Positions 1 through 52,788 of a stretch of DNA of 52,788 bases are shown one piece after another. The notes beneath the pieces are model-generated. The model searched no databases. It was not told the origin of the DNA and saw only the letters and a list, made by a program, of their open reading frames with translations. The DNA is taken from positions 1 through 52,788 of the forward strand of contig JACQSB010000002.1 of assembly GCA_016206175.1 (NCBI GenBank), given 5' to 3'. The DNA is from Candidatus Uhrbacteria bacterium (GTDB taxonomy: Bacteria > Patescibacteriota > Patescibacteriia > JACQRZ01). Position numbers and translations under genes: made by a program. Each line of letters opens with the position of its first letter. Position 1 is the first letter of the stretch.

Positions 1-51
1 CCTGACCCCCACATTGCAAATGTGGTGCTCTACCAACTGAGCTAACGGCCC
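1..51 (-). tRNA. tRNA-Ala(UGC), 3' part cut off by the window edge
   Basis: Reverse complement reads GGGCCGTTAGCTCAGTTGGTAGAGCA-CCACA-TTTGCAA-TGTGG-GGGTCAGG: D arm, anticodon stem and anticodon TGC. Confidence 0.93.
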
Positions 52-72
52 TTACATGCATGGCGGAATCTC

Positions 73-149
73 TGGTGGGCGGTAGAGGAGTCGAACCTCT
101 GACCTTTACAATGTCAATGTAACGCTCTAACCAACTGAGCTAACCGCCC
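73..149 (-). tRNA. tRNA-Val(GAC)
   Basis: Reverse complement gives a full cloverleaf GGGCGGTTAGCTCAGTTGGTTAGAGCG-TTACA-TTGACAT-TGTAA...GGTTCGACTCC...GCCCACCA; encoded CCA. Confidence 0.96.
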
Positions 150-221
150 ATTCTTGTTATAAATGCGATATTTTCTTTTCTAAGAGCCTTACTTTTCTTT
201 AATTATACCGAAAATTACGCA

Positions 222-250
222 TTGTGTCAATCAGATCGCGCTGGTATACT
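222..250 (+). promoter_or_regulatory. Putative sigma70 promoter of the CCA-enzyme gene
   Basis: TTGTGT-17 bp-TATACT with extended TG; ATG is 11 nt downstream. Confidence 0.5.
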
Positions 251-261
251 TCCTTTATTCT

Positions 262-1863
262 ATGGCATCCTTTACTTCTCCAATGGCTCTTCATGCCCAC
301 ATGCGTGCGTTGCGGCGGCGGGAGGCATTTGCTTTTCTCGAAAAGCTGGAAAGAAAGCATAAAAACAGCCAAATCTATCTCGTTGGGGGTGCAATCCGCG
401 ACATTTTACTAGGGCGTCACTGCAAGGACTATGATTTTGTGGTACGCGGCGTACCGGCAAAAAAACTGCAGGCATTTCTTACAACGCTCGGCCGTGTAGA
501 TTTGGTTGGTAAACGGTTTGGCGTTTTGAAATTCACTCCGGCGGGAAGGGCAGGCAAGGATTTTGCCGCTCGCAGCCTCGAGACATTTGATATCGCATTG
601 CCGCGCACCGAGGAGCCGATCCTGCATACGGGGCAGTACCGCGACTTTTATATCATCCAGGATCCATCACTCGCGATTGAAGATGATCTCGCGCGGCGCG
701 ATTTCACTATCAATGCGCTTGCCTACGACATCAAAGCGAAACAGGTTGTGGATCCGTTTGGCGGTCTAGCCGATCTTTCCAAAAAACGCATCCGCACCGT
801 CGGGGAGCCGGACGAGCGGTTTCGGGAAGATTACTCCCGCATGCTGCGAGCGATACGTTTTTGCTGCTCGCTTCGTTTCTCTATAGAGAAAAAAACCTCT
901 GATGCGCTTTCGCGCGACATGCATGCCCTCAATCGGATGGTCAGTGCTGCAGCGCATTGCGTGCATACCGGCGATGAGGAACTGATGCGCGTCGTGCCGC
1001 ATGAAGTGATCTCTCGCGAAATGCTTCGGACATTTGATGTTGATCCTGTCAGGGCGTTTGACCTGTATGATCGCTACCATGTGTTTGATACGATCGTTTC
1101 TGATCTTGTTGCGATGAAAGGCTGCCCGCAGCCAAAACAATGGCATTCCGAGGGTGATGTGTGGACACATACGCGACTTGCGCTTCGCGCGCTGATGAGC
1201 CCCGCATTTTTGCGCGCAAATAAAACATTGCAGCACTACTATCCTGCGCATAAGCTCTCTCTATCCCCCCTTCTGGTTATCGCCGTTCTGTTCCACGACA
1301 TTGGCAAACCATTTGCTCTCAAGACACCCGAGCGGGATGGTGTTGATCGCATTCGCTTTGATGGTCATGATCGCATTGGCGCGGATATCGCAAAAGAAAA
1401 TCTTGTGCGTCTGCGCATTCAGACTGCTCCTGAATATTCGGTTGATCCGGCCGACGTCGCATGGCTGATCCGCCATCATCTTTTGCTTCTGAACGCATCT
1501 GTTGAAGAGCTGCGTAATAATACCATTGAAAAATATTTTTTTCGCAATCCGGTTTTGGGACACACCTTGCTTCAATTAGTATGGGCGGATTCCACAGCTT
1601 CAAAACAGGCGTCGGGCACATCAAGTCTCGGCACGTATCGGACATTTTTGAAAAAAATGGAATCGTTTCTACGCGTTAGTCGCGCGAAAGGCGCGCATTT
1701 GCCGAAGCCGGTTGTCAACGGCATAGATATCATGCGTACACTTTCAATAAAACCTGGCGCGAAAATCGGCGAACTGCTGCTTGCCGTGCGCGAAGAACAG
1801 CTTGCCGGCCGCATCAAAACAAAGCGCGACGCAATTCACTTTTTGCAAACGCTATCATCATGA
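262..1863 (+). CDS. cca: CCA-adding enzyme / poly(A) polymerase family tRNA nucleotidyltransferase with HD domain
   Basis: Motifs YLVGGAIRD, KDYDF, DLARRDFTINA, RFREDYSRMLRAIRF; HD domain HSEGDVWTHT...LFHDIGKP; C-terminal NGIDIM...PGAKIG. Confidence 0.9.
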   Translation: MASFTSPMALHAHMRALRRREAFAFLEKLERKHKNSQIYLVGGAIRDILLGRHCKDYDFVVRGVPAKKLQAFLTTLGRVDLVGKRFGVLKFTPAGRAGKDFAARSLETFDIALPRTEEPILHTGQYRDFYIIQDPSLAIEDDLARRDFTINALAYDIKAKQVVDPFGGLADLSKKRIRTVGEPDERFREDYSRMLRAIRFCCSLRFSIEKKTSDALSRDMHALNRMVSAAAHCVHTGDEELMRVVPHEVISREMLRTFDVDPVRAFDLYDRYHVFDTIVSDLVAMKGCPQPKQWHSEGDVWTHTRLALRALMSPAFLRANKTLQHYYPAHKLSLSPLLVIAVLFHDIGKPFALKTPERDGVDRIRFDGHDRIGADIAKENLVRLRIQTAPEYSVDPADVAWLIRHHLLLLNASVEELRNNTIEKYFFRNPVLGHTLLQLVWADSTASKQASGTSSLGTYRTFLKKMESFLRVSRAKGAHLPKPVVNGIDIMRTLSIKPGAKIGELLLAVREEQLAGRIKTKRDAIHFLQTLSS

Positions 1864-2780
1864 AAATTACCATTACAGCATCTCAAGCCGGAGCGCGCAT
1901 TGATCAGATCGTACAGCAGAAATTGTCCGATCTGTCGCGTTCACAGATACAAAAACAATTTTTCGATCAAGACCGCGTTATGGTAAGCGGCAAAGTGTGC
2001 ACGAAACATTACCGCGTAAAAAAAGGCGACGTGATTACTGTGGCAACGGAAACGGGGTCAGGTACAGATTTGCTTCGCGAAACTGAACCAAACCCCGTTT
2101 CCCCTCCGACTATCCTGCACGAAACAGATCAGTATGTCATTCTTGACAAGCCATCCGGTCTCTTGACGCATCCGACACAAGACAATACTGAGCCCTCCGT
2201 AGCCGAATTTCTTCTGAGCCGCTATCCTTCCATACGAAAAGTAGGAGACGATCCGACACGGCCCGGCATTGTGCACCGGCTCGATAAAGACGCCTCCGGC
2301 ATCATGGTCGCGGCAAAGACGCAGCAGGCATTTGATTCGCTCAAGCGTCAATTCAAATTGCGGCATGTGGAAAAAGAATATCTTGTACTGGTGTACGGAT
2401 CGCTCCCCCGCGAAGAAGGCGATATCGCCTTTTCTCTGAAACGCGCAAAGCACAGCCCTCGCATTGCGGCGACAAGCGGATCGGGCCGCGCCGCAAGCAC
2501 TCATTATGTCGTAGAAGAGCGGTTTTCACGTTATTCCCTAGCGCGCGTCATGCCCCGAACCGGCCGCACTCATCAGATACGCGTGCATTTTTTTGCCTAC
2601 GGCCATCCGATCGTCGGCGATGCTGTCTATGCCCCCAAACATATCAAGAAAGTCGAAGCAACGCGTCTCATGCTTCATGCGTTCCGCCTCGGATTCCACG
2701 ACATTAACGGGGAATGGCGGGAGCATGCTTGTCCACCCGGTAGTGATTTTGAAAACGTGGTGCGCCGATTGCGCACGTAA
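1860..2780 (+). CDS. rluD: RluA/RluD-family 23S rRNA pseudouridine synthase
   Basis: N-terminal S4-like RID...SRSQIQK, DKPSGLLTHP, catalytic VHRLDKDASG, TGRTHQIRVH, GHPIVGD; ATGA overlap with the upstream gene. Confidence 0.9.
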   Translation: MKITITASQAGARIDQIVQQKLSDLSRSQIQKQFFDQDRVMVSGKVCTKHYRVKKGDVITVATETGSGTDLLRETEPNPVSPPTILHETDQYVILDKPSGLLTHPTQDNTEPSVAEFLLSRYPSIRKVGDDPTRPGIVHRLDKDASGIMVAAKTQQAFDSLKRQFKLRHVEKEYLVLVYGSLPREEGDIAFSLKRAKHSPRIAATSGSGRAASTHYVVEERFSRYSLARVMPRTGRTHQIRVHFFAYGHPIVGDAVYAPKHIKKVEATRLMLHAFRLGFHDINGEWREHACPPGSDFENVVRRLRT

Positions 2781-2789
2781 TATCTTGCT

Positions 2790-4037
2790 ATGAGAGAGTC
2801 ACATTCATCCGAACAAATCCGCGCGAAAGAATCAGATGAGATTGTATGGAAAGAGAAGTTGGAAAATATTTTCCCGCTGGAAACACTCAAGCGTTTTTTT
2901 GAGCGTACGGATATTCGCAGGATATTCCTAGCTGCAATCATCGCCATCCCCGCCTGTGCGCCGAAGCTGTCCGAAGTTGCTCCTGTCCAATCGGAGACCG
3001 CCGCTGTCGCTGTTGAAAAAACACCCGCCCCTGCCGTCGAAACGCGCACACCCCTGCCCCTCCTTGGGCCGCAAAATCCGGAAACACCCGTGGCGCAGGA
3101 AAATGCAGACGAGATTATAGCCGGCACATTAGAAAAACAGCTTCCCCCGGATTTCCGGCCCGAATCCAGCGCGCTGCATGAAGCGATCAGTCATTTTACT
3201 GATGAAGAGCTTGCGCGCGCGCATATTTCACGCGAAGAGTTGGCAGCGGCACTTTCACAGTTGCTCCATGTGTTTATTAAATTTGAAGACAACGATATTG
3301 TCTACCCCGCGATAGAGCATCGTCTCTTCCGCGACGGGATACGATATTACGTAGAATGGGATGATGCGCAAGAACGGCCTTTCGGCGAGCAAGACGCCCG
3401 CACTGTCGTGGATGAAGCCATGCAAGAGTTGCACCAGCGTACCGACGAGCTTGTCAAAGTCGAGCGAGTACGCTCGTCTGCTGATGCGAATGTCATTCTT
3501 CGCTTTCGAGATTTTGGCTTGGATGAAGACGGAGTGCCGATCGTATCCGGCGGGAGGACGGGAGTGCTCTATACCCGTAAACAGCTTCCATTAGTCGGCG
3601 AGTACGTGGAGAATATATTTGATACGATACAGTTCAACCTTAACAAAGATCTCATGGGCTCGGAGACGAATAATATCCAGATCGTGGAAAACAAGACCGG
3701 TCGCGAGTTTACCGACTTTGAGTCATTTCCTCGCGAAGCGCAGCGGGATCTGTACGCCGCGTATTTTAAGCGCGCGGTAATCCATGAGACTATTCATCGG
3801 CTTATCGGTTTTGCGTATCATAATGACGAGCTGCCGACAAGCATTATGAATAGCATTGCCCATTTGTTGCTTGCATTAAGCAACGCGGAAACGTCGAGCG
3901 GAGAAAAGAAATTACGCGTCGATATCACGACCGATATGGAAGATCCCGTCGATCCTGTGTTTCCCCTGATCCGCGCGTGCTGGCTCATCCTCTCCAAGGC
4001 GGAAGCATTAGAGAAAGTGCCGGAAGCCGCGGAATAA
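2790..4037 (+). CDS. Hypothetical membrane-anchored or lipoprotein zinc metallopeptidase (metzincin/matrixin-like)
   Basis: 415-aa ORF; RRIFLAAIIAIPAC hydrophobic segment, Pro/Ala/Thr linker, HETIHRLIGFAYH followed by SIMN (Met-turn-like). Confidence 0.6.
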   Translation: MRESHSSEQIRAKESDEIVWKEKLENIFPLETLKRFFERTDIRRIFLAAIIAIPACAPKLSEVAPVQSETAAVAVEKTPAPAVETRTPLPLLGPQNPETPVAQENADEIIAGTLEKQLPPDFRPESSALHEAISHFTDEELARAHISREELAAALSQLLHVFIKFEDNDIVYPAIEHRLFRDGIRYYVEWDDAQERPFGEQDARTVVDEAMQELHQRTDELVKVERVRSSADANVILRFRDFGLDEDGVPIVSGGRTGVLYTRKQLPLVGEYVENIFDTIQFNLNKDLMGSETNNIQIVENKTGREFTDFESFPREAQRDLYAAYFKRAVIHETIHRLIGFAYHNDELPTSIMNSIAHLLLALSNAETSSGEKKLRVDITTDMEDPVDPVFPLIRACWLILSKAEALEKVPEAAE

Positions 4038-4049
4038 ACCGCGGAACCG

Positions 4050-4078
4050 TTGACATATCAGACCGGTTTTGCTATTGT
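4050..4078 (+). promoter_or_regulatory. sigma70 promoter of rplS
   Basis: TTGACA-17 bp-TATTGT with extended TG. Confidence 0.6.
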
Positions 4079-4106
4079 CTTTCCTATCATCAATTTACCT
4101 TTATCT

Positions 4107-4436
4107 ATGGCAACAGAACACGCATTTTCCGGAGTGAAGCCCGGAATGACCGTGCGGGTACACCAGAAAATTAAAGAAATCAACCCAAAGGGCGAAGAAA
4201 AGGAGCGCGTGCAGATTTTTGAGGGTTTTGTGTTGAAGCGGAAAGGCGGAGATAGTGCATCGGCGACTATTACCATACGCAAGATTTCCAATGGAATCGG
4301 AGTAGAAAAGATTTTCCCAGTTCACCTGCCTTCGATCGTGAAGGTTGAAAAAGTGAAACAAGCGAAAGTACGCAGGGCAAAACTCCATTACACCCGCACC
4401 TCTAAAAAGAAGCTTAAAGAAAAACCGCTCGTCTAA
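4107..4436 (+). CDS. rplS: 50S ribosomal protein L19
   Basis: [14 protein letters not shown]...ERVQIFEG...[18 protein letters not shown]...KVRRAKLHY; start moved to ATG 4107 (the TTG at 4050 is the -35 box). Confidence 0.96.
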
Positions 4437-4456
4437 ACCGAGCGGTTTTCTCTCTT
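4419..4456 (+). terminator. Hairpin/terminator overlapping the rplS stop
   Basis: AAAACCGCTCG-tctaaac-CGAGCGGTTTT inverted repeat followed by a pyrimidine run. Confidence 0.65.
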
Positions 4457-4483
4457 GCATTTCGGAATATATTTCTTTACAAT
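4455..4483 (+). promoter_or_regulatory. Putative sigma70 promoter of tRNA-Leu
   Basis: TTGCAT-17 bp-TACAAT. Confidence 0.55.
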
Positions 4484-4507
4484 CGGAGTATTCGTTTAGA
4501 TACATAT

Positions 4508-4592
4508 GCCCAGGTGGCGGAATTGGTATACGCGCATGGTTGAGGGCCATGTGCCGCAAGGCTTGGAGGTTCGAGTCCTCTCCTGGGCACCA
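4508..4592 (+). tRNA. tRNA-Leu(GAG)
   Basis: GCCCAGGTGGCGGAATTGGTATACGCG-CATGG-TTGAGGG-CCATG, long variable arm, GGTTCGAGTCC, ends in CACCA. Confidence 0.96.
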
Positions 4593-4622
4593 AATGAATT
4601 TTACGAAATAAATCATTTCATT

Positions 4623-4979
4623 ATGCCTCTTTTTGGAGAAGGGCGGCCTACGCCGCGAGATATGGGGATGCAGCCAAGAGATTTGGGGATCCAGCCGCGG
4701 GAAGAAGATAAACAATACCATGACCGTGCGGTAGTCAATGGTGTTGAAATCGAAGTACGGTGGGATGATACTAATAACGATTACCTTATACACTTCCCCC
4801 AGATTGATATTGGCGATGAGAATCGACAAAGAGGCATTTACGATAATGTGATACGCATGAATCAAGACCCAAATTCGGCGAAGGAAGTATTTGAGTTTGC
4901 CAAAGAGGTGGCGGAACGATTTAGTGACGTATATGAAGTTTATCCGAGAGCGGAGGGCTATATTAAAAGTTTGCGATAA
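4623..4979 (+). CDS. Hypothetical protein (118 aa)
   Basis: ORF downstream of tRNA-Leu; start moved to ATG 4623 because the upstream frame overlaps the tRNA; protein-like acidic composition. Confidence 0.65.
   Translation: MPLFGEGRPTPRDMGMQPRDLGIQPREEDKQYHDRAVVNGVEIEVRWDDTNNDYLIHFPQIDIGDENRQRGIYDNVIRMNQDPNSAKEVFEFAKEVAERFSDVYEVYPRAEGYIKSLR
4653..4703 (+). repeat. In-frame 21-nt tandem repeat (PRDMGMQ-PRDLGIQ-PRE)
   Basis: ccgcgagatatggggatgcag / ccaagagatttggggatccag / ccgcgggaa. Confidence 0.7.
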
Positions 4980-4996
4980 CAATAACAACGATTTCA

Positions 4997-5722
4997 ATGC
5001 AATTACATACCCAATCCCAATCGAAACGAAGCACGCAGATTTTCTTTTTATTTCTCTTTGTCGTCGTTGGATTTATCGCCTTGCAGATACCAATTGCAAA
5101 ACTCGCAGGGTCAAAAACTGCGTTCACAGCCTACGATGCTTTTGCGCCGATTGCCGGTGCATTCTTGGGAAGCATACCAGGTATCATAGCAGTGTTTTTG
5201 ATGCAAGTGCTTAATTTTTTCGTCCAAGGAGCTGTCATCCAGGATGCGGGTACGATCATCCGCTTTTTCCCAATGCTATTCGCGGTATGGTATTTCGCTG
5301 ACAAAAGAAAAGCAAATATCATTGTGCCAATGTTCGCAATCGTTGCATTCCTTCTGCATCCGATCGGCAGGCAAGTATGGTATTTCACCCTCTTTTGGAC
5401 GATTCCCATTATCGCGCATGTATTTCGCGAACGGTTTGTATTCGCGCGGGCGTTAGGCGCGACATTTTCCGCGCACGCGGTTGGCGGTGCGTTATGGATC
5501 TGGACGTTTTCCATGCCGGCATCGGTATGGCAGTCCCTGATTCCTGTCGTCATCCTTGAACGGTTTGTGTTTGCCGTCGGTATCACCATTACATTCCTTG
5601 CTGTTTCCAACGCACTGTACCTTGTTGAGAAGCATTTTGCGCTTACCTCCGTGCTTCGGGTTGATACTCGGTTCGTACTTCGCCATCTTCGCGATGCTGC
5701 GCGCGCGCAGAAAATCTCCTAG
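4997..5722 (+). CDS. Multi-pass membrane protein, ECF S-component-like putative vitamin (folate?) transporter
   Basis: About 6-7 hydrophobic segments; APIAGAFLGSIPGIIA resembles the S-component A..G..G.. helix; co-oriented with DHFR-like and CofE-like genes. Confidence 0.55.
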   Translation: MQLHTQSQSKRSTQIFFLFLFVVVGFIALQIPIAKLAGSKTAFTAYDAFAPIAGAFLGSIPGIIAVFLMQVLNFFVQGAVIQDAGTIIRFFPMLFAVWYFADKRKANIIVPMFAIVAFLLHPIGRQVWYFTLFWTIPIIAHVFRERFVFARALGATFSAHAVGGALWIWTFSMPASVWQSLIPVVILERFVFAVGITITFLAVSNALYLVEKHFALTSVLRVDTRFVLRHLRDAARAQKIS

Positions 5723-6221
5723 TCCGCGGTACATCGCGTTTGCCGCCATCAGCATTGACGGACGGATCTCGCTTGCAAAAGATCGCCTTCCTGATTGGAC
5801 AAGCAAGGAAGACAAAAAATTTTTCCAAACATCTCTCGCGCATTGCGATGCTGTGATCGTCGGTCGCAATACGTACTATGCGGCGGCAGCTCGGCTGCGG
5901 CGCCGCATCACCTATGTCCTGACAAGCCGTGTGTCGCGACCGCAAAAGAGAGGAAGCGTCACATTTGTAAATCCCGCGATAACAGATATCGCCCCTCTCT
6001 TGAGTGTGCATCGGAACGTCGCCATACTTGGTGGCGCTGCTGTCTATCAATACATGCTGGAACGCGACTTGCTCCATGAGTTCTACATAACAGTTGAACC
6101 TCTTTTGTTTGGCCGCGGCATTCCTCTGTTGGTCGGCGGCACGAGTATGCACACACTTCGGCTTCTTTCTGTGCGCAAGCTCAACTCGCGCGGCACTCTG
6201 CTTTTGCATTACAAGGCATAA
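5694..6221 (+). CDS. Dihydrofolate reductase / RibD C-terminal family protein
   Basis: AAISIDGRIS, WTSKEDKKFF, VIVGRNTY, ILGGAAVY, FYITVEPLLFGRGIPL; start at ATG 5694. Confidence 0.85.
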   Translation: MLRARRKSPSPRYIAFAAISIDGRISLAKDRLPDWTSKEDKKFFQTSLAHCDAVIVGRNTYYAAAARLRRRITYVLTSRVSRPQKRGSVTFVNPAITDIAPLLSVHRNVAILGGAAVYQYMLERDLLHEFYITVEPLLFGRGIPLLVGGTSMHTLRLLSVRKLNSRGTLLLHYKA

Positions 6222-6238
6222 ATCCTGTCACTAACGGG

Positions 6239-6970
6239 ATGAACATAACGCCAATCAAAACTAGCATATTCCGAGAAGGGCAAGACCTTTTTTCTTTCCT
6301 TACGAAATACCTCCCCCCATTGTTATCAGGCACCATTGTTGTCATTACTTCAAAAATCGTCGCGCTAGCGCAAAGACGTACGGTTGTGGCGCGTACAGAG
6401 AAAGAGAAAGAGAACATCATCCGCGCTGAAAGCGACTACGCGATCAAGACTCCCTACGCATGGCTTACGATTAAGGATGATGATGTGATGCCATCCGCAG
6501 GAGTGGATGAGTCAAACGCAGATGGCAAAATTATTTTGTTGCCGAAAAACTGCATGCGTACAGCATCCGAGATACGGCACAAATTGTGCCGACATTATGG
6601 CATCAAAAATCTTGGAGTTTTGATTACTGATAGCCGCACCTTGCCGTTGCGCGCAGGGACTATCGGTATGGCTCTCGGATATGCCGGTTTTCGTGGGATA
6701 AAAGATTATCGTTCCAAGCGTGATCTATTCGGCAGGGCTTTTCGCATCACGCGCGTTGACCTTGCCGACAGTCTTGCGGCAGCGGCTGTCTGTACCATGG
6801 GCGAAGGTAAAGAGTGTCAGCCACTTGCCATCATTACTGATGCGCCAGTGACATTCTGCGTTCGTTCTCCCAAGAGGGAATTGCACATTCCCATCCATGA
6901 TGACATGTATGCTCCGCTCTTTTATCGCGCTCTGCAACACAAGAAGCAGCCCGTCAAGAAAATAACGTAA
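6239..6970 (+). CDS. CofE (F420-0:gamma-glutamyl ligase)-like protein, probable FolC2-type folate gamma-glutamate ligase
   Basis: VVITSKIVAL, SAGVDESNA, GVLITDSRTLPLRAG, DLFGR, DSLAAAAVCTMGEGKECQPLAII. Confidence 0.85.
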   Translation: MNITPIKTSIFREGQDLFSFLTKYLPPLLSGTIVVITSKIVALAQRRTVVARTEKEKENIIRAESDYAIKTPYAWLTIKDDDVMPSAGVDESNADGKIILLPKNCMRTASEIRHKLCRHYGIKNLGVLITDSRTLPLRAGTIGMALGYAGFRGIKDYRSKRDLFGRAFRITRVDLADSLAAAAVCTMGEGKECQPLAIITDAPVTFCVRSPKRELHIPIHDDMYAPLFYRALQHKKQPVKKIT

Positions 6971-7799
6971 GAGCGCCGATGCCGATCAATGTTATGGCGG
7001 TGCCAATCAGCTTACGCGGGATATCTTCCCGCTCTTGGAATAGTATAATGCCCATTGCGATCGAAAAGATCATCATGCTTTGATAGATCGCCTGTACGAC
7101 ACTGACAGATCCGAGATGCAGCGCGACCGTGTAAAGATAAAATGAGCCGGCATTGATCAATCCCACACTGATTTTTGCTACAAGCCGGTCGTTTGCGAGC
7201 GCACGGATTTTTTTCCGTGGATGCTTTACGAGGAAAGGCAACACGAGAATGCTCGGTATCGACATTGCAAAGATAATCATGGACGGAGAAAACCACGCTG
7301 ACGCCATTTTCATTGTAACGGCAAGCAGCGCCGCAAAAAAGGAAAAGATATACGCATAGCGCACGCCTTTATCACTCTTGAGTTTGTGGGGCGCTCCGGT
7401 TATCAAGAGTCCGGAGAACAGGATGAGGATGCCGATGTATTCATGAGCCTGCAGCGCTTCTCGGAGGAGCAAAAAGGCAAGGATAGGGATCCATATCAAT
7501 CTCATCCGGATGATGACGGCGGATATGGAGAGGTGGGCATAGGAATGCATCTTCATGTACAGATATATGCAAACGATTTCAATAATGCCGACAACGGCAA
7601 GCAGTGCCGCGCCCGATACTGTGATTGACTCTGGTGGATCTGCAAAAACAGCAACAGCAAATATCGTTCCGCGGATCAATTCAAAGAACCACGCAAATGT
7701 CACCGCGTCGTCGCCGTCTTTTAAGGCGTATCGCGTAAGGAAATTAAATATGTTTGACCCAATGCCGCCGATGACAGCAAGCAGTATCCAGAGCTCCAT
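6954..7799 (-). CDS. DMT/EamA family transporter
   Basis: About 10 TM helices in two repeats ending LLLREAL...IGILIL and ILFQERE...IGTAITLIG; probable start MELWILL. Confidence 0.85.
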   Translation of the reverse strand: MELWILLAVIGGIGSNIFNFLTRYALKDGDDAVTFAWFFELIRGTIFAVAVFADPPESITVSGAALLAVVGIIEIVCIYLYMKMHSYAHLSISAVIIRMRLIWIPILAFLLLREALQAHEYIGILILFSGLLITGAPHKLKSDKGVRYAYIFSFFAALLAVTMKMASAWFSPSMIIFAMSIPSILVLPFLVKHPRKKIRALANDRLVAKISVGLINAGSFYLYTVALHLGSVSVVQAIYQSMMIFSIAMGIILFQEREDIPRKLIGTAITLIGIGALTLFS

Positions 7800-7861
7800 A
7801 GGTAATGACAATGACACCAAAACACTATCATAGATCTGATCTGCGAGAAATAGCCTGGGAC

Positions 7862-7890
7862 TTTACTGTCGCCACCCTACTTGCTATACT
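7862..7890 (+). promoter_or_regulatory. Putative promoter of pyrF (near-leaderless)
   Basis: TTTACT-17 bp-TATACT with extended TG; ATG is 9 nt downstream. Confidence 0.5.
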
Positions 7891-7899
7891 AGCGGCACT

Positions 7900-8730
7900 A
7901 TGACTAGGGGAAATTTTTTCGATCTTCTCCAGGCACGTTGGGATCGTGGCACAGCTGTCTGTGTTGGCCTTGATGCTGATTACAAAAAGATTCCGGAGCA
8001 TCTCAAAAAAGGTGATGTGCGCGATGCGCTTTTTGCATTCAATACGGCAATTATCGATGCTACGGCAGAGTACGTATGTGCCTTCAAACCACAGAGCGCA
8101 TATTATGAAGCATGCGGACCGGAAGGCATTGCCACACTTCTCGATATAGTAGGATATGTGCAAGGGAAGTATCCTGATATTCCATTGATTCTTGACGCAA
8201 AGCGGGGTGATATCGGCTCAACCAACGATGGGTATGTGAAGGCCGCATTTGAAGTCGGCGGATTTGATGCCATCACGCTTCATCCCTATCTTGGCAAAGA
8301 AGCGCTCAAGCCATTCCTTGACCAAGAAGATAAAGGTTGTATCATCCTGTGTCGCACGTCTAACCCCGGAGCAGGAGAGTTTCAGGATCTTGTAGTGGAT
8401 GAATCCCCTCTCTATCTGCACGTCGCTCGTCGAGTTGCCGATGAGTGGAATACAAACGGAAACTGCGCTGTCGTTGTTGGCGCGACATACCCGGAAGAGC
8501 TTGCGCATGTCCGCGGGGTGATCGGGGATATGCCGATCTTGATTCCCGGGATCGGTGCGCAAGGCGGTGATATTGAAAAAACGGTTCATGCAGGGAAGAA
8601 TAGCAAGGGACAGGGAATGATCATCAATTCTTCGCGTGGGATTATCTTTGCATCGCAAGGAGAGGGTTTTGCCGAAGCGGCAAGCCTTGAGGCAAAGAAA
8701 CTTCGCGATGCGATCAATCAATACCGATAA
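7900..8730 (+). CDS. pyrF: Orotidine-5'-phosphate decarboxylase
   Basis: VCVGLD, AFKPQSAYYE, ILDAKRGDIGST, RTSNPGA, VVGATYP, LIPGIGAQGG, INSSRGIIFA. Confidence 0.95.
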   Translation: MTRGNFFDLLQARWDRGTAVCVGLDADYKKIPEHLKKGDVRDALFAFNTAIIDATAEYVCAFKPQSAYYEACGPEGIATLLDIVGYVQGKYPDIPLILDAKRGDIGSTNDGYVKAAFEVGGFDAITLHPYLGKEALKPFLDQEDKGCIILCRTSNPGAGEFQDLVVDESPLYLHVARRVADEWNTNGNCAVVVGATYPEELAHVRGVIGDMPILIPGIGAQGGDIEKTVHAGKNSKGQGMIINSSRGIIFASQGEGFAEAASLEAKKLRDAINQYR

Positions 8731-8807
8731 GGGCAGTTAGCTCAGTTGGTTAGAGCATACGGTTTACATCCGTAGGGTCACAGGTTCGAATCCTGTACTG
8801 CCCACCA
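8731..8807 (+). tRNA. tRNA-Val(UAC)
   Basis: GGGCAGTTAGCTCAGTTGGTTAGAGCA-TACGG-TTTACAT-CCGTA...GGTTCGAATCC...GCCCACCA; begins directly after the pyrF TAA. Confidence 0.96.
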
Positions 8808-8816
8808 AGACACACT

Positions 8817-9161
8817 ATGCATCCTCATAATCGGCATGGAGAACAAGGTCCGAGCGACCATGACGTCGAAAAATATAGACTCGCTCAAGAATTAGCAAAA
8901 GAACTATTTAGTGAAAAACTCGATCCGGCACGCGATTACTTCAGCGAGCTTGAGGAGTTTTGTTCTTCCCGCGGCTTTGCTGTCGATGTCAGCTACAAGC
9001 AAGGCAAGAATTTCAAGGAATGCGCCATTACTGTTAGTTTTTCCCAATTTGGGCTACCCCCGATTGTTCATGCAGAACGGGATAAAAGTTTGTCTGTTGC
9101 GAAAAATCGCGCCGCGAAAAAACTTTACGATCAGCTCGAACAAGATTTACACTCATCATGA
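8817..9161 (+). CDS. Small protein with a double-stranded RNA-binding motif (dsRBD-like)
   Basis: DYFSELEEFCSSRG...KSLSVAKNRAAKKLYDQL matches the dsRBD pattern; compare the RNase III dsRBD at 42.2-42.4 kb. Confidence 0.55.
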   Translation: MHPHNRHGEQGPSDHDVEKYRLAQELAKELFSEKLDPARDYFSELEEFCSSRGFAVDVSYKQGKNFKECAITVSFSQFGLPPIVHAERDKSLSVAKNRAAKKLYDQLEQDLHSS

Positions 9162-9174
9162 AAGCTTGTGCGGT

Positions 9175-10179
9175 ATGGCAACCATTATCGAGATGACTGT
9201 TACACAGTCGCTTGCGTTCTATACTATCAGTCGCCCATCGAGTGTAGCATGCTATCTCGTTTCCACGCCCCAGACGCGCGCCATCTGTTCCGACCCTTTC
9301 GTTTTTGGCGTTCGCTATACCGATTTGCTTCGTGAGGCAAGCATAGCGGCGCTTCAAAGCCTTGCGCTTTATGGTCGTCAGCGTGGGCTGAAAGAACATT
9401 CGGTTGTCGTGCTTAACATTTTACGCGGCGGCCTTAACTATGGTCTCCGCGATGCTTTGGCGAGAGCCTATGGATGGGATGCGCATCGCACGGCATTTAT
9501 TTCGTCCCAGCGCGCGCGGGACGACAATGGAGAATGGCATATCACCGAAAATCGTTACCACAAAATATCATTGCCCGATAACGCGCATATCATTTTTGGG
9601 GACGTGGTCGCAACAGGGGTGAGCTTACAGCATGCGTTGGATCGTATTGTTGAAGTCGCGCGAGAGCAAAGAAAGTCCATACATGGTTTTACTTTTTTCA
9701 CTATCGGAGGCGCTCGTGCTGTTGAAATCCTTGAAGCAGTAGACTACGAATGTCGCCGACAGTTTTCAGAATACGTCGGCAGCTCAATCGTTTACTATGA
9801 GGGCATATTTGGGGTAGCGGATGACACTTCAAAACTTTCAATCGTACTTCCTGGTACTGATTTACTCCACTCTCCCGCTACACTCACGCCCGAGTTCATT
9901 CAGTATCAGGCAACAGCCCTTCCCTATGCTATCGAACGATGCGCGATCTACGATGCCGGATCACGGTCATTCGACGTGCCGGAATATCTGGATGATGTTG
10001 CTGGCTACTGGCGTGCCATACGCGACCTCGCTGACCATGGTATGACATATCGTGATTACCTCACTGAACGTTTTCCCGAAGATCCGCGCCTTTCTGATAC
10101 AGAGTGGCGCGACACACATGCTTCCGCTAATCTGTTGCGACAAGTCGCAGAGCAGCAGCTTGCAAAGACTTTAGTTTAA
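9175..10179 (+). CDS. Divergent uracil phosphoribosyltransferase-like protein
   Basis: LNILRGG (cf. ILRAG), PRPP loop IIFGDVVATGVS (cf. DPMLATGGS), DAGSRSF (cf. DAGDRLF); start probably MATII. Confidence 0.65.
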   Translation: MATIIEMTVTQSLAFYTISRPSSVACYLVSTPQTRAICSDPFVFGVRYTDLLREASIAALQSLALYGRQRGLKEHSVVVLNILRGGLNYGLRDALARAYGWDAHRTAFISSQRARDDNGEWHITENRYHKISLPDNAHIIFGDVVATGVSLQHALDRIVEVAREQRKSIHGFTFFTIGGARAVEILEAVDYECRRQFSEYVGSSIVYYEGIFGVADDTSKLSIVLPGTDLLHSPATLTPEFIQYQATALPYAIERCAIYDAGSRSFDVPEYLDDVAGYWRAIRDLADHGMTYRDYLTERFPEDPRLSDTEWRDTHASANLLRQVAEQQLAKTLV

Positions 10180-10202
10180 GGGTAGTCTTTTCATGTTTGT
10201 GA

Positions 10203-10276
10203 GGGCCCATAGTATAGCGGTAGAACGGTTCCATGGCATGGAACAGGTCGGGGTTCGACTCCCCGTGGGTCCACCA
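10203..10276 (+). tRNA. tRNA-Ala(GGC)
   Basis: GGGCCCA...TGGGTCC-ACCA with G3:U70; anticodon arm GTTCC-ATGGCAT-GGAAC with the A32-U38 typical of this isoacceptor. Confidence 0.95.
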
Positions 10277-10282
10277 GAAAAA

Positions 10283-10320
10283 CATTAAAAAGACTCGAAT
10301 ATGTTCGAGTCTTTTTAATG
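10283..10320. terminator. Intrinsic (bidirectional) terminator after tRNA-Ala
   Basis: Perfect 17-bp inverted repeat CATTAAAAAGACTCGAA-tatg-TTCGAGTCTTTTTAATG. Confidence 0.8.
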
Positions 10321-10368
10321 CGCCATACACTACCATGCCCCGCTATGGTATGCTGTAAGAACAATCCT

Positions 10369-10920
10369 ATGCAACCGCAAGCTCGCATCCCAACAATCAA
10401 AGGTCTTTTTGTCATGAGCCATATCCGTGCACTGCGCGCATCCCATGGCCAGCAAGCAGTGCAAGATTTGGAACGCAGGTATGGCAAGTCAATCGCGTTC
10501 GCGCCATTTGAGGAAGTGCCGGTTCGAGAGGAAGTGGCGATACTTGAACACATCATTGCTATCACCACATCCAGTCTTGCTTCCGATCAGCGGGCATACG
10601 AGGCAGGACGCCTTCATTTCCGTAATTTTACCGAAACGCCTTTTGGCCGCATCATCTTTTCGCAATTCAGAACTCAATTCAAACGTTTGATGATGAATGC
10701 AGGATATGTCGCCGGGCACGTGTTTCGCAATGTGCAATTTTCCTCACGCGAAGGAGGTAGTACATCTGTAATCGTCACGATACGGAATAATGACTATCCG
10801 ATCGACCATTTTCGCGGGTTGTTCCAAGCATGGATGGAATACGCCGGCCTTCGAGGGACAGTGAGAGCGCGCGAGATCCCTCCCGATGGGTACGAGTATC
10901 TCATGACGTGGGAAGATTGA
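10369..10920 (+). CDS. DUF2378-like protein (V4R/H-NOX-related small ligand-binding fold)
   Basis: TIKGLF at the N-terminus, GRLHFRNFTETPFGRI, HFRGLFQAWMEYAG, terminal EYLMTW: the pattern of the myxobacterial DUF2378 family. Confidence 0.6.
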   Translation: MQPQARIPTIKGLFVMSHIRALRASHGQQAVQDLERRYGKSIAFAPFEEVPVREEVAILEHIIAITTSSLASDQRAYEAGRLHFRNFTETPFGRIIFSQFRTQFKRLMMNAGYVAGHVFRNVQFSSREGGSTSVIVTIRNNDYPIDHFRGLFQAWMEYAGLRGTVRAREIPPDGYEYLMTWED

Positions 10921-12359
10921 TGCGTATGCCGCAAGCAAACCACACTCCGAAAGATGTTGAACGCATCGTCAAGCGGCTTGAGTCCTTGCGGCCGATTTTC
11001 GCGCGTGCCGCTATCGGTGATTACTCCGCGGATGTGCCGCCCTACGAGACAGAAGATGAATTGACCGAGTTTGCCGTCGGATTGCAGATTATGCTGGAGG
11101 TCATACGCGAAAAGATAGCAAAACATGAAGAGTTGCAGAAGACGCTTGAGGAGAAAATTGTCGAGTACGCGGATACGCAGCGCGCATTGCTCAATGTTAT
11201 GGAAGATGAAAAACAAACACGCGCTCAACTCGAGCTTGTGCGTCAAAGGGAAGCGGAGGAAAAAAAGAAGCTCGAGATATTAGTTGAGAGTGTAGGCGAG
11301 GGCATTATCGCTGTAGACGAAAAGCTGCAGGTCGTGATGGTGAATTCGGCGGCATATGCGATACTAAAAGCTACAGAGAAAGACATCATAGGCAAACAGA
11401 TATGTGAAGTCATGCAGGTGATGGATTCGGACAAAAAGGTCATTCCCGAGAATGAGTATCCGTGTACGCTTTCTATACAGTTAAAAAAGAGGCTCGTGCT
11501 GGGAAATCTCGAATCACCATACTACCTAAAATCGCTTTATCACGATCCCGTGCCCGTATCCCTTACTTCCACGCCGCTCTTGTCGAATGGCACTCGAGGA
11601 GCGGTGATTGTTATTCGCGACATCTCTGAAGAGGTTGCCCATAGCCGCACAAGAAGTGAGTTTATTACGGTAGCCTCCCATCAGTTAAAAAGTCCGATGA
11701 CGATTATTCGATGGATCTCGGAATGGCTAACAGAAAATGAGACTCTGTCCGAAGAAGGAAAGAAGCTGCTCAATGATTTGCATAGCGCGTCGCTGCGTCT
11801 TACCTCTTTAACCGACACATTGCTCAATGTCTCGCGGCTCGAAGAAGGGATGGTGCGCGTTGACGTCACGTCGGTGGATGTCGGCAAGCTCGTATCAGAG
11901 TATTGCAATCTCCTTTCATCGTATGCGAAGGAAAAAGAAGTGACACTCCAATGCGTTTCTCCATCAACGCCGGTAAAAATCAAAAGCGATGCCGCATTGA
12001 TTACCGTCATTGTCCAAGTTTTGTTGACAAACGCGCTGGATTACACGCTCGCCGGAGGTACGGTTTCTATCGCTGCAGCACGCGATGAGAGCCGTACGGT
12101 GATCAAGGTCTGGGATTCTGGCATCGGCATTCCACAGCAAGAACAGCATCACATCTTCACAAAATTTTATCGTGCGCCAAATGCGGTTCCCTATAAGGTT
12201 GAAGGCACCGGTCTTGGTTTATACACGGCAAAGAAAATCACTGATCTGCTCGGCGGTAAGCTTTGGTTTGAGTCACAGGAAGGAAAGGGATCTATGTTTT
12301 TTGTCGAGCTCCCCGAAAAAATCAAAGCGCGGGAAGGAACGAAACAGCTTGTTTTTTAG
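10920..12359 (+). CDS. Soluble HAMP-PAS sensor histidine kinase
   Basis: TGATG overlap with the upstream gene; HAMP-like AIGDYSADV...DELTEFA; PAS ESVGEGIIAVD...VNSAA...RDIS; H-box ASHQLKSP; N box LLTNALDY; DSGIGIP; GTGLGL; no TM segment. Confidence 0.92.
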   Translation: MRMPQANHTPKDVERIVKRLESLRPIFARAAIGDYSADVPPYETEDELTEFAVGLQIMLEVIREKIAKHEELQKTLEEKIVEYADTQRALLNVMEDEKQTRAQLELVRQREAEEKKKLEILVESVGEGIIAVDEKLQVVMVNSAAYAILKATEKDIIGKQICEVMQVMDSDKKVIPENEYPCTLSIQLKKRLVLGNLESPYYLKSLYHDPVPVSLTSTPLLSNGTRGAVIVIRDISEEVAHSRTRSEFITVASHQLKSPMTIIRWISEWLTENETLSEEGKKLLNDLHSASLRLTSLTDTLLNVSRLEEGMVRVDVTSVDVGKLVSEYCNLLSSYAKEKEVTLQCVSPSTPVKIKSDAALITVIVQVLLTNALDYTLAGGTVSIAAARDESRTVIKVWDSGIGIPQQEQHHIFTKFYRAPNAVPYKVEGTGLGLYTAKKITDLLGGKLWFESQEGKGSMFFVELPEKIKAREGTKQLVF

Positions 12360-12444
12360 CCCCGTGGCGCGTGATCGCCATCTCTTGCGGTTATCGGCAT
12401 ATATTGTAAGATAGCCGCATAGTATTTTATGTTCAAAGAGGTAT

Positions 12445-13653
12445 ATGCCACGAGAAAAAGCTGGATCAAAAGCATTTGTCGAAGGAGTGAGCGAAGCAGC
12501 ATCCGATCGAAAGGAATATAAGGTCGGATCAATGAGTTTTGACGAGGTGCGGAAAGTAATGCCAAAGCTCGCGGACGAATTTCGTACAGACACGGAGGCG
12601 ATCAGAGGCGCACCCGAGCAATCAAAGCGCGGGATCACTGACGCGCTCACCAAAGACCTGCGGCCCAAAGTCGCGCAAGCAAAGGGCGTTGTTGATGCGT
12701 GGCTGATCATAAAGGAGGCCGAGGTGCGCGGTTTGCTTGCCGGTCGGTCGTTCGATAAGGAATATACGTCTCTTGAGCAGCTCTATTCACGATCTGCAGA
12801 AAATCCTAAGCTTGGATCCTTGCGGGACGTAGATGTAAAAAAGGTTATACCAAACCTCGAAGCCCTTTTCCGTGTTATCCGTTCAGATATCGCGAAAAAT
12901 CTGCCAACGATGAGCGGCGAGGCAGCAGAAAAATATTTATATGAAAAAGTTTCAGTCCTTGCAAATGAGTTGGAGCAAGCAAAAGCAGTTGTGACAGCAT
13001 GGTTTTCAATGTTGCCGCATGAAACATACTCTGATGCTGAATCTGTGTCTTCCGGACGCGCGAGCGGATCAACGATCACTGACCAGCAGACAACTTCTGT
13101 ATACGCAAAAGCGGCAGAACTCCTGCGGGAGCAGCCGCCTTCGCGCGGAACAGCTCCACTCGAGACGCGCGGTACGGCCCCGCTTGTAGAAGGCGAGTTT
13201 GATATCGACAGTAGCAAAGTTACATTGCAGAATTTGATGAGTACGTTGATAAACACTGTTATCCGCGGCCCGGCAACGGGGAGAGGTTTTTTACAGAATA
13301 TTGAAGAAAGCTACGGATTATTTCAAAAAACAGTAAAGCTGTACTATTCATTGCGGGACGCAATGTCGTTGCGGTACCGGGGAGAGCAGTTCCATGATGC
13401 CCAGCGAGAAATGGACTCCTACGGAAATGAACTTCGGCATTTAGTCGGAGGAATTAAATCGTTGATGGTCCTTTCCGAAAGCCGGAAATCAGAAATAGGG
13501 AAAGCAAATGTTCCGATCATTGAAGATCGGATCAAAGCCATCAAAGATGATCTTGATCAAGTCTGGGCAGATATCGGGTATTCTGTCGGGACACAACCAA
13601 GCGTATTTCGCGGATCTCGCCAGTTTTTAACGAATCCGAAGAAAGGCAAATAA
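12445..13653 (+). CDS. Hypothetical helical protein with an internal duplication
   Basis: 402-aa ORF; repeated ...KV(M/I)P(K/N)L...QAK(G/A)VV(D/T)AW unit and a SRGTAPLE-TRGTAPLV tandem. Confidence 0.75.
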   Translation: MPREKAGSKAFVEGVSEAASDRKEYKVGSMSFDEVRKVMPKLADEFRTDTEAIRGAPEQSKRGITDALTKDLRPKVAQAKGVVDAWLIIKEAEVRGLLAGRSFDKEYTSLEQLYSRSAENPKLGSLRDVDVKKVIPNLEALFRVIRSDIAKNLPTMSGEAAEKYLYEKVSVLANELEQAKAVVTAWFSMLPHETYSDAESVSSGRASGSTITDQQTTSVYAKAAELLREQPPSRGTAPLETRGTAPLVEGEFDIDSSKVTLQNLMSTLINTVIRGPATGRGFLQNIEESYGLFQKTVKLYYSLRDAMSLRYRGEQFHDAQREMDSYGNELRHLVGGIKSLMVLSESRKSEIGKANVPIIEDRIKAIKDDLDQVWADIGYSVGTQPSVFRGSRQFLTNPKKGK

Positions 13654-13665
13654 CAGCGTATCTCT

Positions 13666-14655
13666 ATGGCGCTTGTACCAACACTCACCCAATACTTGAT
13701 TGAACAGTTATCGAAGCATCCGAATCAGCGGGATCTGGTGCTCATCATGTCCGATCTTGCTGCGATCGGCAAGTATATTTCGCGCGAGACAAACCGCGCG
13801 GGGATTGCCGGCGTGCGCGGCGCCGCTGATGCGATTAACGTGCAAGGAGAAGAAGTGCAAAAACTTGATGTATTCTCCAATGAGCTATGTAAAGATTACT
13901 TGTGCCGCACGGGGCATTTTTGCGCCATGGCATCGGAAGAAGAAGACACGGTCGTGGATATGCGGGGCTTTGGCGAAGACGCGCATTATGTGGTCGCCTT
14001 TGATCCACTAGACGGATCATCGAATATCGACGCGAATGTCAGTATCGGTACCATCTTTTCCGTGCATCGCAAGCGCGGTGATGTCGCCCCCGCAAGCGCA
14101 GAACAGTTTTTTCAAAACGGCCTCTCGCAAGTGCTTGCCGGCTATGTGCTCTATGGCTCCAGTACCGTATTAGTCTTCAGCTTCGGCGATGGCGTGCATG
14201 AGTTTACCCTCGACCAAGGCTTAGGTGAATTTCTCTTATCCAACGAGCGCATTATGATCCCCAACACATGTTCGTACTATAGCACCAACGAAGGCAATAC
14301 ATCGTACATTTCGGAAAAAGACCGCCGTTTCATCGAGTATTTGAAAATGGAACAAAAAATATCGGCTCGCTATATCGGCTCGCTCGTTGCTGATTTTCAC
14401 CGCAATCTTGTGAAGGGCGGCATTTTTCTTTATCCGGGCGTTGACAAGTCGGATACGGGTGATTACAAAGGCAAACTGCGTTTGAATTATGAAGCAAAAC
14501 CGCTCGCGTTTCTTGCCCAGCAGGCCGGCGGGCGCGCTACCGACGGGATGCAAGATATTCTTGATATCATGCCATCATCGCTCCATCAGCGCACGCCGCT
14601 TATCATAGGAAACAAGGATATTGTTGATGAGTACATACTCGCAAATAAATCTTAA
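13666..14655 (+). CDS. fbp: Fructose-1,6-bisphosphatase class 1
   Basis: NVQGEEVQKLD, ASEEE, FDPLDGSSNID, RYIGSLVADFHRNL, GKLRLNYEAKP. Confidence 0.96.
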   Translation: MALVPTLTQYLIEQLSKHPNQRDLVLIMSDLAAIGKYISRETNRAGIAGVRGAADAINVQGEEVQKLDVFSNELCKDYLCRTGHFCAMASEEEDTVVDMRGFGEDAHYVVAFDPLDGSSNIDANVSIGTIFSVHRKRGDVAPASAEQFFQNGLSQVLAGYVLYGSSTVLVFSFGDGVHEFTLDQGLGEFLLSNERIMIPNTCSYYSTNEGNTSYISEKDRRFIEYLKMEQKISARYIGSLVADFHRNLVKGGIFLYPGVDKSDTGDYKGKLRLNYEAKPLAFLAQQAGGRATDGMQDILDIMPSSLHQRTPLIIGNKDIVDEYILANKS

Positions 14656-14664
14656 TAGCATTCT

Positions 14665-15741
14665 ATGTCTCTTGACTACAACGCGATTCGTGAACTCCTC
14701 GGCGATCAAGCCGAGAATTTGTTCTCTTTTAATACGCCTAAAATCCCGCGCGAGCGGCTCCATGTGCCCTCTCCTCAACATGTGCAGGAGATTTTTAGCA
14801 TCTCTGATCGATCGAGCCGCGTACAGGAAAATCTGAAAACATTGTATGCAACCGGCCGACTCGCGAAAACGGGATATCTTTCCATATTTCCTGTTGACCA
14901 AGGCATTGAACATTCTGCCGGCGCGAGCTTTGCAAAAAATCCCGATTACTTTGATCCGGAATACATCGTATCATTTGCTCACGAAGCCGGCTGCAACGCG
15001 GTTGCATCTACGCTCGGCGTGCTTGGGTTGGTCAGCAGAAAATATGCGGATAAGATTCCGTTTATCGTGAAGCTCAACCACAATGATTTTTTGCGTTATC
15101 CGAATGATTACGACCAAAGCATGTTTGCTACGGTCCAGCAGGCGTATGACATGGGTGCGCTTGGAGTAGGAGCGACAGTATACTTCGGATCCCCGGAATC
15201 AAAGCGTCAGCTGCAGGAAGTGAGCCGCGCATTTGCCGAAGCGCACCATCTCGGCCTTTTTACCGTGCTGTGGTGTTACATGCGCAATAACGGCTACAAA
15301 GTAGAAGGAACGGATTACCACACTTCAGCCGATCTTACGGGTCAGGCAAACCATCTCGGCGTTACTATTGAGGCGGACATCATCAAACAGAAACTTCCAA
15401 CAAACAACGGCGGTTATAAAGCGTTGAATGCGGGTGCTTCCAAATATGGTAAGTACGATGAACGCATGTATTCCGAACTATGCTCCGATCATCCGATTGA
15501 CCTGTGCCGTTATCAGGTCGCGAATTGTTATATGGGCAGGATTGGTCTGATCAACTCTGGCGGGGAGAGCGGCAATGATGATTTGCGCGATGCTGTCGCT
15601 ACAGCGGTTATCAACAAACGCGCTGGCGGATCAGGCCTGATCTTGGGCCGCAAAGCATTCCAAAAGCCGCGCGAAGAAGGGATCAAGATCGTACAGGCAG
15701 TGCAAGATGTGTATCTGTGTAAGGAAGTGACAGTCGCGTAG
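14665..15741 (+). CDS. fbaB: Class I fructose-bisphosphate aldolase (DhnA/FbaB type)
   Basis: [57 protein letters not shown]. Confidence 0.95.
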
Positions 15742-15756
15742 CGTTACTTTGTAGGT

Positions 15757-15805
15757 AAATGTAAAAGGAGTAGTACGGCAATCTTGTACGGCTCCTTTTA
15801 CATTT
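15757..15805. terminator. Bidirectional terminator between convergent genes
   Basis: AAATGTAAAAGGAG ... CTCCTTTTACATTT, a 14-bp inverted repeat with inner GTAC/GTAC pairing. Confidence 0.7.
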
Positions 15806-15819
15806 GGCAGTCTCGAGTA

Positions 15820-17367
15820 TTATTCTTTTGGGAAAAGCTTTGTATCGATCTCTTTTGTATCTCCTGAGATACTAATATCATCTCGGAGCTGATATTCCCC
15901 ACTTTGAATACGTGTGAGAAATGCGCCTGGTTTAATGATCCCATTCTCTTGGTTTGCCGATGCCTTCATGCCAGATCGTGGTCGCGGGAAATATCTCACT
16001 TCCATCCCAGGGATATCTGAAGCCTTCTCAACCTCTTTGTGGCGTTTTCTATCGTAGGAAGTGCGCGTTCTTGATATTTTACCCCCACCAATACAAAAAA
16101 TGAGCCGATCATTTTTTGTATCATAGAGTACCTTGCCGATGTACTGTTTTAGTGGTTGTAATTTTTCATCTTCTTCATGCTGTTTTTTTTCGCGTTCATA
16201 TCTCGCTTTTTCATCTTCAGTCATTTTTGTTGTATCCCCTCGTTCCACTTGAGCGTTGCGAATTTCTTCTTTTAAAACACCAAGTGAATGTTGGGCAGCT
16301 GGCGTGAACGCTTCTGGATTTCGAATTACACGAGGACGGATTATGCTTTCAGCCCTTTTTATACTCTCCTCTTTTAGTGTTCCATACTCTTTTAATGCCC
16401 CATAGACTGACTGGCGCAAATCAGAAGCGCTTTCTTTGGGTTTTAATTTTGAACTTTTTAGATAATTAACCGCTCGCCATAAATTCATGACTTTCTCCGC
16501 ATCGTCTTTATAAAGGCTTTGGGCTCGTTCTTGCACCATCGTTGACAAGCGTTCTTCAAGTCCTTTGAGATACGCAAGGTTAAATCCTCGCTTGACTGCA
16601 GTGTCCAGACGCTCATCGCGTGCGCGGTGTGCGTCAGTCGGTGTTTTGGCAGAAAGGAGTTTGTCTCGATACGCATCGCGCGCTTTGTCCGATGAAACGT
16701 AATCAGCGGGCAAGGAAGGATCCATTGGTTGATACTCGGCAAGCAATGCGCGCATCAGCGTGCGTGCTTCATTCGCAAGCATATCAAGTGCGAGCAGGGC
16801 GCGAATTCCATCCGGCACGCGTCCTTCTTTCATATCGTTATCCCGTAGCTGCCATTGCTTTTCGCCGCCATGGCTGATACTTCGCACCAATGTCCGGAGG
16901 AGGCGCATATCAATTGCTCGCGCATCAAAATGAATCGCGAGAAGATCGTGTGTTTGCTCCACGCTACCGGCATCGGATGATATTTCGGGATGTAGACCTA
17001 ACAGCGTTTCTTCTTCTTTGGAGAGAATCATCTCTTCGTCCGGCAGCGGTTTGTGCATGCCCTTGTCGCGCAAATCGCCGTTTTTTCCATCACCGTATGC
17101 CTGGCGTACGTCGGGGTCATTCCATGCGTCGCGGTATGCTTGTTCCAATATGCGCGGCTCACCGCGCTTTTCTCTGCGTTCGTCCCCAAGTTGTGCCGAC
17201 AAAACGAATGATCCTTCGAATAATTCGTTTGCACTCGCGCCCTGCTGTGCGGCGCGTTCGCGCAGCGCGGCAATCTCTTGCGCGATCCTTTGCATTTCCG
17301 GATCATCAAAATATTGTTTTCGGGCAGCTTTTTGCTGATCAATAGGTGTTGCTTCTTCAGTAGCCAT
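15820..17367 (-). CDS. Hypothetical charged coiled-coil-rich protein
   Basis: 515-aa ORF rich in E/K/R, with an AT-rich upstream region; no recognisable motif. Confidence 0.75.
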   Translation of the reverse strand: MATEEATPIDQQKAARKQYFDDPEMQRIAQEIAALRERAAQQGASANELFEGSFVLSAQLGDERREKRGEPRILEQAYRDAWNDPDVRQAYGDGKNGDLRDKGMHKPLPDEEMILSKEEETLLGLHPEISSDAGSVEQTHDLLAIHFDARAIDMRLLRTLVRSISHGGEKQWQLRDNDMKEGRVPDGIRALLALDMLANEARTLMRALLAEYQPMDPSLPADYVSSDKARDAYRDKLLSAKTPTDAHRARDERLDTAVKRGFNLAYLKGLEERLSTMVQERAQSLYKDDAEKVMNLWRAVNYLKSSKLKPKESASDLRQSVYGALKEYGTLKEESIKRAESIIRPRVIRNPEAFTPAAQHSLGVLKEEIRNAQVERGDTTKMTEDEKARYEREKKQHEEDEKLQPLKQYIGKVLYDTKNDRLIFCIGGGKISRTRTSYDRKRHKEVEKASDIPGMEVRYFPRPRSGMKASANQENGIIKPGAFLTRIQSGEYQLRDDISISGDTKEIDTKLFPKE

Positions 17368-17498
17368 ATTATTTATTATATCACGAAATGATAATTATTG
17401 CAATGATACTTTTTCGCACTTTTCACAATTGCTGAAATTTTTTGACACATATTTTGATTTATAATAAAACATTTCAACAGCATATAGTCAAAATACAA

Positions 17499-17527
17499 TT
17501 GACAAAAAAAATGCCAGAACGTATGAT
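17499..17527 (+). promoter_or_regulatory. sigma70 promoter of the TrmB-glmS operon (near-leaderless)
   Basis: TTGACA-17 bp-TATGAT; ATG is 8 nt downstream. Confidence 0.7.
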
Positions 17528-17535
17528 CCCGGAAT

Positions 17536-18306
17536 ATGCATACCGATACCGAGCTCAAGCAACTCCTCATTCGCAGCGGCTTTGATGAAAAGGCAGCTCG
17601 CATTTATCTTGCGCTTCTTGCCAGCGGTCCTTCTCCTGTGCGCCGTGTTGCTGACGCAATCGGCGTAAATCGCGGTACGACGCATACCCTCCTGCGTGAT
17701 CTTGTAGCGCAGGGGGTCGTCAGTTATTACCATAAACAGAAGCGCAAATATTTTGTTGCAGAAGACCCGGAAAAAGTCCTCACGTTACTCCAAGATAAAA
17801 TTGCCGATTTTCAAAAGACGTATCGAGAGCTTGAGTCGCGCATCCCCATGCTGCATTCGTTATATGGCCAAGCGGTGGCAAAGACATCTGTTCGTTCATA
17901 TGAAGGCAGGCACGGAGTTCGTATCGTGCTAGAAGACGTGCTTTCTGAAATGCGGCGAAGCAGTGAAAAACTGTATCGCGTGTATTCATCAGTTGCGGTA
18001 CGTGACGCACTGCATCGGTGTTTCCCCTCTTTCACGAAAGAACGCATCAAACACAACATCTTTGTTCGCGTGATAGCCATCGGCGCCGGCGGAGAATATC
18101 AGGAACATGCTGATCGGCGGTGGCTTCCAGCGGAGCGCGGCACGCCCACCTACCGTATTTTATACGCCGGCAATGTGGTGCATATCAGCAAAAGCGAACA
18201 TGCCGACGAATTGCACGCGTTTGTCATTCGCGACAACGAAATCTATAAAACCGAGGTTATTATTTTTGATCAGCTCTGGACAGCTCTCGACCCTCACTCA
18301 TCCTAA
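17536..18306 (+). CDS. TrmB-family transcriptional regulator
   Basis: GFDEKAARIYLALL...GVNRGTTHTLLRDLVAQGVV winged HTH, YFVAEDPE, YEGRHGVR, C-terminal effector domain ending IFDQLW. Confidence 0.88.
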   Translation: MHTDTELKQLLIRSGFDEKAARIYLALLASGPSPVRRVADAIGVNRGTTHTLLRDLVAQGVVSYYHKQKRKYFVAEDPEKVLTLLQDKIADFQKTYRELESRIPMLHSLYGQAVAKTSVRSYEGRHGVRIVLEDVLSEMRRSSEKLYRVYSSVAVRDALHRCFPSFTKERIKHNIFVRVIAIGAGGEYQEHADRRWLPAERGTPTYRILYAGNVVHISKSEHADELHAFVIRDNEIYKTEVIIFDQLWTALDPHSS

Positions 18307-18330
18307 AGCCTAACCCAACAGCCTCCTCCT

Positions 18331-20154
18331 ATGTGCGGAATCGTCGGATACATTGGAACTCGGCACGCAGCCCCTTTGCTCATGCAAGGGTTGCGCCGAC
18401 TGGAATATCGCGGCTATGACAGCGCCGGCATCGCGACACTTGAAAATGGCAGCTTGTTCTGCGAGCGTTCCGTGGGCCATATTGATGCGCTGAAAGAAAA
18501 GATAGGCGACCAGCGTCCGGAGGGCACCATCGGGCTTGCGCATACACGTTGGGCTACGCACGGCGGTGTATCGGAAAAAAATGCACACCCGCATCGCGCA
18601 TGCAACGATTCTCTTGTGATCGTACATAATGGGATTATTGAAAACTATCGCGAACTGCGCGCTGAATTGCAGGCAACGCATACGTTTACCTCTGACACAG
18701 ACTCCGAAGTGCTCGCGCATCTCATCGAAGTTGAGTATCAAGGCGATCTCCGTCACGCAGTCGCTCGCGCTCTCAAGAAGGTGCGCGGAACGTACGGAGT
18801 GGTCGTGATGCATGCCAGTGAGCCCGAACGCCTCATCGCGGCGCGGATGGGAAGTCCGCTGGTGATCGGCATGGGTAAAGGAGAGTATTTTGTTGCCAGC
18901 GATGCTACTCCGTTGTTGCCGTATACAAAAGACGTTACCTATCTTGACGACGGCGAGATCGCCGAGCTGCGTCGCGGTGAAGTTCGCATCTATGATCTGC
19001 TGGAGCAGAGCGTACAGAAAAATATCCACCACATCGAGTGGGACGATGAACAAGCGCAAAAGCAAGGGTATTCTCACTTTATGTTGAAAGAAATTTTTGA
19101 GCAGCCAATCGTATTTCGTGACGCGGTGCGCGGCAGGAAAATCCCGGAAGAAGGCACTGCATACCTCGGCGGACTGAATATGTCAGAACCCCAAATGAGG
19201 GCGGTGTCTCGCGTGCTTTTTGTCGCCTGCGGTACTGCATACCATGCTGGCATGATCGGCAAATACGCCTTTGAGCGGCTCGCACGAATACCCTGTGAGG
19301 TCGAAGTCGCAAGTGAGTTTCGGTATCGCGACTGCGTCTTAGATGAGAATACGTTGGTGTTTGCCATTTCGCAGTCAGGTGAAACCGCCGACACGCTTGC
19401 CGCGGTGCGCGAGGCGCGCCGCAAAGGAGCGATTGTGCGCGGCATTGTGAACGTTGTCGGCTCTACCATAGCGCGCGAGACTGACGGCGGCACCTATATC
19501 CATGCCGGCCCGGAGCTTGCAGTTGCCTCTACGAAAGCCTTTACCAATATGGTTGCCGTCATCCTCCTGTACGCGTTGCAGTTCGGACGACTCAAACATA
19601 TGAGCCTCGCTGCCGGGCAGGAGTTTTTGCAAGCGCATTTTGACATCTCTACTAAGATGGAAGAGGTGTTGCAACAAAACGATGAGGTCGCACGGATCGC
19701 GCAGCGGTATGTGCATTATCGCGATTTTCTTTTCTTAGGGCGCGGCATCAATTATCCAGTAGCGCTCGAAGGTTCGCTCAAGCTCAAAGAAATTTCTTAC
19801 ATCCATAGTGAAGCGTATCCGGCCGGAGAGATGAAACACGGCGTGAATGCGTTACTCGGTCCGGAGCTTCCCGTTCTTGCCGTCATGACAAAAAATCAAT
19901 TGTATGAAAAAATGAGGAGCAATGTTGAGGAAGTGCGCGCGCGAGGCAGTAAAGTGATTCTTATAGCAACAGAAGGCGATACAGATGCGCGCGCGATTGC
20001 CGATGACGTTATCTTTGTGCCGCAGACTATTGAAGCGCTTGAGCCACTACTCAACACGATTCCTCTCCAGCTTTTTGCCTATCATGTTGCAACGCTGCTC
20101 GGTCGCGATGTCGACCGCCCTCGCAATCTTGCGAAGAGTGTAACTGTTGAATAA
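18331..20154 (+). CDS. glmS: Glutamine--fructose-6-phosphate aminotransferase
   Basis: MCGIVGY, LEYRGYDSAG, HTRWATHG, SQSGETADT, VASTKAF, LKLKEISY, PRNLAKSVTVE. Confidence 0.98.
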   Translation: MCGIVGYIGTRHAAPLLMQGLRRLEYRGYDSAGIATLENGSLFCERSVGHIDALKEKIGDQRPEGTIGLAHTRWATHGGVSEKNAHPHRACNDSLVIVHNGIIENYRELRAELQATHTFTSDTDSEVLAHLIEVEYQGDLRHAVARALKKVRGTYGVVVMHASEPERLIAARMGSPLVIGMGKGEYFVASDATPLLPYTKDVTYLDDGEIAELRRGEVRIYDLLEQSVQKNIHHIEWDDEQAQKQGYSHFMLKEIFEQPIVFRDAVRGRKIPEEGTAYLGGLNMSEPQMRAVSRVLFVACGTAYHAGMIGKYAFERLARIPCEVEVASEFRYRDCVLDENTLVFAISQSGETADTLAAVREARRKGAIVRGIVNVVGSTIARETDGGTYIHAGPELAVASTKAFTNMVAVILLYALQFGRLKHMSLAAGQEFLQAHFDISTKMEEVLQQNDEVARIAQRYVHYRDFLFLGRGINYPVALEGSLKLKEISYIHSEAYPAGEMKHGVNALLGPELPVLAVMTKNQLYEKMRSNVEEVRARGSKVILIATEGDTDARAIADDVIFVPQTIEALEPLLNTIPLQLFAYHVATLLGRDVDRPRNLAKSVTVE

Positions 20155-20156
20155 AA

Positions 20157-20804
20157 ATGGCCCCCGCCCTCTTTTCCTCCATCCCCCCCCGTCTGCAACT
20201 GCTGTTTGAATCATTTGATCCCGAACAGCCGTGGCTGATTATTCCAAAGATAGAAGAATACGTGCGTGCAGACGTGCGGCCGGGCAACCTCGGTACGGTG
20301 CAGGGTGATATATGGATTGATGATGATGTCGAAATCGGTGCCGGCACTGTCATCGAACACGGCGCGGTCGTCAAAGGACCCGCGATCATTGGTAAAGATT
20401 GTGAGATACGTGCTCATGCCTACATCCGCGGTGGAGTAGTTATCGGAGATAACTGCGTGATCGGCCATGCGACAGAAGTCATCCGTTCGGTGTTGATGGA
20501 TCGAGTGCGCGTTGATCATTTTAATTATATCGGCGACTCGTTGCTCGGCGCGGGAGTCCATTTTGGAGCTGGCGCAAAAACAGCAAATTTGCGTTTTGAT
20601 GAGAAAGAAATTGTTATCGATGGTACGCAGACCGGCTTGAAGAAATTTGGCGCGATCCTTGGCGATGGATGCCAACTCGGCGTAAATGTTTCTGTTGGTC
20701 CGGGCATTATTTTTGAACCATCCGTTTGGCTTGTCGGCTCCTTGCTCCTTCCTGCTGGCCGATACACGCGAGATTCCCTGAAACAGTATCGGTCGGCGAA
20801 ATGA
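20157..20804 (+). CDS. Stand-alone hexapeptide-repeat acetyltransferase similar to the C-terminal half of archaeal-type GlmU (GlcN-1-P N-acetyltransferase)
   Basis: PWLII, LbH repeats, GPAIIGKDCEIRAHAYIR, HFNYIGDSLLG, ANLRFD, KKFGAILGD; no N-terminal GxGTR nucleotidyltransferase domain. Confidence 0.8.
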   Translation: MAPALFSSIPPRLQLLFESFDPEQPWLIIPKIEEYVRADVRPGNLGTVQGDIWIDDDVEIGAGTVIEHGAVVKGPAIIGKDCEIRAHAYIRGGVVIGDNCVIGHATEVIRSVLMDRVRVDHFNYIGDSLLGAGVHFGAGAKTANLRFDEKEIVIDGTQTGLKKFGAILGDGCQLGVNVSVGPGIIFEPSVWLVGSLLLPAGRYTRDSLKQYRSAK

Positions 20805-20805
20805 T

Positions 20806-21816
20806 ATGAATACGTTTCTCCAACAGTTGCGCGCGCGCGCGACGCAAGGGTTTGTGCGGACTATTATTTTCCCGGAAGCGCAGGACGAACGCGTTGTTGC
20901 GGCTGCCGCAATCTTACGCGAAGAAAACATCGTACGCCCCCTGTTTGTGGGTACTTCCCAAGATGCTGCGCGCATACGAGAGCTCGGTTTTGATTGTGCG
21001 CAGATCGAAGAAGAACGCGCCAATGAGCTCGAACATATTCTAGCGGATGCGCGGTCCTCCAAGATCGGCACAAAAGATGAGCTCACCAGTGACGCGGCTC
21101 GGCTATTAGCGCATGACCCGCTTTTTTACGCCATGTATTTATTGAGGCTCGATTCCGGAGACGGCCTTGTTGCCGGCGCTGTGCGGCCTACTGCGGATGT
21201 TGTACGCGCAGGTCTTTGGTTGATCGGAAAGGCAGCAGGCATTCGGACTGTTTCCAGTTCCTTTTACATGGTCCTTCCATCGTTTCGCGGCACTGCCTCG
21301 GAGGAAGTTTTAAGTTTTGCCGATTGTGCAGTTGTGCCTGCGCCAACTGCAGAACAGCTTGCTGATATTGCCATTGCGGCAGCTCGCGCGCGCGAAAAGA
21401 TTGTCGGCGATGAGCCGCGCGTTGCGCTTCTTTCATATAGCACAAAAGGTTCGGGCGGAGACGACTCTTCTATTGCTGTTGTCCGTTCTGCATTGCAGAT
21501 CGTGCGCAAGCGCAGACCGGAGATCATCATCGACGGAGAACTTCAGGTGGATACGGCATTGATTCAATCGATCGCCAATCGAAAAGATCCAGATGGCTTT
21601 CTTGCGGGCCTGGCGAACGTTTTGATCTTCCCTTCGCTTGATGCAGCAAACATCGCCTACAAGCTTGTTGCTCATCTTGTCCCCGGCGCGCAGGCTTTGG
21701 GGCCGCTTTTGCAAGGCATGGCAAAGCCGATGAGCGATCTTTCCCGCGGCGCGTCAGTGCAAGATATCGTCTCTATCGCAACAATGGTCGCATCGCAGGC
21801 AAGCAAGCGCGACTAA
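20806..21816 (+). CDS. pta: Phosphate acetyltransferase
   Basis: [68 protein letters not shown]...DLSRG. Confidence 0.95.
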
Positions 21817-21820
21817 TCCT

Positions 21821-24205
21821 ATGCAGAATAGTAAAACAACAAAACAATATCTACCCAAAGATGTCGTGAAAAAAATCGACGAATATTGGCGCGCGGCGAA
21901 TTATTTGTCTATTGGCCAGATTTATTTGTACGACAATCCACTCATGAGGCATCCGTTATCCCAAGATGACATCAAGCCACTCTTGATGGGGCACTGGGGG
22001 ACTACGCCGGGACAGAATTTTATCTACGCGCACCTCAACAGAATTATCAAACAGTACGATCTGGACACGATATACATTTCCGGTCCCGGACATGGCGGAC
22101 CCGCGTTGATTGCGAACACATATTTGGAAGGTACCTACAGTGAGGTTTATCCTCACATCAGCCAGAATGAAGAAGGGATGAAAAAATTATTCAAACAGTT
22201 TTCTTTTCCGGGGGGTGTGCCGAGCCACGTTTCTCCGGAATGCCCCGGGTCAATCCACGAAGGAGGCGAGCTTGGATATTCCTTGAGCCATGCCTTTGGC
22301 GCTGTATTTGATAATCCTTCCCTCATCAGCGCGTGCGTCGTGGGAGACGGAGAAGCAGAGACGGGTCCTCTTGCAACAGCATGGCATTCGAATAAGTTTT
22401 TGAATCCTCAAACTGACGGTGCAGTGTTGCCGATCCTTCACTTGAATGGATACAAGATTTCAAACCCGACACTCTTCGCTCGTATCTCGCGAGAAGAATT
22501 AGATCAGCTATTCCGCGGTTACGGATGGACACCGCATATCGTAGCAGGCGATGATCCTATCGCAATGCATCATGCAATGGCGCGCACGCTGGACGGTTGC
22601 ATTGATGAGATCAGACGCATCCAAAATGATGCGCGACAGCACAATGCTCTGACACGCCCGCGATGGCCCATGATTATCTTAATCACTCCGAAAGGATGGA
22701 CAGGCCCAAAGATGATTGATGGCAATGCAAACGAAGGGACGTTTCGATCCCATCAGGTTCCCTTTGCGGACGTAAAGACAAATAAAGATCACTTCGATCA
22801 ATTCGTTAGATGGTTGAAGAGCTATAAGCCGGAGGAGTTATTCGATGCTGCTGGGGGATTGCGACCGGATCTTCGCGATCTTGTTCCAACGGGTGCGCGG
22901 CGCATGGGCGCAAACCGGCATGCAAACGGCGGACTGGTATTGCGTGATCTTATCTTGCCTGACGGTAGCAACTACGCTGTACAGTTTTCAAAGCGCGGAG
23001 AGCAGCACGAGGGAGCTACGCATGTATTCGCTCGATTTTTGCGTGATATAATTAGGGAAAATGAGGAGCATCGAAACTTTCGTATATTCGGTCCGGATGA
23101 AATACTGTCGAATGGATTGGGAGCGATATTTGAAGCGACAAACCGTCAGTGGATGGCTGAACTGAAAAGCAGTGATGAGTTCTATGCACCGTACGGTCGT
23201 GTGATGGAGGTCTTAAGCGAGCACCAATGCCAGGGATGGCTGGAGGGCTATCTTCTCACCGGACGTCACGGGCTTTTTACCAGTTATGAAGCGTTCATCC
23301 ATATTGTAAGCTCGATGTTCAATCAGCATGCCAAATGGTTGGATACTACTTCTCGTATTCCGTGGAGAAAACCGATCGCATCACTCAATTACCTCATCAC
23401 TTCTCATGTATGGAGACAAGGGCACAATGGCTTTACGCATCAGGACCCAGGATTCATTGACCACGTGTATGTGAAAAAAGCGGATATCATCCGCACCTAT
23501 CTTGTGCCGGACGCGAATTGTCTTTTGGCAGTGATGGCAACGTGCTTTTCAAGCAAGCACAAGATTAATATCGTAGTGGCCGGCAAGCATCCGATGCCGC
23601 AATGGTTTTCAATGGAAGAAGCGATCCGCCATTGCCAAAAAGGGATCGGCGTTTTGGATTGGGCAAGCAATGACGGCGGAGACGAGCCCGATGCAGTGCT
23701 TGCCTGTGCAGGAGATGTGCCGACACTCGAAACGCTCGCGGCAGTTTCAATCTTGCGTGAGCATCTTCCCGAGTGCAAGATTCGCGTCGTCAATATCGTG
23801 GATCTCATGACATTGCGGCCGCGTAAAAACCATCCGCATGGGCTCGAGGATGCAGAGTTTGAAACCTTTTTCACAAAAGATAAACCGATCATCGTTATCT
23901 TTCATGGCTACTCATCGCTCATCCATCGGCTTACCTACCGCCGTCCCAATCATGACAATATGCATGTGTACGGATATCAGGAGGAAGGCACAACGACTAC
24001 CCCGTTTGATATGACAGTGCTCAACGCCATTGATCGTTATCATATTGTCCAGTATGTCGTTGATTCCCGCTCCGATAAGGGTGAGAAGGAGTTGCGCCTT
24101 TCACGCCTTATGGAAGAAAAGATTGCCGCCCATCGTGCGTATGTTGTCGAGCATGGCCAGGACCTGCCAGAGATACGCAACTGGCGGTGGGGTCAGAATG
24201 TATGA
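21821..24205 (+). CDS. xfp: Xylulose-5-P/fructose-6-P phosphoketolase
   Basis: [79 protein letters not shown]. Confidence 0.97.
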
Positions 24206-25212
24206 AGACAAAGAAACACATTGTCATCATTGGCGGGGGCACGGGGACATTTACGTTGCTGAAGGGTCTTCATTCGTTTCCTATCAAAATTAGCGTCATT
24301 GTCTCAACCGCAGATAGCGGCGGCTCCACTGGCGTCCTTCGCAACGAGCTCGGCGTCATGCCTCCAGGCGATTTGCGGCAATGTCTGCTCGGCCTTTCAC
24401 AGGCGGATCCGTTGTTGCAGCATCTATTTGGTTATCGGTTTGACCGAGGATTTTTGGAAGGCCACACTATCGGCAATATCATCCTTGCTGGATTGGAGCG
24501 AATTACAGGAAGCAGTGAGGCGGCAGTACGCGAAGCCTCACGTCTCCTGAAAGTGCACGGTTCCGTAGTGCCGGTCACGAAGAAGCCGACGACTTTAATC
24601 GCAATTCTTGAAAATGGACGCCGAATCGTTGGAGAACATTTCATTGATGAACCAAGGCACGATGGCACGTTGCGCATTCGTTCTCTTGTACTTACGCCTT
24701 CCGGTTCCGCAAATCCAGATGCTCTCCGACTGATCAAAACTGCGGATGCCATTGTTTTCGGCCCCGGAGATTTATTTACCAGCACGCTGCCGAATATTAT
24801 TGTTGATGGGATGGCGCAAGCGATTCGTTCATCGCGTGCAAAAAAAATTCTCGTGACCAACATCATGACGAAGTATGGACAGACTCATGGGTTTACGGCG
24901 AGTGATTTTCTAACAACGCTCGAACAGTATCTTACAACAAAAATAGGAGAAAAGATTATCGATACGGTAATCGTGAATACAAAAACGCCGCCGCAATCAG
25001 TGTTGGTAAAATATAAAAAGGAACATGCTCTGCCGGTTGTTGCGGACAAGCATGAATTGGCGCGGCGCGGAGCGGCTGTCATTACTGGCGATTTTCTTTC
25101 TCGTGATCCTATAAAAAAACAGATGGGCGATGAATTAAAGCGCAGCATGCTACGCCACGATTCGGTAAAAACCGCCCGTGCGATCGTATCGTGTTTGAAA
25201 CGTTACCCTTGA
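24202..25212 (+). CDS. yvcK: YvcK/GlmR family (CofD-like) UDP-sugar-binding protein
   Basis: [50 protein letters not shown]; ATGA overlap with xfp. Confidence 0.92.
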
Positions 25213-25237
25213 CAAAATCATACTTTTCTGGTATACT
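25209..25237 (+). promoter_or_regulatory. Near-consensus sigma70 promoter for the GC-rich lipoprotein gene
   Basis: TTGACA-17 bp-TATACT with extended TG; the -35 box overlaps the yvcK stop. Confidence 0.75.
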
Positions 25238-25293
25238 TTTGCCACTGTTATAAGGTTTTTCGCATATTCGCGAAATGCTTTTACAGATAGATT

Positions 25294-25365
25294 TGTCCTT
25301 TGAAATAAAGTCATCTCGAACGTTCGCTCAAGGCAGATAAACCTCTGGTGGACGTTCGGGATGAC
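25294..25365 (+). promoter_or_regulatory. Leader with a boxA-like motif and an 18-bp stem-loop
   Basis: TGTCCTTTGAAAT, then GTCATCTCGAACGTTCGC pairing with GTGGACGTTCGGGATGAC (18 pairs, 3 G-U). Confidence 0.55.
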
Positions 25366-25392
25366 GCACAAGATGTAGAAAGGAATGGATCA

Positions 25393-26520
25393 ATGAAGCG
25401 GGTGCTCGCGACTGCGGTCGCGTTGATCATGGCCCTGGTTGGCTGCCAGCCCAAGGAACCCCGGCGGATTTACGTCTTTTCGGGTTTCAATCCGGTTAAG
25501 GTCGTCGAAGACGACCCGGTCGCGGTTGAGGCCGGAAAGTTTTTCGATTCGTACCAGCATGATGTCGAGGACGATGCCAGCAACAGCTACAAGGATTTCG
25601 TCCGTGAGTACAATTCCTTCGCTGCCAAAGTGCGGCCGTCCATAGCGCTGCCCACGGCTTCCGCGGAGCTCGATCGGGATGCAGCTCTGGATGCCAACGC
25701 GAAGTTGAACGCCTATCTCGCGCCGAAGGGGTGGCTATTCCGGATTGCAGACGCGTATGCGTCGGATTTGTCCGGCGAGCCAATGATAATCCGTATGCTC
25801 ATGATGGGCAAGCTGCACTCGGTGCGGCATGGGAAGCTAACGGATGTTCGTGGTACGACCGTGTCTTATACGGAGTCGATCGTCGCGTACGCTAAGCAGA
25901 CGCGTGCTCGGGAGAAGACGTTCCGCTTTACGGCGTTCACAGAAGGCAGGGAAATCTACCACTTCCTCGACGGGCTCGAGTGGTCCGCGAGGCGAGTGAT
26001 TGATGACTGCCGTGACGGCGCTGCCGATGGTGCGGAATTTTCCCAGCTCGAGTGGGCTGATTACCTCAAGGACGGCACCACGCCGCAGTTCGAGGCCCGG
26101 GTCATGGGCGACCTGCTGCGCAGCGCTTCGGCGCATGAGCGTCAGCATGTCGTTGACCACGAGTTTGGCGAGTTGCGACTAACCAAGGACGACGCGGCAA
26201 TCATGAAGGTGAAGTTTCTCATGGAGACTCGGGGTCTCTTGGCACAGATCGCCAGTGGCGATCTTGAGATCTACGGCCTTGGTCACGCCGCCGAGTGGCA
26301 GGAGTCCAGTGAGAGGCTTAACAGCCTCGCGGGCTGGGCTGTGATGCAGGCGATCGGCCAACTACCCAAAGACCCGGCGATCCGGAATTGGCTGCGCCGC
26401 AAGGCATCCGCCGAGCTCAAGACGAGTGATCTCCTGGTTCTCTCGTCGCTTCGCCACAAGGCCGATCCCGACCCGGTTGGTAGGGCCAAGGAGGAGTACC
26501 AGTACCAGCGCGGTCGGTAA
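25393..26520 (+). CDS. Lipoprotein with an HExxH motif (putative gluzincin-type metallopeptidase)
   Basis: SD AGAAAGGA; signal MKRVLATAVALIMALVG-C; AHERQHVVD with a downstream ETRG glutamate; GC-rich codons. Confidence 0.65.
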   Translation: MKRVLATAVALIMALVGCQPKEPRRIYVFSGFNPVKVVEDDPVAVEAGKFFDSYQHDVEDDASNSYKDFVREYNSFAAKVRPSIALPTASAELDRDAALDANAKLNAYLAPKGWLFRIADAYASDLSGEPMIIRMLMMGKLHSVRHGKLTDVRGTTVSYTESIVAYAKQTRAREKTFRFTAFTEGREIYHFLDGLEWSARRVIDDCRDGAADGAEFSQLEWADYLKDGTTPQFEARVMGDLLRSASAHERQHVVDHEFGELRLTKDDAAIMKVKFLMETRGLLAQIASGDLEIYGLGHAAEWQESSERLNSLAGWAVMQAIGQLPKDPAIRNWLRRKASAELKTSDLLVLSSLRHKADPDPVGRAKEEYQYQRGR

Positions 26521-26546
26521 ATCGCGCTTCCATTCTTTTATTTCGC

Positions 26547-26577
26547 GAGGCGGGCACAGTGTCCGTCTCTTTATTTT
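26547..26577 (+). terminator. Intrinsic terminator
   Basis: GAGGCGGGCA-cag-TGTCCGTCTC followed by TTTATTTT. Confidence 0.7.
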
Positions 26578-26593
26578 AGAAAAAACAGGGAAT

Positions 26594-26674
26594 TAAAAAG
26601 ACCTTGTATCCGGTAGCCCGCGCATCAATTGCTCCTCCTTTACGGATAACGCAAGCGCGGCTCGGAATACAAGG
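26594..26674 (-). terminator. Long stem-loop and U-tract at the 3' end of the minus-strand gene pair
   Basis: CCTTGTAT/ATACAAGG, CCG/CGG and CGCGC/GCGCG arms; followed on the minus strand by TCTTTTT. Confidence 0.55.
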
Positions 26675-26692
26675 CCATCGAAACGTGCATGG

Positions 26693-27151
26693 TCAACGTG
26701 CAGCTGCTTGCCGCATACTGCCACCAAGGTCGGTGTTGAAGTCAATCACCTCGGGAGAGTTAGTGCGCGTGATGATCTCAACGCGCTGCCCAGCAGTCAT
26801 TTCGAGCACGAGGACAGTCCACGAGTCCCCGTCGTTTTCCTTGGTGATCCGCAACACAGGGGTAGGATTTCCTTTGACGATATGCTCCACCGCACCATGC
26901 GGAGCCGATATTATGAGCAGGGCAACGTGATCAGTTGTCCTGTCATCAGCAGGCCGGAGCTTTAGCTCCGCAAGATCAAGGACTGTGGAATTGCGTTCGA
27001 TGGTGTATGTGCCTTGGTAGAGGACCCGCTGGCCCTCCGGCACCGCGACCGTAAGTGTGTATATCGTGCCATCATCCTTTTGGCCGAGGACGGTCGTGCC
27101 TTCCGGCAGTCCGTGTACCTTTTTCCCGTCGATGTGATAGAAGAAATGCAT
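26693..27151 (-). CDS. Hypothetical beta-rich protein
   Basis: 152-aa ORF with strong SD (AGAAGGAGGGAGA-ATG) and GC-rich codons. Confidence 0.7.
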   Translation of the reverse strand: MHFFYHIDGKKVHGLPEGTTVLGQKDDGTIYTLTVAVPEGQRVLYQGTYTIERNSTVLDLAELKLRPADDRTTDHVALLIISAPHGAVEHIVKGNPTPVLRITKENDGDSWTVLVLEMTAGQRVEIITRTNSPEVIDFNTDLGGSMRQAAAR

Positions 27152-27162
27152 TCTCCCTCCTT

Positions 27163-27567
27163 CTACACTGCTTGGCTCGGACGCTGCCCAGACTGGAATG
27201 CGTCGAAATCCATGAGGAGCAGACCTTGCGTCTCGTCAAGATAAATGACGTAGGCCGGCCCCGCGACTCCCCTCCACCATTGCAGGGCATCACCAGGATA
27301 CATCCTGACGAAACCGCTGCCACCATACAGTATCTTTCCATCGCCAATGCGAAGCATGCTGTCCTGCGCAACCAGCAGGATCTCGACGTTCAGCAATGCG
27401 TTCCAGTACCCATCCGAGGAGTTGATGTGGAGGAGCACTGATCCATCTTCCCTCACGAATCTCGCGAGATTTCCAAGGAATCTCTGCTCGGCGATGATAT
27501 CTTCCGAGCGTTGTTCGACGTGAATGTCCCGTACAGCAAGAAGCTGCGTGAGTTGCATGTACGCCAT
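27163..27567 (-). CDS. Hypothetical protein
   Basis: 134-aa ORF with a purine-rich SD region (GGAAAAGGACAGGAAGA-ATG); 11 nt from the next gene. Confidence 0.65.
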   Translation of the reverse strand: MAYMQLTQLLAVRDIHVEQRSEDIIAEQRFLGNLARFVREDGSVLLHINSSDGYWNALLNVEILLVAQDSMLRIGDGKILYGGSGFVRMYPGDALQWWRGVAGPAYVIYLDETQGLLLMDFDAFQSGQRPSQAV

Positions 27568-27620
27568 TCTTCCTGTCCTTTTCCTTTCGTTTCCATGCGT
27601 TGTTCAAAGAACCAGATGTT

Positions 27621-27679
27621 GCCATCCCAACGAAAATGGGAATCCAATGGATTTGGATTCCTGCTTTCGCAGAAATGAC
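27621..27679. repeat. Degenerate REP/RPE/dRS3-like palindromic element
   Basis: GCCATCCCAACGAAAATGGGAATCCA...TGGATTCCTGCTTTCGCAGAAATGAC fits the GTCATTCCCGCGAAAGCGGGAATCCA palindrome type. Confidence 0.7.
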
Positions 27680-27709
27680 CCTTTTTCACTGAAGCTACGA
27701 AGCTCTGAA

Positions 27710-28945
27710 TTACCCGATCTTACTCAATGCTTCAATGCCAGGCAGAGTTCCTTTTTCCATGAACTCCAACATTGCCGCGCCGCCCGTAGAGATATGCGTG
27801 ATTTTATCTAAGTATTCCTTTTTCGATATTGCTGCCAGCGTATCGCCGCCACCCACCACTGATGTTGCTTCCGTGTTCTCTGTAATCGCATAATAAGTAA
27901 AATCTGTTCCTCTCCGATATTGCGGGTTTTCAAAATATCCCACAGGGCCATTCCAAACAATTGTTTTTGCTTTGCTGATGAGCGCTCCGTATTTTGCCTG
28001 GCTTTCCGGACCAAGATCAAGGATTTGATCTTGCTTTGTGAGTTCGGTGATTCGTTTGATCGCGCTTGCGTTTTCAGTATTCTTCGGATCGCCGACAGCG
28101 ACATCCGACGGCAAGATCACTGCGGTATTTTTTTGTGCTGCCAAGAAAAGAAGCCGTCGTGCGTGTTCGATGCGTTCGTACTCGCAGAAGCTTTTCCCCA
28201 CTTCATATCCCTGCGCGGCAAGGAACGTATTTGCCAGTCCGCCGCCGATCAGAAGGTAATCCGCAAGCTCGAGCAGTTTGCCGATGAGCGCAATCTTCGT
28301 GGCAATCTTTGCGCCACCGATGATTGCGACAAACGGTTTTTTCGGCTGCTCTAATAAATGCCCGATCATCTCAACTTCTCGTTTCAGGAGCAATCCGCCA
28401 TAGGAAGGAAGATACTGCGGAATGCCGACGACCGACGCGTCAGTGCGGTGGCTCACGCCGAACGCATCATTGACATACACTTGCGCAAGCGATGCAAGCT
28501 TGCGCGCAAAATCAGGATCATTTTTCTTTTCTTCATTATAGAAACGAATGTTTTCTAACAAGAGCACTTCGTCGGCAGCTTGGTCTTTCGGATATTCTTT
28601 GCGAGATGCTTTCCCTGTTTCACTGCTTTTATCGACTACTAGATCGGTAAGAAAGTCATTGACGAGCCGGACAGAATGCCCCGGTAAGTATTGCTGTAAT
28701 TTGTCCGCAACAACTTGAAGAGAATACGTTTTATCGCGTCCTTCGGGCCTTCCGAGGTGAGAGATAATGATAAGGCGGTTATTGTTTTTCAGCAGGTGCG
28801 TAATTGTGCCAAGCGATTGTTGGATACGCGTATCATCCGCAATCGCGGAGCTTGCGTCGAGCGACACATTAAAATCAACGCGTAGCAGCACTTTCTTGTT
28901 TTTTATCTCCACACTGTCAATATATTCAATTTTCGATCGAGGCAT
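27710..28945 (-). CDS. pgk: Phosphoglycerate kinase
   Basis: LLRVDFNV, SHLGRP, LLENIRF, YVNDAFG.SHR, GGAKI..KI, WNGPVG.FE, GGGDT, ISTGGAA.LE. Confidence 0.97.
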   Translation of the reverse strand: MPRSKIEYIDSVEIKNKKVLLRVDFNVSLDASSAIADDTRIQQSLGTITHLLKNNNRLIIISHLGRPEGRDKTYSLQVVADKLQQYLPGHSVRLVNDFLTDLVVDKSSETGKASRKEYPKDQAADEVLLLENIRFYNEEKKNDPDFARKLASLAQVYVNDAFGVSHRTDASVVGIPQYLPSYGGLLLKREVEMIGHLLEQPKKPFVAIIGGAKIATKIALIGKLLELADYLLIGGGLANTFLAAQGYEVGKSFCEYERIEHARRLLFLAAQKNTAVILPSDVAVGDPKNTENASAIKRITELTKQDQILDLGPESQAKYGALISKAKTIVWNGPVGYFENPQYRRGTDFTYYAITENTEATSVVGGGDTLAAISKKEYLDKITHISTGGAAMLEFMEKGTLPGIEALSKIG

Positions 28946-28960
28946 ACGAGAGAAGAATTA

Positions 28961-29797
28961 TTAATTTTTCCATTCTTGCACTGCTTGTTTATAGCTTTCC
29001 GGATCGCCGACATCAAACCATTGTCCGGCAAATAGATATCCTCCAAGCTTTCGGTCCTTTGCCAGTTTTGGAAATACATCCCGCTCTAATCGCCTTGCGT
29101 GTGCAGGAATGGCATCAAAGATTTTTGGCTCACAGATTGCAATGCCTGCGTTGATTACTTTGGAGAGATCTTTGCGGTGGTCGGGTTTTTCGAGAAAAGA
29201 ATAAATCTTGCTTCCTTGTACTCGCACCACACCCCAAGAGGACGACTTGGTGACGGATGTCAGCGCGAGGGTTGCAACGCCGTTGTTTGCGATATGAAAA
29301 TCAAACATATCGTCAAAGTCGATGCGTGCCAGCACGTCGGCATAATACAGGACGAATGGCCCGCTGGACAACAATTTCTTCGCTTGTCGCACCGGCGTTG
29401 CGGTGCCGACTTCTGATGTGCCTTGTTCGAGATACGTGATCTTTACGCCGTAGCGGCTACCATCCCCAACGTGTTCACGTATTTTTTCGCCGTGATAACC
29501 GATCGAAAGGATGATCGAGCGAATGTCATGGCGCCGGAGATTTTCAATGATATGGTCTAATACCGGTCTGCCGTTTACCGGGATTAGGCACTTTGGCATC
29601 TCATAGGTGAAGGGGCGCATTTTTACCCCCTCTCCGCCGGCGAGAATCAATGCCTTGCGCAAACGAGGACCGAAATAGCGAGTAAGGACATACTCGATGG
29701 CGTGCGAGCGGTTGCGAATGCGCGTACCGTCGATATATTCATCGAGCTTACGTAAAATGTCTTTGTTTAGGGTGATCGTCAGTCTTCCTCGATCCAT
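28961..29797 (-). CDS. Ribbon-helix-helix domain fused to a sugar-phosphate nucleotidyltransferase domain
   Basis: N-terminal RLTITLNKDILRKLD...NRSHAIE (RHH); ALILAGGEGVKMRPFT..PKCLIPVNGRP; FLEKP; INAGI; WFDVG. Confidence 0.85.
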   Translation of the reverse strand: MDRGRLTITLNKDILRKLDEYIDGTRIRNRSHAIEYVLTRYFGPRLRKALILAGGEGVKMRPFTYEMPKCLIPVNGRPVLDHIIENLRRHDIRSIILSIGYHGEKIREHVGDGSRYGVKITYLEQGTSEVGTATPVRQAKKLLSSGPFVLYYADVLARIDFDDMFDFHIANNGVATLALTSVTKSSSWGVVRVQGSKIYSFLEKPDHRKDLSKVINAGIAICEPKIFDAIPAHARRLERDVFPKLAKDRKLGGYLFAGQWFDVGDPESYKQAVQEWKN

Positions 29798-29821
29798 AGG
29801 GATTTCGGCAAATTATTCTTG

Positions 29822-29853
29822 ATCATACTATATCATACGAAAGTATGGGTCAA
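29822..29853 (-). promoter_or_regulatory. Promoter and candidate RHH operator (CATAC repeats)
   Basis: ATCATAC at 29822 and 29832 (10-bp period) plus inverted GTATG at 29843, overlapping TTGACC-17 bp-TAGTAT on the minus strand. Confidence 0.45.
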
Positions 29854-29877
29854 GAAGCTCTTGTGGACAATATATCC

Positions 29878-29906
29878 TTGCCCCGTATCTTTTCACAGAG
29901 TACAAT
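29878..29906 (+). promoter_or_regulatory. Promoter giving a leaderless aminotransferase mRNA
   Basis: TTGCCC-17 bp-TACAAT; ATG is 6 nt downstream. Confidence 0.55.
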
Positions 29907-29912
29907 AACCCC

Positions 29913-31124
29913 ATGTCTCGACACCTCGCAGATTACTATTCTCGCTCTGTATCGATCACCCGCGCGTTGGATTGTTTCGTCTTTGACAGATCGGGGAAGA
30001 AATATCTCGACTGCATTGCCGGCTGGTGCGTCGGTACTGTCGGTTGGGGTAATGCCGAAGTGCGTGATGCGATCGTACAGGAAGCGGCGGAAGGAAGGTA
30101 TGTACCTCCGCTTTTTCGTTTTGAAAAACAGGAGGAATTCGCGACGCTACTTTGCAGGCTCGCGCCGCATAAAAAATTAATCAGAGCGTTTCGCTGCACA
30201 TCCGGTTCCGAGGCTGTCGAGTTTGCGATCAAATGCGCACGTGCCACAACGCGGAAAAGCAACATTGTTTCCATTGACGGCGTATATCACGGCCATACTT
30301 ACGGCGCGGCTGCTGTCGGTGAGGCATGCGGCAGAAACTCTGCAATGGCTCCCTGCCCCCCAGGCTTTTTGAAACTGCCGCTCCCTCATCCATTGCACGG
30401 TCCGAGCGAGGATGCTGTTATAGAAGAATTCGCAAAACTTGTTCAGAGCACTGCCGACATAGCCGCTTTTATGAGTGAACCTGTTTGGACCAATGCCGGC
30501 GCAATCGTGCCGTCATCTTCTTTTTACCCGAGGATCGAACGCATTTGCCGCAAGAATAACATCCTTTTTATCATGGACGAGGTTGCTACCGGCTTCGGGC
30601 ATTGCGGTACGCTTTTTGCAAGTGAGTTATGGGGTCTGCAGCCAGATATCCTCTGTCTCGGCAAAGGGATTAGCGGCGGGTATGGGACCATTGCGGCAAC
30701 TCTCGTCACAGAGTCAGTATTCCGTAAAAGCAGATCGATCCCTTCGTACTCAACTTTTGGCTGGGTGCCGCTCGACATGGCGGCCGCGCGAGCAAATATC
30801 GAAATCATTGTTCGTGAAAAATTATGGAAGAACGCTTCTGATGTCGGTGCCTATTTTCTCGAACAGCTTCGCGCAGCGTTTTTATCCCATCCGTGCGTTG
30901 GTGATATTCGCGGCATCGGGCTTGTCCTTGGTATCGAGATTGTGAAAAATAAAAAAAAGAACACACCGGATAAGATCCGAGCATTCCTCATACAGCGCGC
31001 ATGTGAAAAAAGAGGACTCCTCCTTGAGACCATTGATGGCGTACTCTTTTTGACTCCCCCTCTGATCTTTAGCCGTGCTCATGCCGACGAAGCAGTCAGT
31101 ATTCTGAAGAAAGTGCTGCGATGA
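29913..31124 (+). CDS. Class III PLP-dependent aminotransferase
   Basis: GKKYLDC, SGSEAVEFAIK, YHGHTYGA, FIMDEVATGFG, PDILCLGKGISGG, IRGIGLVLG. Confidence 0.92.
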   Translation: MSRHLADYYSRSVSITRALDCFVFDRSGKKYLDCIAGWCVGTVGWGNAEVRDAIVQEAAEGRYVPPLFRFEKQEEFATLLCRLAPHKKLIRAFRCTSGSEAVEFAIKCARATTRKSNIVSIDGVYHGHTYGAAAVGEACGRNSAMAPCPPGFLKLPLPHPLHGPSEDAVIEEFAKLVQSTADIAAFMSEPVWTNAGAIVPSSSFYPRIERICRKNNILFIMDEVATGFGHCGTLFASELWGLQPDILCLGKGISGGYGTIAATLVTESVFRKSRSIPSYSTFGWVPLDMAAARANIEIIVREKLWKNASDVGAYFLEQLRAAFLSHPCVGDIRGIGLVLGIEIVKNKKKNTPDKIRAFLIQRACEKRGLLLETIDGVLFLTPPLIFSRAHADEAVSILKKVLR

Positions 31125-31135
31125 TTTTGTTTCCT

Positions 31136-31777
31136 ATGCTTTTTTACGATCGGCGCGATGCCGCAAACAAATTAGCGGAGGCGCTAAAAAAATACGAAGG
31201 CAAACAAAATACGATTGTTGTCGCGTTGCCTCGCGGCGGAGTAGTGCTCGGTCGCATCGTTGCTGATGCCTTGCATGTTCCTCTTGATATCGTTGTGCCA
31301 CGCAAGATCGGGTACCCCGGCAATGAAGAATACGCTATTGGCGCACTGACCGAGACGGGTGATATCATCTGGAACGAAGAAGAACGTGCGCATGCCAACA
31401 AAGCAGAGCTTGAAAAAATTGTGGAGCGAGAGAAAAAAGAAGCACAACGTCGGCTATCGAAATATCGCGCTGGCATGCCAGATCGAAACTTTACGGGCAA
31501 GACGTTGATCATCGTTGATGACGGCATCGCGACTGGCTTAACCATGTTTGCTGCGATTAAAAGTGTCCGCACGCTTGGCGCTGCACATATCATTGTAGCG
31601 ATTCCGGGCGGACCGGCAGATACGGTTGAGAAGTTGAGGGAAGAAAAAGACATTGATGACGTTATTGTATTAGAAATTCCTTCATTGTTTTTTGCGGTCG
31701 GAGGGCTGTATCAGGAGTTTGGCCAAGTTGAAGATGAAGAGGTTATTAAGTTTATGAAAATAGCAACTAACAAATAA
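31136..31777 (+). CDS. Phosphoribosyltransferase family protein
   Basis: F.DRRDA..KLA, ALPRGGV, RKIGYPGNEEYAIGA, IIVDDGIATGLT, FFAVGGLYQEF.QV.DEEV. Confidence 0.9.
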   Translation: MLFYDRRDAANKLAEALKKYEGKQNTIVVALPRGGVVLGRIVADALHVPLDIVVPRKIGYPGNEEYAIGALTETGDIIWNEEERAHANKAELEKIVEREKKEAQRRLSKYRAGMPDRNFTGKTLIIVDDGIATGLTMFAAIKSVRTLGAAHIIVAIPGGPADTVEKLREEKDIDDVIVLEIPSLFFAVGGLYQEFGQVEDEEVIKFMKIATNK

Positions 31778-31809
31778 CACATGAAGCGAATCGTCATTCA
31801 CGGACCTGT

Positions 31810-32733
31810 ATGGTAAAAACCCTTGTATACACACTTCCGGATCCAACATCATGCGAGCAGTACATTCGCGATCAACTCGCATCTCCTGATTCTCCTTCGG
31901 CATTATGGAAGATGTTTCCAAACGGCGAACATTATGTGCGTCTGCCGCTGGTAGAGAAAGAAGTGGTAATAGTTGGCCGTACTTGGGGCGCGAGCGATAA
32001 TCTTTTTAAAACGCTGCTTTTAGTCCATGCGGCGAAACGGAACGGCGCGAAGCGCATCATTCTTGTCTTAACGTATTACGCATATTCCCGGCAAGACAGA
32101 ATGCGGCTTGAGGGCGAGCCGCTTTCAGGTTGGCTCGTTGCACACATATGCGCACAAGCCGGTGCGAGTGAGGTTATTACGATGGACCTCCATAGCAGGC
32201 GCGTGCAAGAAGAAAGCCCCATCCCTATCATCAGCGTTCCCTTCATCCAAGAACTCGCGCGGGCGTTTTGCGATGCGGAGCCTTCATTTGGGGATGTGAC
32301 AGTCGTTGCCCCTGATAAAGGAGCAAAAGATCACGCAAATGAATTTGCAAATTATTTGAAAGCAGGCAAGGAATGTATTTGGATCGAAAAAGAGCGGGAT
32401 CCGATAACCGGAGCAGTGCGTCAAGGCATTGTTCATGGTCTTGCTCACAACGGCCGAGCAGTATTGCTCGATGATATGCTTGATACCGGAGGCACGATCG
32501 CAGCGTCAGTGAATACGTTACGAGAACGCGGTTTTCATACCGTCTCTCTTTGCGTTACGCACCCCATTTTCTCCGGTGAAGCTCCTGCCCGGATGAGTAA
32601 GCTTGGTTTTTCGCACATCATTGTTTCAGACACTCTACCCCTCTCTGATGCCGCCGCTCACCTGCCAGGCATCCATGTCGTGCCAGCAGGTCCGAAACTT
32701 TGCGAAGTTATCTCCCGATCCCTTCGTAGGTAA
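31810..32733 (+). CDS. prs: Ribose-phosphate pyrophosphokinase
   Basis: FPNGEHYVR, YYAYSRQDR, MDLHS, VVAPDKGA, DDMLDTGGT, THPIFS. Confidence 0.9.
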   Translation: MVKTLVYTLPDPTSCEQYIRDQLASPDSPSALWKMFPNGEHYVRLPLVEKEVVIVGRTWGASDNLFKTLLLVHAAKRNGAKRIILVLTYYAYSRQDRMRLEGEPLSGWLVAHICAQAGASEVITMDLHSRRVQEESPIPIISVPFIQELARAFCDAEPSFGDVTVVAPDKGAKDHANEFANYLKAGKECIWIEKERDPITGAVRQGIVHGLAHNGRAVLLDDMLDTGGTIAASVNTLRERGFHTVSLCVTHPIFSGEAPARMSKLGFSHIIVSDTLPLSDAAAHLPGIHVVPAGPKLCEVISRSLRR

Positions 32734-34012
32734 ATCCTGCCGCTTCGGCTGCGTTTCGCTCCAGCATATTCATGCCGTCAACGATCAATACTCCTGTTGT
32801 GATTGATCGTATTTCTTTGAGGCTCATTGCCTGAAATTCATCCCAGGCAGTGAGAAGCAAAAGCGCGTCTGCACCGCGCGCTGCATCATGGAGAGATGTA
32901 ACAAACGTAACCTCACCTGATCGAGAAAACATTTTTTTGAATGGTTCATTTGCTACCGGATCATAAGCAGTGATACGCGCACCATGATCGAGGAGTTCAT
33001 GAATGATGCGCAGCGCAGGCGCGCTACGTACATCATCTGTCATTGGTTTGAACGCCAATCCTAATACGGCGATGCGCGCCCCATGCAAGTTTTTCAAGTG
33101 TTTTTGCAGCTTTGTGATGACAATACGGTAGCGCAGATCATTGACGGTACTTAATGCTTTGATGATTTTGAACTCGTACCCATGTTCTTCCCCGCTCAAG
33201 GCTAGCGCTTTGACATCTTTTCCAAAACAACTTCCCCCGTATCCGATACCAGCACGCAAAAAGTGAGAGCCGATCCGTTTATCCAGTCCAATCGCATGTG
33301 CTACTTGTTTGACATCTGCTCCTACTAATTCGCAAAAGTCAGCGATTTCATTGATAAAAGAAATCCGAAGAGCAAGCATGGAATTTGCAGCGTATTTCGT
33401 CAGTTCTGCCGTAGCGATGTTTGTTGCGATAAAAGGAACGCCATCTTCAATCAGCGGGCGGTAGAGTGCGCGTAATCGTTGTTCTGCTTCAGGATGGTCA
33501 ACGCCCACTACAATGCGGTCAGGATGCAAGAAATCCTCTACAGCCGTTCCTTCTTTGAGAAATTCAGGATTCGTTGCGACGTAAAATTGATCGTCTCCGC
33601 GCGCTTTGCTGATCGTCTCGCGGATTTTTTCGATGGTGCCGACCGGAGCAGTTGATTTGTTGATGAAAAGCGTGCCGGTAGCACAAAGAGGAGCAACGGT
33701 TTTTGCGGCATTCAATAGATAGGTGAGATTTGCTTTTCCATACTCGCCTTCCGGAGTGTTGACGGCGAAAAATACTGCTTCGGCATCTTTTACCGCATCT
33801 TTGATGTCAGTGGTGAATCGGATGCGCCCCTTCGAGAGGTTCTCTTTCAGAAGATCTTCAAGGCCAAGCTCATAGATGGGGCAGATGCCGCGCGCAAGCT
33901 TTTCAATTTTTGCAGGGTCGATATCGGCACACACTACCGAGTTGCCGAAATGGGCAAATCCTACTCCGGCAGTGAGGCCCACATACCCGCTTCCGATTAT
34001 TGCAATTCGCAT
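32708..34012 (-). CDS. ugd: UDP-glucose/GDP-mannose 6-dehydrogenase
   Basis: IGSGYVGL, AVNTP, KSTAPVGT, NPEFLKEG, AELTKYAANS.LA.RISFINE, GYGGSCFGKD, GLAFKP.TDD.R. Confidence 0.93.
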   Translation of the reverse strand: MRIAIIGSGYVGLTAGVGFAHFGNSVVCADIDPAKIEKLARGICPIYELGLEDLLKENLSKGRIRFTTDIKDAVKDAEAVFFAVNTPEGEYGKANLTYLLNAAKTVAPLCATGTLFINKSTAPVGTIEKIRETISKARGDDQFYVATNPEFLKEGTAVEDFLHPDRIVVGVDHPEAEQRLRALYRPLIEDGVPFIATNIATAELTKYAANSMLALRISFINEIADFCELVGADVKQVAHAIGLDKRIGSHFLRAGIGYGGSCFGKDVKALALSGEEHGYEFKIIKALSTVNDLRYRIVITKLQKHLKNLHGARIAVLGLAFKPMTDDVRSAPALRIIHELLDHGARITAYDPVANEPFKKMFSRSGEVTFVTSLHDAARGADALLLLTAWDEFQAMSLKEIRSITTGVLIVDGMNMLERNAAEAAGFTYEGIGR

Positions 34013-34080
34013 AAGATAAATAGAGTTTCAACAAATCGTATCACAGGGGATTCTTTTGTACAATAACACAGTTTCTCCTC

Positions 34081-34109
34081 TTGTATTTCCTCTGTTTCCA
34101 TGATAAAAT
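34081..34109 (+). promoter_or_regulatory. Putative promoter of the MBL-gyrA unit
   Basis: TTGTAT-17 bp-TAAAAT with extended TG; a divergent TTGTAC-17 bp-TACGAT on the minus strand precedes ugd. Confidence 0.45.
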
Positions 34110-34159
34110 CTCATCATCCAGTTTGAAGCAACCAGCATCTGTTTCTTAACATCTATGTT

Positions 34160-34786
34160 ATGATCTTTCAGTGGTATGGCCACGCCTGTTTTCGCCTTCA
34201 AGCAAATGGGCAAGACGCCACAATTTTGATCGATCCGTATGACGCCAGTATTGGATGGAAATTACCGCGCATTTCGGCAGATATTGTGCTTGTTTCGACT
34301 GACATAAAGGAACATTCTGCCATTGATACCGTGAAAAAGACGGGAGATGCGGAGCCGTTCATCATCAAAGAGGCGGGTGAGTATGAAGTGCGGGGAGTAT
34401 TATTGCACGCGCTGCCAGTGGGGAACACACGCATTTTTGTCATTCGCGCAGATGACATGGCTATCTTGCACTGCGGCACATTGAATCGGAGTTTTACTGA
34501 AGAGGAACTCGACAGCATTGGCCGCGTTGATATCCTTATTGTTCCGGTAGGCGGCGGAGCGGTGCTCGATGCGCGGAAAGCTTCAGACCTTGTTAATGAG
34601 CTCGAGCCGCGGGTGGTCATTCCCATGCAGTATCGTCTCGCCGGTTTGAAAAAGACAGCAGATCCTCTTGATCCGTTTCTCAAGGAGCTCGGCATGAAGC
34701 GTCCCGAAGCAGTTGATAAATTCAAAATATTGAAGAAAGACCTGCCAGCGGAAGATATGCTTTTGGTCGAGTGTAAACCTGTTTAG
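34160..34786 (+). CDS. Metallo-beta-lactamase-fold protein with degenerate metal motifs
   Basis: WYGHACFRL, LIDPY, GEYEVRGV, DILIVPVGG, LEPRVVIPMQY; the HxHxDH position reads STDIKEH. Confidence 0.8.
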   Translation: MIFQWYGHACFRLQANGQDATILIDPYDASIGWKLPRISADIVLVSTDIKEHSAIDTVKKTGDAEPFIIKEAGEYEVRGVLLHALPVGNTRIFVIRADDMAILHCGTLNRSFTEEELDSIGRVDILIVPVGGGAVLDARKASDLVNELEPRVVIPMQYRLAGLKKTADPLDPFLKELGMKRPEAVDKFKILKKDLPAEDMLLVECKPV

Positions 34787-34797
34787 CGCGTTATGCC

Positions 34798-35172
34798 ATG
34801 CAAGATTCACCAGAGAAACGCGCGAAGGCAGTAAAAATCATTGTCGGCATTTGTTTTGCATTGATTCTTGTCGCATATCTTCCGCTCGCATTTGGCCGCA
34901 TAAAGGCACTGTTTCATTCATTGGGTCAGGCGAGCGCAACAGCAGAAGAACGCACGCAGCAGTTGTGGGGCGGAGGCGTAAGTGAAAAATTCAAGGCGGC
35001 AGCGCAACGGACGCAGGAACAGTGGAGTGCGTTTCAGGAATTTCAAGCAAATCAAAAACAATCGCAGAGCGATGAAACTTCACCGAATGAAATCATAGAA
35101 TTCACACAAGAAGTGCAACGCGCGGTAGCTGATCAGACAGCCAGCAGTTCCGCGACGTCCACTCAACACTAG
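34798..35172 (+). CDS. Hypothetical single-TM protein
   Basis: N-terminal hydrophobic helix followed by a Q/S/T-rich helical tail; spaced like an operon member between neighbours. Confidence 0.65.
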
Positions 35173-35185
35173 CGCCCTTTATAGT

Positions 35186-37699
35186 ATGAAAAAAAAGCCA
35201 ATCAATAAAAAAAATTCGTCGGGTCAGGAAGAAGAAAAGCAGCCTGAAATTGTTGCGACCGGCAAAATCATCCCCGCCAACATTGTAGATGAGATGCAGG
35301 AGGCGTATCTCGACTACGCTATGTCTGTAATTGTTTCCCGCGCATTGCCCGACGTTCGTGATGGGCTTAAGCCTGTCCATCGCCGTATTTTGTATGCGAT
35401 GTGGGATATGGGACTGAAAGCGGGTGCGAAATTCCGCAAGTCAGCAACCGTGATCGGAGATGTGCTTGGCCGTTTTCATCCGCACGGCGATACACCGGTC
35501 TATGACGCGCTGGTGCGCATGGCGCAGGATTTTTCGATGCGCTATCCACTCGTGCATGGCCAAGGAAACTTTGGAAGCGTTGATGGTGACTCCCCTGCCG
35601 CCTATCGCTACACAGAGGCAAAGCTTGCACGCATTTCCGAAGAGCTCCTCTATGACATCGAACGCGAGACAGTTGATTTTGTTCCCAACTACGATGGTAC
35701 GCACAAGGAGCCGGTTGTCCTTCCGTCAAAGCTTCCTAACCTTCTGCTCAACGGGACCGTCGGCATTGCGGTTGGCATGGCGACAAATATCCCCCCGCAC
35801 AATGTCGGTGAGCTCTGCGATGCAGTGATTCACCTGATTGATAACCCTCATGCGAGCGTTGACGACCTTCTCGAATTTGTGAAGGGACCGGACTTTCCTA
35901 CGGGAGGAATCATCTATGATATAAAAGCATTGCAGCAAGCGTACACTATGGGCCGTGGCGGCATTGTCATGCGTTCGCGCGCCGAGATCGTCGAGACGAA
36001 AAACAACATGTTTCAGATCGTGGTGACCGAGATCCCCTATCAAGTCAATAAGGCGAATGTATTGGAAAAAATAGCGGAATTGGTGCAAACCAAAAAAATC
36101 GAGGGAATCAGAGATTTGCGCGACGAGTCAAACAAAGATGGCATTCGAATGGTGATCGAATTAAAAAAAGACGCGTATCCAAAAAAGATTCTCAACCAAC
36201 TGTATAAATCGACGCAACTGCAAGACACGTTCCATTTTAACATGGTGGCGCTCGTAGATGGTATCCAACCGCGCACACTGAATCTTAAAACCGTTCTTGA
36301 GGAGTTTATCAAGCATCGCGAGAACGTGGTGCGCCGCCGCGCTGAATATGACCTAGCCCGCGCGAAAGATCGTGCGCATATATTGGAGGGTTTGAAAATC
36401 GCATTGGATTCGATTGATGCTGTCATTAAAACAATCAAACAGTCACGCGATAAAGATGAAGCGCGCGTGAACCTCATGAAAAAGTTTAAGCTCTCCGAGC
36501 GGCAGGCGGTTGCGATTCTGGAGATGCGCCTCCAGCAGCTTGCCAACCTCGAACGCCTCAAAATCGAGCAAGAGCTGAAAGAAAAGCGTGCGCTCATTCG
36601 TGAACTGGAAGCATTGCTTGCTTCAGTGAAAAAAATCCGTGGCGTGGTGCGGGACGAGACCATAGCCCAAAAAGAACAGTATCACGATGAACGGCGTACG
36701 CAGATCGTGAAAGGCGCAGTGGGTAAGTTTGAACAAGAAGATTTGATACCGAATGAATCGACGATCGTAGTGATAACGCGCGATGGCTACATCAAGCGTC
36801 TGCCACCCGATACGTTCCGTACGCAGGAGCGCGGCGGCAAAGGCGTGCTCGGATTGACGACAAAAGAGGAAGATACTGTCGAGCATCTCTTTGGCTGCAT
36901 GACACACAATGATCTGCTGTTCTTTACGACGCGCGGGCGCGTATTCCAGTTGAAAGCGTATGACATACCGCTTGCATCGCGTACTGCCAAAGGCCAAGCG
37001 ATCGTAAACTTTCTCCAGCTTTCGCAAAATGAAAAAATTACTGCCGTGCTTTCGCTTGCCGGTCTGACGAAATACAAGTATCTCATGTCGGTGACGCGCA
37101 ATGGGCTCATCAAAAAGACTGACATTGAAGATTTCAAGTCCGTGCGGCGCTCCGGTTTAATCGCTGTCACGCTCAAAGGAGATGATGCGCTTGAGTGGGT
37201 GCGGCCGACATCCGGCAAGGACGAAGTGTTGCTCGTCACAGCGCAAGGACAGGCGATCCGCTTTAAGGAAACTGACGTACGCCCTATGGGCCGTGTCGCT
37301 GCCGGCGTACGTGCGATCCGTCTCAAGCGCGATGATGTTGTTGTCGGCATGGACTTGCTTCCCGGATCGCAAAAAGATGCCCATGTGCTTATAGTGATGG
37401 AAAACGGGTACGGCAAGCGTTCGAGCGTCAAGAGTTACAAGACGCAAGCTCGCGGCGGAAGCGGTTTAAAGACCGCAAAGGTTACCCCGAAGACCGGGAA
37501 GATTGTCATGGGTAAGGTTGTTGACATGACCAATCTGCCCGAAGGCGAAAAAGGCGATATGCTTATCATCTCTGAAAAAGGGCAAGTGATCCGCATCACC
37601 TTAAAAGGGGTTTCCGTACTCGGCCGCGCAACGCAAGGCGTACGGCTCATGCGATTCAAAGAAGACGGCGATAAGGTTGCGTCCGTGACATTGATTTAA
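35186..37699 (+). CDS. gyrA: DNA gyrase subunit A
   Basis: [40 protein letters not shown], GyrA-box QERGGKG, C-terminal pinwheel repeats. Confidence 0.98.
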
Positions 37700-37856
37700 C
37701 CAAATCCGCCATAGCATGGATCGCCGTGCGCACGCGATGCTCGCGACTGTTCCTCTTTCGGGATGGAGAGCATTTGAGCGGCGGTTGGCGATCAAAGCAA
37801 AAGCGCTAGAGTGATTCTACAATTGGACATATCTAAGTATACAGTTCGTTTCCTCT

Positions 37857-38678
37857 ATGATTCTCTTATCCAATCATTTTACGGAAATTAAAAAGAGATT
37901 TACGGGGAGAAAGGTTGCTATTATGCTTGATTTCGACGGCACTCTTTCATCGATAGCTTCGACTCCTCAACGCGCTCGGATTCATGTCGGCATCAAAAAA
38001 GTACTGAAAAAGCTTTCTCAATCCCCCCATACTATGTATATCGTGAGCGGACGATCCGTTGCTGATGTCAAAAAAAAGATTGGCATAGCCAACGTGACAT
38101 ATGTAGGCAATCACGGTATGGAATGGGAGATGGGCGGTAGACGCAAAACCATTCCATTGCCACGTACCATAAAACAAGCTATAGGGAAAGCAAAACAAAA
38201 ACTGCGCATTATTCAAAAAAAGTTCCCCGGGATCCTCATTGAAGATAAACAGTTGGCAGTAGCGTTGCACTATCGCGGTATCAGGAAAACGGATGCAAAA
38301 TCGTTTCAGACACAGACTGCATCTCTTCTTGGCGAGCTGACACGAGATGAACACTTGAAGATCGGCAAGGGAAAAAAAGTATTTGAGCTGCTTCCGAATA
38401 TTGCGTGGAATAAAGGGTTTTTTGTGCGAATGATGGTAAAAACGGAATTAAAAAATATGGCACAGAAAGATATTATCTATATCGGTGACGATCAGACAGA
38501 CGAGGATGTTTTTCGTATTTTACCAAAAGCACTGACAATACGCGTTGGGAAAAATAAAAAAAGCGCGGCGCGTTATTATGTGCGTTCGCTGCAAAGTGTG
38601 TATCAGATTCTCACAATGCTGGTTTCCCGTTACCCGAGCGAGAGAAGTATTTTTAGAAACTCGGCTGACCAACGGTAG
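37857..38678 (+). CDS. otsB: Trehalose-6-phosphate phosphatase
   Basis: HAD motifs LDFDGTL, IVSGR, GNHGME, EDK...ALHYR, GKKVFEL.P..WNKG, YIGDDQTDED.F. Confidence 0.92.
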   Translation: MILLSNHFTEIKKRFTGRKVAIMLDFDGTLSSIASTPQRARIHVGIKKVLKKLSQSPHTMYIVSGRSVADVKKKIGIANVTYVGNHGMEWEMGGRRKTIPLPRTIKQAIGKAKQKLRIIQKKFPGILIEDKQLAVALHYRGIRKTDAKSFQTQTASLLGELTRDEHLKIGKGKKVFELLPNIAWNKGFFVRMMVKTELKNMAQKDIIYIGDDQTDEDVFRILPKALTIRVGKNKKSAARYYVRSLQSVYQILTMLVSRYPSERSIFRNSADQR

Positions 38679-40846
38679 ACATTATATCCACGAACAACCG
38701 CCCGGAGTTTTTTCATCCGTTTGTGTTGTTCGGATTGCGGCATACAGAGCGCGGCATGGATTGCGTCTGCCGTTTGTTCTCCATTATACGGATTTACGAT
38801 CAGCGCGTCCTTCAAATCTCGCGATGCGCCGGTGAATTGGCTTAAGATAAGCACGCCCTGTTCATCGTTTCTGCTTGCGACATATTCTTTGGCAACCAAA
38901 TTCATGCCATCATGCAACGATGTGACGAGGCAGACATTCGCCACGCGATACAATTCGTAAATTTCTTCATGCGTATGGTGGCGCTCCAATAAGGTGACGG
39001 GCCGCCACGTTCCTTTTTGAAAACGGGCATTTATTCTTTCAACTTCAGAGCGAACATCTTCGGCGAATTCGCGGTATTTTTGCACCGTTTCCCTGCTCGG
39101 GGAAGCGACTTGGATGAAAGAGAATTTTTCTTGATATGCAGGATACTTCGTAAGAAAAATTTCAATCGCTTTTAAGCGTTCAAGAATCCCTTTTGTGTAA
39201 TCCAAGCGGTCGACACCGATCCCGATAAACGTTGCATCGATATCCAACTTATTGAGCAGACGTTTGCGACTCTGTGTGTAATCCGCCTCCGCTTCATTGC
39301 CGTTAAAGAATGCAATGCTGATCGGGAATGTCCTGATAAGCGATGTATGGTCATGGCGCGTGATGGTAAACTGTTCGTAGTCGATCAGAGATTCGAGTTC
39401 TCTTCCGACCGTCTCGATAAAATTATTGCAATGCTGTTGCGTATGGAATCCTAGTAGGTCCGCGCCCAACATTCCTTCTAGCATCTCTTTTTTCCATGGG
39501 CAAATGGAAAAACTTTCCGGACCGACCCATGGGATGTGCCAAAAGATTCCGATCTGCGCATCAGGCCTACTCTTTTTGACCATGCTGGGGAGAAGGGCGA
39601 GGTGAAAATCCTGGACGAGCACGATTGGCTTTTCCTTTTTTTGTATTGCGTTTAACACCGTCTGCGCAAACTTGCCATTTACTTTCTTGTATTCAATCCA
39701 ATCTTCTTTCCTAAAAATTGGCCGCGTGTGCGCATGATGGAAAAGCGGCCAGAGGCCCTCGTTGGAAAATCCCCTATAGAACCCTTTATTTTCTTCCTCT
39801 GTCAGCCAGATGCGTTGGAGGACATATTTCGGATCATTCGGCGGAACAAGGATTTTGTTTTCCGCGTCAACTACCTCGCGGTCAGCTTCTCCGCTTCCAT
39901 AGGCGATCCAAGTGCCACCACATGCTTGCATGATCGGCTCAACAGCAGTCACCATGCCGCTTGCAGGCACATGATATGTGATTTCATTCCCCTTTTTTGT
40001 ATGGATATACGGTTCGCGATTTGATATTAAGACGATCGTTCTGTCTTTGGCGTTTTCAGTAACAAATTCTTTCAGCCGCTCCGCTGTCCACGGTGAAGCG
40101 AGGCGTTCAAGGCTTGATCTCGCTTCCTCTTGGGCGGCATGTCGCGCTTCCATAAGGTTGCGCCGCATTTTCGTTATTTCTTTTGTGATCGGAGAGAAAA
40201 ACCAAGATGCCGCTCCTCCTTTCCCATCATTGGTTTCTGACGGCGACTGTAAGGAACGGGCGATGCTTTTAATCGGTACAAAAATCAACCAGCGAAGAAT
40301 CACCACGACAGCGGCGACGATCAAAAAAATTTGTACTCCCAAGCGGAGTAGATTCCGTTTCCATATCTCATCCAAACGTGCGGCGATGTAGTCTGCATTT
40401 TGTACAACCATTACGGCGCCGATGACGCTCTGATCTTCGTGCATCGGCGAGGCGATGAGATACATTTTTTTTCCATCGATTGTTGCAAAACCGCCTCGCG
40501 CCGTATCTTCATCCATCGCAAATGGCGCGAACTGCTGCTCTGCTAAAGACTCTTTTGTAAGGTTTGGCGAAAGCAGAAGAATGGAATCTTGGTTATCATA
40601 AATGACAAGTCCCGCCAACCGTTCCCGATTCGCAAATTTTTCGACAATTTTTTGTAATGCTTTTTCCGACTTGTTGATGTTTGGTTCGATCGCTTCCTTA
40701 AATGATTCCGCAAGCAAAATTGATCGATATTCCAAGTCGCTCTTAAGGCGCTTTTCTTCTTGCTGTGCTTGGCTGATAGCAAGCGCGATACTTACTCCGG
40801 CAGCAATGAGCACAATAACGGAGAGTGCAGCTAGAAATTGTTTCAT
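38630..40846 (-). CDS. otsA: Trehalose-6-phosphate synthase with an N-terminal two-TM extracytoplasmic (Cache-like) domain
   Basis: GT20 motifs SNREPY, QDFHL, FWHIPW, GVDRLDYTKG, DGMNLVAKEY; N-terminal TM, ~140-aa loop, second TM and coiled linker; start MKQFL. Confidence 0.9.
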   Translation of the reverse strand: MKQFLAALSVIVLIAAGVSIALAISQAQQEEKRLKSDLEYRSILLAESFKEAIEPNINKSEKALQKIVEKFANRERLAGLVIYDNQDSILLLSPNLTKESLAEQQFAPFAMDEDTARGGFATIDGKKMYLIASPMHEDQSVIGAVMVVQNADYIAARLDEIWKRNLLRLGVQIFLIVAAVVVILRWLIFVPIKSIARSLQSPSETNDGKGGAASWFFSPITKEITKMRRNLMEARHAAQEEARSSLERLASPWTAERLKEFVTENAKDRTIVLISNREPYIHTKKGNEITYHVPASGMVTAVEPIMQACGGTWIAYGSGEADREVVDAENKILVPPNDPKYVLQRIWLTEEENKGFYRGFSNEGLWPLFHHAHTRPIFRKEDWIEYKKVNGKFAQTVLNAIQKKEKPIVLVQDFHLALLPSMVKKSRPDAQIGIFWHIPWVGPESFSICPWKKEMLEGMLGADLLGFHTQQHCNNFIETVGRELESLIDYEQFTITRHDHTSLIRTFPISIAFFNGNEAEADYTQSRKRLLNKLDIDATFIGIGVDRLDYTKGILERLKAIEIFLTKYPAYQEKFSFIQVASPSRETVQKYREFAEDVRSEVERINARFQKGTWRPVTLLERHHTHEEIYELYRVANVCLVTSLHDGMNLVAKEYVASRNDEQGVLILSQFTGASRDLKDALIVNPYNGEQTADAIHAALCMPQSEQHKRMKKLRAVVRGYNVYRWSAEFLKILLSLG

Positions 40847-40918
40847 GTGCAAAAGCCTAGCATGTGTACGCCACTTTGTCGATCCTCTTCTACTTATTAT
40901 ACAAGCATCCACTTCCTC

Positions 40919-40947
40919 TTGATCTTTTCAAAGAGCCGTGGTAAGAT
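40919..40947 (+). promoter_or_regulatory. Putative promoter of rpmF-nusB-rnc
   Basis: TTGATC-17 bp-TAAGAT with extended TG. Confidence 0.5.
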
Positions 40948-41025
40948 TCATTTTGCTTTTTGTTCTTAACACAATCTAGGGAGCGGATACTACCTCTTCG
41001 TCCCTCTCCCCTAGAACCATATTAT

Positions 41026-41244
41026 ATGGGATTACCTGGAAAACGGTTATCTCGGTCATCGAAACGGAGACGAGCATCTCACTTTGCGCTCTCCAAACGG
41101 GTCTTTGTCAAATGTTCGCACTGCGCCAAGCCGATCATGTCCCACCGCGTATGCGCGTACTGTGGACACTACAAAGAAAAAGAAATCGTCCCGCTCCGCG
41201 TACGAAAAACGGCGGTAAATGCCGAAGAACCAAAGACCGAATAA
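41026..41244 (+). CDS. rpmF: 50S ribosomal protein L32
   Basis: MGLPGKRLSRSSKRRRASH...CSHC...HRVCAYCGHY zinc ribbon. Confidence 0.95.
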   Translation: MGLPGKRLSRSSKRRRASHFALSKRVFVKCSHCAKPIMSHRVCAYCGHYKEKEIVPLRVRKTAVNAEEPKTE

Positions 41245-41256
41245 CACCACGAGTGT

Positions 41257-41751
41257 ATGGCCAATCGCTATCTCTCTCGGTCGTTAGCAGTACAGACTTT
41301 GTACGAATGGGATTTCCGTTCCTACGATCGAGAGAAGGCATCCGAGCTCATTACTTATAACTTCCAAGAGTTTGCGCCCGAGTTCAATGACGATGGATTC
41401 GCGCGCCATCTTGTGGAGGGTGTCCTCGAACATCAGGAGCCGATCGACGCTTTTATTGTGCAATACGCGCCGGAGTGGCCGCTTGCGCAAATCACAACCA
41501 TTGACCGCAATATCTTGCGCCTTGGGATTTATGAAATGGTCTACGACCAGGACATCCCCGCGCGCGTTGCTATCAATGAGAGCATAGAGCTTGCCAAAGC
41601 CTATGGAGGACCCTCATCTTCCAAGTTTATCAACGGCGTGCTTGGTTCGCTCTATAAAGATATCCTTCCGCAGATCCAAGAAAAGGAACTACGGCTAGAA
41701 AAAACACAAAAGGAAAAGAAACAGCCCAAAGAGAAAAAGGAAACTGAATGA
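41257..41751 (+). CDS. nusB: Transcription antitermination factor NusB
   Basis: [21 protein letters not shown]...[22 protein letters not shown]...S.KFINGVLG. Confidence 0.96.
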
Positions 41752-42449
41752 GCATGGACAAGAATTTTAAGCTGCTGCAAAAAAAAATTAAGGTTTCATT
41801 TAAGAACGCTGATCTTTTGCGTCAGGCAATGGTGCACCGTTCTTATATTAACGAGAACCCAACGTTCCCTCTCGAACATAACGAACGCCTGGAGTTTCTA
41901 GGCGACGCGGTGCTCGAGCTCGTTGTCACTGATTATTTATACCGTACGTTTTCAACCGCGGCAGAAGGAGAGATGACAAATTGGCGCGCAAGTTTGGTGA
42001 ATAGCAAGATGCTTGCCGAGGTGGCGCATGAGCTTGAGGTGGAGCCGTTGCTGTATTTGAGCCGCGGTGAATCAAAAGGTTCGACGAAAGCGCGCAATTA
42101 TATTCTCACCAATTCGTTGGAAGCCCTCATTGGCGCAATCTATCTTGATCGCGGTTACGGAGCAGCGGAGAAATTTATTTCCGCCTTTATCCTCACCAAG
42201 CTGCCGATGGTTTTTGAGAAGCGTCTTGATGTGGATCCGAAGAGCAGATTTCAAGAGCTCGCGCAGGAAAAAATGAAAATAACGCCACGCTATCAAGTGT
42301 TGCACGAAGAAGGTCCTGATCATGCAAAGATATTTCAAATCGGAATATTTCTTGGCGATAAACTCGTTGCTCAAGGGCAAGGCTCAAGTAAGCAGGAAGC
42401 GCAGGAACAAGCCGCTACACGCGCGCTGGAAGCGAGCGGCTGGGAGTAA
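41748..42449 (+). CDS. rnc: Ribonuclease III
   Basis: [27 protein letters not shown], ds[11 protein letters not shown]...[12 protein letters not shown]. Confidence 0.97.
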
Positions 42450-42500
42450 ATGAGAACGCAATGTAATGTGCGGGAGCGGAGACAGACTGTGTCGTGCCAA

Positions 42501-42530
42501 CTTGTCCTCCGAAGCCTTGGCAAGGAGGGA
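42501..42530. repeat. Short palindromic REP-like element (CCTCCGAAGCCTTGGC(G)AAGGAGG type)
   Basis: CTTGTCCTCCGAAGCCTTGGCAAGGAGGGA between convergent genes; a related copy lies at 44722-44752. Confidence 0.65.
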
Positions 42531-42533
42531 GCT

Positions 42534-43055
42534 TTACGCGGAGTCTGATCGTTTGCGGTCCGCCTCGAGCGTTTTAAGGATCTGCGCTACGATCCCGTAA
42601 GGATCCGGCACTTGGCGGAACGCGAAACGTTCATGAGTTCCGGCGGTCTGGATATACACGTTGCCATAATTGAAAATCGTGGGGAGGACTCCTTTCACTT
42701 CGGCAGTGACGTCTTGAATGCGCGAAATTTCTTGTTTTGCTATGACGCGAAAGAAGAGCGCTTTTTGCTGGATGTCGACAATATGCTTGTCTGTGACAAT
42801 CCAAATGTCGAGGAAATAGTCAAAGAATGAATACAAAATAAAGAGCAGAACATAAGCGTAGTAGACCGTGCCAAATAATTTGACAATCAGTTGTAGCGCA
42901 TCGCCGCTCGGCAGAGGGTAGTCAAGCAATTTTGTTACGAGCGCAAATAGAGTGGGAAGCGAAAGGAGCACGAGAAACATGAAGATATGGACCAAAAATG
43001 TGATCGGATCCCGTCGTACTTTGAGGATGGTATGTTCGTTGTTGAATAGAGACAT
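42534..43055 (-). CDS. Membrane protein with a bacterial PH domain
   Basis: Two TM helices, then WIVTDKHIVDIQQKALF...RIQDVT...FNYGNVYIQTAG...F..VPDP. Confidence 0.85.
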   Translation of the reverse strand: MSLFNNEHTILKVRRDPITFLVHIFMFLVLLSLPTLFALVTKLLDYPLPSGDALQLIVKLFGTVYYAYVLLFILYSFFDYFLDIWIVTDKHIVDIQQKALFFRVIAKQEISRIQDVTAEVKGVLPTIFNYGNVYIQTAGTHERFAFRQVPDPYGIVAQILKTLEADRKRSDSA

Positions 43056-43067
43056 ACGAATAGAGCG

Positions 43068-43304
43068 CTAGTAGTCAAAAAAAATAGACGGGCGGACAAA
43101 ATCCCACTTTACTTTACTCGTTGCGGCAGTAGTGATTCCTGATACAACGATCGGCAGAGATATCAGGAAATATCCGATGATGACTATCCATACGGTCAGA
43201 GACAAGCCATTGTACTTTATTAAAAAAAAGATAGTGAGGATACTCAAGAGCAGCCAGAAGAATAGCATTACTCCGAAGATGGAAAAAACGATTGTTCCGA
43301 TCAT
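43068..43304 (-). CDS. Small two-TM hypothetical protein
   Basis: Hydrophobic ORF from MIGTIV, 13 nt after the argS stop. Confidence 0.55.
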   Translation of the reverse strand: MIGTIVFSIFGVMLFFWLLLSILTIFFLIKYNGLSLTVWIVIIGYFLISLPIVVSGITTAATSKVKWDFVRPSIFFDY

Positions 43305-43317
43305 ATTTCTTGCGATG

Positions 43318-45141
43318 TTACATTTCTTCGAGTGTCTTGATGCCGAGTAAAGCAAGTCCGTCTTTTAATATCCTGGCGATCGCAACGACGATACAGAGTC
43401 GTTGATCGCGTATCTGCTTTTCGGCAGCAAGGATTGGGTGCGAGTGATAGTATTCATTCGCCGTTTTTGCGAGCTCGTACAAGTAGCGGGCAAGTTGCGA
43501 TGGATCGTAGTGTTCGGCAGCTTCTCGAAGCGTAGTCGGATATTTCGCAAGAGAGATGATGAGCCGTTTTTCTGCACGCCAATCATACTGTGTCGATATG
43601 CTTTTTTTTAGAATGGCTGTTTCGGCAGTTTTTGATTTTTTGATAATACTTTTGAGGCGCGCATAGGTGTATTGGAGATAGGGGCCGGTGCGTCCCTGGA
43701 ATGAGAGCGATTCTTTTGGATTAAATACCATGTCTGAACGAGGCGTCACTTCAAGAATAAAAAATTTCAACGCGGCAAGTGCGATGATCTGTGCTCGGCG
43801 CGCACGTTCTTTTTTTGAAAGGGATGTCCGTTCATCAAGCTCTTTCCCCACCATATCGGCAAGCTCTGCTAAAAGATCATCGATATCTACAACAGTACCC
43901 TCTCTCGATTTCATTCGGCCTTCCGGAAGATTGACGATGCCATAGCTGATGTGCGCAAGACCTCGCACCTGTTTTGGATCAATGAGTTCAAGCACCTTGA
44001 AGAGTTGCTTGAAATACAAATCCTGTTCTGATCCCACAACATAGAGTGTTGAGTGTGCTCGGAAGTCTTTCTGGCGTTTTTGGGCAAGATACATATCTTG
44101 CGTGATATAGAGGCTTGTCCCATCGCTTCGGAGGAGTACCTTGTCTGGCAGGTCGTGCTTTTCAAGTCTCGCGATAACTGCTCCACTCACGTCTTTTGCG
44201 AGGTGGCCATCCTTTACCGCGCGCTCAATAATTTCTTTCCCCTTTTTATAGATACTGCTTTCGAAATAGATTTTATCAAATGATAGGCCGAGCGAAGCAA
44301 ATGTTTCCTTGAATCCTCCGAGCACCCACGTATTCATTTTTTTCCAAAGCGCGCGTGTTGCTTTGTCGTCTGCTTCCCATTGCAAGAGGCACTCTTTTGC
44401 ACGGTCTTCTATTTTTGAGTTTTCTTTTCTAAGTGTTTCATATAATACGTAATAATCTCCAACGAAATGGTCTCCTTTTTTCTTTGTGCTTGCCGGTGTC
44501 GGCAGTTTTTGTGTTTTGAGTTTTGTATTTTCAAGGTATGCCACCATCGATTTACAAATGTGGATACCGCGGTCATTGACCAAGCAAGTCTTGATTACAC
44601 GTTTTCCCGCGGCTTTCAAGAGCCGTGCTATGCTGTCTCCCAAAAAGCCATTGCGCGCATGTCCGAGGTGGATCGGTTTGTTGGTATTCGGAGACACATA
44701 TTCAATAACGACTGTTTCGTACCCTCCTTCGCGCAAGACTTCGAAGGGCACGTGGCCGAACTGTTTCGACGCGGTAATTTCGTCCAATACCCGTGCTGCG
44801 GTTAAGGAGGGTTGCAGATAGATATTGAGGTACGGTCCCACAGCTTGCACATTTTCGATAAGCGGATGAGAGATTTCTCTTTGGAGTAATATTGCGATTT
44901 GCGCGGGGTTTTGTTTGAAAGCGCGCGCAAGGGTAAAACAAGGAATAGCGATATCGCCGAACTTCGAGTCTGGTGGTATTTCAAATGTAATACTGTCTGG
45001 CGAGAGCGGTATTCCTTGCATGGAGCTTGCAACGCGGTGGATCGCTTCTGCTATCTCGCGCTGCAATTCGGAAAAAGGCTCTGAAAATCGTTGACATCGC
45101 TCCTTTTTATCCTGTTTCTTGCTTTTTTTGTATGATATCAT
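43318..45141 (-). CDS. argS: Arginine--tRNA ligase (start uncertain)
   Basis: FGDIAIPCF, GPYLN, EYVSPNTNKPIHLGHARN, RSDGTSLY, YVVGSEQ, MKSREG, GPYLQYTYAR, terminal LEEM. Confidence 0.96.
   Translation of the reverse strand: MISYKKSKKQDKKERCQRFSEPFSELQREIAEAIHRVASSMQGIPLSPDSITFEIPPDSKFGDIAIPCFTLARAFKQNPAQIAILLQREISHPLIENVQAVGPYLNIYLQPSLTAARVLDEITASKQFGHVPFEVLREGGYETVVIEYVSPNTNKPIHLGHARNGFLGDSIARLLKAAGKRVIKTCLVNDRGIHICKSMVAYLENTKLKTQKLPTPASTKKKGDHFVGDYYVLYETLRKENSKIEDRAKECLLQWEADDKATRALWKKMNTWVLGGFKETFASLGLSFDKIYFESSIYKKGKEIIERAVKDGHLAKDVSGAVIARLEKHDLPDKVLLRSDGTSLYITQDMYLAQKRQKDFRAHSTLYVVGSEQDLYFKQLFKVLELIDPKQVRGLAHISYGIVNLPEGRMKSREGTVVDIDDLLAELADMVGKELDERTSLSKKERARRAQIIALAALKFFILEVTPRSDMVFNPKESLSFQGRTGPYLQYTYARLKSIIKKSKTAETAILKKSISTQYDWRAEKRLIISLAKYPTTLREAAEHYDPSQLARYLYELAKTANEYYHSHPILAAEKQIRDQRLCIVVAIARILKDGLALLGIKTLEEM
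44504..44531 (-). repeat. Heptamer tandem (AAAATAC-AAAACTC-AAAACAC-AAAAACT) inside argS
   Basis: Four 7-nt units encoding part of ENTKLKTQKL. Confidence 0.55.
44722..44752. repeat. REP-like palindrome inside the argS coding sequence
   Basis: CCCTCCTTCGCGCAAGACTTCGAAGGGCACG aligns with the reverse complement of 42501-42529 (25 of 31 positions by hand). Confidence 0.65.
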
Positions 45142-45202
45142 AGTGTAAGCGCTACCCCATTGTATCCTTTCAGTGGTGAGAGGGCAAGACGATCCAAATG
45201 AT

Positions 45203-45934
45203 ATGTCTACCGTTTCCGTTTCACATCTTACGAAAAAATTTTCTCGCATCGTAGCGGTTGATGACATTTCTTTTTCTATTGAGGAGGGAAGCATCACCGG
45301 TTTTGTCGGTCCTAACGGAGCTGGCAAGACGACGACGATTCAAATGATGCTTGATCTCATTACACCGAGTAGCGGGAATATCAAAATATTCGACAAAGAA
45401 CTGCATTCGCATAGGGAAGAGATTCTCCAGAGAATGAATTTTTCTTCGCCGTACATCAATCTACCGTATAACCTTACGGTGCGCGAGAATCTTCTCACGT
45501 TCGCTCGGTTCTATGGAGTGAAGCACCCCATGAGGCGCATCCAAGAGCTCGCGGATTTTTTTGATATCACATCGCTGCTTGGCATGATGACGCGTTCACT
45601 TTCTAGTGGGCAGCTTGCGCGCGTCAATCTTACCAAAGCATTACTCAACAGCCCTTCCCTGCTGTTGCTCGATGAGCCAACGGCATCGCTTGATCCTGAC
45701 ATTGCGGATAGGACTCGTGCGATGCTGCGCGATATTCACACAAAGCATCATATCACCATGTTGTATACTTCTCACAACATGGTTGAGGTGGAAGAAATGT
45801 GCGATCGGGTACTATTTATCAACGAAGGAAAAATCGTCGATGACGGAAGTCCGCGTGCGCTTGCTGCCAAGTATGGCCGCCGAGACATGAATGAAGTATT
45901 TTTAACGATTGCCCGTGGCAACTCCTCTGTATGA
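45203..45934 (+). CDS. ABC transporter ATP-binding protein
   Basis: GPNGAGKTT, LSSGQ, LLLDEPT, TSHNM.E.E. Confidence 0.95.
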   Translation: MSTVSVSHLTKKFSRIVAVDDISFSIEEGSITGFVGPNGAGKTTTIQMMLDLITPSSGNIKIFDKELHSHREEILQRMNFSSPYINLPYNLTVRENLLTFARFYGVKHPMRRIQELADFFDITSLLGMMTRSLSSGQLARVNLTKALLNSPSLLLLDEPTASLDPDIADRTRAMLRDIHTKHHITMLYTSHNMVEVEEMCDRVLFINEGKIVDDGSPRALAAKYGRRDMNEVFLTIARGNSSV

Positions 45935-46719
45935 AACTCCATCGGATCACGGCAATCATCATACGGCATTTATATCTGTATAAGCGGAGTTTTCCTCGGC
46001 TCATGGACTTGCTGTATTGGCCCGCACTTGATGTCTTGCTCTGGGGATTTATCAGTATGTATCTCGGGTCTGTTGCCGGCTCGGTACCGAATGCGCTGAC
46101 ACTCTTTTTGGGCGCACTCATTTTATGGAATCTATTGAACCAAGCGCAGAAAGGTGTGTCGATTACGTTCCTCGAAGAAGTATGGGCGCGCAATTTGCTT
46201 AATATGTTCGTCACACCACTGACTGTATCGGAATTTTTATCCGCCAGTTTCCTGCTCGGTGTCATACGCATTGTGATCGTTACGGTCGTTATGGCGGCAC
46301 TGTCGTTTCTTTTCTATGCGTTTAACCTTTTTCAATTTGGGCTCTTCCTCATTCCATTTATTTCACTGCTGCTCGTTTTTGGATGGGTGCTGGGCGTGTT
46401 TACGACCGGCTTGATTTTACGGTATGGGTCTGCCGCACAAGTGTTGGCGTTCGGATTTGTTTTATTGATACAGCCATTCAGCGCCGTATTCTATCCGGTG
46501 TCTGTCATTCCGGAATCAGTACGATGGATAGCATACCTTGTGCCATCTACGTATGTATTTGAGGGCATGCGAGCTGTCATCGCCTCGGGAATAATCCCCG
46601 GCTCCTTGTTGTTCGGCGCCGTGCTTTCTACATCGATATTCTCCGTACTGTCGTGGCTTTACTTCTTGCGTATGTTTGCACACGCGAAAGTGAACGGTGC
46701 GCTTATGAAGTTGGACTAA
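45931..46719 (+). CDS. ABC-2 type permease
   Basis: Six TM helices, FSAVFYPVSVIP...PSTYVFEGMR; ATGA overlap with the ATPase. Confidence 0.92.
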   Translation: MKLHRITAIIIRHLYLYKRSFPRLMDLLYWPALDVLLWGFISMYLGSVAGSVPNALTLFLGALILWNLLNQAQKGVSITFLEEVWARNLLNMFVTPLTVSEFLSASFLLGVIRIVIVTVVMAALSFLFYAFNLFQFGLFLIPFISLLLVFGWVLGVFTTGLILRYGSAAQVLAFGFVLLIQPFSAVFYPVSVIPESVRWIAYLVPSTYVFEGMRAVIASGIIPGSLLFGAVLSTSIFSVLSWLYFLRMFAHAKVNGALMKLD

Positions 46720-46733
46720 CGGACCTCGGAACT

Positions 46734-47393
46734 TCAGCGTGCCCTTTTTGGAATTTTTTTGATAAATGGAGTGACGAACTCCGCGTTTTGTTCCGCTTTT
46801 CCTGTGCGATCGATAATGCCACGGAAAATGATCGTGTGATATCCTTGCTGCCGTCTTTGCAGGATAAAATCCTGCAAAGCTTCGTTTTCCTTTCTGATGG
46901 TATTGAGCATATTTGCGGGAAACACACTCGGGTCGGCAATGTGATCTCCCCATGCAGTGAATCTGAACTCCATTTGCACGGGCACGTACCCTTCTTTTTG
47001 CAGCGCAGAAACTGGCTTGTTAGCAAAAAATGACCCGAGATTAAACCGGCGAAAAACAGCTACCCCATGACCTTGCTTTAAGGTTTTTGTAGTGGGATTA
47101 TATTCGCCGCGCGCAAGACGCACGTCATACCCATTGCGGATTGCATCATGGATGTAGTTTCGGATTGTCTGCGCATAGCTTAACGAGGGATCGTTATCGG
47201 TTTGGATGCCTACTGTTTCGAGCTCTCGCTCCTTTCTGTAATAATGCTTATCGTAGGGCGTACTGCCTGCGAAATCATCTTTTCTGTTTCCAATAAAATA
47301 GTATCCGCGTGCAAGAAGCTGCTCTGGCGAGTATTTCGTATAGGGCCGCTCCCTCATCTCGACAAAGATGGGTTCGCGTCTTTCATGTGGCAT
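46734..47393 (-). CDS. Hypothetical protein made of two related ~100-aa units
   Basis: LLARGYYFI / LQKEGYVPV and IRNYIHDAIRNGYDVRLARG / LQDFILQRRQQGYHTIIFRG. Confidence 0.7.
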   Translation of the reverse strand: MPHERREPIFVEMRERPYTKYSPEQLLARGYYFIGNRKDDFAGSTPYDKHYYRKERELETVGIQTDNDPSLSYAQTIRNYIHDAIRNGYDVRLARGEYNPTTKTLKQGHGVAVFRRFNLGSFFANKPVSALQKEGYVPVQMEFRFTAWGDHIADPSVFPANMLNTIRKENEALQDFILQRRQQGYHTIIFRGIIDRTGKAEQNAEFVTPFIKKIPKRAR

Positions 47394-47406
47394 ACCAATG
47401 GAAAAC

Positions 47407-48591
47407 TTATTCCCCGAGCGTTACTTTTACAAAACTGCGCTTCCCCTTTTTGATGAGTGAACCGTTTTTTGTGAGTGTAAGAATCTCATTCGGATTTTTT
47501 ACTGGCGTATCACCAACTGTAACCCCGCCTTGCTCGATAACGCGACGCGCTTCCGCTTTGCTTGACACGAGTTTTGCAAATATAAGGATTTCCGCAAGAA
47601 GCATCTTTTTTTGTGGGATCACAACGAGTGGAATCTCGTCAGGCATGCCCTTCTGTTGAAACACTTGGATAAACTGCAGTTCAGCCTCCTGCGCGCCCTT
47701 TGCAGAATGGAACAGTGTGACGATTTCACGAGCAAGCATCATCTTTGCGTCGCGAGGATTAAGTGTTTGTGTCTTGATTTGCCGCGACATGGTCTGCAGC
47801 TCCTTTTCGTCGATGCGTGTGAGGTATTCAAAATATTTCCAGATCAACGCATCCGGGATCGACATGATCTTGCCGTACATATCATGAGGGTCAGTTGTGA
47901 GCGAGATGTAATTGTTGAGGGATTTACTCATCTTGTCTTTGCCGTCGAGCCCCTCGAGGATCGGCACCATGAGAATATTCTGTGGTTGCTGGCCATACCG
48001 TTCCTGCATTTGCCGTCCCATCAAAAGGTTAAACTTTTGGTCTGTCCCGCCGAGCTCAACGTCTGCTTGCAGTACCACTGAGTCATACCCTTGCAGTAAG
48101 GGGTAGAGAATCTCAGGTACTGATATTTCATCGCCGCGCTTTACCCGATCTTTGAACTCTGCACGGTGCAGCAGCTGTGTCACGCTCGTCAATGCGCTCA
48201 CGCGAATCAAATCGGTCAAGTCCATTTTTCCATACCATTCAGAATTGTATCGCACTTCTATCTTATCTGTATCAAGTACTCGTCTCGCTTGCGCAAGGTA
48301 TGATTTCATATTTTGCTTAATCTGTTCGTCAGAGAGCGGTACGCGCTGTTTGTTGCGTCCCGAAGGATCACCGATGCGTGCGGTAAAATCACCAATGAGA
48401 AAGATAACGGTATGGCCGGCGTCCTGAAACTCTTTGAGTTTGAGTAGGACTACCGCATGTCCGAGATGCAATAAGTCGCCGGTGGGATCAATACCAAATT
48501 TAACCCGCAGTTTTTTGCCGGACTGCAATTTTTTTTCAAGCTCTTTTTTTACGATAGCTTCCGCAACTCCGCGAGTAAGGATGTGAGGCAT
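47407..48591 (-). CDS. tyrS: Tyrosine--tRNA ligase
   Basis: KFGIDPT..LHLGH, GDFTARIGDPSG, YPLLQGYDS, GGTDQKFN, KMSKS, C-terminal S4 domain. Confidence 0.97.
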   Translation of the reverse strand: MPHILTRGVAEAIVKKELEKKLQSGKKLRVKFGIDPTGDLLHLGHAVVLLKLKEFQDAGHTVIFLIGDFTARIGDPSGRNKQRVPLSDEQIKQNMKSYLAQARRVLDTDKIEVRYNSEWYGKMDLTDLIRVSALTSVTQLLHRAEFKDRVKRGDEISVPEILYPLLQGYDSVVLQADVELGGTDQKFNLLMGRQMQERYGQQPQNILMVPILEGLDGKDKMSKSLNNYISLTTDPHDMYGKIMSIPDALIWKYFEYLTRIDEKELQTMSRQIKTQTLNPRDAKMMLAREIVTLFHSAKGAQEAELQFIQVFQQKGMPDEIPLVVIPQKKMLLAEILIFAKLVSSKAEARRVIEQGGVTVGDTPVKNPNEILTLTKNGSLIKKGKRSFVKVTLGE

Positions 48592-48593
48592 AG

Positions 48594-48908
48594 TTATTTT
48601 TTGGTTACCGGAAACCGCTTTGCGTTTTTTTCCATCTTTTTTATCATTGCTTCATCTAAGGAGACCCCAAGGGTATTGGCAAGGCAGAAAAGGTAGAGGG
48701 CTACATCGGCAAGTTCTTCACCGATTTCATCTTTATGATGAGCGGCGTAGCTTATCGCTTCTTCGGTGTTGATCCACTGGAAGTGCTCCATGACTTCCGC
48801 TGCCTCGATCGCGATTGACATCGCAAGATTTTTAGGAGTGTGATGCCTCCCCCATCCACGCTCTTCATCAAATGCTTGTATTTTTTTTGTGATCTCTTCG
48901 AACGTCAT
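48594..48908 (-). CDS. MazG-like nucleotide pyrophosphohydrolase (dCTPase-like)
   Basis: ERGW..HTPKNLAMSIAIEAAEVMEHFQW, EELADV, KMEKNAKRFP. Confidence 0.9.
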   Translation of the reverse strand: MTFEEITKKIQAFDEERGWGRHHTPKNLAMSIAIEAAEVMEHFQWINTEEAISYAAHHKDEIGEELADVALYLFCLANTLGVSLDEAMIKKMEKNAKRFPVTKK

Positions 48909-48909
48909 A

Positions 48910-51603
48910 TCATGCAGTGAATTTTTCTTGCTGTTCTTGTAAATGCGTTATCTTGTCCTGCAACTCGGCAAGATGCTCCTGCTCTTTTTTTACGATGTTT
49001 TTGGGCGCCTTGGCAAGAAACTGCTGGTCGGCAAGCCGCGCGCGCAGCGACTCAATCTGGCTTTGAGTTTCAGCAAGCTGTTTTGCTATTTTTGTTTTTT
49101 CTTCCTCGATTCGCATGAGTCCAAGCGGAAGATAGACCTCTACGTCAGCGATTTTGAGAAAGATGGCGTTTGACGGCCGATCTCCCTTGTCGATGATTGT
49201 GACAAAGTCGAGCGAGGCGAGCCGTTTGAGGTGCGGCTCATGTGTTTGGAGCAGCTCGGATCGAGCCGGACTATACAACACCGCCTGAATCTTCTGCGAA
49301 GCAGAAATGCCATTCTCTACGCGCGCGTTACGGATTGCCTGAATGATCGTACGGATGAGAGTAAAATCTTCCTCTGCTTTTTTGTCGGTGTATTTTTTCT
49401 GCACGTGCGGCCATGGGTGCGTGATGAGAAGCGGCGGCTGCTCTGTCTTTTCGTCCAGCAGATCTTTTGCTGCCTCGCGATACTGCTGATACAGAACCTC
49501 TGTGACAAACGGGATGAAAGGATGCCAGAGCGCGAGCACGGCGCGCAACAGGGAAAAAAGAATCGGCCGTTTGCCGCCTTCTACTTTCGCGCACTCCACA
49601 TACCAGTCCGCGAGTTCATCCCATGTGTAGGATCGCAAGGCTTCGGCTGCTTGGGAAAAACGGTACTGTTTGATATGCGTCGTCACTTCTTCCACTACCA
49701 CGTTGAGACGACTGATGATCCAGGCATCTGCCGTGGAGAGTCCTTGTTTTGCGCTTGAGGAGGCAGGCTCCTTTTCTGAGAACTCTATGATGTAACGGCC
49801 GATGTTCCACAGTTTGTTTACAAAATTGCGATAGCTTGCGATTTTTTCTTCATTGAGCCGCAAATCATTTCCCGGTGTTACGCCAACCACCATGCTTGCG
49901 CGCAGTGCGTCCGCGCCGTATTTCGGAATAACATCGAGCGGATCGATGAGAGTCTCTTCTTTTGTTTTGCTCATCTTTTTGCCTTCGATATCGAGCACAA
50001 GGCCATGGAGGTATACTGTTCGAAACGGCTCTTCTCCAAGAACATACTCCGACATGAGGATCATGCGCGCCACCCAAAAGAAAAGTATGTCATAGCCCGT
50101 TTCCATAACAGATGTCGGATGAAACGTCGCAAGATCACCGGTCTTTTTTACCTTGCCTGCTTTTTCTTCTGCGGCGTCGGGCCAGCCGAGCGTGGAGAAT
50201 GTCCAGAGTCCGGAGGAAAACCATGTGTCAAAGGTATCTTCATCTTGTATAAGCGTTTCCTTCTTGCACTTCTGGCAGAAATCAGGCTTATCAGCGCTTA
50301 CGACTGTTTCTCCGCACCCGCCTTTTTCTTTTTTGCAGTAATACACCGGCAGCTGATGGCCAAACCAGATTTGTCGCGAGATGCACCAGTCACGCAAATT
50401 GTCGATCCAATGATAATATATTTTTTCAAACCGGTGCGGGATGATCGTGATACGCTTTGACTCCACTGCCGTGCGCATGAGTTCTTTGAGTGATTTTTTG
50501 CCCCGCGGTGTTGGTGCGTTGACGTTGACAAACCACTGGAGGGATGGCAACGGTTCTACAGGCGTATCACAACGATAGCAGACAGAGAGATTATGCTGGT
50601 ACTGTTCGTCGATATGGTCTACTACTCCTTTTGCCTTGAGCTTTTCTATGATAGCTTCGCGACTCTCCCGAGCGTTTTTGCCGGCAAAATCTCCCGCTTC
50701 CTTTGTGAGATTTCCGTCTTCGTCAATGATCTTAACTACGGGCCGGTGATATTTTTTTGCTAAATCAAAGTCCTCAAAGCTGTGGGCGGGGGTGATCGTC
50801 ATGGCGCCGGTGCCAAATGTTTGGTCAACGATTGGATCCGCAATCACATGTGCCGATATCGGACCTTCGATCCATTCTGTCATAAATTCTTTTCCAATAA
50901 GATCTTTGTAGCGGGGATCGTCAGGATGCACGACGATTGTTTTGTCTTGGAATTTCGTCTCCGGGCGCGCCGTGCCGATAATAACCGGACCAAATTTGAA
51001 ATAGTAAAATTTTGTTGTCTCCGGTTTGTATTTCACTTCGTCATCGGATAGCGTTGAATGGCAACGTGGACACCAGTTCACCATGCGATAGTCTCGATAG
51101 ATCAGCCCGTCGTTATACATTCTGACAAAAACCTCGTTCACTGCACGCGACAATCCTTTATCCAGCGTGTAGCGTTCGCGTGACCAGTCACAGCTCGCGC
51201 CAACTTTTCTGATCTGCGTGCGGATGCGCGCACGCGATTCCGCCACGTACGTTTCCACATGCGCGATGAATTGTTCTCTTCCGAGTTCATGGCGCGTACG
51301 TCCTTCTTTCGCAAGCATTTTTTCTACCTTGTTTTGTGTAGCGATCGATGCGTGATCAGTGCCAGGGAGCCAGAGCGTCTTGTCTCCGATCATGCGGTGA
51401 TAGCGGATCATAAGATCCTGGAGCACGAGCATCATCGAATGTCCGATATGCAGCGTGCCGGTTGCGTTTGGCGGTGGCATGGCGATGGAAAACGGTTTGG
51501 CCCCTCGGTCGGCGCTGTCAGGATTAAACGCGCCTGATTCCTCCCATTGTTTGTACACGGAGTCTTCGTATTCACTTGCGTTGTAAGTCTTTGAGAGGGG
51601 CAT
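48910..51603 (-). CDS. valS: Valine--tRNA ligase
   Basis: PPPNATGTLHIGH, PGTDHA, DWCISRQIWFGH, DTWFSSGLW, GYDILFFWVARM, KMSKT, C-terminal coiled coil. Confidence 0.97.
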   Translation of the reverse strand: MPLSKTYNASEYEDSVYKQWEESGAFNPDSADRGAKPFSIAMPPPNATGTLHIGHSMMLVLQDLMIRYHRMIGDKTLWLPGTDHASIATQNKVEKMLAKEGRTRHELGREQFIAHVETYVAESRARIRTQIRKVGASCDWSRERYTLDKGLSRAVNEVFVRMYNDGLIYRDYRMVNWCPRCHSTLSDDEVKYKPETTKFYYFKFGPVIIGTARPETKFQDKTIVVHPDDPRYKDLIGKEFMTEWIEGPISAHVIADPIVDQTFGTGAMTITPAHSFEDFDLAKKYHRPVVKIIDEDGNLTKEAGDFAGKNARESREAIIEKLKAKGVVDHIDEQYQHNLSVCYRCDTPVEPLPSLQWFVNVNAPTPRGKKSLKELMRTAVESKRITIIPHRFEKIYYHWIDNLRDWCISRQIWFGHQLPVYYCKKEKGGCGETVVSADKPDFCQKCKKETLIQDEDTFDTWFSSGLWTFSTLGWPDAAEEKAGKVKKTGDLATFHPTSVMETGYDILFFWVARMILMSEYVLGEEPFRTVYLHGLVLDIEGKKMSKTKEETLIDPLDVIPKYGADALRASMVVGVTPGNDLRLNEEKIASYRNFVNKLWNIGRYIIEFSEKEPASSSAKQGLSTADAWIISRLNVVVEEVTTHIKQYRFSQAAEALRSYTWDELADWYVECAKVEGGKRPILFSLLRAVLALWHPFIPFVTEVLYQQYREAAKDLLDEKTEQPPLLITHPWPHVQKKYTDKKAEEDFTLIRTIIQAIRNARVENGISASQKIQAVLYSPARSELLQTHEPHLKRLASLDFVTIIDKGDRPSNAIFLKIADVEVYLPLGLMRIEEEKTKIAKQLAETQSQIESLRARLADQQFLAKAPKNIVKKEQEHLAELQDKITHLQEQQEKFTA

Positions 51604-51609
51604 AGGGTG

Positions 51610-52140
51610 CTAGTATTTTCTGCTCGCGTCGTATAGTTTTGTTACAAAGCGATTTACTCGTTCATGTGCTTTTGCGCCAAGGAGGGCATAGGAGGTAATG
51701 AGGGTGTCAATCATCCGGATAGTACTTGAATTCCCGGATTGCCAGCTGCTGGCCTGCCGTTTGTCCTGTGTTAGCATTTGAGTCAACGCATTTTCAAATA
51801 GCTTCCCAAGCTCCTCCGGATCAGTTTGTTCCTCGAGTTCAGTGTTGACAGTGCTCTCCTCAATTACATCGGCGCGTATCGCGGCCCATGATTCTACCAT
51901 GTTTGCGAGGTATGCGTTCATATTTTCTAACACATCCTTGAGCGGATATTTCCCAGGCTCTTTGAGCAGCCTGCGGATCGCTTTGGTGAGATTGACGATA
52001 TTCTGTTTGTCGTCGATTTCCAACCCTTCTTGCTCCGCTGCGCTTGAACGGTCAAGAGGAGTAATGAACCTACTCTTATCAAGTGGTGCGGTTTCCGCGC
52101 CCTGGCGGTACATTCTTGCAAGATCATCTGGTCTTTTCAT
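51610..52140 (-). CDS. Hypothetical helical protein
   Basis: 176-aa ORF ending 6 nt before valS; upstream TTGCGC-17 bp-TACGCT on the minus strand. Confidence 0.7.
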   Translation of the reverse strand: MKRPDDLARMYRQGAETAPLDKSRFITPLDRSSAAEQEGLEIDDKQNIVNLTKAIRRLLKEPGKYPLKDVLENMNAYLANMVESWAAIRADVIEESTVNTELEEQTDPEELGKLFENALTQMLTQDKRQASSWQSGNSSTIRMIDTLITSYALLGAKAHERVNRFVTKLYDASRKY

Positions 52141-52342
52141 ATAGTGAAATATATGCTCTAGCGTACAATATGCTCTCCTCTAGCGCAAGACTCCTGTGCT
52201 TGCCTATTCTCTGCATTGATAGCAGTGTGCGTCTCTCGGGGTAGTCCCCTGCGGCCGCATTCAGAGGCATGAGATATGTTTGCTGACTTAAACCAGAGCC
52301 AGAGTAGATTTTTTACGAAATCCCGCTATACTATGGCAATAT

Positions 52343-52418
52343 GCGCCCATAGCTCAGGGGTTAGAGCAGTCGTCTTATAAGCGACCGGTCCCTGGTTCAA
52401 ATCCAGGTGGGCGCACCA
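52343..52418 (+). tRNA. tRNA-Ile(UAU)
   Basis: GCGCCCATAGCTCAGGGGTTAGAGCA-GTCGT-CTTATAA-GCGAC...GGTTCAAATCC...GGGCGCACCA; anticodon TAT; TATACT -10 box just upstream. Confidence 0.93.
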
Positions 52419-52484
52419 ATACAGAACTGAATGGTTTTTAGTAACTGCAAGTAGAGCGTTAGCTATCTTTTTCTACATACAAAT

Positions 52485-52638
52485 CAACTATCTCTGATCG
52501 TCCACTATCAACATGGCGTGATTTTTTGGTATTGTTTGGGGAACGCTTGCGGCTTACGGCTTATCGACGCTTTATTCCCTCGCGCTTTCCTATTTTCTCA
52601 ACAGAAAAGAATATAGGAGTGTAGCTGTGAGGCAGTGA
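52485..52638 (+). pseudogene. Possible frameshifted C-terminal remnant of a PAP2-family membrane phosphatase
   Basis: Removing one T from the T6 run at 52522-52527 gives VHYQHGVIFGIVWGTLAAYGLSTLY, similar to the PAP2 VHYP.DV..G...G motif. Confidence 0.3.
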
Positions 52639-52740
52639 AATAACCTGACGGCTATTTCTTTTTCTGATACTTAAGTCGCACAATATAATTTTATAACACG
52701 AAAAAAAGTAATTACTTTGAATTGCGAAATACCTTATAAT

Positions 52741-52775
52741 GTCATTCCGACAGACTGAAAGGAGTGGAGGAATCT
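52741..52775. repeat. GTCATTCCGA...GAGGAATCT-type REP-like half element
   Basis: GTCATTCCGACAGACTGAAAGGAGTGGAGGAATCT; the partner arm probably lies beyond the window end. Confidence 0.5.
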
Positions 52776-52788
52776 ACCTATTCTAAAA

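Follow-up and report, generated by a model that had tools for sequence, protein, structure and literature searches.

The closest described relatives of the locus analyzed here are the H-NOX systems. According to a passage of PMC8738867, classical H-NOX proteins have soluble histidine kinases or GGDEF-EAL proteins as partners, which they bind and regulate; both partner classes recur in the results below. The H-NOX protein of Vibrio cholerae is described, in part of PMC7108781, as heme-free, with redox-responsive signalling through cysteine oxidation. There is also a precedent for HAMP as a docking surface for a separate kinase, the CHH receptor, in a portion of bioRxiv 10.64898/2026.05.25.727664. 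The DUF2378 family is called 'exclusive to myxobacteria', with a function that is not known, in PMC9257966, which holds the only paper passage on the family that we found.

We analyzed a window of 52,788 nucleotides (the whole stretch of DNA under study) from Candidatus Uhrbacteria. It contains a gene for a stand-alone DUF2378 protein (P0001) followed by a gene for a soluble histidine kinase (P0002) (Table 1). Judged from sequence and model comparisons, the pair appears to be a heme-less variant of the scheme in which H-NOX serves as the accessory sensor of a kinase, and the interpretation given in a preliminary description of this DNA was largely borne out by such comparisons, and supported in part as a whole. 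Distant bacteria and archaea have this gene pair too, and it is therefore probably a two-protein sensing device that has not been described before.

Table 1. Features of the DUF2378/kinase locus (positions in the window)
Feature	Position	Strand	Basis or remark
tRNA-Ala(GGC)	10203..10276	+	ARAGORN; immediately 5' of the gene pair
Hairpin, 18-bp stem, T/A runs on both sides	10282..10321	.	Terminator-like scan and sequence reading
P0001, stand-alone DUF2378/TIGR02265 protein, 183 aa	10369..10920 (coding 10369-10917)	+	Family scores
Codon of invariant H18 (P0001)	10420-10422	+
Codon of invariant H83 (P0001)	10615-10617	+
Codon of invariant H147 (P0001)	10807-10809	+
TGATG stop/start overlap	10918..10922	+	One base common to TGA 10918-10920 and ATG 10920-10922
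P0002, soluble sensor histidine kinase, 479 aa	10920..12359 (coding 10920-12356)	+	HAMP-like module, coiled coil, PAS, HisKA, HATPase_c
N-terminal module (NTM), ~70 residues, common to partners of DUF2378 genes	10926..11204	+	Profile of 18 partners
NTM core, aa 15-63	10962-11108	+	Aligns with Pfam HAMP
PAS domain, aa 120-235	11277..11624	+	Pfam PAS 33.2 bits, PAS_9 28.2 bits
HisKA dimerisation/phospho-acceptor domain, aa 245-310, H254	11652..11849	+	Pfam 45.9 bits
HATPase_c catalytic domain, aa 357-467	11988..12320	+	Pfam 89.6 bits; N, G1, F, G2 boxes

The small protein had been called DUF2378-like, and it proved to be a true member of the family. It scored above both curated cut-offs, with 45.1 bits against Pfam DUF2378 (PF09536; cut-off 22.2, profile positions 7-176 of 177) and 48.2 bits against NCBIfam TIGR02265 (cut-off 25), and it shares with the myxobacterial proteins a length of about 180 residues and a stand-alone form. 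Its start agrees with that of the homologues, which begin 5-10 residues ahead of a conserved IKG motif. The preliminary description had also presented the protein as an extension of DUF2378 to CPR bacteria; this was not new, as public records already list members from Doudnabacteria and Daviesbacteria under 'DUF2378 family protein'. Three histidines (H18, H83 and H147) were invariant in an alignment of 30 sequences and place P0001 in a histidine-triad subfamily. Distant DUF2378 members (20-27% identity) differ in lacking all three.

We found that the predicted fold of P0001 is that of H-NOX, with a helical N-terminal subdomain and an alpha/beta C-terminal subdomain. The AF2 model had a pLDDT of 95.4, and in a Foldseek search of the PDB all matches listed down to rank 45 were H-NOX or sGC-beta domains (E 3e-8 to 4e-4), with TM scores of 0.62-0.73 to the H-NOX matches. 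The likeness extends over the whole stand-alone protein of ~180 residues: VIA-align gave Z 15.5 to the Shewanella H-NOX (169 residues aligned, rmsd 3.0), and the next fold class reached a Z of ~9. The preliminary description had named H-NOX and V4R as folds to compare, and the V4R protein MJ1460 fell far below H-NOX (Z 6.8 versus 15.5). The V4R and XylR-DmpR-PoxR sensory domains and the TRAPP Bet3 fold are small-molecule-binding domains of a related fold class (Z 6.3-9.3), but they match P0001 much more weakly than H-NOX does, and in DmpR and PoxR the sensory domain is fused to the regulator, whereas P0001 is free-standing. At the level of sequence, the link to H-NOX was negligible. Comparison of the sensor with 10 H-NOX proteins by hhalign gave a probability of 7.5%, with an alignment limited to residues 11-77; a search of PDB sequences with the sensor profile returned chance matches only (E ≥ 0.07). 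There was no match in P0001 to Pfam V4R (PF02830) either. P0001 and H-NOX do have an N-terminal KGxxF start in common. Two further clusters, a 711-aa GAF kinase and a 707-aa GAF-GGDEF protein, aligned over the whole sensor (TM 0.70-0.73), and these structural matches offer leads to possible fused forms of the sensor.

To see how general the pairing is, we considered 29 full-length loci from species-representative genomes, and located partners by profile search of six-frame translations. In 23 of the 29, the gene that follows on the same strand begins with the same N-terminal module as P0002, so the linkage extends beyond this genome. These loci are spread over CPR, Bacteroidota, Chlorobi/Ignavibacteria and several archaeal groups. 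The tight spacing of the pair is more than expected by chance, since the N-terminal homology of the partner begins between -9 and +30 nt from the DUF2378 stop in 19 of the 23 loci. The output domains of the partners varied: there were 17 HisKA kinases (5 of them hybrid), 1 HisKA_2, 2 HisKA_3, 2 GGDEF-EAL proteins and 1 protein consisting of the module alone. The module thus occurs with four different kinds of output, and no other part of the partners is constant. The remaining DUF2378 genes (6 of 29 loci) had no adjoining module, and in five of these genomes the module is absent altogether. The link between DUF2378 and kinases made in the preliminary description applies to the histidine-triad subfamily and not to the distant paralogues of three CPR genomes, which adjoin genes unrelated to signalling. 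Distance matrices of sensor and module were correlated (r 0.49, 24 pairs, Mantel p 2e-4), more so than those of sensor and ATPase domain (r 0.30), and partial correlations were 0.38 for sensor-module and 0.18 for sensor-ATPase, although a mirror-tree correlation of this kind can stem from shared transfer history alone.

The N-terminal module is a divergent HAMP or HAMP-related domain. A profile built from 18 partners matched the N-terminus of P0002 at E 3e-31. Searched with the profile, longer proteins gave 15 matches to the module; kinase residues 1-80 as a single query recovered nothing beyond their own protein and a twin of 91% identity. The kinase had been described as opening with a HAMP-like segment. 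This was upheld by the alignment, in which the module core covers positions 5-52 of the 53 of the Pfam HAMP profile (PF00672), but the score of 13.6 bits (E 0.088) is under the Pfam cut-off of 25. HAMP matches below threshold were detected in 4 of the 18 module members, and one family member (L071) passes the cut-off with 25.2 bits. The model of the module, folded as a monomer (pLDDT 84), has a helix (10-31), a loop (32-46) and a long helix (47-99), that is, a helix, a connector of ~14-15 residues and a second helix running on into a signalling helix, as in HAMP domains, among them cytoplasmic ones such as the Aer2 poly-HAMP. The best PDB matches were weak and were to the HAMP proteins HtrII, Aer2 and VicK; Foldseek with the module model returned nothing at E ≤ 0.001 (best chemoreceptor model E 1.9, Aer2 poly-HAMP E 9.5). 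The P0002 module differs from HAMP in its place: P0002 is a soluble protein that opens with the module, and no transmembrane helix precedes it. The module may also set the partners of DUF2378 proteins apart from H-NOX systems. From literature searches that had other aims, we know of no description of a HAMP-like N-terminal module on H-NOX partners. The module is not a dedicated DUF2378 receptor, because it occurs in 6 of 400 other genomes of the phylum, and DUF2378 had no match in any of these six. One of these six module genes has a gene for a SpoIIAA-like/DUF7793 protein ahead of it instead.

P0002 is predicted to be a HisKA-type sensor histidine kinase, with complete catalytic motifs (H-box H254, N371, D399xGxG, F413 and G429xGxGL). 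The preliminary description had it as free of membrane segments and without an adjacent response regulator, and we agree on both points. No transmembrane segment was found in P0002: 19-residue Kyte-Doolittle means peaked at 1.59, a value from the ATPase domain, and over the first 130 residues the peak was 0.86. There was no response regulator on the contig, and the only two receiver matches in the genome are to a 124-aa protein on contig C6 and a 126-aa protein on contig C26. The TGATG overlap reported for the gene junction is present (Table 1). A second kinase ATG at 10926, the start of a stored 477-aa form (P0224), gives a 5-nt spacer and no overlap; the two genes are tightly juxtaposed whichever kinase start applies.

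H-NOX is by far the closest fold to P0001, the gene arrangement, with the small-protein gene adjoining that of a soluble histidine kinase or GGDEF-EAL protein, mirrors H-NOX operons (HnoK/HahK type or GGDEF-EAL), and the three invariant histidines might in principle coordinate heme differently. P0001 might then be a classical heme-based gas sensor, a functional H-NOX with bound heme b that signals NO or O2 to the kinase. This strikes us as quite improbable. The YxSxR motif, which holds the heme propionates in H-NOX, was present in 0 of 107 homologues compared with 10 of 10 H-NOX proteins examined, and P0001 gave no match to Pfam HNOB (PF07700) at E ≤ 0.1; what is conserved instead is the histidine triad. 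The proximal histidine of helix F, H103 and invariant in the H-NOX set, maps to about residues 108-112, where P0001 has no histidine, a mapping that is approximate and taken from end-to-end ranges (10-183/1-180) with no residue-level superposition; H117, near this approximate position, is not invariant. In this 77%-complete genome, neither ferrochelatase nor ALA dehydratase (ALAD) was found. The classical heme ligands appear to be missing, so the analogy to H-NOX holds for architecture (fold and gene arrangement) and not for chemistry. An H-NOX-fold protein able to signal without heme has its parallel in Vibrio cholerae, as described in the part of PMC7108781 cited above, but there the signal is cysteine oxidation, and P0001 has no cysteine; any cysteine is present in only 56 of 107 homologues.

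Another explanation is that P0001 senses nothing and is tied to the kinase as a fixed accessory (for example, as stabiliser, inhibitor, scaffold or substrate), with the kinase's own PAS domain as the sensor. P0002 does carry a PAS domain, and coupled translation suits a stoichiometric subunit. We think this unlikely, because 10 of the 23 partners have no match to PAS or another sensor domain, leaving the small protein as the only candidate input. Nine of them have only the module and a kinase core or GGDEF-EAL (L013, L014, L015, L016, L023, L024, L026, L028 and L029; L033 and L035 likewise), and partner L012 is the module alone. Also, the modelled fold of P0001 is that of a ligand-binding sensor family, and its invariant polar residues appear to lie in helices that line the cavity in H-NOX. 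A further alternative, to which we give very little credence, is that adjacency reflects co-transfer only and that the proteins do not interact, the small protein having an unrelated role like that of the unlinked paralogues. In the three CPR genomes mentioned above, distant DUF2378 paralogues lie beside genes for UPRTase, an SDR, a ZIP transporter and SOD, and the module exists without DUF2378. Against this, adjacency was held in the 23 loci across bacterial and archaeal phyla despite the exchange of output domains, with a gene spacing that is nearly always a few bases.

We therefore favour, as rather likely, the explanation that the DUF2378 and kinase genes form one sensing unit, probably acquired horizontally as a unit. 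P0001, as a probably heme-less relative of H-NOX, would probably bind a small ligand or metal through H18, H83 and H147, in what may be the cavity that holds heme in H-NOX. The sensor would be produced in step with the kinase by coupled translation, as the gene overlap indicates, and would dock on the N-terminal HAMP-like helical module. A ligand-driven change in the sensor could then alter the packing of the module, and through the coiled coil and the PAS domain this change could reach the catalytic core, where it would set the autophosphorylation at H254. The phosphoryl group might be handed to one of the two orphan receivers of the genome.

A broader reading, which we put forward tentatively and regard as doubtful, is that the H-NOX fold has a heme-less branch, widespread from CPR to Thermoplasmatota, which senses metal, gas or redox by a three-histidine site and docks in trans on a cytoplasmic N-terminal HAMP. 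If true, HAMP would be a plug-in socket for diffusible sensors (DUF2378, and perhaps STAS-like DUF7793) on kinases and c-di-GMP enzymes. The sensing unit favoured above would itself explain how the membrane-free HAMP forms of these proteins get their input. It would bring a heme-independent member into the H-NOX signalling scheme and supply a testable function for one branch of DUF2378, a family called functionless and myxobacteria-specific in the passage of PMC9257966. It would also identify one of very few sensory inputs in an ultra-small CPR genome with three kinases and two receivers.

This genome has one DUF2378 gene, and one of its three HisKA kinases bears the module. Both receivers are orphan single-domain proteins, 33-41% identical to the receivers found 3' of the kinase in other loci, which resemble one another at least as closely; the identity comparison did not single out either of the two as cognate to P0002. 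The gene pair was probably acquired horizontally, because no copy was found among 60 relatives. On its 5' side, no sigma-70-like promoter on the + strand was found upstream of 10369 in a promoter scan, and the hairpin between the tRNA-Ala and DUF2378 genes is probably the tRNA terminator. A clean insertion relative to a same-genus genome was considered and rejected, the flanks lying there on two different contigs with other neighbours. The corresponding site of genome G001 yielded no tRNA-Ala. On the left, the region without a counterpart in the same-genus genome is bounded by the tRNA-Ala gene, and the assembly graph forks at this gene, with a depth of 146-190 compared with ~13 on the flanks.

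The gene pair joins a small DUF2378 protein with an H-NOX-like fold to an intact histidine kinase that has no membrane anchor and begins with a HAMP-like module common to the partners of DUF2378 genes; the tight pairing of the two genes is conserved. The small protein (P0001, 183 aa; the putative sensor, below 'the sensor') scored above the cut-offs of both Pfam DUF2378 (45.1 bits, cut-off 22.2) and TIGR02265 (48.2 bits, cut-off 25), as expected from the preliminary description. The literature recovered by full-text search for DUF2378, TIGR02265 or PF09536 was myxobacterial transcriptomics, and a passage in one report describes the family as exclusive to myxobacteria and of no known function (PMC9257966). 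A word-indexed search gave 107 homologues of P0001 at E ≤ 1e-3 out of 175 candidates, mostly with 40-59% identity, and the few that were named came from Candidatus Doudnabacteria, Candidatus Daviesbacteria, Bacteroidetes and Thermoplasmatota. Exhaustive searching of 1.84 billion cluster representatives gave 116 matches (27 at E ≤ 1e-30), all of 45-237 aa, with no fused forms detectable by sequence.

Residues H18, H83 and H147 (the histidine triad), K11, G12, E55 and Y143 were among those invariant in 30 aligned members, and simple patterns for the three histidine sites matched 98, 104 and 107 of the 107 close homologues. In a wider alignment, only the closer group, at approximately 35% identity and above, kept the triad, with partial retention in an intermediate group. 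Distant DUF2378 members (20-27% identity) have aliphatic or Tyr residues at these positions.

The TGATG overlap reported from the sequence is present: the sensor stop (TGA, 10918-10920) and an ATG at 10920-10922 have one A in common. A second ATG two codons downstream, at 10926, is the start of P0224, a 477-aa form of the kinase, and the two genes overlap by one base or are 5 nt apart, depending on the kinase start. Position 10369 is the best sensor start because 29 aligned homologues start 5-10 residues ahead of a conserved IKG. In seven loci from different phyla (L009, L010, L022, L023, L024, L027 and L030), ORF calls put the partner's first in-frame start 10 nt ahead of the sensor gene's end; this recurrent position may be a conserved coupling site.

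Features of the gene pair and the region just upstream (window positions unless marked aa)
Feature	Coordinates	Location
tRNA-Ala	10203-10276	just 5' of P0001 gene
Long hairpin	10282-10321	just 5' of P0001 gene
P0001 (sensor)	10369-10920 (+)	
P0002 (kinase, 479 aa)	10920-12359 (+)	
PAS	aa 120-235	P0002
HisKA	aa 245-310	P0002
HATPase_c	aa 357-467	P0002

We modeled P0001 with AlphaFold2 from a 30-sequence alignment (mean pLDDT 95.4, pTM 0.90). Every listed Foldseek match in the PDB, to rank 45, was an H-NOX domain or a soluble guanylate cyclase beta subunit, aligned over the whole length of P0001 (E 3e-8 to 4e-4, TM 0.58-0.73). In an independent structure alignment against representatives, H-NOX proteins were again on top (Z 15.5, 14.8, 14.7 and 13.4), the best placing model residues 10-183 onto chain residues 1-180 (169 residues, rmsd 3.0). 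They were followed by TRAPP Bet3-type proteins (Z about 9), the VirS N-terminal domain, YslB and BcsD (Z about 8), the V4R protein MJ1460 (Z 6.8) and PoxR/DmpR (Z 6.3-6.6). From both rankings, the earlier guess of an H-NOX/V4R fold was therefore right, H-NOX being clearly the nearer of the two. DUF2378 may already sit in Pfam's H-NOX-like clan. At listing level, the literature pairing H-NOX with V4R/Bet3 or CPR contained nothing on the DUF2378 family. In the ESM Atlas, 711-aa GAF histidine kinases (Thermodesulfobacteriota cluster) and 707-aa GAF-GGDEF proteins (Actinomycetota cluster) align over the whole sensor model (TM 0.70-0.73), and may be fused forms of the sensor fold.

The sensor was compared with ten Pfam-positive H-NOX proteins taken from genomes, whose invariant columns include the proximal His H103, P116 and Y133-x-S135-x-R137. 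The YxSxR motif, present in all ten, was found in none of the 107 DUF2378 homologues. Profile-profile comparison between DUF2378 and H-NOX was weak (probability 7.5%), covering only residues 11-77 against H-NOX 2-70 from a common KGxxF onward. Approximate offsets from the end-to-end structural ranges (+9 N-terminal, +3 C-terminal) map the proximal-His position to about residues 108-112 of P0001, where there is no His. The same offsets put the triad at or near H-NOX positions 9, 74 and 140-142, with H18 opposite position 9 in the profile-profile alignment too. In the O2-binding Tt H-NOX, these positions are occupied by the distal-pocket residues W9, N74 and Y140, and we infer from this that the triad of P0001 lines the pocket in which H-NOX proteins carry heme. 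Neither ferrochelatase nor ALA dehydratase was found in the window's genome (77% complete). Because P0001 has no cysteine, a cysteine-based redox mechanism of the kind described for H-NOX in PMC7108781 is ruled out for it. Pfam-positive H-NOX occurs in 10 of 151 genomes of the phylum holding G068 (locus L028) and G067 (locus L026); G068, titled 'Proteobacteria bacterium', is grouped there with G067, a Thermoplasmata archaeon.

When one genome from each species of the GTDB set was scanned with a pattern, 30 loci emerged, 29 with a full-length relative and one (L036) with a C-terminal remnant. The N-terminal 100 residues of 18 proteins encoded downstream share one conserved module, with short hallmarks including PIFAKA, GDFS, DDEF and MLEVIR. 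Sensor and module profiles were searched against the six-frame translation of every locus. The module lay 3' of the sensor, in the same orientation, in 23 of the 29 full-length loci, and also in L036, extending the linkage beyond the window's genome. Measured from the final base of the sensor stop, module homology starts at -9 to +30 nt in 19 of the 23, and at 116-418 nt in the remaining four (archaeal-type L014, L026, L028 and L033). By record title, the linked loci are from CPR (Doudna-, Davies-, Roizman- and Saccharibacteria, Paceibacterota), other bacteria (Bacteroidota, Ignavibacteria/Chlorobiaceae, Pseudomonadota) and archaea (Methanobacteriota, Halobacteriales, Thermoplasmatota). In L012 (4558-4833), the DUF2378 gene is followed, with an ATGA overlap, by a stand-alone module of about 91 aa without an output domain, and then by a GC-rich terminator hairpin.

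The kinase P0002 retains H254 and all ATP-binding boxes, and none of its segments is hydrophobic enough to span a membrane, consistent with its initial description as membrane-free. Its first 100 residues had no family match above threshold; HAMP was the only Pfam family touched (13.6 bits, E 0.088), with aa 15-63 aligned to profile positions 5-52 of 53. The modeled module has a helix (10-31), a loop (32-46) and a single long helix from 47 (pLDDT 84). Sub-threshold HAMP matches occurred in 4 of the 18 module members, and no other family recurred. L071, a member from another CPR genome (module profile E 3.8e-25), passes Pfam HAMP (25.2 bits, cut-off 25, profile 4-53 of 53). Weak best matches of the module profile among PDB sequences were HAMP proteins (HtrII, E 0.028; Aer2; VicK), and two archaeal partners carry the NCBI name 'HAMP domain-containing histidine kinase'. 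We read the module as a divergent HAMP. The N-terminal HAMP initially assigned to the kinase stands as a HAMP relative; the P0002 copy itself is sub-threshold.

The 23 partners comprise 17 HisKA proteins (five with a fused receiver), one HisKA_2, two HisKA_3, two GGDEF-EAL and one lone module; ten had no match to PAS or another sensor domain. Kinases and GGDEF-EAL enzymes are precisely the two classes of partner of classical H-NOX proteins (PMC8738867). Because outputs are exchanged while the N-terminal module is constant, the sensor's leading candidate contact site is this module. Pairwise distances of sensor and module were correlated (r 0.49, 24 pairs, Mantel p 2e-4), more than those of sensor and ATPase domain (r 0.30; partial correlations 0.38 and 0.18, respectively), and a common history of transfer could account for much of this correlation. 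A recent preprint describes a HAMP domain to which a separate kinase binds (bioRxiv 10.64898/2026.05.25.727664).

In the mechanism that we propose, the triad would bind a ligand or metal, the sensor would bind the HAMP-like module, the signal would reach H254 by way of the coiled coil and the PAS domain, and the phosphoryl group would pass to an orphan single-domain receiver. In L007, L008, L013, L021 and L022, a single-domain receiver is encoded directly 3' of the kinase. The window's genome (0.93 Mb, 29 contigs) has one DUF2378 gene, three HisKA kinases (the module only on P0002) and two receiver domains, both stand-alone (124 and 126 aa) and on other contigs, in agreement with the reported lack of an adjacent response regulator.

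Pairing is not strictly one-to-one. No module lay beside the sensor in 6 of the 29 loci (L019, L020, L025, L031, L032 and L034); it was absent from the whole genome for five of these, and in the L019 genome it was on another short contig. A survey of 400 further genomes from the window's phylum found the module in six and a weaker DUF2378 match in three, with zero overlap, and the genes 5' of the module kinases in those DUF2378-less genomes were unrelated. The module can evidently function with other inputs or without any. Distant DUF2378 paralogues in three CPR genomes (7, 5 and 1 copies) had UPRTase, SDR, HAD, DUF763, transposase, ZIP transporter, SOD and polysaccharide deacetylase genes as neighbors, and no signaling gene beside them. 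From the unlinked loci and paralogues, functional inference is therefore limited to the histidine-triad subfamily of DUF2378.

Three module-less CPR loci have a gene for a secreted protein of about 370 aa near DUF2378 (L020:4703-5812, L025:4638-5918, L032:5485-6771); these proteins are mutually 46-62% identical and have no Pfam match. A CPR genome without DUF2378 has a gene for a 120-aa SpoIIAA-like/DUF7793 protein that runs into the start of a module kinase gene (L072; G349:C7, oriented 1139-1501). A gene of this type is directly 5' of the DUF2378 gene in one Daviesbacteria locus (L008:3628-3987), and a DUF7793 gene is nearby in L022; such proteins may be a second trans-acting partner of soluble HAMP kinases. 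The 1.1-Mb CPR genome G228 (contigs C1, C2, C3, C4 and C10; L076) has seven DUF2378 matches, three within 2.7 kb, all of the distant type and away from signaling genes, an expansion resembling that known in myxobacteria.

DUF2378 was found in none of 60 relatives, drawn from the same genus, family and class, and the module in these gave one weak match (E 1.6e-4). Nothing in a 100% complete genome of the same genus corresponds to window 10229-12535. There, the genes that flank it on the left (pyrF, tRNA-Val and a phosphoribosyltransferase-like gene) and on the right (a 402-aa protein, FBPase and aldolase; 77-80% DNA identity) are on two different contigs with other neighbors. Contigs bridged the sensor-kinase junction in all three groundwater runs of one study, and the join from kinase to downstream gene in one of the three, at similar depth; the pair therefore belongs to this organism. 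It was most likely acquired as a unit. The 402-aa protein 3' of the kinase (12445-13653), which has no Pfam or NCBIfam match, lies outside the acquired pair because the same-genus genome conserves it alongside FBPase and aldolase. The tRNA-Ala (10203-10281) is a branching, high-depth node in the run contigs (depth 146-190 vs about 13) and also occurs with different flanks in these samples; the join to the upstream gene depends on the assembler's path through this node.
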